From Xylographa opegraphella (taxonomy: Eukaryota), in NCBI GenBank assembly GCA_022813865.1, contig JALDZX010000019.1, positions 248,001 through 312,000 of the forward strand: DNA of 64,000 nt. Reading direction: 5' to 3'. A program made the position numbers and the translations under genes. Of this stretch, positions 1 to 64,000 are shown piece by piece. Numbering within the stretch: position 1 is the stretch's first letter; each line of letters begins with the position of its first letter. Under the pieces are notes generated by a model. The model ran no database searches, had not been told where the DNA came from, and worked only from the letters and a program-made list of their open reading frames with translations.

Positions 1-432
1 AGCTTGTTGGGTTATATTGTCGGCAAGCGGTTTCTTATCCTACTGCGGTGTAAACTTGTGCAACCTTATAGACGCCCTGAATTACATATATACATCATCT
101 ACAGTCTCGATAACCTGTACATCAAAGAGGTGCTCCGGAGCGCAGGAACCCCACTTCCTATAGTTGGGCTCAAACTCCACCCCGTTGAGATGGCCAATGA
201 CACTTGTCATGGTCACTGAGCAATTTCCCCATGGTGGCCCGAATGCGAAGTCAAATTCATAATTCTTCACGTATTGGTTTCCTTGAATGGATCGCTGCAA
301 GCTGATCAGAGAAAGTCTTGCCAAATCAAGTGCTTCCAGACCTACGGTATTGACATGTCCGCCAGCAAGGTGGTTGGCGACGGCTTTGGCAATCGCAGGC
401 TTTTCTGCAACGCAGAGGATCTTCTGAACCAT
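1..432 (-). CDS. TOP3: DNA topoisomerase III (type IA), 5' part; continues beyond the left window edge
   Basis: Spliced translation MVQKILCVAEKPAIAKAVANHLAGG...YVKNYEFDF...VTMTSVIGHL...DKKPLADNITQQA carries the type IA TOPRIM motifs (VAEKP, TSVxGH). Introns at about 296-345 and 40-93. Confidence 0.93.
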
Positions 433-809
433 TTCAGCTCTTTCGTCTTCCACGCACTCCAGTCCATCTCTTGGGTGGTATATCCGGCCGATGCTTCAGC
501 GTGTAGTCAACTATGCGACGGATTGACGCGATGCAGCCAGATGCGGTGTTGACGAATGTCCTCCGTACTAGTTTGACTTAGGTGTAGGGGAGCTAGACGT
601 GCAGGGGCATAGGCGAGCTATCCCTGATCCGGCACAGCAGCTCGTGCTCGGATGCGGCCGAAGGATGGCGCACAGATGCAGAGCTCTAATAAGTTACCTT
701 CGGCAAGATCCAAGATCTCGTTCGTCATCGTTTCCTTGTTCTTCGACGGCAGACTCGAGAGCAAGTTGCTTCGTCCACCAGAACCTGTGAACACAGTTCT
801 ACAGCGGAT

Positions 810-2004
810 ATGTCTCTCCCAACTGTTCAAACATTGACGGATTGCGCCGATTTCAGCAGGACTGTCCAACCATATATACCCCAGTTCTACGACTTGCCTG
901 CACAGATTCTACAGAACCTCTCGAGCCTCCAGGGTCTCAAAGACGTGTACCTGTCTACGAATCCATTAATCACCGCATTCTCTCTGTCCTTGTTCTTAGC
1001 GCCCGTGTTTCTGATCGCTGCAGAAATTAACCGGAATTATTCCCAAGTCGATCGGTTCTGGAGTCTTCTACCAACAATCTATAATGCTCACTATACTATA
1101 TGGGCACACGCAAATGGGTTGCCGACTGAGAGGCTAGATTCGATGCTTGCTTTCAGCACAATCTGGAGTGTATGTTCAATATCTGGGGTGGCATGAATCG
1201 ATACCAATGTGCATACAGGCTCGTTTAACTTATAACTATTGGAGGAAAGGTGGTTATAATATCGGTTCCGAAGATTACCGATGGGAAATCCTTCGCAAGC
1301 ACATCCCAGGACCCCTGTTTTTCGTTTTCGACGTCCTCTTCATATCTACTGCGCAGAGTGTAAGTTTGCACGAAAGGTGTGATCATCCGCGGCTGACTTT
1401 GAGAATAGGTCTTGCTATTTAGCGTAACGATGCCATCCTACATCCTCCTTCTCACGTCAAATATAACGGGTAAGAGCATTGCAACATTGGATATAGTATT
1501 CTCGCAAGGGCTGGTTGGTGCAGTTTTGATCGCTGCGATTGCCGATCAACAGCAGTGGAGTAAGCGTCTGCGAATCTGGAACAAAGGGCAATGCTGACGT
1601 TTTCAGATTATCAGAACGCCAAACAGGAATATCGGAGATCAGCTAAAGTTCCTGAGAATTACAGCCAAGAAGAGCTTGACCGTGGATTTAACACGAAAGG
1701 TCTGTGGGCGTATAGTCGTCACCCAAATTTCGCGGCCGAGCAGACGGGATGGGTCGGCCTTTACTTGTGGTCGTGCTACCTGACAGAGACATACTACAAC
1801 TGGAGTGGCGTTGGGGCCATTGGATATCTTATTCTGTTTCAGGCTTCCACCTGGTTCACCGAGCTCGTTACTGCAGGAAAATACCCACAGTATGCTGAAT
1901 ACCAAAAGAAAGTTGGAATGTTCGTAGCGGGGCCGCTTTCCGCATTATCTGGTGGTTTCGACGCGAAAGCAGCTGCCAAATTGGAAGATGAGAAGAAGAA
2001 GTGA
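810..2004 (+). CDS. DUF1295 / steroid 5-alpha-reductase-like membrane protein
   Basis: Motifs NYSQVDRFWSLLP, RLTYNYWRKGGY..GSEDYRW, ADQQQW, GLWAYSRHPNFAAEQ. Introns 1170-1218, 1360-1408 and 1560-1606 join the frames. Confidence 0.88.
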
Positions 2005-2644
2005 TCCAGATCAGCAAGGTGAATGCCTCAGGGACAAGTCATAGAATCCGCAGAATTGCCTTTTGGCTGAAGCAGTCCGTCTCATAATGGGCCTTGGGGA
2101 GTAAGCGGACAGGCGTCTTTGTGGTACAATAGCATAACTTTCCGTCCCCGTCTCACAGCACTCGAGCATTATAGCGAATGGTTTATGTCTTCGCCTGGTA
2201 AATAATCTATTTTGTCTAATAGTAAATAGAGCTGTTACGTCTCATTATTCTGATTGTGCAACAAAGACGCAATTTCAGCGGTTCGTTGAGATATCGTAAA
2301 AGTCTTTACCTTACTGTGCCATCCACCAGGAGAGGGGAGCAGGAACGATCATGGCACGAGCACGCGAGAGTCCAGTTAGGGTACGTCCTCAAGCCCGATA
2401 GAGCTTAGTGGCGGCTAGCATGGGTGTGCGTAGTAATCCGCGCCGAAATACAGATGCTTCCACTCGTCATTCACCAGCTTATGAAAACATTGCCTCTTGA
2501 TCCAACGCCCTCGGTCGTCTTTCAAACTATCAGAGAACTGACTATCCTGCTTGCCAATACCCGTGACTGTTCATAGGACGGATAGCGGTCACCTTTCCAG
2601 GAACGGCCTGCTCGGCCAACATTATCGAGAATTTGACCTCGATC

Positions 2645-5379
2645 ATGAATTCACTTCTGCGGCGACCAGGGAATCTCGCCAGACTTTCTCGCTCGACTTT
2701 AGAGGCCAGCTACCGCCCATATAATAATCTCACTCCTATACACCGCTCACAAATCGCCACTCATCGTATAAGGACATACGCCACCGTTCAGCCTGGGGAT
2801 CCCAAGGATCGCAAAGATAAAGATAATGGAGCTTCGAATGAAGACAAGAAGTCAGCCGCGGGCGCGAAAGGAGCACCTGGTAAAGCAGCGCCAGGCTTCG
2901 AACAATTTTACAACAACGCTAGTCCGCTTTCCCCCTCGCCCGAAGCTGGAAAGCCAGGTAATGGTGCACCAAAGCCGAAATTGACAGAAGATGAGAGGAA
3001 GGCTTTGGACGATCTCTTAAAAACTGTCAAGATGGGTCTGCCCACCGCTCTAGGAAATGATGTCGATAAAGCTTTTCAGGAGATCAAGGAGCATGGAATA
3101 CCGGCAGAGATTAGGGAAATAATGGATTCACTTAAGGGCGGTGCACCCCTTACTCTTGCCACGGCCGCCAGGCTAGTGAGACTTACCAACAAAATGGCAA
3201 GGCAAGCTGCGGAGAAAGTCACAAAGCAGAGCAGTACGAAGCAGGAACGCTCAACTTTCCAGTCTTCCTCTTCTAAAGAGGAAAGTAAGCAGGAGAAGAA
3301 GTCCGGCAAGGCAAGCTCCCCCACGGAGATCAAGATAGATGGAAGCACATTTTTAATTGCAGCTTTCACTGCGTATCTCTTCTACCGCCTTATTATTCCA
3401 TCAGAGAACTCGAGAGAGATCACATGGCAGGAATTCCGGACAACTTTCTTGGATAAGGGGCTGGTGGAGAAGCTCACAGTCGTAAATCAGACTCGCGTAA
3501 GGGTCGATGTTCACCGAGAGGCCACTGCACAAATGCACCCTGAATCGCCAGCTGTCCACGACAACTTTCATTATTATTTCACAATTGGCTCAGTGGAAGC
3601 CTTCGAGCGCAAACTCGATGATGCTCAGCAAGAACTCAATATCCCCAGTGCGGAACGGATACCAGTGGCTTACACCAATGAGGTACCCTTGGCATCAACG
3701 ATTTTATCATTTGGGCCCACACTACTGTTTATTGGATTCTTGCTCTGGTTCTCTCGAAGGGCTTCTTCCGGAGCGGGTGGAGGCAGCAGTGGTATATTTG
3801 GAATGGGCAAAAGTAGAGCGAAGAAATTTAACCATGAGACCCAGATTAAGATCAAGTTCAAAGACGTGGCGGGTATGGATGAGGCGAAGACTGAGATCAT
3901 GGAGTTCGTGAGCTTTCTGAAGGACCCAGGTCAATATCAACGGCTCGGAGCAAAAATACCGCGTGGTGCAATCTTGTCAGGACCCCCTGGTACTGGTAAG
4001 ACACTCTTGGCCAAGGCGACTGCCGGTGAATCACAGGTTCCATTCTTCAGCGTCAGCGGATCTGAGTTTGTTGAGATGTTCGTTGGTGTCGGTCCCTCCA
4101 GGGTCAGAGATTTGTTTGCAAATGCACGAAAGAACACTCCCTGTATCATCTTCATCGACGAGATCGATGCGATCGGGAAATCCAGGGCAAAACAGACCTT
4201 TGGTGGTGGGAACGATGAAAGAGAAGCCACACTCAATCAAATATTGACCGAAATGGATGGTTTCAATACATCGGACCAAGTTGTGGTACTTGCAGGTACC
4301 AATAGGCCGGATGTACTAGATTCCGCGTTGATGCGCCCTGGTCGGTTTGATCGACACATTGCCATAGACAGGCCAACAATGGAAGGACGAAAGCAAATAT
4401 TCCTGGTTCATTTGAAGAAGATTGTGACAAAGGAGGACATGGAAAATCTTACAGGCAGATTGGCAGCATTGACACCGGGATTTTCGGGTGCAGACATCGC
4501 CAACTGCTGCAATGAAGCTGCTTTGATTGGTAAGATATTTCGACTCTGCCACATCTTTTGGGTGATGCTGACCTGATTCTAGCTGCACGTACAAACGCAC
4601 AACACGTCGATTTGATACATTTCGAACAAGCGATTGAGCGTACTATTGGTGGTCTCGAGAAGAAGTCCCTCGTTCTCAGTCCCGAGGAGAAAAAAACAGT
4701 CGCATATCATGAAGCTGGTCACGCAATCTGCGGGTGGTATTTTAAATATGCCGACCCTCTACTTAAAGTCTCCATCATCCCCCGTGGGCAGGGTGCTCTT
4801 GGCTACGCTCAATATCTACCTGCTGGTGATACATACCTCATGAATGTTAATCAGCTCATGGACCGTATGGCAATGACTCTTGCCGGCCGTGTCTCTGAAG
4901 AGCTTCATTTTGATACGGTGACGAGTGGTGCATCAGATGACTTCAACAAGGTCACGCGAATGGCAACAGCCATGGTCACCAAATGGGGGATGTCCACCAA
5001 GATTGGTTACCTCTACTTCGAGGATGACGAGCAGCGTCTTCAAAAACCATTCTCGGAAGAGACCGCCCGCAATATTGATGGTGAAGTGAGGCGCATTGTG
5101 GATGAAGCTTACAAGCAGTGCAAAGAGCTGTTAGTGGAGAAAAAGAAGGAAATAGGATTGGTTGCTGAGGAACTTCTCAGTAAGGAGGTGCTGGGTCGGG
5201 ACGATTTAATCCGAATACTTGGCAAGCGACCCTTCGAAGACAACAAGGAGTTCCACAAATACTTCGGTGGTGGATCAGGAACGATAGGACCGCAACCACA
5301 ACCACCTGCTCCTCCGCCACCTCCACCACTTGGTGGCCCAGATATGCCAGCCCCTGCGCTCTTTAGGAGAAATCCTTAG
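2645..5379 (+). CDS. AFG3: Mitochondrial m-AAA protease subunit (AFG3/YTA12, FtsH family)
   Basis: Arg/Ser-rich presequence, two TM segments, Walker A GPPGTGKT, Walker [22 protein letters not shown], zinc motif HEAGH. One intron, 4530-4582. AFG3 versus YTA12 not resolved. Confidence 0.95.
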
Positions 5380-6114
5380 TTTGGCAACCACTATGAATTT
5401 TGCCTTTCGTTGCGATGTATGGCTTGAATAGCATAAGGGAGTTCCGAGCTAACCAGGTATTGTAAGCGTATTTGGGGATGGCTGCATTGGAGATCGGTTA
5501 GAGTTATTGTACATAGCGCTCTCGAAAAGAAAAACGTCACTCCATTTTCACGACCGCTGCAATGTCAGGCCTCATCTGATTGTATATTGTTTGTTGCCTG
5601 TGCTGATGAGTTTTCAGTATCTTTGGATAGTTCATAGTCATTTCAGTTGTTCTTCGCTTCATTGTCTCGCATATTGTTTTTGACCACTGCATTTAAGCGC
5701 AATGTGCCCAACAGTCCAATACAACCACATCTGCTTTTGTACGTTAAAGAACCCAGCTGCCAAACTCATTGAGACGTTCATTTCATGAAGAAAATGAGCC
5801 GCTGTCAAAAGCTTGTTTCACAACTTCGAGGACAATGCCGCTTTCGTCAACCACAAAGAAACTCCTGTCAGATCCAATCACAAAGACGACATGCAAGTCC
5901 TTAATCTGCATTTTTCAGCTTCGCCACAAAAGCATCTCGAATTCAATCAGTTTCTGCAAGCATCTCGTCCACCAAAGTTAACCAGCACGCTCCCAACACT
6001 CCATTGGTTACTTTGACGCTTTTCGACCATCTCACTACTTTCCACGCTTCTCGACCAACCACTTTGACGCTGATAGACACAAGACTTGCCACTTACCGCC
6101 CCACCTCGCCCCCG

Positions 6115-6831
6115 ATGGCCTATCCCATCAACCCCAACGCCCGCGCGCAGAGCACCTACGACGGCATATCCCTCCCCTCATCCACCGTCGCCACCGCCGA
6201 ACTGGCCACCTGCCACAGTCCCGACTCCTCGGACCCTCCTTCCGTGATCATAAACGGCTACGTCCCCACCCACCCCTACCACTTCTACCCCACACTCTTC
6301 CCCCCCCCAACCAGCGCCCTCCCCCTCCACCCCAGCCCCACCAGCCCCCTCGCACCCCTCTACCATACCGCCGTCCGCGCCGGCCAGCAATGGTCCGCAC
6401 ACCTAGAAACCTGGTCCGCCAGCACGCACGAGGCCCTCTCCCGACCGCCCCCGGACCCCCACCGCGCAGCTTGCAGCGACGACGTCCTGCACCCGCACCA
6501 CTTCCTGCCCTGGCTCTTCGACGAGCCGACCGAGTATCTCCCGCTGGTCGTGCCGTTCCACGAGCCGCTGGCGGGGCTGTACGAGGATACGCTGCGGGCG
6601 GGGCAGGAGTGGTTGCAGCTGCGGCGGGAGTGGGCGGTCGCGGAGGAGTGGGCGACGGGCCGGGCGGATGAGGAGAGTGGCTGGGTGGGCGAGGAGGAGG
6701 CGGCGGAGGCGGATGGGCTGTGGGAGCAGGAGAGGCTGGATGGGGAGCGGGAGGGGGATTATGCGGTGCTGGAGGATGAGTTGAGGAGGGAGTGGGAGAG
6801 GATGGATGAGGGTGGGAGTGAGGTTTCGTAA
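6115..6831 (+). CDS. Orphan protein with a two-copy 48-aa internal repeat and an acidic C-terminus
   Basis: Open 238-codon frame from ATG 6115. The two repeat copies keep amino acids while third codon positions differ, which argues for coding. Confidence 0.6.
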   Translation: MAYPINPNARAQSTYDGISLPSSTVATAELATCHSPDSSDPPSVIINGYVPTHPYHFYPTLFPPPTSALPLHPSPTSPLAPLYHTAVRAGQQWSAHLETWSASTHEALSRPPPDPHRAACSDDVLHPHHFLPWLFDEPTEYLPLVVPFHEPLAGLYEDTLRAGQEWLQLRREWAVAEEWATGRADEESGWVGEEEAAEADGLWEQERLDGEREGDYAVLEDELRREWERMDEGGSEVS

Positions 6832-7638
6832 GTAGTGTAGTGGAAGAGGGAGGGAGGGGTGGTTTTGCGTGGGTTGGTGGAGAGTGGGATGGGTGTTGGC
6901 TGGAGAGGGTTTGTGTTTTCATTGGGGTTCGAGAGATGTTTTTGGGATGTCTAAGTGTTGTCGAATAGCTTATGTCCTGGGAGCTGTGGTGGTGAGATGG
7001 AATAGATTCTTGGTTCTGATACGTACAATTTCTAATATACTATAATCAGTACCTTGTTTCCATGTGTCTCGGACGAATGGGTGGGTACCGTAGACAGCAT
7101 GCACTTCAAAATCACGATCGTGTCATTGAGCTTAGCGGGAGCTGGTGAGTGTTATTGTCCCTTGAGATGTTAGCTCGCGATATAATCTGTAGTTTTCGAA
7201 CCCCGACTCACAATATCTAGTACGAAGTCTACTTTCAAAAACGGTAAAAAGTCATGATCAGCTCAACGTCGAAAGAGGTAATAATCATATATGATCGGTG
7301 CCATGGCAGAGAAGAACCACCATTAGCGGCACAAGCGAAAGGAGATCTCGTACGAGGCACCAGGGACAAGAGTGAATTAGTCTTTTATTACTAAACAGCC
7401 TTTGCTAGAACCAGATAGAGAATCAGAGATATTATTACCGCCGTTGTACTAGCGTTGAAGTTGCCACATCCACTTACATATACACATGCCTTGAGATGAA
7501 AGACATTCTATTCACAATAATTACCTACCAGTAGGATTCAAAAGTCCGGAAAACCCGCTTCCAGATTGTAGAACATAGTTTTCGTGCTTGAAATAATATT
7601 AGTATATCCCAGAACACATCTTTGAGTTTAGGTCCGCC

Positions 7639-8271
7639 CTACCGGCACCGGGCAGCCCGTCTCCTGCATCGCTTGGAACGTTTTTCCTGAAGTGAATGCG
7701 ATCTTTGCGGGCGTTGACTGACCTGGGCTTCGCGCTCTGCTTGGATATGTCGCAAGAACGGAGAGCTGTCGAACCCGTTCTCGCTGAGCGAAAGACTTTT
7801 GTTCTCGTACGTTGTGACATAACCGGTCTCGTTATTGCGGTGGGCCAGGATTAGGATCGTGTAATCGGGGTCTCCACAAACCTGCCTCTCTTGAATTTGG
7901 TCCGCCATAGATCTATCTCGAGGGTCGAGGATCGACGTTTGGTATGACGTTGGTCCTGTGAATCGAGGCCACCGATAACCACTAGTCTCTACTTCGAGAC
8001 GTGTGATGATCGAGATTTCGAAATCGTAGATAATGCGTTGAGAATGCAATGCGGTCACATGCTGCTGTGGCCGCTCGTGAATTCTAACAGCGAGGCCATA
8101 ACCCTCGGTATCAAGGATGATTTTACGTTGACCCCCAGTGCAACTAATATCGGAACAGAATCGACCGTCGCAAGGTTCCAGATATATATCAAACCCACCA
8201 AAACGGCCCAAACCAGGAATCTCAACAAGCAGATGAATATCACTATATGGATACCATTGTTGGGCTTCCAT
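7639..8271 (-). CDS. Hypothetical protein (210 aa)
   Basis: Only ORF length and ordinary composition; no motif recognised. Confidence 0.3.
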   Translation of the reverse strand: MEAQQWYPYSDIHLLVEIPGLGRFGGFDIYLEPCDGRFCSDISCTGGQRKIILDTEGYGLAVRIHERPQQHVTALHSQRIIYDFEISIITRLEVETSGYRWPRFTGPTSYQTSILDPRDRSMADQIQERQVCGDPDYTILILAHRNNETGYVTTYENKSLSLSENGFDSSPFLRHIQAEREAQVSQRPQRSHSLQEKRSKRCRRRAARCR

Positions 8272-9243
8272 GACCCCGAAGGTCTTCTGGTTGGCAGCTA
8301 TGTTGTTGGGCTAGAGGGCTCGAATGAGATTGTGGCGGTTGAAGATAATCGTTTGAGTGTGATTGAATCAGAGTCGCATGTAAGGAAATAACATCTGTAC
8401 CGTATGCATAGAAATTGAAGCAGAAGCAGTAGGCGTGGTGATAATAATTGCAAGCCCCCGATAACAAAACAAGCGCACAGAGAGAACAAGGGGATACTTT
8501 ACCCAACAAAAAGCATACAATGCCATGCCCAGTCTTTGTAGGTGGACATAGCATTGTTTCTTTTGCGCAGAAATAATACCATTCTTCCCAAATAGCAAAG
8601 CGTTGTTCCCCAAATGAAGACAAGGAAGTCGTTAACATGTTGTTGGTCTCGTTTGAAAGCAGAAAAACAAAAGCCAAGGCCGAATGGCGTTTGGAGATTG
8701 CTAGCTTCAACTTCAGTACTAGCACTCGAGGAACCCCGGGGTGTAATATGCATCAGTCCATGTTCCTGCATGGGAGAGATTGAAAAGATTCCAAGTACTT
8801 CAATTTCGAATGGGGGAATACCAACTTAGTATAGCGAAGTTAGTCCGGAATAGGTTCTATGAGCGGAGTTGCAAAAGGTTTCTGTTAACTTACCACGCTC
8901 CTTGATAAAACGTCGACGTACGGTATGAGGCCTATCGATCATCCATGGCGAGCTTATTCAACGACCAAGATATATGACAAAGAACCTTTTATTCAACGGA
9001 GTACAAGGCCATGAAGACAACACTACAAAGTGTACAATCTCTGTACACAAAGCGATGACAATGAAAGGTTGCTGACAATAGATGCACACTCAACGGACTC
9101 TCCCCTAGATAAGACGCCTTCAAGCAGAAGGATTCCTCGGCTTGTGCTTCAGTTATCATCTCAGCTTACATTCTTGGATTCCAAACTCTCTCGTTGACCG
9201 AGTGTTCTAACTATTTATTTTCAACTTCACCACTAATCTCAAG

Positions 9244-9492
9244 ATGTGTAAGCAAATCCACGATTATTACGACCGGTGCGGACATTGGGGAGAGGAGTAC
9301 AAGATTGTATCCTGCCCATACAGTACCTCGTGCGGCAAGATTCTCGAGAAAGAAAAGAACAAGATCGATGATTTTTGTCCGTATTGTCAATTTACCAACA
9401 TGGCTAACCCAATAATCTTTGTGCAGCCCATACGTAAGCAGATCTTGTCCGAATCGATTTTAGATATCTATAGGGGCAGAAATATAAAATAA
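9244..9492 (+). CDS. Small Cys/His-rich putative zinc-binding protein (82 aa)
   Basis: MC-x9-CGH-x9-C-x5-C-x14-CPYC pattern; good start context (caagATG) after a pyrimidine-rich leader. Confidence 0.55.
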   Translation: MCKQIHDYYDRCGHWGEEYKIVSCPYSTSCGKILEKEKNKIDDFCPYCQFTNMANPIIFVQPIRKQILSESILDIYRGRNIK

Positions 9493-10016
9493 AATGAACC
9501 AAGAGACTAGGGACATCAACCATTGGGACGTGAACTCGAACAAGGAGGTTTCTATATCAACTCAGCTTTGTGATGCTTACATCGAGTTCATTTTTTAGCT
9601 GTGATATTGCGAAATAACCAGTTCCGTGTAGGTAGACTAGTGTAGTGGTTTACAGTAGCACTCGTAGTTAGCAGAGCTGGAAGTTAGTAAGTATCATATA
9701 GAGATACTAGAATTGTGCGACTAGAGATAGGTAGAATGCTGAGATACGCGGTATGAGTGATTGAGAATGTACCACGTACCTTGGATACTAGGTAGCCTGT
9801 CCTCAGTCAGCATCGCGAACATTCTGTGGGTTAGAAGAGAAGTGGTCAGTGCGTTTGTGTGCCAAGCAATGCGCAAGTGTCCTCTTTTCTCAACGTGTCA
9901 ACCAGCTGAAGTAATATATAATCGTCTTTGGAAACACCACTGTCCAAGCTTCCTCAAGGCCATCCAGATATTGTATCGTTTCCACTTTGAGCTGCTGGAG
10001 CCTTGCAAATATCAAG

Positions 10017-10731
10017 ATGGCTCTCAATCCTCAGATGTGGGTACAAATCGCTCGTTCCCGATTATTCCTTGTGCATTGGAAAGAATGATCACTAACAGCG
10101 CTTGCTTGCTTGCAGAACCAACTTGGTCATCATCCTTGGGATGATGCAAGTGTCTAAAAAGATTCCTTTCGAAGATCCCCAGGTGCTCATGGCGGTGCGA
10201 GCACTATACATTGTCTCCAACCTGATCATTATTGCCCTCAACCTTTATATGACTCGAGTCATCAATACCAAGAAAGGTATGCCGTGCTGATATATGCACC
10301 AGGAATGTGTTAGCAAATTCTAACGTAGCTCTGTAGATATGACCACCCTCAAGTATGTGGAACCCGCTCCTATGGGCTCTTCGGAAGAACCAAAACTTAT
10401 CACGACCACCGTGCACTCATACGACTTGCAACAACTGCGATCTGGCTGGAAAGGACTTCTGATGGGCGTCGGCATGATGGGCGTGATGCATCTGTACATG
10501 AAGTACACGAATCCACTGCTCATCCAATCTATAATCCCGCTAAAGGGGGCATTCGAGAGTAACCTGGTTAAAATCCACCTATTTGGACAGCCTGCCATTG
10601 GCGATTTGAAGAGACCATGGAAAGCTGCTGGTGGTATGATGGGTATGGGTGGAGGAAGTGAACCAAAGGCCGACAAGAAGAGTATTGAGGAGGCTGAGAA
10701 GGCTGGCCGCGGTGGTGTCAAGGAGGAATAA
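10017..10731 (+). CDS. PHO88: Pho88/Snd3 ER membrane protein (SND targeting pathway)
   Basis: MALNPQITNLVIILGMMQVSKKIPFEDP...DMTTLKYVEP...MHLYMKYTNPLLIQSIIPLK...GDLKRPWK. Introns 10037-10115 and 10277-10336. Confidence 0.93.
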
Positions 10732-12207
10732 GATGCTATCGGTGTAATCCACGGTACGAAACAGGGTGCAGAGGAATGCGGGGATAGATACAGTGTTTAT
10801 ACGGAGTCTATAACATTGAGCACATCAGACGTTTCCGTTGTGCCTATATCAGTGGCTGTACCAACAAGAACAGACATAGCAGATGTATGTAGATGAGAGT
10901 GCCCGCTTTGGATAATTGTGTGGTTGGACTCTACAAAATGCTGCATACTCGATGAGCAGTTGTACAGATTCCTCAACGTGGCAAGCCTTTGTATTGGGCC
11001 CGAACTATCCTCATAATTTCATGCCTGCTGCAACCCTGTACCTCTATGAACGTATGCCGACTTACCAAGCGAAATGCCCCTATATAACCGGTGACCCGTT
11101 CTTCGCAATGCTCCGATCTGCTTGTAAATCCACGAGGCTCTGGATTTAGTGCCACATACTCACGATAATGTCGATGTTAGCAAAAGATCTTGGGCCGTTG
11201 AAATGAGTCGGCCCGAAATTCGTTGAATCGCCAATCATCCCCGAGGATCCATCCGCTTGATTCTCATTAAAGGATCGCTGCGGCATCCCAGTGAACGAGG
11301 TAGTACGATTCGGCTCTGGCAACAACTCCATGACTGTGAAATTGTATTTCAGAGTCTTGCAACCAGTGCGTCATCCATCGTTGAAGCGCGTCCAACTCCA
11401 GGATTCATATTCTCAGGCGGCTACGACGAGGTACCAACAAATGTTCCAGTACATCTAATCTGAGCATGACGCATACATGATTTTATATCTTGCAGTAACT
11501 CGAGTACATAATTTATTTATCCAACCCCAAACTGTAAAATCTTGTTGCTGCGTTTTCCAAGGCAACGTTCCGTTCTCGGTCATGTGTGACCCGTATCAGA
11601 CATCAGTTGGCGCATTTTCAATAACTTTGACAGATGCTCCTGTGGGTGTTGAGGTTAAATGGCTTAGATATGGGTACTTTGACTGTGAGTGTGTAGGGGA
11701 TAAGTTTTGGAACAGGGAGGTTGAGATGATGGGGCTTGCTGTATGTAGCTATTGAGGGAGCGAGCAATGTGGTAGACGAGGCTTATGGAATGATGAGCTA
11801 AACCTTGCTATATACTCCATAATCTACCTATACAGGACTTGCTGCTGAAAAGTCAATTACCTGCACCCCAGATATACCCGTTGTACCGTAATCACAGAGG
11901 TACCGATTTGAGAACTTAGGCGCTGGCGCTGCAATGCCAAGTTAGCTCTAGCGCTTCGCTCTGTAAATTCTACAGCACGTGACCGGCATCGCGAGTCCGA
12001 GGCTGGCACGCTGATGCCGCAGCTGAAACGCAATCCTCAGGTCTCAATTTACATTTTGAGTGGCATCTAACCGCCAAAGGCGCTTCCTAGATAACAACTT
12101 TGATGACTACCTCCGCTCTTCGCCGCCTCGTGTGATGTGTGGTTGTTCCAGTGCTTGCTCCAGTCCACTCACGTCAAATCGGCCCGAAGCGGCTATTCAT
12201 AGCCGAC

Positions 12208-13784
12208 ATGGTTTCGCCTGACGACGACAGCGAGCCCCCCTCTCCTCAACTTCCCCAGCGTACCGCAACTGATAGAAGTTCGGCCGACACTCCTCGCAAT
12301 GGACAACCAGAGCCTAAGGACCGTAAGAAATCCCTGCGAAATAAGAGACAAGGAACGCACAAGTCGGCATTGCAATGGGCCGCCGGCTGGGAAACGAAAG
12401 GGCGCGCCCCGTACCACGATTACATCCACAAGCTCGTCGAGGCTGGATGGGACAACCTCAGGGACGTGGATGAGCACATGAAGCAGAATAGTGAGGATAA
12501 GGATCTAGTCGTATCTGTTGTCGATATCTTGGACACTTTTGAAATGAAAAGACGGATTGACATCCGAGATGTGCCCGCCCTGGATACCTTTCTAGCAAAC
12601 GAGAGCCGCGAAGGTGTCAAGGTCAGACTCTACATGGCAGAGCAGCGTGGTAAGCTCTCAAGTGCTGTAATGGAATCATTGGGGGCGAACCTAAAACTTG
12701 ATCCACGCTTCTTCCAATGGAACATTATGGGGAGCAATAATCTCATGTCTCCGGCGGATCGGCACCGAGCGCCATTTACGAGTATCGGCTTCACTGTACT
12801 GGATCCTTCGACGGCGAAGGTGACAGACACCTTCTTCTTCCGAACAACAATCTACATTCAGCCGGACGAAGTGGGAGCCGGCTGGACAGGTCAGCTGATC
12901 TTGCCTGTTGTCAACAAAGTTATACTAATATTGGCAGGCGTAATCTTGTTCAACTCACATCTAAAGACGGATATATTCATAAACGCTGTCGTGACTCCGC
13001 CACCCTTCAATCCTTTGGTTTCTGTTCCACCCCCGGTTGAGCGAAGACCGCATACATTTCGCGAGCTATATTTGTCAGGACTTTTCTTCCTCAAGCCGGA
13101 AGAAATGGTCGAGTCACCTTTTTATACAATTCACATGCTCTTTCGACTGAGCCGGCGTTGCTGGTCAGATGTGATCACTGCTATCCGAGAGCAAGATACG
13201 CGTATCAATGGCATCTCAGAAGCATCGGTCAATCATGTTGAAGATATTCGAAGGACATTCGACATCGTGAAAAGGGGTGGCAGTCTCGGTTGGCAGAAAT
13301 GCTCCAGTCCCGAAGTGCTGGAAGTGGGAGAAAAGTTGGAAGAGGATTTCACCCATCTGCTCAAGCAAGCCGACTTCCTCTGGGATTCGCGAGAGAAACG
13401 AGCTCAGGTGGCTCGGCGTAAAGCAGAGGCGCGATGGAATGCCCTGACCAACGCATTTACCTTCGTGTATGTATACGTCCTGCAGGAGTGCTGTTCGCGC
13501 CATGCTGAGTTTGCTATAGGTTTGTCCCTATCACGGTTATCAGTGGAATATATGGAATGAATGTGTACGAGATCAATGGCTCCCCACCAGATATTTGGCA
13601 ATTCTTTGTCGCTACTGCGATCATGGATACCATCATTGTCCTAGCTCTAGCTCTTGCTAACTTTGCACACGTTGCGAGACGACAGAAAAGGAGGCCAGGG
13701 ATCAAGGAGATCTTCAGCTTTGCGGTGGGAAGGTCAGTGTCCATTTCGCTTATTCCGTCGCGTCTACAACTTATACTTACCTGA
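12208..13784 (+). CDS. CorA-like (GMN-motif) membrane protein
   Basis: After removing introns (about 12889-12937 and 13466-13519) the C-terminus reads LTNAFTFVFVPITVISGIYGMNVYEING...IWQFFVATA, i.e. TM-GMN-TM. The 3' end is uncertain (possible extra intron near 13733). Confidence 0.75.
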
Positions 13785-13949
13785 AGCTGATGGATATGAT
13801 CAATTGCCAGGCACTAGTGGTTATCATATCGAGCCCTGGATGTATTTGACACGTATATTGATCAAAGCTATGGGTTCATGCAAGGTTATAATACTTACGC
13901 TTAAGGTAGCCATTGGGAATATGTTTCCAATATATCCGGCCATATTATA

Positions 13950-14110
13950 AGTGGATGAGTTCATCAACCTGACCACCACGGCGCTACAATTATCTGTTAA
14001 GTTATAAATGAGTTCATAAACCTGATCAACACGTTCCTGCACTTGTGTGTTAAATCTACCTTATAAGTTCGTTAACCTGATCAACACGACTCTGCAGTAG
14101 TGTAATAAAG
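13950..14110. repeat. Diverged ~54-bp minisatellite, 3 copies with a conserved 23-bp core
   Basis: Core AGTTCRTHAACCTGAYCAMCACG at 13958-13980, 14011-14033 and 14066-14088. Confidence 0.8.
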
Positions 14111-14455
14111 TCTAACACAGCAATTTACCTAAGGTAACTTTCGGTGTGATGCCTGCTCATTCACACTCACCAACCTCCCTGTGTTAAGTGTTTTGCAATC
14201 TTACTTCGCACTAGCTGACTATATCTTCTTCTTCCTTCTCTCTCAATCCTTCTCTTCTTTACAACTACGGTTCTTACTGACTTTATCATCCTGATCAAAG
14301 TCACCATCTTTCATACATCTTCAATCTTGTACAGAGCTTCAGCTCTAGCATCACCATTCGTCACTCTTGCATAGGATCCTTGAGATTCTTTATCATCCAT
14401 CTTACATCCTTCCTCTTCTTCATTAACACCCACTTCTTACCTCCCCTCATACATC

Positions 14456-17400
14456 ATGATGCAGTTTTCTGCCTTGATCGGACTTGTGTGGCACACAGTC
14501 CTGGGCCTGTGGGCCAATGAAGAAGTAGCAGACGACGAGAAGATGACTTCCCTCCCAACCCCTACCACCCCGATCGTGGTTTACTCCACGGTCACAGAAC
14601 CTTTATACAGCATGCCGGCCCTCTTCTCACTCTCTTCCATCTTCTCCCTCATCTCGATGCTCGTCATCAGCATCATCTACCTCTCCAACCTCCCCGACCG
14701 ACTGTTCACGACTGCATCCCTGTCCTATTACAGGGGTCTCGGACGACGTCAATCCGAAAAGCTGCAAACGCTGATTGCCCAGCACCTGGTCGATGCAACT
14801 CAAATCGAGCGCCTAGAGATCGCTGTGGCTCAGCATCTCGAAAGCCTCCGATTGGCCACGGAGCAGCATGAAGCACAGTTACGGACCGAGCGACAGAATC
14901 ATCAGGCTGAGATCGGCAGCTTGAAGAGTGAACACGCCAGACAACTTGAGCATCTCCACCAGACTCACGCCAAACAAGTCGAGCATCTCCACCAGACTAA
15001 CGCCAAGGCAACCGAGCTTCAAGCAGCCAGGGAAGCGCAAGCTTCCGACAACCATCGCATCGCCCAAGATGCACTGCTAAAGAAGCTCCGTGAGTCACAG
15101 AACGCTTGCCGAACTGCGGATTCCAAGTTCGAGGAACTGGAAGTTCGTAGTGACCACCACATCAAGCTTCTGGAGAAGCACATCGAGGTCGTCGAGGCTA
15201 GAGAACGGCGAGCCCAGCATGAGCTTTCCATGGAAAAGTTCGTCGGCGAGGATGAATGGAAGAAGCTGCGGGAAGAGAAGCGGCTTGCCGAGGGCGATGC
15301 ATTTGCGGCCAAGATAGAGACAGAGCACAGCAACGATCACCGCCGAGAAGTCATTGCGATGTACATCGCACAAAGCGAGGATCTAGCAGCAGCGATCTCA
15401 ACCGAAGGCACAGCTACCCAGAAGGTGAAGGAGTTGGGGGTGGAAGTCACCCAGAAAGAAGCGGAATTGGTCGAAACTCGTGAACGCAACGGAGCACTTG
15501 AGGCATCGATCCTCCAAGTGCAGGCGAACCTTGCCGAACGAGACCAGCAACTAAGCAAGGCCGAGGAAGAAAATACTCGTGCCAAGCAAAAGCTGGAACG
15601 ACTAAAGAAGAAATTGCCTCGGGTGCAGGTCACAGCAACCGGGCAAGAACTTCAAGACGCGAAAGCGCAAATCGACAAGTTGAAGGCAGAGCTGACCGAC
15701 AAAGACTCTCAAATCACCAAGACCACTGATGATTTGAGGGTGTCGAACGACAGCCTCACCGCATCAAAGCTTGAAACCGCGACTATCAGTGCCCAACTGA
15801 ATAAAGTCAAGGTGGAGCTAGCGGGAGAGCAAGAGTCGTCGAGTGCGGAGCGGAGCGCACTCAAAACAGCCAAAGCCGAACTGTCGGTATTAAAAGGGGC
15901 AAGTGCCCGAGTTTATCTTGCTAACCAGACAATTGATACCATCCGGAAAGATCTGACGACAGCCAATGCAGACCTTGCGAAGAGCCAAGCAGAACTACTT
16001 GACTGTAAAGCCAACCTGGTGAGCAGTGATGCAAACCTGAAGAGCAGTCAAGCAGAACTGGACAAGGTCAAGTCGGATCTGGAGATATCGAAGGCGGCAG
16101 TCTGGAATCACCAAGCTACGGCAGTCCAGACGAAAGCCGACCTCACGAATGGTCAAGTGGAGCTCGACCGCACGAAAACATTGCTGGGCAACACTCAAGC
16201 AGAGCTGGCACAACAGAAGGCAACGCTAATGGACACTCAAACCGATCTTGAGAATACGAAAGCGGAACTCTTGGGCGTCAAAGCACATAAAGTGAGTTGC
16301 GACGCGACTATCCGGAAATATGAATTTCTCGGAAAGAAGCTCGAGGCTCAAGTGGCCAACCTGACTCAAGCGAATGACGGCTTGATGCAGGAAGTCAACT
16401 CACTGAAGCGCGACGTCCAAACTGCACGGGAAGAGGCGACATTGATGCGTCAGACCCAGGATCATGATACTACCATGAGTGCAGGTCAAGCAGAGAACGC
16501 CAAGATGCCAGCAACGACTGACGAACAGGATCGAACCTGTTCCGAAGACGCTGCGATGAGTGATGCAAACCAAACGTCGGAGAACGTTTGGCCGGAAACA
16601 TCGGGACAAGACAGTCAAGGGTCGGTCAAGGATGACCAAGAAATGAAAGATCAAGTTACTTGGGAAACACACTCGGGTACTATACCTGGTGTTCCGAGTA
16701 GTAGTCGTGAGCTAAACAACCTTGATCTGGAGTTGCTTGGAGAACAGCCCGAGACGTCAAATGTCCCCATTGCATCAAGTGATTACGCTTTCAATTTCAT
16801 GGCGCCACAGAATACCGTCTGGCCGCCATCGAATAGCGAAAATGCAGTGGATGAATCCGAAGAAGCACGCCCGGCAGAGGTATTGACAGAGGTGGATGAT
16901 ACAGCTCGCCTGATCGAAGAGGCACTGGGGAATGGACTTCCGGATCTTGACCGGTTGCCTGAACCAGTTCCAGTAACTTCGCAAGCAGGGTCAGAGCTGA
17001 TCTATGGGGATTACTTACCAGCCACCCAGTCAACACCTCAACAGCCCCTATCAGGTCTTCTTTATGGAGCCAGGTCACAGGCTCCAACTGAAGAAACATC
17101 GCTGTCGGCAGTTCCGTCAATGCCGGCAGCACCGCATATGGAAAGGTCCTCTGAGCTGAGGATCCAAGGCTCATCACACGGTGCGTCGCAGCAAGCTTCT
17201 TCAAAGCCAGTCGCGCATCCGGTGGAGCCAAGGACTTCAGACTCAAGTGGAGCTGTATTCGATCACGCTTTGATGTCCCTCAATGAGTGGACTCCGCCAC
17301 AGGAGGACCAGACTCAGGCAGCCATGGCCAGATTTGTTCCCGCGCCATTTGTACCCACGATGGTATCGAGACCGGCAGCAAGTTCTGTACCTAGATCGAC

Positions 17401-18253
17401 AGCACATCGTTCATCTCCATTCTCGACTCATCCTCGGTCAATTGCGCCCGTTGGTGTGTTCAGTCAAGCGATGAACGATGTCACGAACTTTCCTCCCAAT
17501 CCTCTCTCCGATGCGACATTGCCACCAGAGAACCCAGTGGAGATCTTTCCTCAATCCATGTACGGAAGTAGCAATACGCCTAGCCATATCCAGATTGTGG
17601 ATAATAGGCCCCCATCATTCCTCGCCAGTCTGATGAGACCTTCCGTACAGGCACCCACAGTATCCCCGGTCCACAGCCAAGCGCTTCGCCCATCGAGTCA
17701 ATACTCCGAAGCAGCGGACCAGGATCCACGAAGCAGGAGACTTGCGAATCCCGCTGATACGTCAGGCTCGCAAGTTCCTCGCTTTGACCTCGGGGTGATG
17801 AGTCTTCCTGGAGTCTCTGGACAGGGCGAATTTAGCCAAAGGTCGCCTCATTATGCTGTTCCAACAGCAGCGACCACGCATTTGGAGCCTGTTCGTCAAG
17901 GATTTGCAACACTACCTCATGGCAGTCGGCCACAACTACCAAGTGTTGCAACCTTATCCGCATTTTTGGGCCATCGAGTTCCAGCTGCAACCTCGCCCGT
18001 CCTCGGTGGTACGATCGATCGTTCGGTCCCTTTTCTTCATCCTCGCAATCCGCAGCCGCAGGCACCAACTGCAGCCAACCTTGAAGGGCCTGCGGCCGTG
18101 CTTCGGGCCGAGCTGGAAAGTGATTTGTACGAATCGAGCACCGAGGACGAGGAGGAGACGGAGGAGGAGCGAAAAGCTCGTATACTGGCGAAGCTCGCCC
18201 CTCAAGGGCAACGAAAGATAGCCAAGCCGAGGTCGAGGAAGCCTGCTCCATAA
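14456..18253 (+). CDS. Large intronless orphan: N-terminal hydrophobic/TM segments, long coiled coil, Pro/Ser-rich disordered tail
   Basis: 1265-codon ORF; TM-like LFSLSSIFSLISMLVISIIYL; heptad runs such as ADLAKSQAELLDCKANLVSSDANLKSSQAELDKVK; acidic-then-basic C-terminus. Confidence 0.8.
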   Translation: MMQFSALIGLVWHTVLGLWANEEVADDEKMTSLPTPTTPIVVYSTVTEPLYSMPALFSLSSIFSLISMLVISIIYLSNLPDRLFTTASLSYYRGLGRRQSEKLQTLIAQHLVDATQIERLEIAVAQHLESLRLATEQHEAQLRTERQNHQAEIGSLKSEHARQLEHLHQTHAKQVEHLHQTNAKATELQAAREAQASDNHRIAQDALLKKLRESQNACRTADSKFEELEVRSDHHIKLLEKHIEVVEARERRAQHELSMEKFVGEDEWKKLREEKRLAEGDAFAAKIETEHSNDHRREVIAMYIAQSEDLAAAISTEGTATQKVKELGVEVTQKEAELVETRERNGALEASILQVQANLAERDQQLSKAEEENTRAKQKLERLKKKLPRVQVTATGQELQDAKAQIDKLKAELTDKDSQITKTTDDLRVSNDSLTASKLETATISAQLNKVKVELAGEQESSSAERSALKTAKAELSVLKGASARVYLANQTIDTIRKDLTTANADLAKSQAELLDCKANLVSSDANLKSSQAELDKVKSDLEISKAAVWNHQATAVQTKADLTNGQVELDRTKTLLGNTQAELAQQKATLMDTQTDLENTKAELLGVKAHKVSCDATIRKYEFLGKKLEAQVANLTQANDGLMQEVNSLKRDVQTAREEATLMRQTQDHDTTMSAGQAENAKMPATTDEQDRTCSEDAAMSDANQTSENVWPETSGQDSQGSVKDDQEMKDQVTWETHSGTIPGVPSSSRELNNLDLELLGEQPETSNVPIASSDYAFNFMAPQNTVWPPSNSENAVDESEEARPAEVLTEVDDTARLIEEALGNGLPDLDRLPEPVPVTSQAGSELIYGDYLPATQSTPQQPLSGLLYGARSQAPTEETSLSAVPSMPAAPHMERSSELRIQGSSHGASQQASSKPVAHPVEPRTSDSSGAVFDHALMSLNEWTPPQEDQTQAAMARFVPAPFVPTMVSRPAASSVPRSTAHRSSPFSTHPRSIAPVGVFSQAMNDVTNFPPNPLSDATLPPENPVEIFPQSMYGSSNTPSHIQIVDNRPPSFLASLMRPSVQAPTVSPVHSQALRPSSQYSEAADQDPRSRRLANPADTSGSQVPRFDLGVMSLPGVSGQGEFSQRSPHYAVPTAATTHLEPVRQGFATLPHGSRPQLPSVATLSAFLGHRVPAATSPVLGGTIDRSVPFLHPRNPQPQAPTAANLEGPAAVLRAELESDLYESSTEDEEETEEERKARILAKLAPQGQRKIAKPRSRKPAP

Positions 18254-18859
18254 AGGTTTCTCTAGCAATTCGACAATCACAGCGTATACATCAGGTCGCA
18301 TTCCTCCTAGACACTCGACATTTACAGTCCCATTCGCAATGCATGAACAGAGACAAGGAAAGAACCCGGCAACGATCCGGATGAATCTATATAGACGGAG
18401 AGATTTTGTGACATGATAACCATTCTTCGACATACATACATGTAAGTAGCGAGAATGCATCGAAATGATCCAAGAAAAAAAGCTGACTAAAATAACAGGA
18501 AGTTTTTGTACAGTGGGAGAATCCCTGTCCTAAACCTCATGTCGCCGATGAAAGCGTTCTTCAGAGTAATGTATAATGGCAATCATTAGCCACGCTATAC
18601 TCTGGTCGAAGCTCCGGCAATGTCACGTATCGCATTACCAGTATCAATATCGGTACGGTGTTATACATCAAAAGTTGTTGGAATCCACTAATTTTATTAC
18701 AGGTGACTCCAATTTGAATCATGTATTAAGCCAAGCTGCTTCGTGTTCTTTTAAGAACGAGTCACTGAATATAAAGTATGCATCCATTATGACTCCCCAA
18801 TCGCATCACCAAAAACTAATTGCAAATAGTTGATCTGGAGGATTCGGAGAACTTTTCGT

Positions 18860-19790
18860 GTGTGATTTCATACATCAGGCCACATCGAAGCACATGTGTT
18901 CCCGGTCCTATGACAATGCCATTTATGGCAATCTCATCATCAAGTCCGGCACACACGGTGACACTTGTTCCACAGGTGCTTCATCAAAGCATTCACACTC
19001 CACCCCCTCCTTCAACCATGACCCACCCGTTGCCAGCCGCCCAAGAGGCTGGATAACTGCGCCTGAAGCGAGAAATTAACGCCAGGATTCGGGTCATGGG
19101 GATTGTACTTTCAAACGAATCCAATGAGGAGGCAAGACAAGGTGGAGCGAAAGAAGCTAAAGCCGGCGACGGAGAAAAGAATGGCGAAAGCAGCAAAAAT
19201 GGCTGCAAGTGGCGCTGAAACGCATAACACTTTCGGGAACTTCTTCTACGAGACGGCCAATGTGCCGAACCCGATTCCGCCGACGAAAACATCCTCAAGA
19301 GCCATGTATGGCAGAAATCCACGCTAAGCTATACTACGGTCGAGGCTCCGTCAAATTTCATGTATCGTATCGCTCACATCGATGTCGGTGCATCAGAACA
19401 CATCGAAGGATCTACATTACCAGATCCTCGACAATGCCTTTCATGGCAATTTCATTATCAAGTCCGGTACATCCGTCTACACCAATTCCATCAGGGCTTC
19501 ATCGAAGCACCTGCATCCCACCCCCTCCTCCAATCACCGCCCCACCCGTTGCCAGCCGGCCAAAAAGGTCGAAAGGCTACGCCTGAAGCGCAAAATCGAC
19601 GCCAGGATCCGGGCTATGGGGATCAATATTTCAAAAGATTCCCAAAAGGAGGCAGGAGAAGGTGGAGATGAAGGAATTGAAACGAAACGATCAAAAAGAA
19701 ATCGAAAGCGGCGACAACAAGCTGCTGACAACGCAGAAGCGGAAAAACTTCTTCTGGAACTGACGAGACGGCCGATGGGCCGAACCTGAT
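18860..19790 (+). repeat. Diverged tandem duplication of a ~450-bp block (about 18860-19300 and 19390-19790)
   Basis: Shared stretches [98 protein letters not shown]. Confidence 0.85.
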
Positions 19791-20580
19791 GCCGCCAATG
19801 AAGGAGCAAAAGAATGCGCACATGCGACATAATGCTTACGAGCACAAGAATGCTCACAAGCAAAAGCACGCGCACGATGAGAGCTCCAAGGCGTCGGGTA
19901 TGACTTCCAACCATCTCACGACTTCAAGGCTAACATAATACAGGACCTCGCCAAATCCTCTTCAGGAACTTTTACGACGGGACGGCCAATGTGCCGAACC
20001 TAATGCTGCTAATAAAGGAGCAGAACCATACGCATATGCGAAAGAATGCTTATTCGAATCGCACGCGCACATGCGAGCTCTAAGGCATCAGGTATGATTT
20101 CCAACGATTTTTACGACTTCAAAGGCTAACACAATACAGGATCTCGCCGAATCCTCTTTTGGAACTTCTACGACGGAACGGCCGATACGCCGAATTTAAT
20201 ACTGCTAATAAAGGAGCAGAATCATGCGCATATGCGAAAGAATGCTTACGAGCATAAGAATGCTCATTCGAATCGCACGCGCACATGCGAGCTCTAAGGC
20301 AAATGACTTCCAACGATTCTTACGACTCCAAAGGCTAACACAATACAGGATCTCGCCGAATCCTCTTCTGGAACTTTTACGACGGGACGGCCGATGTGCC
20401 GAACCTGATGCTGCCAATAAAGGAGCAAAACCATGCGCACATGCGAAAGAATTAATGCTTAGGAGCACGAGAATGCTCACATGCGAAGCGCACGCGCACA
20501 TGCGAGCTCTAAGGCATCAGGTATGACTTCCAACGATCTCCACGACTCCAAAGACTAACACAACACAGGATCCCGTCGAA
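19760..20580 (+). repeat. Four tandem ~200-bp units, each an exon plus a 46-48 nt intron
   Basis: Anchor RACGGCC at 19767, 19981, 20177 and 20386 (periods 214, 196, 209); a partial fifth copy near 19252. Confidence 0.92.
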
Positions 20581-20823
20581 ACCCGGGTGCTCAAATCATC
20601 CCGGGGACGGTTGACATGCATATTTTCAACCACAAAAAGCAAATCGACTAGTCGGTAGAGGTGGAATCCGTCGATCACGAAAGGAACGAATCGACTGGAT
20701 TTCATCGATCCACGCAAAAAGGAAATCGACTAGTCGGTAAGTGTCTCTGCTGGCTATTCCAGCATCTCCCCCTCTCGAGTTATTCGGAACCCCCGATGTC
20801 GCTAACGAGTATAGCATTTGAAA

Positions 20824-21420
20824 TACCTGTTCGCCGCGCTGCTAAAGCGGCGTGGCGGATGGAGGGAAGGAAATGGGGAGGGTGATGGGGAGAACTGCTT
20901 TTGTGTTTACCTGTCCGAACCGCGTTGCGAAAGCAGCGTGGCGGATGGAGGGAAGGAAATGGGGAGGGCGATGGGAAGATCTGCTTTTGTGTTTACCTGT
21001 CCGAACCGCGTTGCGAAAGCAGCGTGGCGGATGGAGGGAAGGAAATGGGGAGGGCGATGGGGAGATCTGCTTTGTGTCTACCTGTCCGACTGTGTCGCGA
21101 AAGCGGCGTGGCGGATGGAGGGATGGGATTGGGGAGGGTGATGGGGTGAACTGCTTTTGTGTCTACCTGTCCGACTGCGTTGCGAAAGCAACGTGGCGGA
21201 TGGAGGGATAGGATTGGGGAGGGTGAGGGGGGTGGAGGGGGTGAGGGGAGGGGACTTGGTTGTACCCATTCGACTGCGCTTGGGAAAGTGGCGTGGTCGG
21301 ATGGAGGGATAGGATGGGGAGGGGAGGAGGGGTGGAGGGGAGGGGGGGGGGGAGGGGGAGTGGAGGGGATTTGGGTTGGGTATCCCTGTTCGACTGGGTT
21401 GGGATGGTGTGGGCGAGGGG
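20824..21420 (+). repeat. ~85-bp tandem repeat (5 clear + 2 degenerate units), each a hairpin plus G-tract linker
   Basis: TACCTGT anchor at 20824, 20908, 20994, 21079 and 21164; degenerate copies at 21263 and about 21381. Confidence 0.95.
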
Positions 21421-21459
21421 TGGGGATGGATGGATGGACACCTACTTGGGGGATGGGCA

Positions 21460-21555
21460 GGGTAAGTTGGGGAGGGTAAGTATGGGAGGGGTAAGTATGG
21501 GAGGGTAAGTAGGGGAGGGTAAGTAGGGAGGTTAAGTATAAAGGGTAAGTAGGTG
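21460..21555 (+). repeat. Short G-rich tandem repeat (GGGAGGGTAAGTA-like, about 7 copies)
   Basis: GGGTAAGT recurs every 12-16 nt. Confidence 0.85.
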
Positions 21556-21875
21556 GAGGGGAGTTTTCTTCGAGGCCGACGACTGTACGATTTTGTTAAA
21601 GACTGGATGAAGAGGGAGATGAGGTACATTGTTGGGGGGGGGGGGGGAGTGGATCGGGAGGGAACGTGGGAAACGGGCATTCCAGTCAACCTAGCCAAGA
21701 CCATACCTCTGGGAATGAAATCCTCTTTTTTCTCTCTCTGTTTCTGTATCCTTCTCGATCTGGGAAGTCCATCTGCCCGTGACCCAGCCGCTGCCGCAGG
21801 CACATAATCTATGTTGGCTGCAACACCTCCACTTCAAGCCTGCCTGCCTTCTCACGCTTCACTCTGCCAGCGTCC

Positions 21876-22796
21876 CTACACACCCTCCCCCTCGTCCATC
21901 TCCTCCATCTCATACCGCCGACAAACAGCCTCCCACCCCCCCCTCACCACCTCGGCCTCCCACGCCCCCAACCTCCCCAGCGCCTCCCCCACCGGCACCA
22001 AATACGACTCATACAGCGCCTCCTCCGCGTCGACGCCCGTCCCCACATGCCTCACAGGCTCATACCCCCCCTCCTCCAACTTCACCCTCTCCCGCAGCGC
22101 CAAGCCATCCGGATACCTCTCCGGCTCCACATACAGCCTCCGCTCGCCAGCCTCCTCCCTCTGCCGCGCCCGCGCCTCCATCTCAGCCTCCACCCCCGGC
22201 GGCACCGTCTCCGCCACATACCAGAACAGCACGTACTGCGCGGAGGCGCGGCGCACGGGCGCCATCTGCAGGAGCAGCGGGTCTGTGACGAAGCGCGGCC
22301 GCGGCGCGTTGTGCGGCCGTGGCTGCAGCGTCGTCAGCGGCACGGGGAGTAAGCGGTTGCGGTAGCCGGATTCCTCGAAGCCTTCGCGCTCGGCGCCGGC
22401 GTTGCTGGCTTCGCCGGCGTCGCGCCGCCCTTTGGGGAGGAAGAAGTAGTCGTCGACGCTGTGTCGGCAGAGCACGACGCGCGCGCTCGCGAGGTGGTAG
22501 ATGGCCACGCCGCCGCTGATGATGAAGGCGGGGCTGGGGAAGGTGGCGCTGGAGGGGACGGAGGTGGGTGGTGGGGGGTGGGAGCGCGGGATGGGCGTGA
22601 AGATGGTGGATGGGGAAGCGGTGTTGCTGTTGTTGCTGTTGCTGTTGCTAGCCATGGTATCCTCAAAATCTCTGTCGGCACCAGGGCCGGAGTAGTGGCT
22701 AGAGCCCGGGCTGAAACTGGGCGCGGCCATGTGCTTGGGCTGAGTGGATGGTTGAGCGTGCGAGCGCGAGAGACGGCGGGCGAAGAGCTTTTTCAT
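21876..22796 (-). CDS. Nudix hydrolase
   Basis: Nudix box G-RRDAG-E-ASNAGAE-RE-GF-EE-S-GY preceded by FFLPKG. True start may be a downstream ATG (22730 or 22655). Confidence 0.88.
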   Translation of the reverse strand: MKKLFARRLSRSHAQPSTQPKHMAAPSFSPGSSHYSGPGADRDFEDTMASNSNSNNSNTASPSTIFTPIPRSHPPPPTSVPSSATFPSPAFIISGGVAIYHLASARVVLCRHSVDDYFFLPKGRRDAGEASNAGAEREGFEESGYRNRLLPVPLTTLQPRPHNAPRPRFVTDPLLLQMAPVRRASAQYVLFWYVAETVPPGVEAEMEARARQREEAGERRLYVEPERYPDGLALRERVKLEEGGYEPVRHVGTGVDAEEALYESYLVPVGEALGRLGAWEAEVVRGGWEAVCRRYEMEEMDEGEGV

Positions 22797-23432
22797 CGGC
22801 CGCGACGGAGGTGAGCATGGCGCACATTGTTTGTGCGGCCGGACTCACTCAGCGGTCGTGCGTCATGCGGGACTGCGTGGTGGGCATTCACGGTCGGTCG
22901 GGAACGGTGTGTTGTTGCGTGATGGGTGATGAGGTCTATAGGTAAGGTAGGTAAGGTAGGTAAGGTATCGTGGAGTGAGGTTGGGGCCGAGCCGCACATG
23001 CGCGCGCTACGGGCTGGGAAACTCTAGGTTTCACACAGCTTGGGATAGAGGCGAGAACGAGTACCTGCCTCACGAACATCTATACACGCACATCGAAAAT
23101 GCAGCATACTCGCACCGTGAAGAGATCCCTACCAATCAATCAATATACCTGACCACTAGACAGCGAAAACGCCAACTCCAAAGCACGGGATCCACAACAC
23201 CAAAAACGACACTCAATCCTATCCTTTGTCCATGGAACGAACTCCAGCATTTCTAGAAATTCTACTTCTTGCAATGCGCTAGGTGGGCCATCCCCTCGGT
23301 TACGGAGTACAGCACGCTTTCAACGCCACGCGAGGTGGATCTCATTCAGCTTCAACAAGCTTGCTAGCTACCAAAGTATGTACAACAACCACTCGCTCTC
23401 AAACCACCAAACCTCCCCCATACACCCCACCT

Positions 23433-25472
23433 CTACGCCTGGAGATGCTTCTCCTTCTCCGACGGCTCCACCGAAGCCTCGACATGCTCAGTCATGAGCT
23501 CCCTCACGCCCTTCAAACACGCCACACAGACAAAAGCGATGACCACAAACGGGATGATGCTCGACCACGCCAAACGGTAGGCATAAGCGTACGCCCACTG
23601 GCTGGCCGACGTCGCCGCGTCGATGATGCTAGGGTTGATGCCAGGCACAGCGGCAATGAGCTCTGGTGATCCGGCCGCAAGACCGGCCAGTAGATCAGGG
23701 ACGGATGAAGGCGGCAGCCCGGCGGAGATGGCGGCCGAGGACACCTGCGGGGCGTAGGTGGATGCGAGCTTGCCGTTGATGATGGCGTTCAGCACGGCGG
23801 ATCCGAAGGCGCCACCGATAGCACGCGCGGAGAAGGCGAGACCGGTGGCGGTGGAGAGGAAGGCGTGCGGGGCGGTGAACTGGACCAAAGCGACGAGGAG
23901 AGTCAGCGGTCCGGATTGGCCGATGCCCGAAATCACGTTGTAGCCGATTTGGGCGCTGTTCAGGTTCGGGGTGATGGTTGCGTAGCAGATGGTGACGACC
24001 AGGAATAAACCGAAGGTGACCAGAAGGGGCGACTTCAGGTCCTTGTATTTGGTAGCGTAGAGCGTCAGGGGGATCGATGCGACCAGGGTGGTGATGTTGT
24101 ACGCCAGCTGCCGGATGGAGATCTTCCAGGCGTTCGTCTCGAAGCCCAGGTTTAGAACGATCTGCGGGGTGATGCTGTTGACTGCACTGTAGAATAGCCA
24201 GCTAAGATTCACGGTCAGTGTTTCCGCACGTTGAAGCATGCACTGGATGTACTCACCCTTCCACCGCGAATGCGAAGACCGAGAGCGCAAAGTTGGGGCT
24301 CCCCCTGAAGAACACGTGTGCGACCAGACCGTCATTGCGTCCTTTCCATTCTGTGCAAGGAACAATGTTAGTCCAGCTCCGGATGTCTTCTTGGGAAGGA
24401 ATAGCGGAGGGTTGAGAAAAGTGATCGGGTGCGTGGTCAAAATTGACGGATCTCATTCGAGTGCAAGGGGCAGAAATACGTACCATAGACGCCGAACGCA
24501 ACCAACATCGCCAGACCCAATGCAAGTGGGACTGCTACATGGACGTCACTCCAGGCATATGCCCCTCCTGCCCAGTCTAATGCCAACAGCATCAGGGTGG
24601 CACTGGTGACGAAGAGCAACGAACCGATGGGATCGATTGCCCAGATGTAGCCTTTGAAAGACATCTTAGGGTAGTCGGATCTTCGTTGAGGAAAGTAGAA
24701 GAACAAAAGGCCCAACGTGGTTGCGAGATGGAAAGCGGCTTGAATCCAGAAGATGTCTCGCCATCCGGAAGCATTCTGGTTCGTCACGCCTCCAGCTCCA
24801 AGTACACCAAGGCTGCCAGCCGTCAGCCGCGTGAACTGAACGCTCGTAAACAGGGGTCACATACAGTCCTCCAATAGCACCAGCCAAGAAGGCGAACCCG
24901 TTCGCCAGAGCACGGTACTTGAGAGGCAGAACTTCTGCGGGGATGGCTTGCACGATTGCAATCGTACTCAACGTGGTCCCGATCAAAATGCCCCCTCCTA
25001 TCAACATGGTCATGGAGGTGGCCTTGGCCGACACCACCGCACCCACGAAAGCGATCACGGGCGGTATGGCGGCCAGGTACTTGCGGTCCACCACATCGGA
25101 CAAGCGACCCACGATGGGTGACAGCACACTCTGCATGAGGAGTGGACCCTACAGCCATCAGACCCCAGGCACATCAGTGTGCATAGCAAGTGGACCTACC
25201 TGAATAATCCATCCCGCGAGGGACGGCTCTCCCAGATCTCTGATGATGAAAGCTATCACCGACCCGGCAGCCACGACGACGAAGACCTGGGCCATGATGG
25301 CGAAGCAGGTGACAAAGACGACCATCCACGACCGCCAGCTGAGATTGATATGCTCATCGTCGAGGTAGGAGTCCAGACGAACGACGGGGGCGGTGAAGTC
25401 GGAAGCCTTGGAGATCTCCTCCACCTCATGGTGAGCGTGGTCCGGCTTGTGGCTGTTCTCAATGGCAGCCAT
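23433..25472 (-). CDS. MFS efflux transporter, TRI12-like 14-TM family
   Basis: Motif A-like PIVGRLSDVVDRKY, GWRDIFWIQ, IDPIGSLL, ARAIGGAFG, AYAYAYRLAW; four GT-AG introns join the ORF fragments. Confidence 0.9.
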
Positions 25473-26983
25473 GTTGCGATGGCCGAACAATGCAGTTCAA
25501 CGAAGGAGAGTACGGACGATTGGTGAAGGGGGTGGAAAGAGGGGAGAGGGTGGGCATGAGCATCAGTTAAGAAGAGATCTTGGGCATCCTACGTTGAGGC
25601 CGATAGCGCGAACCGGGTCATGGGTGCAGGCGGAAGTAGAGTACTCGTAGATAGATTCCATCTCGCATCGCGCATTGGGGGAGTCTGGGATGCAAACACA
25701 TGGCCTTACCTTACCGTACCTTAGGTAGGGTTTGACTCGGTAAATGGGCGAGGTGGAATTGCCATGGATTTGATAATGCGGGGGGGGAAAGAAAAGAAGT
25801 CCGCCCGTTGACTTACCCCGGACCTAGACTTCAACCCCACGTTGTCGGCGTCGGCACGCTTCTTGTGCACGGCTTGGCAGTGGGCTGTAGTCGTCCAAGG
25901 TGCTAAGGTGGTGGTTTAGTGGGTGGGAGATCTGCTGCTTCGGGGACACTTTTACTACTAGCTGGAGGAGTTGTGGAGAAAGAAGGTCGGCAGTCAGAGC
26001 AAGGGGCGTCGCGATCAATCGGCAGATGCTTCGCCTGATCACCATGGCGGTGGACTGTTCATTAGTCGGGACTCCGCCAATGTGGATTTCAAGCCTTTTC
26101 TCCTCGTGCTTCACTCCGATTTGGTCCGGCATTCATAATAGGCGGAAGCCAGCTCGAATCAAGAGAGCTTATCGCTCGGAGAGTTTGCTCGTGATTCAAT
26201 AATAATTCACCAGGCCAGTCGAGAGTCAGTTCACCAATGCAGCTACGCTACCGTACTACCATCTCCACTTCACAGCACGTGCCTCGTGGCTGGCACTCGA
26301 GGCAGAGCAAAGAGTACGTGAGATGAAGCCGTGGGAGGGGCGGAAGAGGAAGTGCCGTGCTCAACAGGCTTCCGGTGAAGCCGCCGAAGCTTGGGAGCGA
26401 CGACTCAGCCCATGAGTATACGTACATACATACGAGATACCGCCGACCGGTCCTCGGTCAGCAATGACCAAGCAAGCTTGCAGCACGGACTTCTCGTCCA
26501 ATGTCTTTGTCGACAGTCAAGCATCATTTTATCTCGAGACGGAGACGACACATGATATCGCGATCAACTAGCGTGTCACTGCACGTACATGGCAGTCTTC
26601 TACACGAGAGACCAGTATCACATCCTCACTGTGGGCACACTCTACGGCCCAGTAATCATGCTCCGCTCAATGAAACACCGGTTGTCGGCCACGTGAAAAA
26701 GCCACCGAAACATCAGGCAGGAATCTTGACAGGTCATGACATCACTCGTGACAGCAGACGCCGCTTTTGACGCGTTGGCCGCCGGAACAGATGCATTCCC
26801 CATTTCACTGCTTGCGGATACTGTTCCATTGGTGGCAATTCTGCAGCTGAATATCGTGGATTTGTAGGTAGTCAATCCTGCTGACCGTCTTTCGGCATAG
26901 CTTCATTCAACTGTGCCTGATCGGCTCCAGATATCGTGTGGATCATGTCAAGTGCTTGCGGGCCAAGAGCTTAGATAGTGAAG

Positions 26984-29055
26984 ATGCTCGCCAAAGCACG
27001 AGTAATATACTGGTTCCGGACCGATTTACGGCTTCATGATTCCCCGGCCCTGAAAGCCGCGCTGGATCTCGAGCCGGAATGTCTGTGGCCCATTTGGTGC
27101 TGGGATCCTCATTACGTATATCGTGCTCGAGTCGGCCCCAACCGATGGCAATACCTGTAACATCTTGCTTCTGCTACGCCGGAAGAGCGTCTTGCTAATC
27201 GGCCACCGTAGCCTGGACTGTATGAATGATGTGTCGGCTTCCATCACGAAGCTGAATCCAAAGTCAAAACTCCATGTGATTCGGGAAGCTCCGCAGACGC
27301 TGCTGCCGAAACTCTTCAAAGAGTGGCAGGTCACCCATCTCGTCTTTGAGAAGGACACAGATGCATATGCTCGGGATCGTGATGCTGAAGTCTCACGACT
27401 CGCGAAAGAAGCAGGTGTGGAGGTCGTCATCAAGGTCGGCCGAACGCTGTATGATCCTGACGAACTGGTCAAGGAGAATGGAGGAAACCCTACGATGAGT
27501 ATCTCGCAGGTCGAGAAGGTACGTCTCGAGCATGTCATCTCTCCCATAGCCTTGCTCACTACTATCCCAGGCTGGATCAAAGATTGGGGATATTCCACGA
27601 CCGATGCCTGCGCCCACAACGTTGCCTGACCCAGGAGATACAAGAATGGATTTTAAGCAAACACGCCCATCACACGAGCCAGACTTTAATGCTGTACAGC
27701 GTAGCTCAACTGAAAGCTCCTATCTCGGTATTGCTGGACCCAACGGTGACTATTCCGTACCGACACTCCATGAAATGGGCCTCAAGGATGCTACCACGCA
27801 GCATCATGGCGGTGAGTCCATCGGACGTCATATGCTCGATGAAATAATCAAAGATGAAGCTTGGACGGCGACGTTTGAGAAACCGAAGACTGCCCCTACC
27901 GCATTCGCTCCACAGGCGACGACTCTCTTGAGTCCTCACATGCACTTTGGCTCTCTAAGTTGTAGAGAATTCTACTGGCGGGTCCAAGACGTGGTTGATA
28001 AATACAAAGGAAAGGCCTCGCAGCCTCCGGTCAGTCTGACCGGTCAGCTATTGTTTAGGGATATGTATTTTGGTGCACAGGCCAAGCTGGGCTGGTACTT
28101 TGGACAGACTGAGGGGAATGACCATAACCGCTTCATCCCGTGGCATCTCAGGAGCAAACTTGATGAAAAGGGTATCATTACAGGGGAATACGCGATCGAC
28201 AGTGAAGAGGCGGAAAGCTGGTTTCAGCGTTGGAAATATGGACGGACTGGCTTTCCATGGATTGATGCCAGTATGCGTCAGCTCCGCCACGAAGGATGGA
28301 TCCATCATCTGGCAAGACATGCAGTCGCTTGCTTTCTCACTCGAGGCGGCTGTTACATCGATTGGGTTCGTGGCGCAGAAGTCTTTGAAGAATGGTTGAT
28401 CGACCACGAATCGGCATGCAATATCGGCAATTGGCAATGGCTCTCATGTACGGCATTCTATTCCCAATTCTACAGGTGTTACTCCCCCATTGCCTTTCCA
28501 CAGAAGACTGACAAGGATGGACAATTCGTGCGCCATTTCTGTCCGGAATTGAAGGACTTCCCCGCCAAATACATTTACGAACCATGGAAAGCACCAATAC
28601 AGGACCAGAAGAAGGCTGGATGTCTTATCAAGGGAGATGGTACACTGGCTGAAATCGATGGGATGAAGGTATATCCGAAACCAATGTTCGACTTCAACGA
28701 GCGCAGAACTATCTGTCTGGACGGTATGAAAAGTGCATATCATGTCAATCTGTATGGAAACGATCACCGAGTTCTCGATGGAACGTGGCGAAAGCTCTTC
28801 CCAGATGACGCGGAGGGACCTACCGAAGGAAACAACGACCAAGAAGCAGCGGTTCAGAACAAGAAAATCAAGACAGTAACAGAACCTGAACCAGGGGAGC
28901 AAGGTGTTGACGAGGACCATGGAGGAGCTGCTGACACTGGCGGAGACCTCAAAAGTGGAGATAAAGACGGCAATAAGCGTAAGCGCGGCAAGAACGACGG
29001 GACTTTGGACGCCTTCGTCGCTTCACGCAAGACGAGAAAGCCCAAAGCGAAGTGA
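26984..29055 (+). CDS. (6-4) photolyase / animal-type cryptochrome family protein
   Basis: YWFRTDLRLHDSPAL, LSPHMHFGSLS, GRTGFPWIDASMRQL, GWIHHLARHAVACFLTRG (the His pair of 6-4 photolyases), NIGNWQWLS. Introns 27157-27211 and 27519-27570. Confidence 0.95.
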
Positions 29056-29907
29056 GACTACATCCGCAAATTCTGGTGTCAAGTCGACACCGCTTATCAG
29101 CCCATTCTTCGGTTTGCCACCGTCTGGGCAATGCTGGTCGCGCCGACAGCTTCGGTACGCAAGCAGTGTCGAAGTACATATTACTTATGGCTTGTGGTTT
29201 ATACAGCCAGGCTGTAGTTCAATCGCATACACCAGTGACGATTGTGAAAGCAGTGGGGGAATTTCGGACCAACACGGCTCTGCAGCTCGCACGCACAAGC
29301 CACCATTTGGCGTACTTTCGTGGAATGGGGTTCCGGCAGTGTTTTCCAGCTTAAAGGACATTTGGCTACCTTGGACTCTCTTGAAACCATATACCCCAAC
29401 GAGCGGAAGGGCTCGAGACATCGAGGTGAGATCTGTTCAAGGTACATAATATAGTAATGTCAGTTGTGAGCGATGTAGCAGTGGGTTTATCTCTTCAAAG
29501 CTAGCTAAGATTTCCTACTTGGACGTGATATATATATTGCATGAATCTCTTTATCGCGTGATGGGTTGGAGAATGTTCTGTGCCGTGATCTCGTAAGGCA
29601 GACCTTAGCCGCTAGTTTAGTCTCGCTGAATTGTACAATCTGTGGTTCGGCCTTCGGGAGGGCCGATGATAGTCCATCCGAGATGACAGAACATCTCTAA
29701 TAAGCAACCGATTGAGTGACAGACTCAGAGTACGGTCCTTTCGAGGAGAGTCGCCTCTCATATCGACCCGTGCCACCAATTCGCTGGATCTATGTTATCC
29801 CACATCAGCTCTAGCCGTGGACTGGTTTCCTAGGTGGATGTCAATATCCTAAGCCTGAGCGACCTTACCGTCACCATCTGCGCGTCGAAGCGCACTCTGT
29901 TTCACCA

Positions 29908-32900
29908 ATGCACGCAGTTCGCCAATCATGTCGTCCCAAGCATCAGGTCCTCGTTCTCAAGTGCTATCCGAGATTCCAAAAAAATGTCGTGGACGTCAAA
30001 CCCAATTCCAGTGAGCTCAGCTATCTACTGTATTATGCCTCCACACGAAGAAGCAAAGTGCAGAAGGTTGGGGAGTTCTTGGAGAAGAAGGCTGGGAGTG
30101 ATGTATCGAGAGGAAAGGTTGGGTATGTCAATCTCGGCGCGAACCTGCGCGTCAATGGCTGCGACAAAATTCCACAAGCTGAGCCAGGCTGACTTGCGCA
30201 GCAACGTTCAAGTAACAACGCAGATTCTCAGGGCGCTGATTGACAAATCGCCTCGAGACCTGCCTCTGTATGCGCCATATGTACTTCGGATCCTCAATCT
30301 CATAGTGGGATCGAAGGATATCAACATGGTGGAGGCGTCTATACCGACATGGGCGTCTTTCTGCGAACATCACGATATGGCTACCCTTGCAGCGGATCAG
30401 TCCTACTTGCGGCGATATGAGGATGTTGTCAAGGCCTACGCAGGATTCGCAGGAAGCTCACCCCCACAATCAAGAGGCACCCTCAGTGCGCCAATGGGAA
30501 TCCGATGGAGGAGTGCTGGTGTACAGGCCATAAAAAGCCTTACCTCATCTGATACTTTGGGCACCGACGGTGGACGGCAGCTTCATATAATAATGCCGAT
30601 GCTGTTGCAGAACCTCCACTCTCACCAAGGGAATTACTTGGAAACATTGCAGCAGCGTGTCGAAGCCAACGACCAGACCGAGAAAGATTCTTCCTTGTTG
30701 CGGAGGACAAGTCTAGCCACAGTTCAGACTGTCGACACAAACTCAGAGACCAATCCAGCAGCTGTATCTGGTACCACTGCCGATGCTGACCGCTTGGCCG
30801 AGGAAGAGGTGGGGGTGACAGCACTGCAGAGCCTCAAACAGATATTCACCGTAAACAACCGCGCACAAGTTAGGACAGCCACGACCGCCATACTCAGGTT
30901 CATCATCAGCAAGTTCGCCAATAGGACAACTTCTGTCAGTGTTAGTCCCCATGACTGGGCTACGGTTCTTATGAAAATGGTTACCACATGGACTCCTGTT
31001 CAAGACCGATTCATAATCTTGGTGACCGCGATGGAGACACTAGTGCGCAGTTCAGTGACCGAGGAGAATTTATCACAGCAGCTACTTTTAGTCACATTGA
31101 TCGATAGTCTGCTGAGTTCAACAATCAATATGATAGGGCTCAGTGTGATGGATGTTCTGCTGGGCTTGATTCAGCATATTCTTTTACTACTTCAGTTAGG
31201 AGGTAAAGGATCAAATGTACTGCCACATCATCAACAAACAGACGCTATTGACCTTTTCAAGGTCAATAAGGAGATCTCCCACCAACCATCTCCAACAGAC
31301 ACCCAGGATCACGATTCGCTGAAGGACGCAAACTCACCTTCTGCGACTCGCCAGGAGCTGCTTCTACGACTACGTCAGTGTATCGGAAGTTTAGGCACTC
31401 ATATATACTATTCGGACCAGATCTCCGACATGATCGCCGCTATCCTCCTGCGGTTGAAGCCGTCCCCAATGTCTGGGATCAATACAGCTGCAGCTGCGAT
31501 CGAAGATCCGGTAGCTGCCGCACAAGCGATATCGAACTCGGTAAACATGAAGGAGGATCCAAATACACATGACTTTTTTTCGTTCGGGACAGCACGAGTT
31601 ACAGCCCTTAATGCTATTAAAGATGTCTTGACGATCGCTAATAGAAACAAATCTGTCTCTGGCGCAGGCGCAGTTGGACGTAATCGAGTTAGTGTTCAGA
31701 CTTGGGAAGGCACGCAGTGGCTATTACGAGATGAAGATCGCAGAGTTCGCCGTGCTTATGTAGACGCATTGCTGACCTGGCTGAGCTTAGAGATGAGCAA
31801 GGATGATTTACGAGTGATGGAAGACAAGCGGCATCTTTCGAGAAGCAAGACGAACGCAAATGGAGAATCTGAGAGATTATCAATAATGTCGCATAGGGCT
31901 CTGTCCAGCGCATCTCAAAGGATACCGAGACCTTCGAAGTCTTCGTTTCTGCTGCTGCTGCATCTTGCAATCTACGATAATGCTTTGGAGTCTCCCGAGT
32001 CTCGATCTGATATTCTTCTCTTACATCTCCTCGTCTGCAACTTGATTGATAAGCTCGGAGTCAATGCCGTCAAGAGTGGACTCCCAATGATCATGCGGCT
32101 GCAGGAAGATATCAATAACGACAGTCTGATAAAACCAGTATATGCAAAGATCAACATCGGCAGCCTAGTCCATGGATACCTAGCGGCGTTGTGTGAAAAG
32201 TTTGACCTTGAGATGACCATGGCAGGTCATACGATTCACAACGAAGTAACTAGACGGAGAAAGGCAGGTATGTGGCTTGATGCCATTCGGGTTCCGCCCC
32301 TCCCGTTCGAACAGATTGTCAATGGTACATACGTCTCCTTAGTGGAAGAAAGGCCGTTGGAAATCCTCGCTCGAGAATCACTAAAGCCATTCGACGCGAC
32401 TTCGGATCTAGTCGAACAAATTTCTCGAGCATATGAAACATCAATGGCATCACCTCCTACTAGTCCTTCCAGTTCTCCTGGCAGAGTCTTCAGTATGCCT
32501 ACTCTATCTTCCTCTGGACCCATCTCGTCAGGAGGCCATGAGCTTCCTGCAGAGTTTCGCGATGCGATGCTTTCAATATGGAGCAAGGAGTCATGTATTG
32601 CCACAGTCGAGAAAGATAATGCTCCTACAGTATCACTTCATGGTTCCCCTTCGGGTCAGCAATCAGCTCGAAATGGTTTCCTGATTGCCAATGATCACAC
32701 ATCACGTGAGGAATCCCCTCCAGGTGCCGGTCCAGCAGCACAGCTGACACTTAACAAACAACGCAACCAAGGAAACGATCTACGGCAAAGTCGTGCTGAT
32801 CGTGGATCACTTGCTCCACTACAGTCAGAACAAATTCGACGCCAAAGTGGTCACGATACCGGACCACCTACTCCGATAAGCAGCTCGGATCAACAGATTA

Positions 32901-33712
32901 CCCTTCGGATGGATGATCTCAAACGTGTTTTGGCGGGCGGAGCTTTATCTGAAGTATTCTCGCATAGGAACAATGGTTCCATGGTCAGGGCGTCGAGTCC
33001 TCTTCGGACAAGTAGCACTGCCTATCAAGATTTCGCACATACTCAGAAGGCAAGAAACAAGTCCGACAGTGTGGCTGATGATGTCAGCGACGGAAGTGAC
33101 AGTATTGTTGACGCCGAAGGATACGAAAGTGCCAGCGAAGGCGACCTCCCTCAATCTAGTGCTCCTCATCCTCCACAAAACAGTTCGGCGCTTGCAAACG
33201 AATACAGTCAGCAGCTGAGCCTCCGATCTTTCGATCACAGCCCCAGCCCAGCGAGAGGCAACTCGAGACCTACGAGTAAGGAATACATCAAACTGCGGCC
33301 TCGATCATCCAGTTCGGCATCGGGAGAAGACCCGGAAGCCAACGCTCGGGCTTTGAAAGGAGAGCTGGTCCCTCCGGGGAGCAGAGGCAGTGGCACAGCT
33401 GCCGATGAAGAAGTCCCGCCCGTGCCTCCCCTTCCGGCCAACTATTCCGACCAGAAAAGCCCCCCGCTCTTGGGCAAGTTCAACACGGCTCGGATGTCCA
33501 ATGGCGCAGCCACGCGACCGACGACCGCTCCTGCGCCGACCAAGGCCGTCGCCCCGCGTGATTCTTCCCTGAGTGATCTGAGCAGCGTTGGGAGGAGCAG
33601 TCTCCGCATCACGGGTCAGGGGGACAAGAAAAACTCGATTCAGCAGCTCTTGAGTGGGATCGAAGTCGGCGACGGTGCTTCCGGCAAGGGCGTTGGCAAG
33701 CCGCCCTATTGA
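29908..33712 (+). CDS. EFR3: Efr3, plasma-membrane scaffold of the Stt4 PI4-kinase complex
   Basis: RPKHQVLVLKCYP...KPNSSELSYLLYYASTRRSKVQKVGEFLEKK, later LGTHIYYSDQISDM. Intron 30123-30201. Confidence 0.93.
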
Positions 33713-34717
33713 TGTATTGTGTTAGTGTTGTGCCTGGGTGGTGTTGATAGAGATGTGTTCTATATGGTGAGTGTCGAGGGGCGGGTTGTCGCTGGGGATT
33801 GTAAGGAATATTGACTACGTGAGGCGGCAGGTGGTCGGTGGGTCCTGTGGCCCCTACGCTTCTGTGTCGCAGCATGGACTTCTGCGATGTGGGGACTATC
33901 TCGACTACATGTTCGTTTGATGCAGAGCACTGTATCTAATGTCGTCTGTGTCTATGGAGCGAGTGGCTGGTGTAGTCGTCTTTTTGTAACTACTACCGAT
34001 AATCATTTTTGAACATTGTAAGGCCTTTGCTAGAGTGCCTCCGTTGGATACTTGTGTCAATATGGAGGATTGTTTCTCCCTCGGCTTGGGTTGTATCGGA
34101 GGCGTGGAGTGTGCGGCGTAGAAGACCAGATATATGGCTGAATGATGAAGGCGTGGGAGTTTAGTGTCCATGAGTGAGAAGGCAAAGGTCAGAATGCGAA
34201 GGACTTGGAGAAGTCATTGAGCTGCAATATTTATGCCATCTCGATCGCTCGCACTTTTTGTGCTTCTTCTCTGCGCTTGCACGCTCCAGTCGAGCTCCAA
34301 CTGCCATTGGTGTCTCGACTGTGGCTCCAATCCATGGTCTTACACATCATTGTACGAGGGATGAGGGCACAAGTTCGTGACGGAGATCATCTAATCGCTT
34401 CTGCTACCAAGAAACACCTCCGGCTGTAGTGTCAATAACAAGGTTAAGACAACGAGAAGTGGCTGATCAGGGCTGATTTAAGCATGAAACCCTTAGACGT
34501 ATCCTCACAGCGCCGCAACCATGTACGTAACGGCCATCCGAAAATAATCCGCGGGCCAAGTTTTCCCCACGAAATGCGATATCCTCTGTAGAAACGCCTT
34601 TCAAAACCCCAAATCGACTGCATTGGCCCTCCCCTCCACCTCTCCTTTCACCAACCCCCACCACAAGACGAAACCCTTCCCAACCCCACCCCCGTCCCAG
34701 GCATCCAGCTCCCCAAA

Positions 34718-35552
34718 ATGTCAGCCACGCCGAGCACAGAAGCCACAAGGCCGTTGAGCCAGAAAGCCACTGAGAACAGCGAGGTAACCAACCCCCCCAA
34801 TCTCCTACCCACCCTCCTCACCCCAACGTCCGTCGCCTGACGCCCCAAACCCCAGGGCGCCTCCCCGCGCGAGCTCATCATCGAAGCCTGCCGGCGCGAC
34901 AACGTCCCCCTGCTGCACGAGCTCTTCGCCTCGCACGCGTCCGCCGCCCAGACGGCGGAGCTGATCAACAGCGCCCGCGACGGCGTCGGCAACTACTGCC
35001 TGCACATCGCCGCCAGCTACGGGAGCTGTGAGTCGCGCTCTGCTTGCCCCCACACGCCCCCACACATATATGCTGATCGAAGCGCACGCGCGCGCAGACG
35101 ACGTCTTGGAGGACCTGCTCGATCAGGAGGACGTCGAGGTCGACCCGCTCGATCGCCTCGAGGGCGATTCCCCGCTGCACAAGGCCGTCCGCTACGTCAA
35201 CGGCCTGGAGAAGGAGGACTGGGCTGGCGCCGCGCCGCTGGTGGAGCTGCTCGTCGAGGCGGGGGCCGATGTCCGGTACGTGTCGATGTCTACGGGCTGA
35301 CGCAGTCTCCCCTCGCTCTCGCGCTTCCTTTCTTTTCTCCCTGCGAGAACTGGCCGCTTCTGACCCGCGCCCTCCCCTAGGCTGCGGAACAAGGCCAAGC
35401 TGCGCCCGATCGAGCTCGTGGATCCCCGCAACGCGGAGCTGCGCGCTGTGTTGCAGAGGGCGGAGTATGCGGCAATGGCCGGCAACGATGTCGTTGATGA
35501 GGAGGAGGAGGGGGAGGAGGGGCCGACGGGGAGTGCGAGCGATAGCGAATGA
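34718..35552 (+). CDS. Small ankyrin-repeat protein
   Basis: GASPRELIIEACRRDN...GNYCLHIAASYGS...EGDSPLHKAVRY...LLVEAGADVRLRNKAKLRPIELVDP; three GT-AG introns. Confidence 0.88.
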
Positions 35553-35808
35553 TTGATTGGTTTATAGATTTTTCCTTCTTCAATTTTTTACGTTGGCCCT
35601 GGGCATGGCGTGGGTTTGCATAGCACTGGTGTCTGATGGCGGGCTGGTTCTTGGGATTAGACTTGCGGCCGAGCATGGTGAGCTGTATGCTGCGTTTCCC
35701 TAAAGAAGGTTGTGCCAAGCGGAGTGAAATCTTTGATTGGAGGAGTGAGGAGAATCATGTGGCGCATTGACACGGCTAGCTTTTTGCCGTCGTGAGTCGA
35801 TACGATAG

Positions 35809-36690
35809 CTATTCGTCTCCATTCCCTTCCTCGTCCTCTTCTTCGTCTCCTTCCTCCTCCGCCTCTTCTTCGTCTCCCGCATCGGCACCCCCCGTCCCAT
35901 TCGCAGCAGACGATCTCCGCCCCGACCTCCTCCCCCCCCGCTCCGCCTCACTTCCCCCCGGCTCCCCGTCCCCCTCGCCTGCCTCGCCCTCACCCCCCAC
36001 CCTCCCCACCTTCCCCACCCCCAAACTCTTCTCCAGCCTCCTCTCCAACCCCTCCACCTCCCCCCTCCTCCCCCCGGCATACACCCCCTTCACCAGCCCC
36101 GCAACCCCCACCTCCCCCACCTCCACCCTCCCCCTCGGCCCGACCACCCACTCCACGCTCTCCTCCCCGCCCGCCTCCCTCTCCCTCACCCTCACCACAT
36201 ACCCCTCCCTCTCCATCCGCTTCAACACCCTCTCCGTCTTCTCCCCGCCCACATACTCCCCCGCATTCACCCTCCGCAGCGCCCTCTCCAGTCTCGACTC
36301 ACTGCACCTCCCCCCCTCACTCAGATAAATCACACTCACGACGAACGTGTACAGGCCCACATACGCCGCCTCGGGCGCCGCGCTGGGGATCCTCGGCGGC
36401 GCCAGCACGGCCGGCGCCCGCAGCGCCGCCGGCAGCGTGGACGTGAGGATCCAGCCCGTGGGCGCGCCCGACGCGTTCCCCTGCGACGCGCCCGTGGCGC
36501 GCTGCGCGGCCCGCTTCTGCGACACCGTGATCTTTTCTTTGCTCGGCAGCGCCGTGAGCGTCATGCCGAAGGTGTCGCGCAGCGCGGCCTGCGCGGCGGC
36601 GAAGACGGGCTTGAAGGCGCGTGTGGACGTGGCGCCGAAGACTGCGGAGCGGTTAGCGGGCGAGGGAGAATTGCCTCGTGGCCTTGCGCT

Positions 36691-36752
<62 letters not shown>

Positions 36753-37123
36753 NNNNNNNNNNNNNNNNNNNNNNNNNNNNNNNNNNNNNNNNNNNNNNNN
36801 NNGGAGGTGTACCTTTGGCGTTGATGTCCGCCCGCCGCAGGGGCTGCCGCGCGTATTCGCTCGCGAGCGCGAGCCGCACGAGGTTCTTGACCATCTGCTC
36901 GTGCGAGCTGGCGGCGCTGTTGTGGGTGTCGCCATCGGGGTGGGTGGATTCGTTGGAGGAGGCGGGGGAGGAGGCGCGGGAGGAGGGGGTCTGTCGGCGG
37001 CGGGCGGGCGGAGGGGAAGGGGAGGCTTCGGCTGGCTGGGAGGAAGTCAATGAGATGGAGCAGGATAGGTTGGGCGGGGAGAGGTGAGGGACTTACTGCA
37101 CGGCGTTTGCGCACGAGCGGCAT
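35809..37123 (-). CDS. NSE3: MAGE-domain subunit of the Smc5/6 complex
   Basis: EQMVKNLVRLALASEYARQPLRRADINAK|VFG...FKPVFAAAQAALRDTFGMTL...LKRMEREGYV...EWVVGPRGRVEVG. Two introns; the second contains the poly-G and N gap. Confidence 0.85.
36691..36802. other. 62-nt G homopolymer followed by a 50-N assembly gap
   Basis: G at 36691-36752 and N at 36753-36802, inside NSE3 intron 2. Confidence 0.97.
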
Positions 37124-37390
37124 CGTTATTTTTTGACGTTGTGGTTTCGATGGAGGAGCGCGTCGAAGGGGACGCGTTAAAGTGGCTAGCGCCCGACGAG
37201 GCCTCACTTGTTGTTATCATGTGGTCCGTGCGCTCTACAAGTACTTGGCAATGTCCCGGCAGTATTTCTCGTGTCGAAGAATTATCATCATTTCATTTGT
37301 CCTAAGTCGACAAGCTGTCAATAAGTTTAAGATGCCAAATGCCATGCCCACGATCAATAAATACAGACATCAAAGACCAAAGCCTCGTTC

Positions 37391-39017
37391 CTACACTTTC
37401 TCGTCACTACTGATCACCGGACGCACAGCGGAGGTAAACTGAGGACGGGACGTATTGCCTTGCGCCGGGCTCTCAAAGCCGGCAGGTTGGTGTGGCGGTC
37501 TCTTCCGCAAGAAACTCCCTTTCGAGTCCCTCGAGGCGCTGCTTCCGAATTTACCAAAACTACGGGGAAGGGCCCAGGCTTTACTCCGAGCTCGCGTATG
37601 CTCATAGCCACCGTAGGGCTTCGTCCAGAAGGAAAACTGTGACAGCCACGGGAGCCAGGCCACGAGGTACCTACGGAGCGCACTTCTTCGGATGGAGACC
37701 ACATTGTGATCTTCGTCGTGACCGAGAATGGCTGTTCCGGGTGTAATGGGAGACTGCGTCGACGACGAAGGGACTTCCTTCGCATAGATCTGTGATTTTT
37801 CATCGCCACCTTGCAGCTCGACCTCCCGAATCTTATTTTCCGCCGAGAGATTCCCATGAGCGTCCTCTGGAGGAGCGGTTGCGCTTTCGCCTTGCTCTTT
37901 GTTTTCGGGGTCGTAGAAGGACCAGGCCAGGAGGAAAAGGATCCGGATAAGGCCGAAGGCTCCAATGAGCATCGGTAGGAGCTGAGCAGGGTAAAAGGTA
38001 TCTACAAGGTTGATAACATTTCCAACCCTGTTGTAGTTGAGAGTCATCTCGACCATCAGCACCGCAAAGATCATCCAGATAAGGTTGCCGATGCTGAGAA
38101 CCTTGAAGAGAATGTCGAGCCTTTGAGATATTCGTCAGTGCTACTGAATTCATATGGTCGGATCATGCTTGAAAGCGCGCATGAATGAATCATACGTACT
38201 CGTTGTGGGAAAGCCCGGTCTCATATATCACAGTCTCGAAGACTGGTTTCTTCTGGTTCAAGACGTGTACGATGTGGTGGAGGCGCTCTATAGCGGCAGC
38301 GAGAATCATCAATCCATAATACGCGGTGGAGCATATCGTCATTATAATATAGAAATATCGGATACCACCGTAGACTCTTACTTTAGCGAAGAAGAAGGTC
38401 TGCAGGGGATAGCATTGGCAGGATATCAGGTCCTCAGTGTCAGGGTTGAGGGGTATCTGCAAGCCATCTGAGACACCATCAGTCCAAAACCAAATGCCAT
38501 AAGCGCTGATTGCCAAGGCGAGGACAAGTCGACAATGTGTTCCAAAGCGCCCGAAGTGCCGGATTCCCATCGGACCTTCATGGTGGTAGTGCCTTGTTCT
38601 ATAGCCCCAGAAGCTGAGGCAGCCGAAGAGATAGCCAGAGCTTAGGTGCATTAGAATAAGACCGTCTATGTACGACAGTATGCCCTGACGGGTACTGTAG
38701 AAGATCGAAGCCATGAGCGAGAGAAGAAACATGGTGTTCGCATCCAGGGCCGAGGCAATTTCTTCGGGAAGAAAGACATTGGCGATCCACGAGGTGAGCC
38801 AGGAAAAGTAGACACCGAGACGAACACCAAAGCCGTAGTAGTCGCCGCCAAATTTGGAGGAGCAATCAAGGTCTGGATCAATGACCGTCATATTACAATA
38901 CCCTCCGTATCCATCTGCGGTCCGGTTGGGATACGCCGCGGACGAGTCTGCGGACACAAGAAAGGAAAAGAGTGCAACGAGCACCAGCAGCGGTGCAACA
39001 CCAAGCTTCATTGCCAT
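37391..39017 (-). CDS. Uncharacterised fungal multi-pass membrane protein with signal peptide
   Basis: Signal peptide MKLGVAPLLVLVALFSFLVSA, DYYGFGVRLGVY motif, about 7 TM segments, VEMTLNYN, AQLLPMLIG; one intron at about 38121-38197. Confidence 0.8.
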
Positions 39018-40747
39018 GATGCTAGAATTCGTAGAAAAGAAGACGTGACAACAAGCATGAAGAGAAGAAGATAATAAATTGTTCTACAAATTTTGATCAC
39101 TCACAGTAAGACGATCTGCGCAAAGACCGCTGCGACTGGCGTCCAGTGCCGTGGCACTGCTTGAAGCCAGTACCGGATAGACCGAAGGCAGTCGAGAAGG
39201 TCGCCGGCATGACTTAGGCAGATTCCAGGTTGGCATGTCCACCACGGACTCGATGGTCGTGCGCCCCGTAAGACTTAGTGCTGATAGACTGTGCAATTGA
39301 AGGTGAACTGTCTTGTAGCGATGTTCGGTGGCGCATCACCCGCAACTTCTGTTCCAAGAAACGCTCGTGGTAAGTCTTGCAGCAGGACGAATGAGAGGCA
39401 GCGGATCGGACCACAGCGCCCATGACCCAGCGGCGAGAAACATTTGCTGTGGTCTAGATTCTGTACTAAATTGTTTCCAGCCTCCGCGCCGGTCGCGACG
39501 AGGCCTAACTAGGGCCCAGCTGAAGAAACGGCCTATTGTACGGCCAATCACCGTGGAGGCTCGAACTGGATGTTCGAGCCCTTGACAGCTCCCTCGCTTA
39601 CGCTCCGTACAAGTTGACGATAAGAATGTCCAAAGCAGCCTCGCCCAGACTTCCGCTGTCCAGTACGACTTCTGTACGGAGGTATATCGACTGATGATGG
39701 GGTTGTGTAATACCGGATAGCCATGACTCCAAGCAAGGATCCTAATCGTGAGGGTTGTCCAGTCAACGGAGCCCTTTGTTGAAGCTGGTTGGACGAGTCA
39801 GCTATTTCCTTGACGCATCGTTATACACATCTGGTAAAGGCTAGATGACTGTTCATTTTCCGTTCCAGTACGCCGAAGTAACGATATCCACAAGATGCTT
39901 GCAGGGGATGGGAGTCACTGCCAGATCATTTGATGCATGATACCATTCGAATGTTATTGTGTGGGTAAAAACCCTGTGCTTTATCGTAAGCTTACAACAT
40001 TCTAAGACCACTCTTACTGCCTATAAATATTTCAAGAACGTTCCTACATTGGTCTACCATCATGCATCGCACTGAAGTCTCGGCTGATCCGAACTCTGAG
40101 TCCAACGGCGGCTTTTGCTTCCAACTCCTGGCCTACTTTGAACCATGACAAACAAGGCCGACCCAGATACCTGTGATTCACACAACGTCTGACTGTTCAA
40201 GCAAAATCCTTGGGCGGATGATAGTTACGACCGGTACTTCCCATCCTGCCACTTTCCAATGACAATAGCTTCAAGGACGTTGATCGACGATAGTGATCTT
40301 CGGACAGAGTAGGCGGTTGAAATCATGCTTTGCACCATGAATAGTTGATACTAGAGACAGGAACACAAGGACATGCAAAACGAATTGCAGTGTGATACGA
40401 TGAAACACTCGAGGCTATTTCCATCTCAACTTGTGCTCGACGGCAACGTTCTTAGTAGATAGATCATACAGCGATACCACCAGCCGTCAAAACGATACGT
40501 AAGCCCTATCTATGTCACATAAGCTTTGCCTTCCAGCTCACATCCCGGGCTTCCATCCCACAATGTATACGACGGGCCCTTACCCCTATCGCCCCGAACT
40601 CCAGATGCCATCAAAAATACCCAGAAAAAATCACCGTTCTCTCTCGCTGTTGCACGTGTCTCGTCGCTTGCTACATAGCCCCTGTGCCATAACCCATTCC
40701 TCGTTCAGAGCCTTCGCGTTGGGCACAGAATATGTTGGCCCAGGGTA

Positions 40748-41204
40748 TCAATACAGACTCCTGGCAGCTTCACGTCGAGCAATGCGATCTTGTGCCCCTT
40801 GAAACCCTATCAGATTTAGCTATTGCCTTGATTAAACCGACTGCATGCCTTCAATCATGGAGAGACTTACCGTCATTCGAGAGAAGACCGCGCTCGAGCA
40901 ACAAATCGTTCGCACGCCTCTGCACACTTTTCCCACCTTTCTTCAAGGCCCACTGAGGTGTATTCGCGATCTTGAGCGGGTTGAAGCTGGGTTTCTGGCC
41001 ACCCGGGCTACACTCGATATGGAGGCCTTTGACGGAGCTGCAGGGTACCATGGGTTCGCGCTCGAAGTGCTGCTTGTTCGTGGAGTGCTGGCCTAGGTAA
41101 GGAGAGGCTGAAACGACGGAGATGGTGGAGTAGGAGAGGAGGCATAGGTAAAAGGCGATGGCGAGGGAACAGAGCGTTGCTCGGTTGATGTGATGGCTGA
41201 CCAT
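40748..41204 (-). CDS. Small secreted protein / possible peptide precursor (about 130 aa)
   Basis: Signal-like ATLCSLAIAFYLCLLSYSTISVVSASP; intron 40807-40870 (GTAAGT...GCTAAA...TAG) adds GFQGAQDRIARREAARSLY*. Confidence 0.6.
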
Positions 41205-42454
41205 TCTGCTTGGTATAGGGGAGAAATGTACTGGATGGAGATGCGAGCAGGTAGGAAGTTGCACAGCAACCAATCTATCTGGGATCAAAAGTAAATTCAG
41301 AATTTAGAATCTTGAACCCTTTAGATATCTTGATTTTCTTGACTCTTTTGTAGTAGATCGTCTGCTAAGGACTTTGAACATAACTGTCCAACATCGCTGC
41401 TGTGCCTGAAGGCAATGTGGAAGGAGGATGCTAACATGTAATGCTTCTGACTTAACCTGTCCAATATACATAAACCCGTATGAAAGATGCCTGTGACGTT
41501 TGCAGACAGTCATATAATGCCATGACAATCTCACAATCGGGAAGCATCACCCTTGAACTGAGTTGTGGACCGCAAGCAAGACCTGGGTCAAATAGAACAG
41601 TCTGTGATGGGGATAGACATCAGACAGCGCATGAAACGCATGATTTGTGCCATCGCAAGGAGATATGATACGTCGACACCTTTGTTAGGTTTGAGGTCAA
41701 GGAACATTTGCTATAGATGTTAGTTGGAGCAGTCGGACAATACGTATGCATATAGAATACAGTAAACCGGAGGTCAAAGTGCATCAAGAACATCAACAGC
41801 AATCGGACGATCGTTTTCGCATCAAATGTTTACGACATAGACACGAATGATCCACGTTCGCAGTGGAACCTTATCCTAAAGAATTGTTGCTAAGAAGAAT
41901 ATCGTAGCACAAATGTTGGGTAAAGGTTGCGGATTTGCGGCGTGACTGTCGGAGACAACGACTGTCCATAAACCGCAACCGATATGAATACGAGCATCTT
42001 GTTGGATTCTCGCACTGGCCAAAACAGTGAACACGACACCGAGCAAGATCCTTAGATTGTTCAGCTTGAAAGCCGAATTTACGAAGATGGGGAACGGGGA
42101 ACGGGGAACAATCTGAATAGGTCTCAGTGCAGAAAGGGAGACAGGGATAATAGCGATCGCTTCTCGTATGCAACCAGCTCATTATTGGAAGAAGTCTTGA
42201 GTTTCGTCGTTGAGCCGTATTGCTGATTACGTTGCTGCAGCACGAGTACGCTGGAAAGACTTCTCCAAGAAGATGTTGGACGTCTGCAGATAGGTAGATA
42301 TCTGACAAGATGGAATATGTGACTATTGTCCAGAACCAAATATACAATCCTCTGACACATGCTACTAAGCCTTGGTTGGCTATGTAATGCTCGGCGCAAA
42401 GGTTTCCACCCAAGAAGTAGTCTGTATCATCCCGATCTGGACGATCTCCCTCAA

Positions 42455-43391
42455 TCACTTCTTCGCGTCGGCCTCTTGCCCTTTCATGACCCATTTACTC
42501 GCCTCTCTTGCCGAACTCTCCGCCAGCTCCTTATTGGCGGCCAACTCCTGCATACGGTCCCGGTCAGGAATATTCCGCCCCTTGTTCACAGCGGGCCGTT
42601 CCAACATCCTTGCCTCCCACGCCTTCAAGTGCGGAAACTCATCGATGTCGATCCCTGCCCAGAATGCCGCGTGTACCCAGCCCCAATGCGCAATGTCCGC
42701 GATTGTGCACTTGTCACCGACCATATATCCTGAGGTCGATTTTGCAAGCTGCTTTTCCAGTACGCCATATAGGCGGCGAGTCTCATTCTGATATCGGTCG
42801 ACGCCGTATTGAATCTTCTCTGGAGCGTAGCGGTGGAAGTGGTTGGCTTGACCCTGCATGGCTGTCAACGTTCTGCTCGATGCTTCAAGCTCTGGGTGCT
42901 TGTGTAAGGGCGAATAATTGGTACCTGCATGGGCCCCACACCGGCATTCATGAAGAACAACCAGTTGTTCACTTCATATGAGAGACGAGAACCTTTCGGA
43001 TAGCTGATCAGGTGTTTGGTGTCATACTGCTCGACCAAGTACTGCATTATAGAGCCGGACTCGAAGAGCCGAATCTGCTCTCCGTCGGAGAAGGTGTCGG
43101 TGAGGGCGGGTATACGGCCATTTGGGTTGATTTCCAGAAACCAAGGTTCTTTCTGAGTGTTCTTCGCCATGTCAATCTTGACGGTTTTGTAGGGCAGTCT
43201 GAGCGTTGCAGCAGTGTCAGAGTGCTATTCATTGCGAGGAAGAAGATATAGATGGGTGGGGGAGCTGAATGGCAAGGAAAAGCGGATTACCCGAGCTCCT
43301 CAAGAGTGATGGGTATCTTGATGCCATTGGGAGTGCCGGACGAAAAGAGGGTGATGTCAGGTACTCTTTCAGTGTCGAAGACCACGGCCAT
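42455..43391 (-). CDS. Glutathione S-transferase, Ure2/Gst2-like
   Basis: GTPNGIKIPITLEELG, QKEPWFLEINPNGRIPAL, LFESGSIMQYL, GPMQGQANHF, TIADIA; two introns. Confidence 0.93.
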
Positions 43392-44080
43392 GCTGGGCTG
43401 GGAAGAAGACGATTGCTGAGGCACAAAGGGCGTCTGATAATTCAATTGGGTTTGAAGCTCGTGCAGGCGATTGATCATACGGAGATGGTACGAGCGAACG
43501 ATGGCAGAATAAATTCGAGGCCGAATCGATTGTTCAAATAACCAAATTAGTAAGTGGCACGCATTGTCCGGTACAAGTTATTCACCCGTGCAGAATCACC
43601 CCACCTGGAGGGGCAATTGGAGGGGCAAGCGGAGGGGCGGCCGCCGGGGCTCGCGGGTCTTCTCGGAACATGAGCAGAAACAGGGCGGATAGGGGCTAGG
43701 CCATCGCGTGCCAGACATGAACCACCACGCAGGCAGGCCTATTGAAGTTGTGTTGTTTTGAGGCTTGCTCGATGAGATTTCAAGACCGACGCCTAGCCAA
43801 ACATTCTCCCACGTGTTTTATGGGCAGCCAGTCGCGGCAGATATTTGCCTGTAAAGATCAGACCCATGTGCGCGAAGACATGGACAATGTCACGAGACCA
43901 CATACCATGTTGAGCTTGTACTCGCATACTTGGTGTGACTTCTGACCTCGAGGTATGCCAGTTGCAGACATTTCCGGGCTCTTACTAGTTCTCTGCATAT
44001 GTTTTTTGTATCGATGCCGAAGCCATCGTCAAGGGAGTTTAAGAGCTTGCTCTCGAGAAGCGTCTGCTTCTTCCCAGGCT

Positions 44081-44668
44081 CTAGTTTTCTCTCCACCTAT
44101 GCCCACAGGTCGTACACTAAACCAATTTCAGTCTTGACCTTCATATCCGGCATAGAAGTACCCTACCTTGTAAAAAGAGGTCATCGGCTCGTCAGCGCTT
44201 CGGATCTGCACTTGATAGAAGAACGCCTGTGCGCCATCGCACCCTTCGCGTGGGCATTGCACTATTTCGCACAATCAGTACTCGAAGTAGAGCCAACTCA
44301 GGGGGTTGTGAGGTGCAGATGCAATATTCCGGGATTGTCGGCTCTCCTTCCGTGCTCGTTCAGAGTCCAATGAGCTGGCTTGACAGAGTGCCCCATACCG
44401 TTTGTTTTGTCCACATTGTCCCATGCGGCCTTCCCACCCATTACGTCCTCTACCTCCTTTCGCTTCATCTCCTTGCGCTCGTAGTACCGCTGGTTGATGA
44501 GGCATTCGTACGGGCAGGTTCGGCACTCGAAACGATTTTGGCCGTCAGGAAAGTCAGGGGTCGGTCGGCTGCGGGAGACGGTGAGGGTATTGCTGCACCA
44601 CGGGCAGACTGGAGTGATTAGTTCTGCAGCAGGGATGGTCCGAATGAACGGGACATACAGAGCAACAT
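44081..44668 (-). CDS. RPC11: RNA polymerase III subunit C11
   Basis: Spliced MLLFCPWCSNTL...FECRTCPY...KEVEDVMGG...VQCPREGC...[31 protein letters not shown]; three introns. Confidence 0.94.
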
Positions 44669-44963
44669 CTTCCCGCCTTCTCAAGCGCCGATGCCTACCT
44701 TCGTATGGGTTTCGTAGCCAAGATCTTCGACGTGAGTTCCAAAAGCTGTGGAATATTAGTTGTTAGGGAGATGATTATTCACCACAATTATTTCAGTCTG
44801 TTCATTCAGTCATCAAACGCTGATTGGTCACACTCTTCCTGTTTCTGCAGCTCCTTAGCCGAAACTAGCGCGTGGTTCGGACTTAGGATTTAGAGAGAAA
44901 GTGTATCAAGACAGCTCCTTCCGACATAACAATGTATGTTTGTGCCCCGAATTAGACTGTGAA

Positions 44964-46292
44964 ATGCAAGCTTTCGGTATGTTCCTCATCGTTGCCACAA
45001 TTTATCATGATGCACTCTCTGCATACGCTAATCTCCAATGTCACAGTCCCGAAGAACCGAAGAGTGAGATCTGAGGTCAAGCCTCGAGTGTACTGCCCAT
45101 GCTGATGTCTGATGTAGCCAAAATTCGAGCTAAAGCTGAAAGTAAGCTTCAGTGTACTTTAACTGCGAGCTTCCATCTCACAAATTGTTAGATTATTGAT
45201 CTTAACAACGTTCCATTGGTCTCCGGAACTTCGTACATAAAATGGCACTTACCATCCTCAACATCCGCCGAGCATCGTGGCCGTACCCTGAAGGCTGTCA
45301 TAAAGGAGCACAAAGTAAATTGGGATTATGAGAAAACAATACCGGTCCGATTGATTGTCGACAAGAATGGGATGCTACAGGACTTTGACATCCATTTCGA
45401 GGTACTGCAGGAATACTCCTCAGGTGCCAGAGGGGAACGGATATTACTGGGCAACATAAAGTTGAACCTGGCTGAGTACATTCAAGGGAGTGGGGAGACG
45501 GAAGACGGGGTCACCAGGAGGTACTTGATGCAGGAAAGCAAAATCAACAGCACTCTGAAGGTGGGATAGCTGAGTCACAGGCAACCGGGAGAAGCTTATC
45601 TCTCCTTAGGTTTCGATTTCATTGAAGCAAATCGATGGCGATAAGAACTTTACAACGTTGGTTCTGTTCACTGGGTATCTTGCCTGATACTGATATTCCG
45701 CAGACCTCCACTGAAAAGCGCTCCTGTCTTCGGTGGCATTGCAGGAATTATGACCTCCGAACAAGGCGAACTGGACGATCTTGGTCAAGTGCCATCTATG
45801 TCAAGCAAGACCCGTGAAATTGGGGAACTACAGGATATGTACCGCAGAACGCTCGCAGCCTCTTGGACTTGCCAAATCGGTGAACTACCCGCAGACGAAT
45901 GCGTCGAGGATATATTTGCAGGGGGGGACGGATGGAGCAAAAATGGACTTGATCCATCTGGGCAAACACCCCATCCGGCTAAAGGCACAGAAGATAGTAC
46001 CGGAGATGCGGAGAGCAGTGGAGAGACCAGGATCGTTCATGGACACTACAGAAGAACATCATCAGGCTTCGTACGTCATTCGAACGAAAAGCATTCAGGA
46101 CACAACAGAAATGAAAGCAAGACAAGCAAAGCAAATCGTACTGCGAATCTATTGGACCGCAGTCCAAATCTCAACCAAGGTCAATCTAGTGTGTCAGGAA
46201 AGAAGAGGACGAGCCATAGAAACCCGCACGAGGTGGACGAGTTCGAAGCACGAGAAGAATTGCGAAGCTGGGAAATTTCAGTGAGGGACTAA
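44964..46292 (+). CDS. NT-C2 (EEIG1/EHBP1 N-terminal C2) domain protein
   Basis: Spliced MQAFVPKNRRPKFELKLKIIDLNNVPLVSG..YIKW...LGNIKLNLAEY...RYLMQESKINSTLKVSI; five introns. Confidence 0.88.
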
Positions 46293-46449
46293 ACTCACCG
46301 ATTGAGGCCGTATCTTATATGCAATCATTGAAGACAGACACTGGCATCTCACCTCTATGCAATGCTCAGATCTCGAGCAACCTTCAGTTCGAGCTTCTTA
46401 AATGTATACGAGCGTCATCCAGAGCCCCAGCCCTCGAGGAGCACTATTT

Positions 46450-47650
46450 TCAGCCGACACCCCGCAACTCTATTCCGTCTACTATCTCGAAAGCTCCCCA
46501 ATCTCCTTCGCAGTCGCCATACCGATCTTTCAACACCTCCAGGATACCGACATTGATGAATTTTCCTAGTCTGCCTCCGAAGGCTATCTCGGCATCATCT
46601 ATTGTCTTGGGTATCGTAGACAAGAAGATGGATGTATCAACGAGATAGGTATAGGTACGACCAAGCGCTGGCTTTCCAGAAGTGGACGCGAATATCGATA
46701 CATTATCTGAGGAATGATAAACGTATCCATGGAGAGAGCTCTTTGTTGATATGGTATTTGAGACCACGCCGTTGATGAGTAGTGTACATAGGCTACTCGA
46801 AGTGGTGAGATGGCTTAAAACACGAAGAGAGTGCGTCAAGAGAGCGAAGGCTGACAATGAGTGATCAGCTCGAAAGATTGATGAGGGAGTTTTGGGCAGA
46901 GATTAAAAACCTTGTGTCTGATTCTTAGACATTGCAGTGCTGACTAGGTTGGCAATGTTATCAACAACAATCATCCCAATGTTTCCACCGGAGAAAGATT
47001 CTGCTTCTCGTGCACGCTCATCTTCTTCATCTTCACAATTGATTAACTCTTCCGTTCTCTGGACTCGCCGGGTCTCGAATTTGCCGGACGATTGATCACT
47101 CCTCCCACACAGGTCTCCTGCTTCGCCAATAGCCTCAATGACACCAGCGAAATCGAATACACGCATGACTTTTACACGATCGAGCATATCTATAGCTTTT
47201 GTCCTCAGGAATTCTCCATTCTCGATATCCACAGCTACGGGCACTTTCTCGTACACATACCCCGATTGCTGGTATCTCACTGCACTAGGTTGTCGTAAAT
47301 GATTGACAATGACGTCTCGTAGGCGTAAGGGCGAGAAAGAACCCGTGGTATCGATGATCGCCGCCTCGCCCGCTGGATGCGCGATGAGGTGACTTGCTAT
47401 TGCATGTAGAGAGATCTACGCGTTACGATTACTGCCTGCTATCGATGCAGTGAACCAATGCCCTTACAAGCGTCTTTCCCATGCCACTTGCTCCGGCCAA
47501 CGATATGAGCTCCCCATAGCGGAACCCTCCATGTATTGCAGCGTCAATTGTCGCACAGCCTGTGGATGCCGGGGAGACCCTTAACTTTGTCTTCGCCAGA
47601 GCTGTTGCTAGGAGTGTAGAACCTAGAATGGGTTGTGCTGATTCTGCCAT
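46450..47650 (-). CDS. RecA/Rad51-family paralog (RAD51D-like)
   Basis: STGCATIDAAIHGGFRYGELISLAGASGMGKT (Walker A), IIDTTGSFSP, MIVVDNI (Walker B), KPALGRTY; two introns; no N-terminal HhH domain. Confidence 0.82.
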
Positions 47651-48193
47651 GGCGATGACGGGGATAAGGTCCTGAGCACCTCCTCGTCAAGAACAGCCTG
47701 TGCAGTGTAGGTTGCGGATGCACTTTAGGGCCTCGCAATCATTTGCTGCTTGCGAAAGTTCGAGATGGAGAGGATGAAAATGAATACAACCATGTTTAAA
47801 TATGAATCAGATTCGTATTGAATCAAGAAATACAATCACTCAGATCTTAATAGGTCATAGAGTAAGGTGTGATGGCATTGGACTAACAACGTTTCAGCTG
47901 CTGCATACAGACGACCATATGAGCGAACAGGACTCGTTCATTTTCTTGGAGCTATGGATATCAGTTTCCGATTCTGAACATAACTGTAGAGCACTCGCTG
48001 AGAAGACGAGTGCGAATGGAGCGAGATGATTCGTCCTTGTCATCGAAGATCAGATAAGGCTGAAAAAGGCTGAAAAAGGCTTAAAAAAGGTGGAACGGGC
48101 GGATAGGGCTGAGAAGCTCGGCTCGTGCAGCTGTGATCAAGTTTCTGTGTCGGCATCTTCTGTAATTCCCAAAAGCTTTGATGCTATAAACAT

Positions 48194-50839
48194 ATGTACA
48201 GCCTTGCAGCCGCCTCCAAAGAGCTTTCGATATGTTTGAGATGTCAGCTTCGGCTTGCCAGCCGCCGTACAATCGACCCTCGTCCAGCTCGCCATCCAAG
48301 ATTTCCCCAAGCTCGAGTTGTTCACAGTGGACACAGGTTGCGGCAAGAAGAGCTTGCCGACTCCTACGAGGAAACCTCGGCATACTTCACAGATATTCCA
48401 CAATCTTTTGATCGATATGTCGGACAGGACAGGGTCATTTTCAAGCCGAGGGCACGTGGGCGTAAATGGCGCCGCCTCCGATTGGGCGAACAGACGGTTA
48501 CACTTGACATGAATGTATTGGGAAAGCCTGCACAGATAAGAATACTACCGGATAGGCCAAAGTATCGAGAAGATTATCCACTTGTTGATGACCCCCAAGG
48601 CGTTCCCACCGATAGCACCTCACCCGAAGAACTCCTGCGTACTATGGCGGAGGAAGATGGGGCTCTTGTTCCTGCGGTCATCAATGATAGCATCCAAGGA
48701 ATCTATCGAAAGTTCGCTGCGGATTGGATTCTTGGTAATACGCCTACGTTAGCACGTTGTCGGGAGGTTGCGCAGGAGCTACATGATGGGTTTACAGCTC
48801 CCCAGCTTTTGGCTTACCTTAAGGCGCGAACAAAGAATACGTCAGGACTTGGGACTACAAATTATGATGACTTGGAGGAACGCTTTCTATCAAAGCTTTG
48901 TACGCGGTCTGCATGGTTTAGCGGATTATCGAACTTTCCAGAAGAAGCCGTGTTACGCCTGAATCCCGGGATTGCGGTGAAGAGACAAGATGAGTTTCTG
49001 ATAGGATTTGAACCATCCCGAGGGAAGGCTAAGCAGACTGAGAAACAACGAGTGATTGAGAGAATCCTCAGAGAAGCTTGGAAAGTAAGATGCAAAGAGG
49101 AAAAGGCAATGGAAGGCGAACTTGACATTAGATTACAAGCTGAGCACCTTCGCTTGCTGCTGAATCATAGTAAGTTGTATTGAGACCATGGATCTGTTCA
49201 TAGCTTATTGATATAGAAACGGACATTTTCAAGCAATTATCAGAACAGTACAATGCCAAGATTGATATTTCGCGATCTCAGCACATTGTTCGAATCACCG
49301 GGGACTATGCCATTTGCTCAGACCTAGCGAAACTGATATACTTCATGATTGAGAAAATTGAAAGCGTGGACATTGAGCTTCCCGCAGCAACGAACGTAAT
49401 GCGGTACAAGAATTCATCCACCACCACGGCCCGAGGTGCGCTGAGTGACAGCTTATACGTCCAGCACATCGAGAAATTGACCAATACGCTGATCAAGGCT
49501 ACTCAATCGACGCGGCGAAACTATGTTACGAAGGTAAATCCTAGTAATTGTGCTCTTAAGGCTACAATTAATGGGTTTTCAGTTGCGTGTATATTACATT
49601 GGGCCTGATACCACTGATCTCGAAGACGTCCGACGGCTGGTTTACCAGCTTCTCAACCCGGGGAAGGCTTACAAATGTCAAGTACAGTATGATCCTCAGG
49701 ATAAGCTGATGGTCCCGATACAGGCTCCAGTCGAGGTCGGTCCAGCCATACCATGGACGGAGAGGCGCACCCCTTGGACTCGTTGGCGGGATGCGAACTG
49801 GGTTCAAAACTCCAAGCACAAAGGCCGAATATCGAAGACGTCAAAATCAGTCCTTGCTGATGGACAACCACACTCACTCGCTCATGAAATCGGCAAATTC
49901 TTATCCGAAGATAGGCCGAAATTGAGAGATACTGATCGGGTGGAGGGAGATCATGTCTATTGGCAGCCCTATCAGAAACACATGGTCTCCGCAGTGCTCG
50001 GGTATATCACTTATCCCGTGCTATCGCGACTCGCGCAAGCGAATTATATACAGGCAAGAACATACATGTCAGGAAAGGATCAAGAGACGAGACTGCGAAA
50101 AGCATTCCTCAAGACTATCGACTCTCGTCGAACCCTGGTGACCAGTCTACCCGGAAGCTTGGAAGCATTCGAACGCTTACGGGGCACTGATAGCCAAGAA
50201 TTTCAGGACATACGCGTTCGCCTGCAACCTAGCAGGACAGAGAGCGGTGCTGAGGTTGAGCTGAGGTCACTCCCGGAAGTCGAATTGCGAATCAGACTCA
50301 ACAACCAGACCAAAACAGCTGGAGTTGAGTCCGTTCGGCTGGTCCGGGACGAACGTGAGTCAGACTTGTTATTGCCCCAAGAAGTTGCCGATGCCAGGTT
50401 CCGAGCCTACACCTATTTTGAGTCCAAACCTCAGCTCGACCCTAAAATCACCGACTTCCTCAGCGGCAGTAATTTCAATGTGTGGGGCGAGAACCGGCTA
50501 CAGACACCCTCGAAACTGAACCTGTTCGTCCCGCGCTTCGCACTTCCCGAAAGTGCGCGAGGCCAGGTCGAGGCCGCAGATGGGATCGACGTCGAGTACG
50601 TCTTCACGAGTCTCGAATATCACTCGTATATGCGAACCATGTACGAGGGATGTCGAGCGTACTACAACACGGTCGAAGCGGGCAAGACGGGTGGCAGACG
50701 GACGGATCTGTGGTTGGAGACGCCGATGGTGGCGCCGCACTCTGCCTACTATCTCAACAGAGATTTTGTGCAGTTCTTGAATACGGTGCGCAGCATTGTA
50801 TCCACGATGGGCCAAGGAGCTCCAGCAGTGGTCTCCTGA
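48194..50839 (+). CDS. SLS1: Mitochondrial inner-membrane-bound regulator, Sls1-like
   Basis: Arg-rich presequence (SICLRCQLRL), ELHDGFTAPQLLAY, IERILREAW...GELDIRL, ESDLLLP...DARF, VEAGKTGGRRTDL; two introns. Family assignment is from memory of these motifs. Confidence 0.7.
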
Positions 50840-50935
50840 ATTAGCGGGGCGGACCGGACCTCTATCGAGTTACCCGGTCTCGACGGTAGTGTGGTGATGT
50901 AATAAGCGAGTAGCTTTGAACATGAAATTGACTCC

Positions 50936-52966
50936 TCAATCCCACGCGCGTAAGAAACCTTTATAGACAGTCTGCAGATCCCAGATGCATGAACTCCGAG
51001 GCCCCGGCACAGCCTTAACAGCATCGTCCCACAGATACGCAAGCATATTGCGTTCCGCGGTCACCCACGCGTCGTCCCCGAAGTTCATGGTCGTCGTCAC
51101 CGCATCGGCGACGTACCAGGCCCTCCAACCCTTCTCCAACGCAACTCGACTATGCTTGACCAACACCGCCGTAAGCATCTCCAGCGATCTTCCCCACGCG
51201 GTGGTATTGTCAAAGAACCTCGCCTTCAGCTCGCGGACGAAGCGGCCTGAAATCTCAGGCGAGTCGAAGAGCTCCCTGATCGCAAGGTTCATGAATATCA
51301 GAGCCGCGAGGCGGGTACACTTCCGCGGCCGCCGTGGCGCGTCCGCATTGCCGAGGTCGTGCCGGCACAGCAGTTGGGACGCAGCGCTCATGATGAGATC
51401 CTGGATCGAGAGCTCGAGATTTTCGGTGCAGTCGCCGGCCACGGAGCCGACGAGGAGCATGAAATCCTCGAGCTCGTGGATGAGGTACATGCTGTCCTCG
51501 CAGAACCAATAGATGCCCTTGCGGTCGTTCGTTGACAGGTCGATCGGGCTCCAGCCGGTATAACTGCGCGGGACGTTGAGGGCGAGGGGGGCCAGGCTTC
51601 GCACGATGGAGTAGGTTGGGTACCGGGGACTGGAGAGAGCGATGTAGGCTCGGATGACGTCCATTCTCACGATGACGTCTTCGAGGTCGGGGTTGTCTTT
51701 GAAGGTGCTCATGCCGCCTCGTTGGTCGATCAGGCGGGCGAGGCCGTTCATGTGGGTGGCGAATCCCTGTCCGTTCTTGTCAATGAGCTCGTAGCCCGCA
51801 ATATTCACTACTGCGCCGATGGACGGGTCGCTAATGGCCTCCACCGGGTCTTTCACCCGGTCCGTGATCAGTTTCAGTGCTTTCTGCTTGTGCTCAATAG
51901 CCAGTGGCGGCTCCTTCGTCCCGTGCATCTGAGCCAGATTACCCAATGTGAAGCCGAGTATGACATGTATGGGCGTTGGGTCGTGTGCCGCAACGCGCGA
52001 GTACAGCCAGCCCAGGCGCTTGAAGTTCGTCCCAGCCACCATGTCATCCATGATCGACGGCATCACCCATGCGAAGTGATGCAGTAGAGCCTGGGTTGCA
52101 GGTCCCACATCGAACGGTATCCTCGAGAACGGATTGACTTGCGACTGTCCCACGGCCGCCCAGGGGTCGCCACGGAACGGAAGTCCATAGTCTTCCGGCG
52201 CACCAGGTATCTCGTCCTCAATGCTAACCTTGATAGCGCCTGCTGCTCCATATCTCTCGTCTTTCCGCCGCCTTACGTAGTCTTGCACGGATCCTAGGAG
52301 CTCCTCGCCCCTGCCGTCCGGCTCCAAAATCCACGGCGACGCGGCACAAAGACTCCTATTCTCCGACGAGGAGCTTTCGGTCTTTACCACCTCTTCCTTA
52401 GCCTTCCGTTTATGCAGCCCCGTGCCCTTGGCAGTCCCTCCCGAGGCTGCACTCTTGTTGTCCCCGTACTCCCAGCGCTCTCTCCGCCGGTATTCCCGCA
52501 TCACGTGCTTCCGGATCGCGCGTCGGGCTTGCTTTGCATCCTCGTTCGCCACGAACTGGAACTCGGGCTTGAAGGTTGGTACGGGTACGGCAGGCGTACA
52601 GCTCTGCGTTACTGGCCCTATCACGACGGTAGTGTCTCCGTTGTCCTTCTCGTTTCTGACCTCTCCAAAGCTCTCTTTGAGACTGCCGCACACGATCGTA
52701 TCTCCATTTGGTCTACCGTTCATGTACGTAGGCACTGCAGACGGCGATCCTGCTGGGATTCCAGGCAGTGGGCGACCTAGACTGTGCCCCACGGTTTGGG
52801 GGGCTGCAGTAGTCGGTGAAAGGTGCTGCGGGGGTTGAGCGCGTGGAGAGTACTGCTGCGGGTAGCCGATCGTGGTCAGAACTTGGGCAGCGGAGTAGGC
52901 ATCGGTATCCGAAGGAGGGCGGCGGCGAGCAGCGGCTGTCGAAAGGTAAGAGTCTATGGTAGGCAT
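50936..52966 (-). CDS. Fungal transcription-factor-like protein lacking a Zn2Cys6 cluster
   Basis: FQFVAN...ARRAIRKHVMREYRRR, VNPFSRIPF, HMNGLARLIDQRGGM. Long single ORF; start uncertain (frame open to 53041). Confidence 0.72.
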   Translation of the reverse strand: MPTIDSYLSTAAARRRPPSDTDAYSAAQVLTTIGYPQQYSPRAQPPQHLSPTTAAPQTVGHSLGRPLPGIPAGSPSAVPTYMNGRPNGDTIVCGSLKESFGEVRNEKDNGDTTVVIGPVTQSCTPAVPVPTFKPEFQFVANEDAKQARRAIRKHVMREYRRRERWEYGDNKSAASGGTAKGTGLHKRKAKEEVVKTESSSSENRSLCAASPWILEPDGRGEELLGSVQDYVRRRKDERYGAAGAIKVSIEDEIPGAPEDYGLPFRGDPWAAVGQSQVNPFSRIPFDVGPATQALLHHFAWVMPSIMDDMVAGTNFKRLGWLYSRVAAHDPTPIHVILGFTLGNLAQMHGTKEPPLAIEHKQKALKLITDRVKDPVEAISDPSIGAVVNIAGYELIDKNGQGFATHMNGLARLIDQRGGMSTFKDNPDLEDVIVRMDVIRAYIALSSPRYPTYSIVRSLAPLALNVPRSYTGWSPIDLSTNDRKGIYWFCEDSMYLIHELEDFMLLVGSVAGDCTENLELSIQDLIMSAASQLLCRHDLGNADAPRRPRKCTRLAALIFMNLAIRELFDSPEISGRFVRELKARFFDNTTAWGRSLEMLTAVLVKHSRVALEKGWRAWYVADAVTTTMNFGDDAWVTAERNMLAYLWDDAVKAVPGPRSSCIWDLQTVYKGFLRAWD

Positions 52967-53827
52967 TGTCGTGTCAGAGGACAAGGCTCTGTGAGCATAA
53001 GTGATCGAGGGAGCAGGGTCGAAAAGGACTGGTACGTTCAACGACGTTGTATAGCTGTGCTGGTTTCATGCTTGTCGATAAGCATATAATGGGCAAATGG
53101 CTCAACATAAGGACGGCAGGAAAGTACACTCCCGAGGTCCGCCTTGGGCGTGACAGCAAGCGCGGACGAGCAAGATGACCGTTGATCCTCAACACTAGCT
53201 GGGCTATCAGCCGCACGCAGCTTGTTTAGCAACGTCTTTTCTTGGGAACTTAACTGTTCGGGGCTAACTTCTATGCCGTGGTTCCACGAGGCGTCTCTTT
53301 CCACCGCCTGACCAAGTGTAATATAATAATAGTAACGTAGATACCCAGCTATAAGGTATGTATGGTGTGTACCTGCATGCTATGTTTACACGGATGTCAA
53401 CGGACAATGCTCAGCTACTCAAGTTCAGCGACTGTACTACGTAGCTCCGGAGGTTAATAAAGCCCCGTTACTGCCTCCAAAAGACCCGGAGCTATTAAGC
53501 CGAGCATGGAAGTTTCCAAAGCTCGCGAATGCCCTCTGCCCCGAGTCTTTTGCGAGAAGACCTCGAGACTGTTTCGTCTGCACAAATACACGATGGACAT
53601 GCACAATGTGGAAGAGAAATGTCAGACAGTCTCATGATTCTCGTCTGAATGCTCATAAATACCCTCAACCATGCCAATACCGTAATGCATCGTCTGGTCT
53701 TGCTGACTAGATAGCAGTACCAACATTTTCGCTTTTTCTGTCTGCTTTTGTGGATTCATGCCGCATGTAACAAGCATTGGGTATTATCGCGAAAAAAAAG
53801 ATCCCTCAATAAATGATCATACCAGGC

Positions 53828-56220
53828 CTATACCGTCGTCTCGTCTGATGGTCTTGCCGCCACTTCGTCTCGGTCTGGATCGTTACCGCCCTCCAAGTGT
53901 CTGATCATCGCCCTTTCTCCCACGCCCTTCTCTTCCGACTCCAACTTTCGCATTTCCTGCCTACACTCGTCTTTCTCGAATGCAATCTCTTGCTGTTGCA
54001 GCTTGTACCACTGCTTGTGTCTCTCGCACCGCTTCTTCTGGCACACCCCTTTTCCACTCTCATCCGCATGCGAACTGTCTCCGTTTGTCATTTTCTGGTC
54101 CCCATCCTCGTCAATGGTAGTATTAGGAGCCGTGAGTACACCCGTCTCTAATGAGGTCTGACCATCGCTTGACGCACGCCACGTATCGAACTCTTCATCG
54201 GACCAGGTAAGGCGAGAATCGAAGCCACAGATATCCTTGACACCTTCCTTCTTTTTCAATTCCTCCAAAGTGCTCTTCGCCCTTGTCCTGACCAAGCCGA
54301 GAAATTTCTCTCTGACTTCGAGCGTTTCACGCTTGCGCTTGAGGGAAGTTCTTTTCGATGCTATATCTGCAAGCTGAGCTTTCTCTTCAGCGGTATAGAC
54401 GACCTTCAGCTTTTCCTTGCTCATCTGATCTCCATTATCCATTTCCATAGCGTTCTGATCGGGGCTTGCTGCTCTTGATGGGCTGAGTACTCCTTCCCCT
54501 AATTTGTTGAACTCCTCGATATCCTTGACTCCGCTTGTCAACGCCTTCAGCTCACCTGCATGTAGGATACCGCCACGCAGGTAAGCTTGATCGACGTCAT
54601 CATCGTTCTCGTTCTTCTCGTCGTCCTCAATTCCCACGTTATCTGTGATGTTTTCCTTCCTCCTCTTCCTGCCCACACCTGCAGCACCTGCACCCTTGAT
54701 ACCCTCGCTTTTCTTCGCATCTTTGCCAAGCGCACGCATAGCCATGAACTGTTCTCCATGTTGATCACAGCAATATTTTGAGGGTTTAGCGCCTGTAACG
54801 CGAGCGGGCTCCCGGCATGTATCCAACCGACACATTGGCTTCCAAGTTGTCTGACCCACACCATTCGCTTTACAATTGGGACCTTATCCATTAGCTATGT
54901 GGACACTCGAGCAATGGATAGACACATACAAATATACTTGTCGATTAGGTTACCATCTCTCTCGTTCATGTTGACACATCTGCCATGAAACCAGTCCTCG
55001 CATCCGCCGTCGCAACCTATCATCCATGTATGATCATCAGGTTTACGACAGATACAGAAAAGCTCTGAATCATCATCCACGTCGTCATCATCATTGGTGT
55101 CTGGATCCTTAGACATAGGAGCAGGAGAACTTTGCATTGGAGTGGTCGAGCCCTGTTTCCTGTTCCTAGGCCCTGGCGTTTTACTGGCACGACTTGATGC
55201 CGGTGTTCCTGATCGCTGCGAGATCGAAGTTCCATCCACACTGTCTAGATCGAGTTTACGCTTCTTAGCTGTAGGCTTTTTTATTGCACTTGCAATACCC
55301 TTCTTTTCGACCTTTTTCTCTTTGGGCGCTGATCGCTTCATAGCTGCAACAGGTTGTGGGGTACTCAGATGCCCATTCTCTGGGACTACTGCCTCCACTT
55401 CGGCTTGAAATCCTAACGTGCTGTCTTCGCGTTTCATAGCGACCACAGTTGGTGCAGGTGTAATATCGGCTTCAGCCGTAATCTGATCACTCGGCCCATC
55501 GAGCTGTTCCTGATTTGGTGAAAGCGCATGTTTACCATTTTGAGCAAAGCTTGCGCTCTGTTCCTCGACCTCTGGCTTTATTTCCTGTTGAGATCTGTCG
55601 AAAGGAAGTTCAGTCTCGTTCTGAGCAGCCATCGTCGATATAGATGACTTTATGACTCTAGGACTCGTAGGTACTGGAGATGGGTCCATCACTTGGTGAA
55701 AACTTGGTAAATGTTGTTCAGAAGTGTTGACTTGTTGATCGTGCTTGTCTACCAACGGCCCGTCGCGTAACGGAGCTTCTCTTGAATTATCTATCTCATC
55801 AGACACGGAACTGTTGAGCGGTGGTAGTTGTCTTGGCTCCCCATTCGAGATATCTGACAACTTCCTGGTACTCATCTGATTGTTATTCGGAGCATGGTGG
55901 TCGAAAGGTGGTGAGAACGAGGGTGATGAATGAGCGAGAGCGTGAGGCATTGGCAGAGAGATGTGACTAGAATCTGGTCGTGAGGTTGACTCAGAGTATG
56001 TTCTTTGACTGGAACTTGAAGGCATCATTGGCGTAGTAATGAAGTGAGTGGTGGAATGAGCGGGTGAACTAGTGGTGGCTGCGATTGCCAGAGCTTCGAG
56101 AGGTGAGGTAAGTGAGATATTGCGATTGTGTTGACGAGTCTCCCCATTCGGTGTTGTTTGAGCGTTGGCAGATGCGTCCGAGCTTGGGGCCGGATTGAGC
56201 AGATTTGCTAGCTTGGACAT
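53828..56220 (-). CDS. SPP1: COMPASS/Set1C PHD-finger subunit
   Basis: PHD FCICRKPDDHTWMIGCDGGCEDWFHGRCV...KYICPNC across intron 54883-54929; SKYCCDQHG, ICGFDSRL, CQKKRCERHKQW. Confidence 0.9.
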
Positions 56221-56408
56221 CGTCGCGAGCAGTCAGAGATGCGCCTCGGCAATAATTGGATTAGTGACAGGCTGGAATTATCGGTACACTACTCGCGACC
56301 ACATTGATACCGCACATAAAGATATCCATCGTGGTTGTCGTGTGTCCGTCCCAGCTTCGAGTTGCTAACAAGAAGTCCAGCCCTCGGGATCGGCGGGGAA
56401 CGAGCTTG

Positions 56409-56418
56409 ATCACGTGAC
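56409..56418. promoter_or_regulatory. E-box ATCACGTGAC (Cbf1/SREBP-type bHLH site) in the SPP1-SEC39 divergent promoter
   Basis: Exact RTCACGTG match in a ~320-bp head-to-head intergenic region. Confidence 0.4.
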
Positions 56419-56537
56419 AGCGGCCACTTTCTATCAAACATGATTGGTTCCAGAAAGTAGGAGCTCTGTTCAGTCCAATTGTCATCAGGACATGGTTTTG
56501 ATGGAACCGCCTCCATTTGCTCACGGTACAGCTGAAA

Positions 56538-59475
56538 ATGGGGTTGCACACAGCTCATGTCATACTACAAGCTATACAACGTATTGTGGAGGCCAATATT
56601 TCGGCCCTGCGAAATCTTGTAGCTTCTCACGCTGATGTCCTCAAGGTCGACCTTGTCCTTCGAGCTCTCTTAACATACCTCCCAGAAAGCACCGATCCAG
56701 ATGTATATACTGGCTTTATTCGAGATCTTACTTCTGGTGCCTTGAGTCCAGTCGATGCCACTGACGACTCTTCAAGCTCTATCCTGGAACTTTCTGATTC
56801 TGAAGCTCGCCAGCAAGTACGGAAGCTGCACCTCTTGCAATTGACTGAATATATCGATGACGACGGAAATTTGATCGATCGCTTCACCTCGTTTCTCTTG
56901 GATCGAGCACATCGAATAGACTCAGAGACAGGCGCACTTCCAGTTCTGCCACAACTTCTGGAACCGTTCCTAGATCATTCGCAGTATCTCCGAACTTGGG
57001 CAATCTCTAAGCTTCTCCCACTGCTTCGACTCAACTATGAATACTACCCAGATCGTGCACCCGAATACTCTCTACAAACTTTCGAGGCACTTCAAGTAGG
57101 TGAAGCCGTTACCTCTCTATTGTCCGAGGCTTTGCGGCAAAACGACGAGCATCCTGAATCTGAACTGGGAAGAGATCTGAGATGCCTCGTAGGCCCATGG
57201 ATGTATGGGTACCCGAGGAAGCGTATAAAGCTTAGCACAACTGAAAGAGGTGACTCTCAAGCTCCCACGACAGGGAATGTTCTGAGGCAGGATCTTGAAG
57301 GCCGCTCAACATCTTCAGCGTGGAGTTATGTCAATGATTGGCTTCTTGAACTCTCAATGAGAAACTTCAGCCAAGCGGCGAAGGCGTTTCAACAGTGGGA
57401 TGGCCCACAGGATGTGGATTATGGCAATTGGGATAATGGTACGGCTGTGGCGAACAAAGAATCGGACGTGGACCAAACCATCTACTATATGCAGACAGGG
57501 CTGGCTATAATATACTCCACGCACAGCACATCAAGCAATATTTTTGTCGAGAGTGATAGAACCATTCACCGAGTTGCGGACTTACTTGAGTTGCGTGCAG
57601 ACCGGAGCCTTCGGATAGAAGATCCCAAGTCTTCACCCGTGCATATTTCCACAGACTTCGTCGGATCTCTTTCTCCAGCTCATTTGTTACATAATGCTTT
57701 ACTTCGCACTTCAAACCCACTCACATATCCTACCAATGAATCTATAGAACTGGCAAATTTCACAGTATTCTCAGGTCAAATTCTTCAATCACTGGGATTC
57801 CTTCAGCCTATCAAGGACATACTTGTGACGGCTGTCTTCGGGGCTGCGTCGGACCAGAGGGAGATTCTTCGAAAAACTTTACACGCATTACGCCAGCAAT
57901 ATGGCAAATCCAAAGATGATAGTGGCTGGAAACGCTACCGGGAACAGCTTCTGTGGCTGCATGATTGGGGTCTTTCAGAGCCGTCTCGGACTTTTGATAC
58001 TTCAAAGCTGTCCCTAGGTATGTTTTGCAAGATTGATATCGAAGAACTCGAAGTAGAATTCTTGAAAATGCTCTTATTAGAAGGACGTATGTTATATCTA
58101 GCAGGATCATGAATAATTGTGCTAATTGTGCATGGCTAGACAATAATCTCGCTGTATCCATCTATTGTACTCACAGTCCTGTACCGCTACCGATGGATTT
58201 GGTTGAGAAAGCGACACTTGAAGTTGCTTACGGGTTTTATGATAATGCTAGTAATGGTAACAGATCTCGTGGTGGCATGAAGAAAACATCTGATCTGTAG
58301 GCTTCGAGCACGCTTTATCTGTGTGACTTTGATGCTAAAAGTAAGCATAGGGTAGCAATATTTCGACCCCATTTCACCGAATCGGAGGCATACAGACAAA
58401 TTAATGCATTGTTGCTTGCGACACACGCCTTGTCATATTACACTCTGGTCTTACATCATGGTGTGCCTTTTCAACCCGTGAACATTAGAAGCAGTCCTAA
58501 TGCACTTGCACTGATCGAAAGTGTTCTTAAGCAAAATCCAAGAAGTTACGCAAAACTGGATGATCTCCTTGACATTGGCCTGAATCTTGTCAAAGCAGGT
58601 CTCATAAAGTCGGATGAGAGCACGAGTTCGACTCAACTCGATAGCACTGAAAGACAGTCGGCAATAGTAAAGCGCCGCATAATCGCAAAAGCAATCGAGG
58701 CAGCTTTGGCAGAGGAAGATTTTGATACAGCCTACTCGTACGTTCTCAACCGACTTTCGCCATCCGAAGCAAGTCGTCGAGAAATTTCTAGCACTAACGA
58801 GATGCAAAAAACCACCGAGGACAATATCACTTGGCAGGCAGCTTTTCAGGCAGGTCGCTCACCCACGAAAGGTACGAGTGGGACCTCAGAACTCAGACAA
58901 CTCGAGCAACGAATGGAACTCTTATCGCAAGCCGTTCTCCTAGCGCCGTCTCCATCCCTCCAAGAGGTTTTATCTACCTGGCGGGATTGTGAACATCAGA
59001 TGAATCAATTACTCATGCAAGAATCGGAAGCAGATTCAGACTGGGACAGCAGAGGCGATCTGACACTTCCTGGGGGGTTCGGGCAAGAGAATATTGCCGA
59101 CATCCCGCAGAAGCCAAGGGAATCTACTCGGAATGCACTGAACGAGGGAGCACCGATGGGTTTGTTCGATGTCGCAAGAGGAGCCGCATCTGCATTTAGC
59201 AAAACCGCATTTCCCTTGAGAAGTTCCGGGCTTACAGACTCGAGCTTGAAAGGCCTCGTGAAGACTCAAGTGCAGCCTACGAGCCCGGCAGTTTCGGAGG
59301 CTGGTGGTATTGACGGAGAAGGTAGAGTCAGAAAGAGAGACATGGTGAGCAATATGGTGACCGGTGGATTGGCGTCGGGCATTGGCTGGGTTCTGGGTAA
59401 GTCTGATACTCAATCCGCCATTTGAGTCACCCTAATCGACACACAGGTGCTCCTTCGGCAAGAGACGATCATTGA
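56538..59475 (+). CDS. SEC39: Dsl1 tethering complex subunit Sec39
   Basis: VLRALLTYLPES, LLPLLRLNYEYYP, YDNASNGNRSRGGM, ATHALSYYTL..GVPFQPVNIR, AIEAALAEEDFDTAYSY, VTGGLASGIGWVLGA; three introns. Confidence 0.88.
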
Positions 59476-59966
59476 GCTGTATTATTTGCACATAGGGGGT
59501 CAACTGCATAGCGTTGGCGCACACATTCGAATGTTGGAAAAAATACGAGCTTTCCTGGTTTCGCTGGCAGCAAGGTCCTCCAAGCTGGGGTGTGTGATTA
59601 TTATGTCCTAATTCTGCACCACAGCAATTTTAGTAGCGCTCAAGTCCAACATGGAGTGTGCGACATATCTGTAACACATGAATGATGTAGTGTGAAGTTT
59701 TCGCCCTCATGAATTATGACCGATAACTCGACGCTAAGCGTTAGTCCGCAACCCTCGCCTACTTAACGGATTTTCTCACCACAATTTTCTTTTCTCTCTT
59801 TGTCAACGCATGTGAGTATCCTCCATCATCCTACATCATCTCAACGACTACTAATCATCTAATAGACCACTTCACACTAAGCTGAAGTATCTGCGAATCC
59901 CATTCTCTTCAACTCTTTCCATCACTACATCTACATAAAAACCGATTACTACACACAACCGCCAAT

Positions 59967-61742
<1,776 letters not shown>

Positions 61743-63218
61743 AGCGTATGAGTATGATGATAATACGAGATTTCTACCCTGCAACTTCGGTGCGTTCCTG
61801 GCGTTGTGGTTAGATAGACAAGCCCCAGTCACTTAGCTTAGCACGAAAGCCGAATGAGTGATTGACAAAATCTGCTGTGCGCATTCGTGACATCGCTTAA
61901 CGTGAATATTTCTTCTCGGCCTCGAGCTTTTATCAAGGATTGTAGGCTGATGGTTGTTGTACTGTTAAGTATACAGCTCAGATACTAATTCGATGACCAT
62001 GACTGATAGTTCACGCCGAATAGGGCACTAGATATAAGATATAACTAGACTACATCTTTGACGGGTTGTGGTTGCGAAAGAGGTGTGTATGGTATTCCGT
62101 ATGGCATCATTGCTGAAGTACAAAAACTTTTTATATTCATAAGATGTCATCCAAGGCCATACCCATACCAAATCTCTTCATCAGAATACTTTAACAGCCT
62201 CAGAACGATCTGTTTACAGGCAGCTTGCTGCATTACTGATAAAGCGTCTCGTCTCTTCAGTCACTTTTAGTCGTCACAATTGCATTCCCATCTACCTTAC
62301 TGTGATTATATAGCTACACATGCTGCTCAAGCCACGCGTTGGAATATACTGCATTGCTTTTCGTGTAAGCTGTATCCATTCTACATTGTGGCAGAGCGTT
62401 TTCCTTGCCCGTTGGGTAATCCATCTATGTCCTTTTGTTTCCTGATCTCGTGTATCGGTCGAGTGCACTGCACACTTACAGGGGCGAAACGTGCTAGGCT
62501 GGCAGCGAAGATGCTAGCTACACTGGTAGGATATGATGGCTGATGAGTATATGCTGCGGTAGCCCATTTTTGTGTATATGATCCAGTATGTGGTGGTCAC
62601 TGGTAGGGTTGGTGGTGAGTTCGGTATGGGACCTGGTATCTTCGTTAGGGTGCGGAGGTTTTGGCGGACAGACTTTACGGCGTTTGGACATTCGTGACAG
62701 GGTATCCGAGAGGGCTTTTCGTTCTGCTGGTGTTGGTGGGTAGAGATGCAGTAGCTTAGTATGGGGTTCTTAGATGTTTACTCAACATAGCTCGAGCTCG
62801 AGGCCCTTACTTGGGCCTCTGTTCGAAGTTTGATGACTGTATCAAGGAGCATGAGTAAGAGCAACGAGAGGTTGATTTGGATGACCAGGAAGGTATAGCT
62901 CGTCCGAAGCTGGACATGGGTTGAGATCACTCAGGTCTATAGAGACCATAGCTTGGGAGTGCAAACTCCGGCATGGTTGTATATGCGCGGATTTGATAGC
63001 TACGAGGTCGCATGTTAGCGGCTCTTCTGGAATGAGGGAAAACCGTGTTGGCTCTCCTAGAATTGTCTGCATGAAGATATGTACATCCAGACGAAGCTGT
63101 CTTTCCACATATCCCATCAGCGCTGAACAGCTAATCCGAGGCATGCCTCCTTTCAGCAATACAACCGGCTAAGTTGACCCCTCTTCTTCTCAGCATAGCA
63201 CCAAAGTCTCTCTACTCA

Positions 63219-64000
63219 TCACTGAACCATACCCAATGCTCGCTGCGCACTGTTCACGCCCTGTCTGAACCCGTGCTCCCACTCCCACACAAAGTCCCCC
63301 GCCCCCAACTGCCTGAGCCTTTTCAAGATCCACAAGTCGAGAAGCCCGATCTTATCGGCCCCTTGCTTCGTTCCTCGTATGCCGTGCTTGAGCCTCATTT
63401 CCCAGAACACGACCGCGTCCTGGAACCCAAGCTCCCAGCCCTCTTCGAAGCGCCAGTGCTCGAACTCCTGCCACGGTGCAGTCTGGTGCCAATACTCCGT
63501 GTGTCCGTCGACATCTTTACGCTTCAAGAACGCTTTATGTTCAAGCGCATGCGATCTTCGAGCCCTCACGTCCGCAAAGTCAAGCGTCAGATACTTGGGC
63601 ACGGCGATTGCTTTCACGCCATTCATGTGCAGGAAATTCCACGCATGACCAACGTCCCCATCCATGTTCGTGGACCAGAAGAATGATCCGCTGGCTCTTT
63701 CGTGCCATGTTTTTGACTGCGCCAACACGAACTGTCGCTGGAGCTCGTTTCGGTCCGCAGCCGACGACCATGCCCAAGTCTCCGGGTCTAGCGCACCGCT
63801 CCATTCTCCTACCACACAGCCGTAAGCTCCTTTGTCAACCACACTATTGCCCCTTGATAGAAGTTCATGTAGCTCATTTTCTACTCGGTGAATAATATCG
63901 ACCGGCGTCTGAGCTCTGTCTGCAGCCGTGAAGCAGTAGTATTTATGCGTGTCAACCACAACAGGCGGTAGCAGCGGTTGGTTGATGGTATTAATACTAG
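63219..64000 (-). CDS. Glycoside hydrolase family 5 (exo-1,3-beta-glucanase-like), 3' part; starts beyond the right edge
   Basis: VVDTHKYYCF, VVGEWSGAL (nucleophile Glu), GSFFW; frame open to the window edge. Confidence 0.85.
   Translation of the reverse strand, partial: SINTINQPLLPPVVVDTHKYYCFTAADRAQTPVDIIHRVENELHELLSRGNSVVDKGAYGCVVGEWSGALDPETWAWSSAADRNELQRQFVLAQSKTWHERASGSFFWSTNMDGDVGHAWNFLHMNGVKAIAVPKYLTLDFADVRARRSHALEHKAFLKRKDVDGHTEYWHQTAPWQEFEHWRFEEGWELGFQDAVVFWEMRLKHGIRGTKQGADKIGLLDLWILKRLRQLGAGDFVWEWEHGFRQGVNSAQRALGMVQ

Follow-up and report, generated by a model that had tools for sequence, protein, structure and literature searches.

The DNA analyzed here, a single stretch of 64,000 nt that we call the window, contains six to seven head-to-tail copies of a non-coding unit of ~85 nt. 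The copies span 20826-21460 on the + strand and consist of five well-kept units followed by an expanded sixth and a decayed seventh. Each of units 1-6 folds into a hairpin of 15-16 bp, far more stable on the + strand than on the - strand, with a block of G-runs on its 3′ side. The reading that we favor, at a probability of roughly 0.55, is that this array is a young, locus-specific, non-coding, GC-rich minisatellite that lies amid other tandem duplications in the spacer of two convergent genes. What we infer from the observations below is how it arose, the templating of some of its mutations and its lack of a selected function.

TRF placed the repeat at 20824-21231 with a period of 86, 4.8 copies, 90% matches and a score of 607. 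The motif that opens each unit was found at 20826, 20910, 20996, 21081, 21166, 21265 and 21385, giving lengths of 84, 86, 85, 85, 99, 120 and ~76 nt for units 1-7. An earlier, sequence-only reading had described an array of ~85-bp units at 20824..21420. The TRF result and the unit starts show that the array is real, but the decayed unit 7, which begins at 21385, moves its end to ~21438-21460, beyond 21420. Inner units 2 and 3 are near-identical and the outer units are more diverged; units 5 and 6 are longer because the G-runs in both have expanded. As had been pointed out, no reading frame is kept from unit to unit, since lengths of 85 and 86 are not multiples of three (84, 99 and 120 are). 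Two properties of a minisatellite, highly similar units of 10-100 bp in head-to-tail order and no conserved frame across them, were found.

The hairpins, all on the + strand, differ in their bulges and loops. The unit 1 hairpin (20826..20867) has 16 bp without a bulge and a TAAA loop, with an RNA MFE of -28.6 kcal/mol and a score of 64.2 bits against a covariance model built from units 1-6. Those of unit 2 (20910..20953) and unit 3 (20996..21039) are identical to each other and fold exactly as first proposed, with 7 bp, an AA bulge, 9 bp and a GAAA loop (MFE -24.9 kcal/mol and 71.3 bits for each). The unit 4 hairpin (21081..21123) has a one-A bulge, a GAAA loop and C-G as the third pair from the loop (MFE -20.8 kcal/mol; 69.9 bits), and the unit 5 hairpin (21166..21208) has a GAAA loop and U-A as the fourth pair (MFE -24.4 kcal/mol; 71.4 bits). 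In unit 6 (21265..21309), the outer stem is perfect owing to CCAT/ATGG and an inserted T that faces the bulged A, changes that the sequence-only reading had seen correctly. The result is an uninterrupted stem of 15 bp with a 9-nt loop (MFE -24.5 kcal/mol; 56.2 bits), in which the loop-proximal pairs are lost and one G.G pair occurs. In unit 7 (21385..21438), the 3′ hairpin arm is gone; the MFE is -7.9 kcal/mol and the score 17.2 bits (E 0.027), compared to 56-71 bits for units 1-6.

The description of the hairpins as GAAA-capped applies to units 2-5, where the loop is closed by C-G, but not to unit 1 with its TAAA loop, to unit 6 with its 9-nt loop or to unit 7, which has no loop. With the TAAA loop in unit 1 and the pairs or 3′ arm lost in units 6 and 7, strict conservation is seen in neither the tetraloop nor the stem. 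The sequence GCGAAAGC is present at the hairpin tip in four of the seven units; five more copies occur elsewhere in the window, so the motif alone is not diagnostic.

The fold of the array is strand-specific. Under RNA parameters, folding energies for the first 44 nt of each of units 1-6 range from -20.8 to -28.6 kcal/mol (+) and from -8.8 to -15.5 kcal/mol (-); under DNA parameters, the corresponding ranges are -8.0 to -12.1 (+) and -4.0 to -9.3 (-) kcal/mol. When 456 nt of the array were folded as one sequence, the + strand gave z = -6.1 (0/100 shuffles as good) and the - strand z = -2.4, and the centroid structure retained all five regular hairpins. A 44-nt scan of the 64-kb window for folds at or below -24 kcal/mol returned 10 places on the + strand, five of which are array units, and three on the - strand, none of them within the array. 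Further 44-nt stretches that fold this strongly lie at 54544 (-) and 62785 (+).

With identical hairpins counted once, units 1-6 provide five hairpins, and standard pairs occupy 79 of their 80 stem cells, compared to 30-58% of cells in a control with partners slid by 1-3 columns; with unit 7 added, 96.1% of 103 cells pair. The variants claimed for the third and fourth pairs from the loop were recovered as described, the third being U-A in three units, U-G in two and C-G in one and the fourth U-G in four, C-G in one and U-A in one. Change on both sides of a pair is confined to the third from the loop (U-A, U-G, C-G). The G.G pair of unit 6 aside, every non-Watson-Crick pair is G.T on the + strand (G.U in RNA) and none is A.C, in agreement with what had been noted about the wobble pairs. 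Aligning the units had also been put forward as a check for covariation, and here the signal did not rise above column shuffles, in which the 3′ letters were exchanged among units. One score was 0.217 against a shuffled mean of 0.200 (207/500 shuffles as high, among paralogous units) and a second was 0.288 against 0.260 (241/500 as high); with only five to seven paralogous units, the power of such a test is low.

Stem columns of units 1-5 vary at a rate like that of the rest (7/32 stem columns vs 14/45 others, P = 0.44). The seven variable stem columns are all transitions and all keep pairing, which upholds the earlier statement that the stem substitutions in these units are pair-preserving. 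The variable columns outside the stem comprise six transitions and eight transversions (Fisher P = 0.015 vs the stem). We simulated seven random changes starting from the unit 2/3 stem and counted the trials in which all pairing was kept. With transitions only, the probability that all seven keep pairing is P = 0.046, and with the array's own non-stem mix of transitions and transversions it is P = 0.00014. For the spectrum of the neighboring repeats (97 transitions:43 transversions), a product computed by hand is ~0.003, and the transition excess by itself has P = 0.083.

The sequence-only reading had cautioned that strand-biased C>T and A>G drift from a palindrome would also leave G.T pairs. 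This part of the caveat is sound, as a simulation restricted to C>T and A>G on the + strand kept pairing in every trial (P 1.0), which is one of three outcomes that the same reading had named as refuting it, but the bias itself is absent from the four neighboring 209-bp units, where polarised single changes comprise seven C>T, two A>G, eight G>A and eight T>C. The five polarised T>C and G>A changes in the stem all fall on wobble pairs and each converts one into a Watson-Crick pair, for which we count a chance of ~0.4 to the fifth power = 0.01. With these wobble-to-Watson-Crick changes set aside, there remain a few C>T at C-G pairs and no matching G>A (P ~0.06, an estimate). A block of 17 columns, which takes in the 3′ arm and the first part of the G tract, shows no variation among units 1-5 (permutation P = 0.007); restricted to units 1-4, the same permutation gives P = 0.16. 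In unit 6, adjacent changes at alignment columns 3-4 and the inserted T all raise the identity of the two arms. We rejected RIP and CpG decay as sources of the transitions, with TpA/ApT at 0.38-0.66, (CpA+TpG)/(ApC+GpT) at 1.25-1.37 and CpG observed/expected at 0.9-1.15.

We note that these pairing statistics come from small counts on a feature that was chosen because it pairs, and that exchange of sequence within arrays makes the units non-independent. Given the small counts, the non-independence of the units, the breaks in the edge units and the prospect of templated mutation, the evidence for selection on pairing is suggestive, not decisive.

Each hairpin had been said to be followed by four G3+ runs. 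This is so in units 1-3, but units 4, 5 and 6 have 5, 7 and 11, so that all of units 1-6 carry at least four such runs on a single strand, as a CEB1/CEB25-type unit does. By G3+ counts and a relaxed G4 pattern, in which loops may reach 12 nt, the blocks 3′ of the hairpins on the + strand lie at 20864-20890, 20950-20975, 21036-21062, 21120-21146, 21205-21253, 21306-21380 and 21396-21425 and grow longer toward the 3′ side of the array. Under the strict loop limit of 7 nt, units 1-3 fail because their first loop is 8 nt. Nine of the 15 relaxed + strand G4 motifs in the window fall inside 20864-21677, where the mean G4Hunter score is ~1.1 compared to -0.07 upstream; the GC skew across 20-22 kb is +0.16. 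G and C tracts are a general trait of the window. An unbroken run of 62 G occupies 36691-36752, and adjoining it at 35800-36300 is a long C-rich low-complexity zone with many - strand G4 motifs.

Short-read contigs assembled from one public DNA run, the only one listed among public runs for this stretch, matched the window at 18300-22300, and the listed pieces agree base for base; no RNA run is listed for the locus. Their sole difference from the window is six extra G in the G-run at 21633, whose homopolymer length is uncertain or variable. As this run may be the source sample of the window, the agreement is not independent support. The two other runs of the same study match only the G-run at 21316-21368, with 80% likeness. 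Contig depth across the array is ~0.5-1.5x that of the flank, a figure that does not equal copy number, and short-read contigs cannot count near-identical units.

Within the window, the array is a single locus. The covariance model found only units 1-7 (the next best match scored 14.3 bits) and blastn found no further array copy; we therefore set aside a dispersed repeat or MITE, neither search having found a second copy in the window. Rfam 15 gave no match over the window at the gathering score, and at E up to 10 it gave three weak matches in 18250-21900, none inside the array. The searches that had been suggested for relatives of the hairpin, against Rfam and with a covariance model, thus yielded neither an Rfam family nor a copy outside the array in this window. 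A 21-base degenerate pattern, run against collections that hold few if any fungi, matched three metagenome and three prokaryote contigs, all by chance and at no more than 16.3 bits; these are single sites and not arrays, in contigs of 56-71% GC or from bacterial MAGs. A snoRNA, a Pol III gene and a Helitron end were weighed by eye, and no box motifs of these elements recur consistently across the units. A limited literature search on fungal lncRNAs and tandem-repeat stem-loops found no description of such an array.

The window appears to be of the filamentous-fungus type, with short introns bearing GTAAGT/GTATGA and CTAAC signals and a TRI12/MFS Pfam match; no tRNA or tmRNA genes were found across it. 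The array sits in a 3.6-kb spacer without a recognizable gene, between convergent ORFs. On the + strand, an open frame of 1289 aa with no Pfam family (14384..18253) ends 2.6 kb before the array. On the - strand, an ORF with a NUDIX domain (21876..22844; Pfam PF00293, E 2e-06) has its stop codon ~420 nt past the array end. With the + ORF ending at 18253 and the - NUDIX ORF at 21876, the array is downstream of both neighbors.

Other duplications surround the array. Upstream of it on the + strand, TRF reported a 209-bp tandem repeat (19866..20580; 3.5 copies, 79-82% identity), three units of which keep a 46-48-nt intron-like segment (GTATGA ... CTAAC ... CAG) at 19898, 20092 and 20521. The copy near 20300 gave no match in the strict intron scan, and its donor region appears shortened by eye. 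An older tandem duplication of ~415 bp was detected by blastn at 18873-19287 and 19391-19802 (71.6% identity), and the open frames differ between its two copies. Structure z-scores in the part upstream of the array are mostly near zero; in the second 415-bp copy, the 120 nt at 19394-19513 have low z on both strands (-4.8 and -3.5). A 25-bp direct repeat with 96% identity (20633-20657 and 20715-20739), which includes a perfect 10-bp palindrome, lies just 5′ of a putative intron. This intron-like motif (GTAAGT, GCTAAC, TAG; 20737..20814, +), called by a strict motif scan of the sequence, ends 12 nt before unit 1. It is the one feature that speaks, indirectly, for the last exon of a spliced + strand locus proposed by the sequence-only reading. 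Between 18 and 22 kb, the scan returned five such motifs on the + strand and none on the - strand, compared to 18 and 9 in the whole window, and three of the five are the copies inside the 209-bp units.

Directly 3′ of the array, TRF reported a repeat with a period of 14 bp and 6.0 copies (21454-21537), part of a stretch (21454..21550, +) that carries six exact GGTAAGT heptamers at 21461, 21475, 21490, 21504, 21518 and 21544. GGTAAGT is the 5′ splice-site consensus, and it occurs 19 times in the window where 4.5 would be expected. No branch point and 3′ site that would fit the row were found within 100 nt. A spliced model of 18254-21700 gave no ORF that spans the repeats, and the 153-aa ORF at 19328-19786 in the second 415-bp copy showed no homologue in a search of 84-268-aa proteins with an E cutoff of 0.01. 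Without a repeat-spanning ORF and with no homologue for the longest local ORF, the locus, if transcribed, is probably non-coding.

We propose that a founder of ~85 bp, already containing the 16-bp imperfect palindrome and four G-runs, would have been copied head to tail by replication slippage or unequal exchange in the duplication-prone 3.6-kb spacer. The hairpin in every unit would then reflect recent shared ancestry, homogenized by exchange within the array, while edge units 1, 6 and 7 would have drifted most and the G-runs would have expanded by slippage toward the 3′ side. Some of the apparently compensatory changes may have arisen at the DNA level, with the opposite palindrome arm as the template, as in unit 6, where two adjacent bases and one insertion could have made the arms more alike; the remaining stem changes may be C>T that happen to leave G.T pairs. 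When single-stranded, as RNA or as displaced DNA, the + strand would form a row of hairpins and possibly G-quadruplexes; such structures may stall polymerases and would keep the array unstable.

Several lines of evidence argue for the minisatellite reading: the 86-nt period at 90%, the near-identical inner units, the decayed edge and the G-run expansion from 85 to 99 to 120 nt; the duplication-prone surroundings with their 209-bp, 415-bp and 14-bp repeats; the lack of another copy in the window or of an Rfam family; stem columns as variable as the others, with covariation no higher than in shuffles; the altered loop of unit 1 and the lost pairs of units 6 and 7; the arm-matching changes of unit 6; the lack of an ORF across the repeats; and the commonness of G-rich tracts in the window, such as the 62-nt G run at 36691. 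We counted against it the pair-keeping transitions, the G.T-only wobbles without a strand bias in the neighboring repeats, the absence of a RIP or CpG signature, the invariant 17-column block and the intron-like motif 12 nt 5′ of the array on the + strand.

The array could instead be a row of structured RNA modules with which the terminal exon of a non-coding, spliced + strand RNA begins, an explanation that we regard as possible, with the odds against it. Each unit would supply a 16-bp tetraloop hairpin and an RNA G-quadruplex, and the array as a whole six or more identical sites where an RNA-binding protein could dock, or sites of cleavage by a double-strand-specific RNase. The + strand-specific fold (z = -6.1 vs -2.4) with G.U pairs only, the C-G-closed GAAA loop in four units, the invariance of the 3′ arm and the G-tract start in units 1-5, and the intron-like motif ending at 20814 with its five-to-none strand ratio between 18 and 22 kb all point this way, as do pair-keeping changes that are nominally unlikely under unbiased neutral models (P ~0.0001-0.05). 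However, covariation is not above shuffles, the unit 1 loop is not a GNRA loop, units 6 and 7 decay, and no Rfam family or pattern-scan homologue was found, the scanned collections holding few if any fungi. The units are also paralogues of one array, with few and non-independent changes, and stems of this length are too short for a Dicer-type precursor. We think it doubtful that the locus goes further and is a spliced fungal ncRNA whose terminal exon would carry six modules of hairpin plus RNA G-quadruplex, followed by six 5′ splice-site heptamers without a 3′ site. The same doubt covers, jointly with that exon, its putative action as a multivalent scaffold for the capture of U1 snRNP and an RNA-binding protein, and the conceivable effect of such a scaffold, which would keep the transcript bound to chromatin or stop transcription short of the convergent NUDIX gene.

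The position of the array, between a + ORF end at 18253 and a - NUDIX ORF end at 21876, is what a co-transcriptional or DNA-level barrier between convergent genes would call for, although we judge this rather improbable. On transcription of the + strand locus, the G-rich non-template strand would favor RNA:DNA hybrids, G-quadruplexes and hairpins that pause RNA polymerase II and help to terminate transcription before it runs antisense into the NUDIX gene, and the same structures could also stall replication forks. G-rich pause sites help transcription termination. The concentration of relaxed + strand G4 motifs in 20864-21677 (9/15), the G4Hunter score of ~1.1, the GC skew of +0.16 and the + strand DNA hairpins of -8 to -12 kcal/mol are consistent with a barrier; yet the window has other G- and C-rich tracts that are not placed in this way, and a barrier requires neither a hairpin nor a repeated unit. 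It is highly unlikely that the array serves as a series of sites to which a dimeric protein binds on DNA, such as a zinc-cluster factor reading inverted CGG/CCG with each palindrome as one site. Every unit is indeed an imperfect palindrome with CCG ... CGG triplets and units 1-5 share an unchanged 3′ arm, but the array is downstream of both genes and outside any promoter, and G.T-type differences between the arms would spoil one half of a symmetric duplex site. Scarcely credible, finally, is that the array codes for protein or is an assembly artefact. Open frames of 87-251 aa do cross it on both strands, but with periods of 85 and 86 the frame changes from one unit to the next, and G- or C-rich sequence is poor in stop codons through composition alone; against an artefact, the contigs of the public DNA run match the sequence in the listed pieces, though they may derive from the sample that was the source of the window.

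If the array is only a minisatellite, its repeat unit would combine two polymerase-stalling structures, a GCGAAAGC-capped hairpin and a G4 motif, and may bear a trace of palindrome-templated mutation. It could then be used as a marker or in tests of repeat instability, and would be unsurprising. If the pair-keeping reflects selection, the locus would be a repeat-built structured RNA with no Rfam counterpart in a filamentous-type fungus, and the adjacent row of splice donors would make its mode of action directly testable.

Among known systems, the Xist A-repeat is a repeat module of a long non-coding RNA. The likeness to it is one of design only: a GC-rich hairpin that recurs several times with spacers in between and would offer many equal protein-docking sites per RNA. 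The array differs from it in organism and unit length, its sequence is unrelated, and it is known as a DNA sequence.

Two further systems resemble parts of the unit. GCGNNAGC/GCGAAAGC is described in PMC13037366 as an extraordinarily stable DNA mini-hairpin, and exactly GCGAAAGC tips the hairpin in four array units. Relative to the mini-hairpin of that account, it caps a far longer stem in the array, and it is absent from units 1 and 6. In yeast, template switching between imperfect inverted repeat arms leaves homogenized arms and clustered changes, according to the accounts in PMC8604942 and PMC3820800. Changes of exactly the wobble-to-Watson-Crick kind are also a product of this process. Unit 6 resembles these yeast quasi-palindromes in being an imperfect inverted repeat in which clustered changes raise the complementarity of the arms. 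The yeast template switch is a mutational mechanism and not an element family, and its operation in the array would be read from sequence.

The closest known systems are the G-quadruplex-forming, GC-rich minisatellites exemplified by human CEB1 and CEB25 (PMC3486850). Unlike these minisatellites as they are described there, the array has an additional 16-bp hairpin and only six to seven units, lies in a fungal-type genome in the spacer of convergent genes, and is known from its sequence alone. In common with them, it consists of non-coding head-to-tail units of tens of bases that are GC-rich, with G-runs on one strand and a G4 potential in each unit, which is predicted here. By analogy with CEB1 and CEB25, the array is probably unstable.
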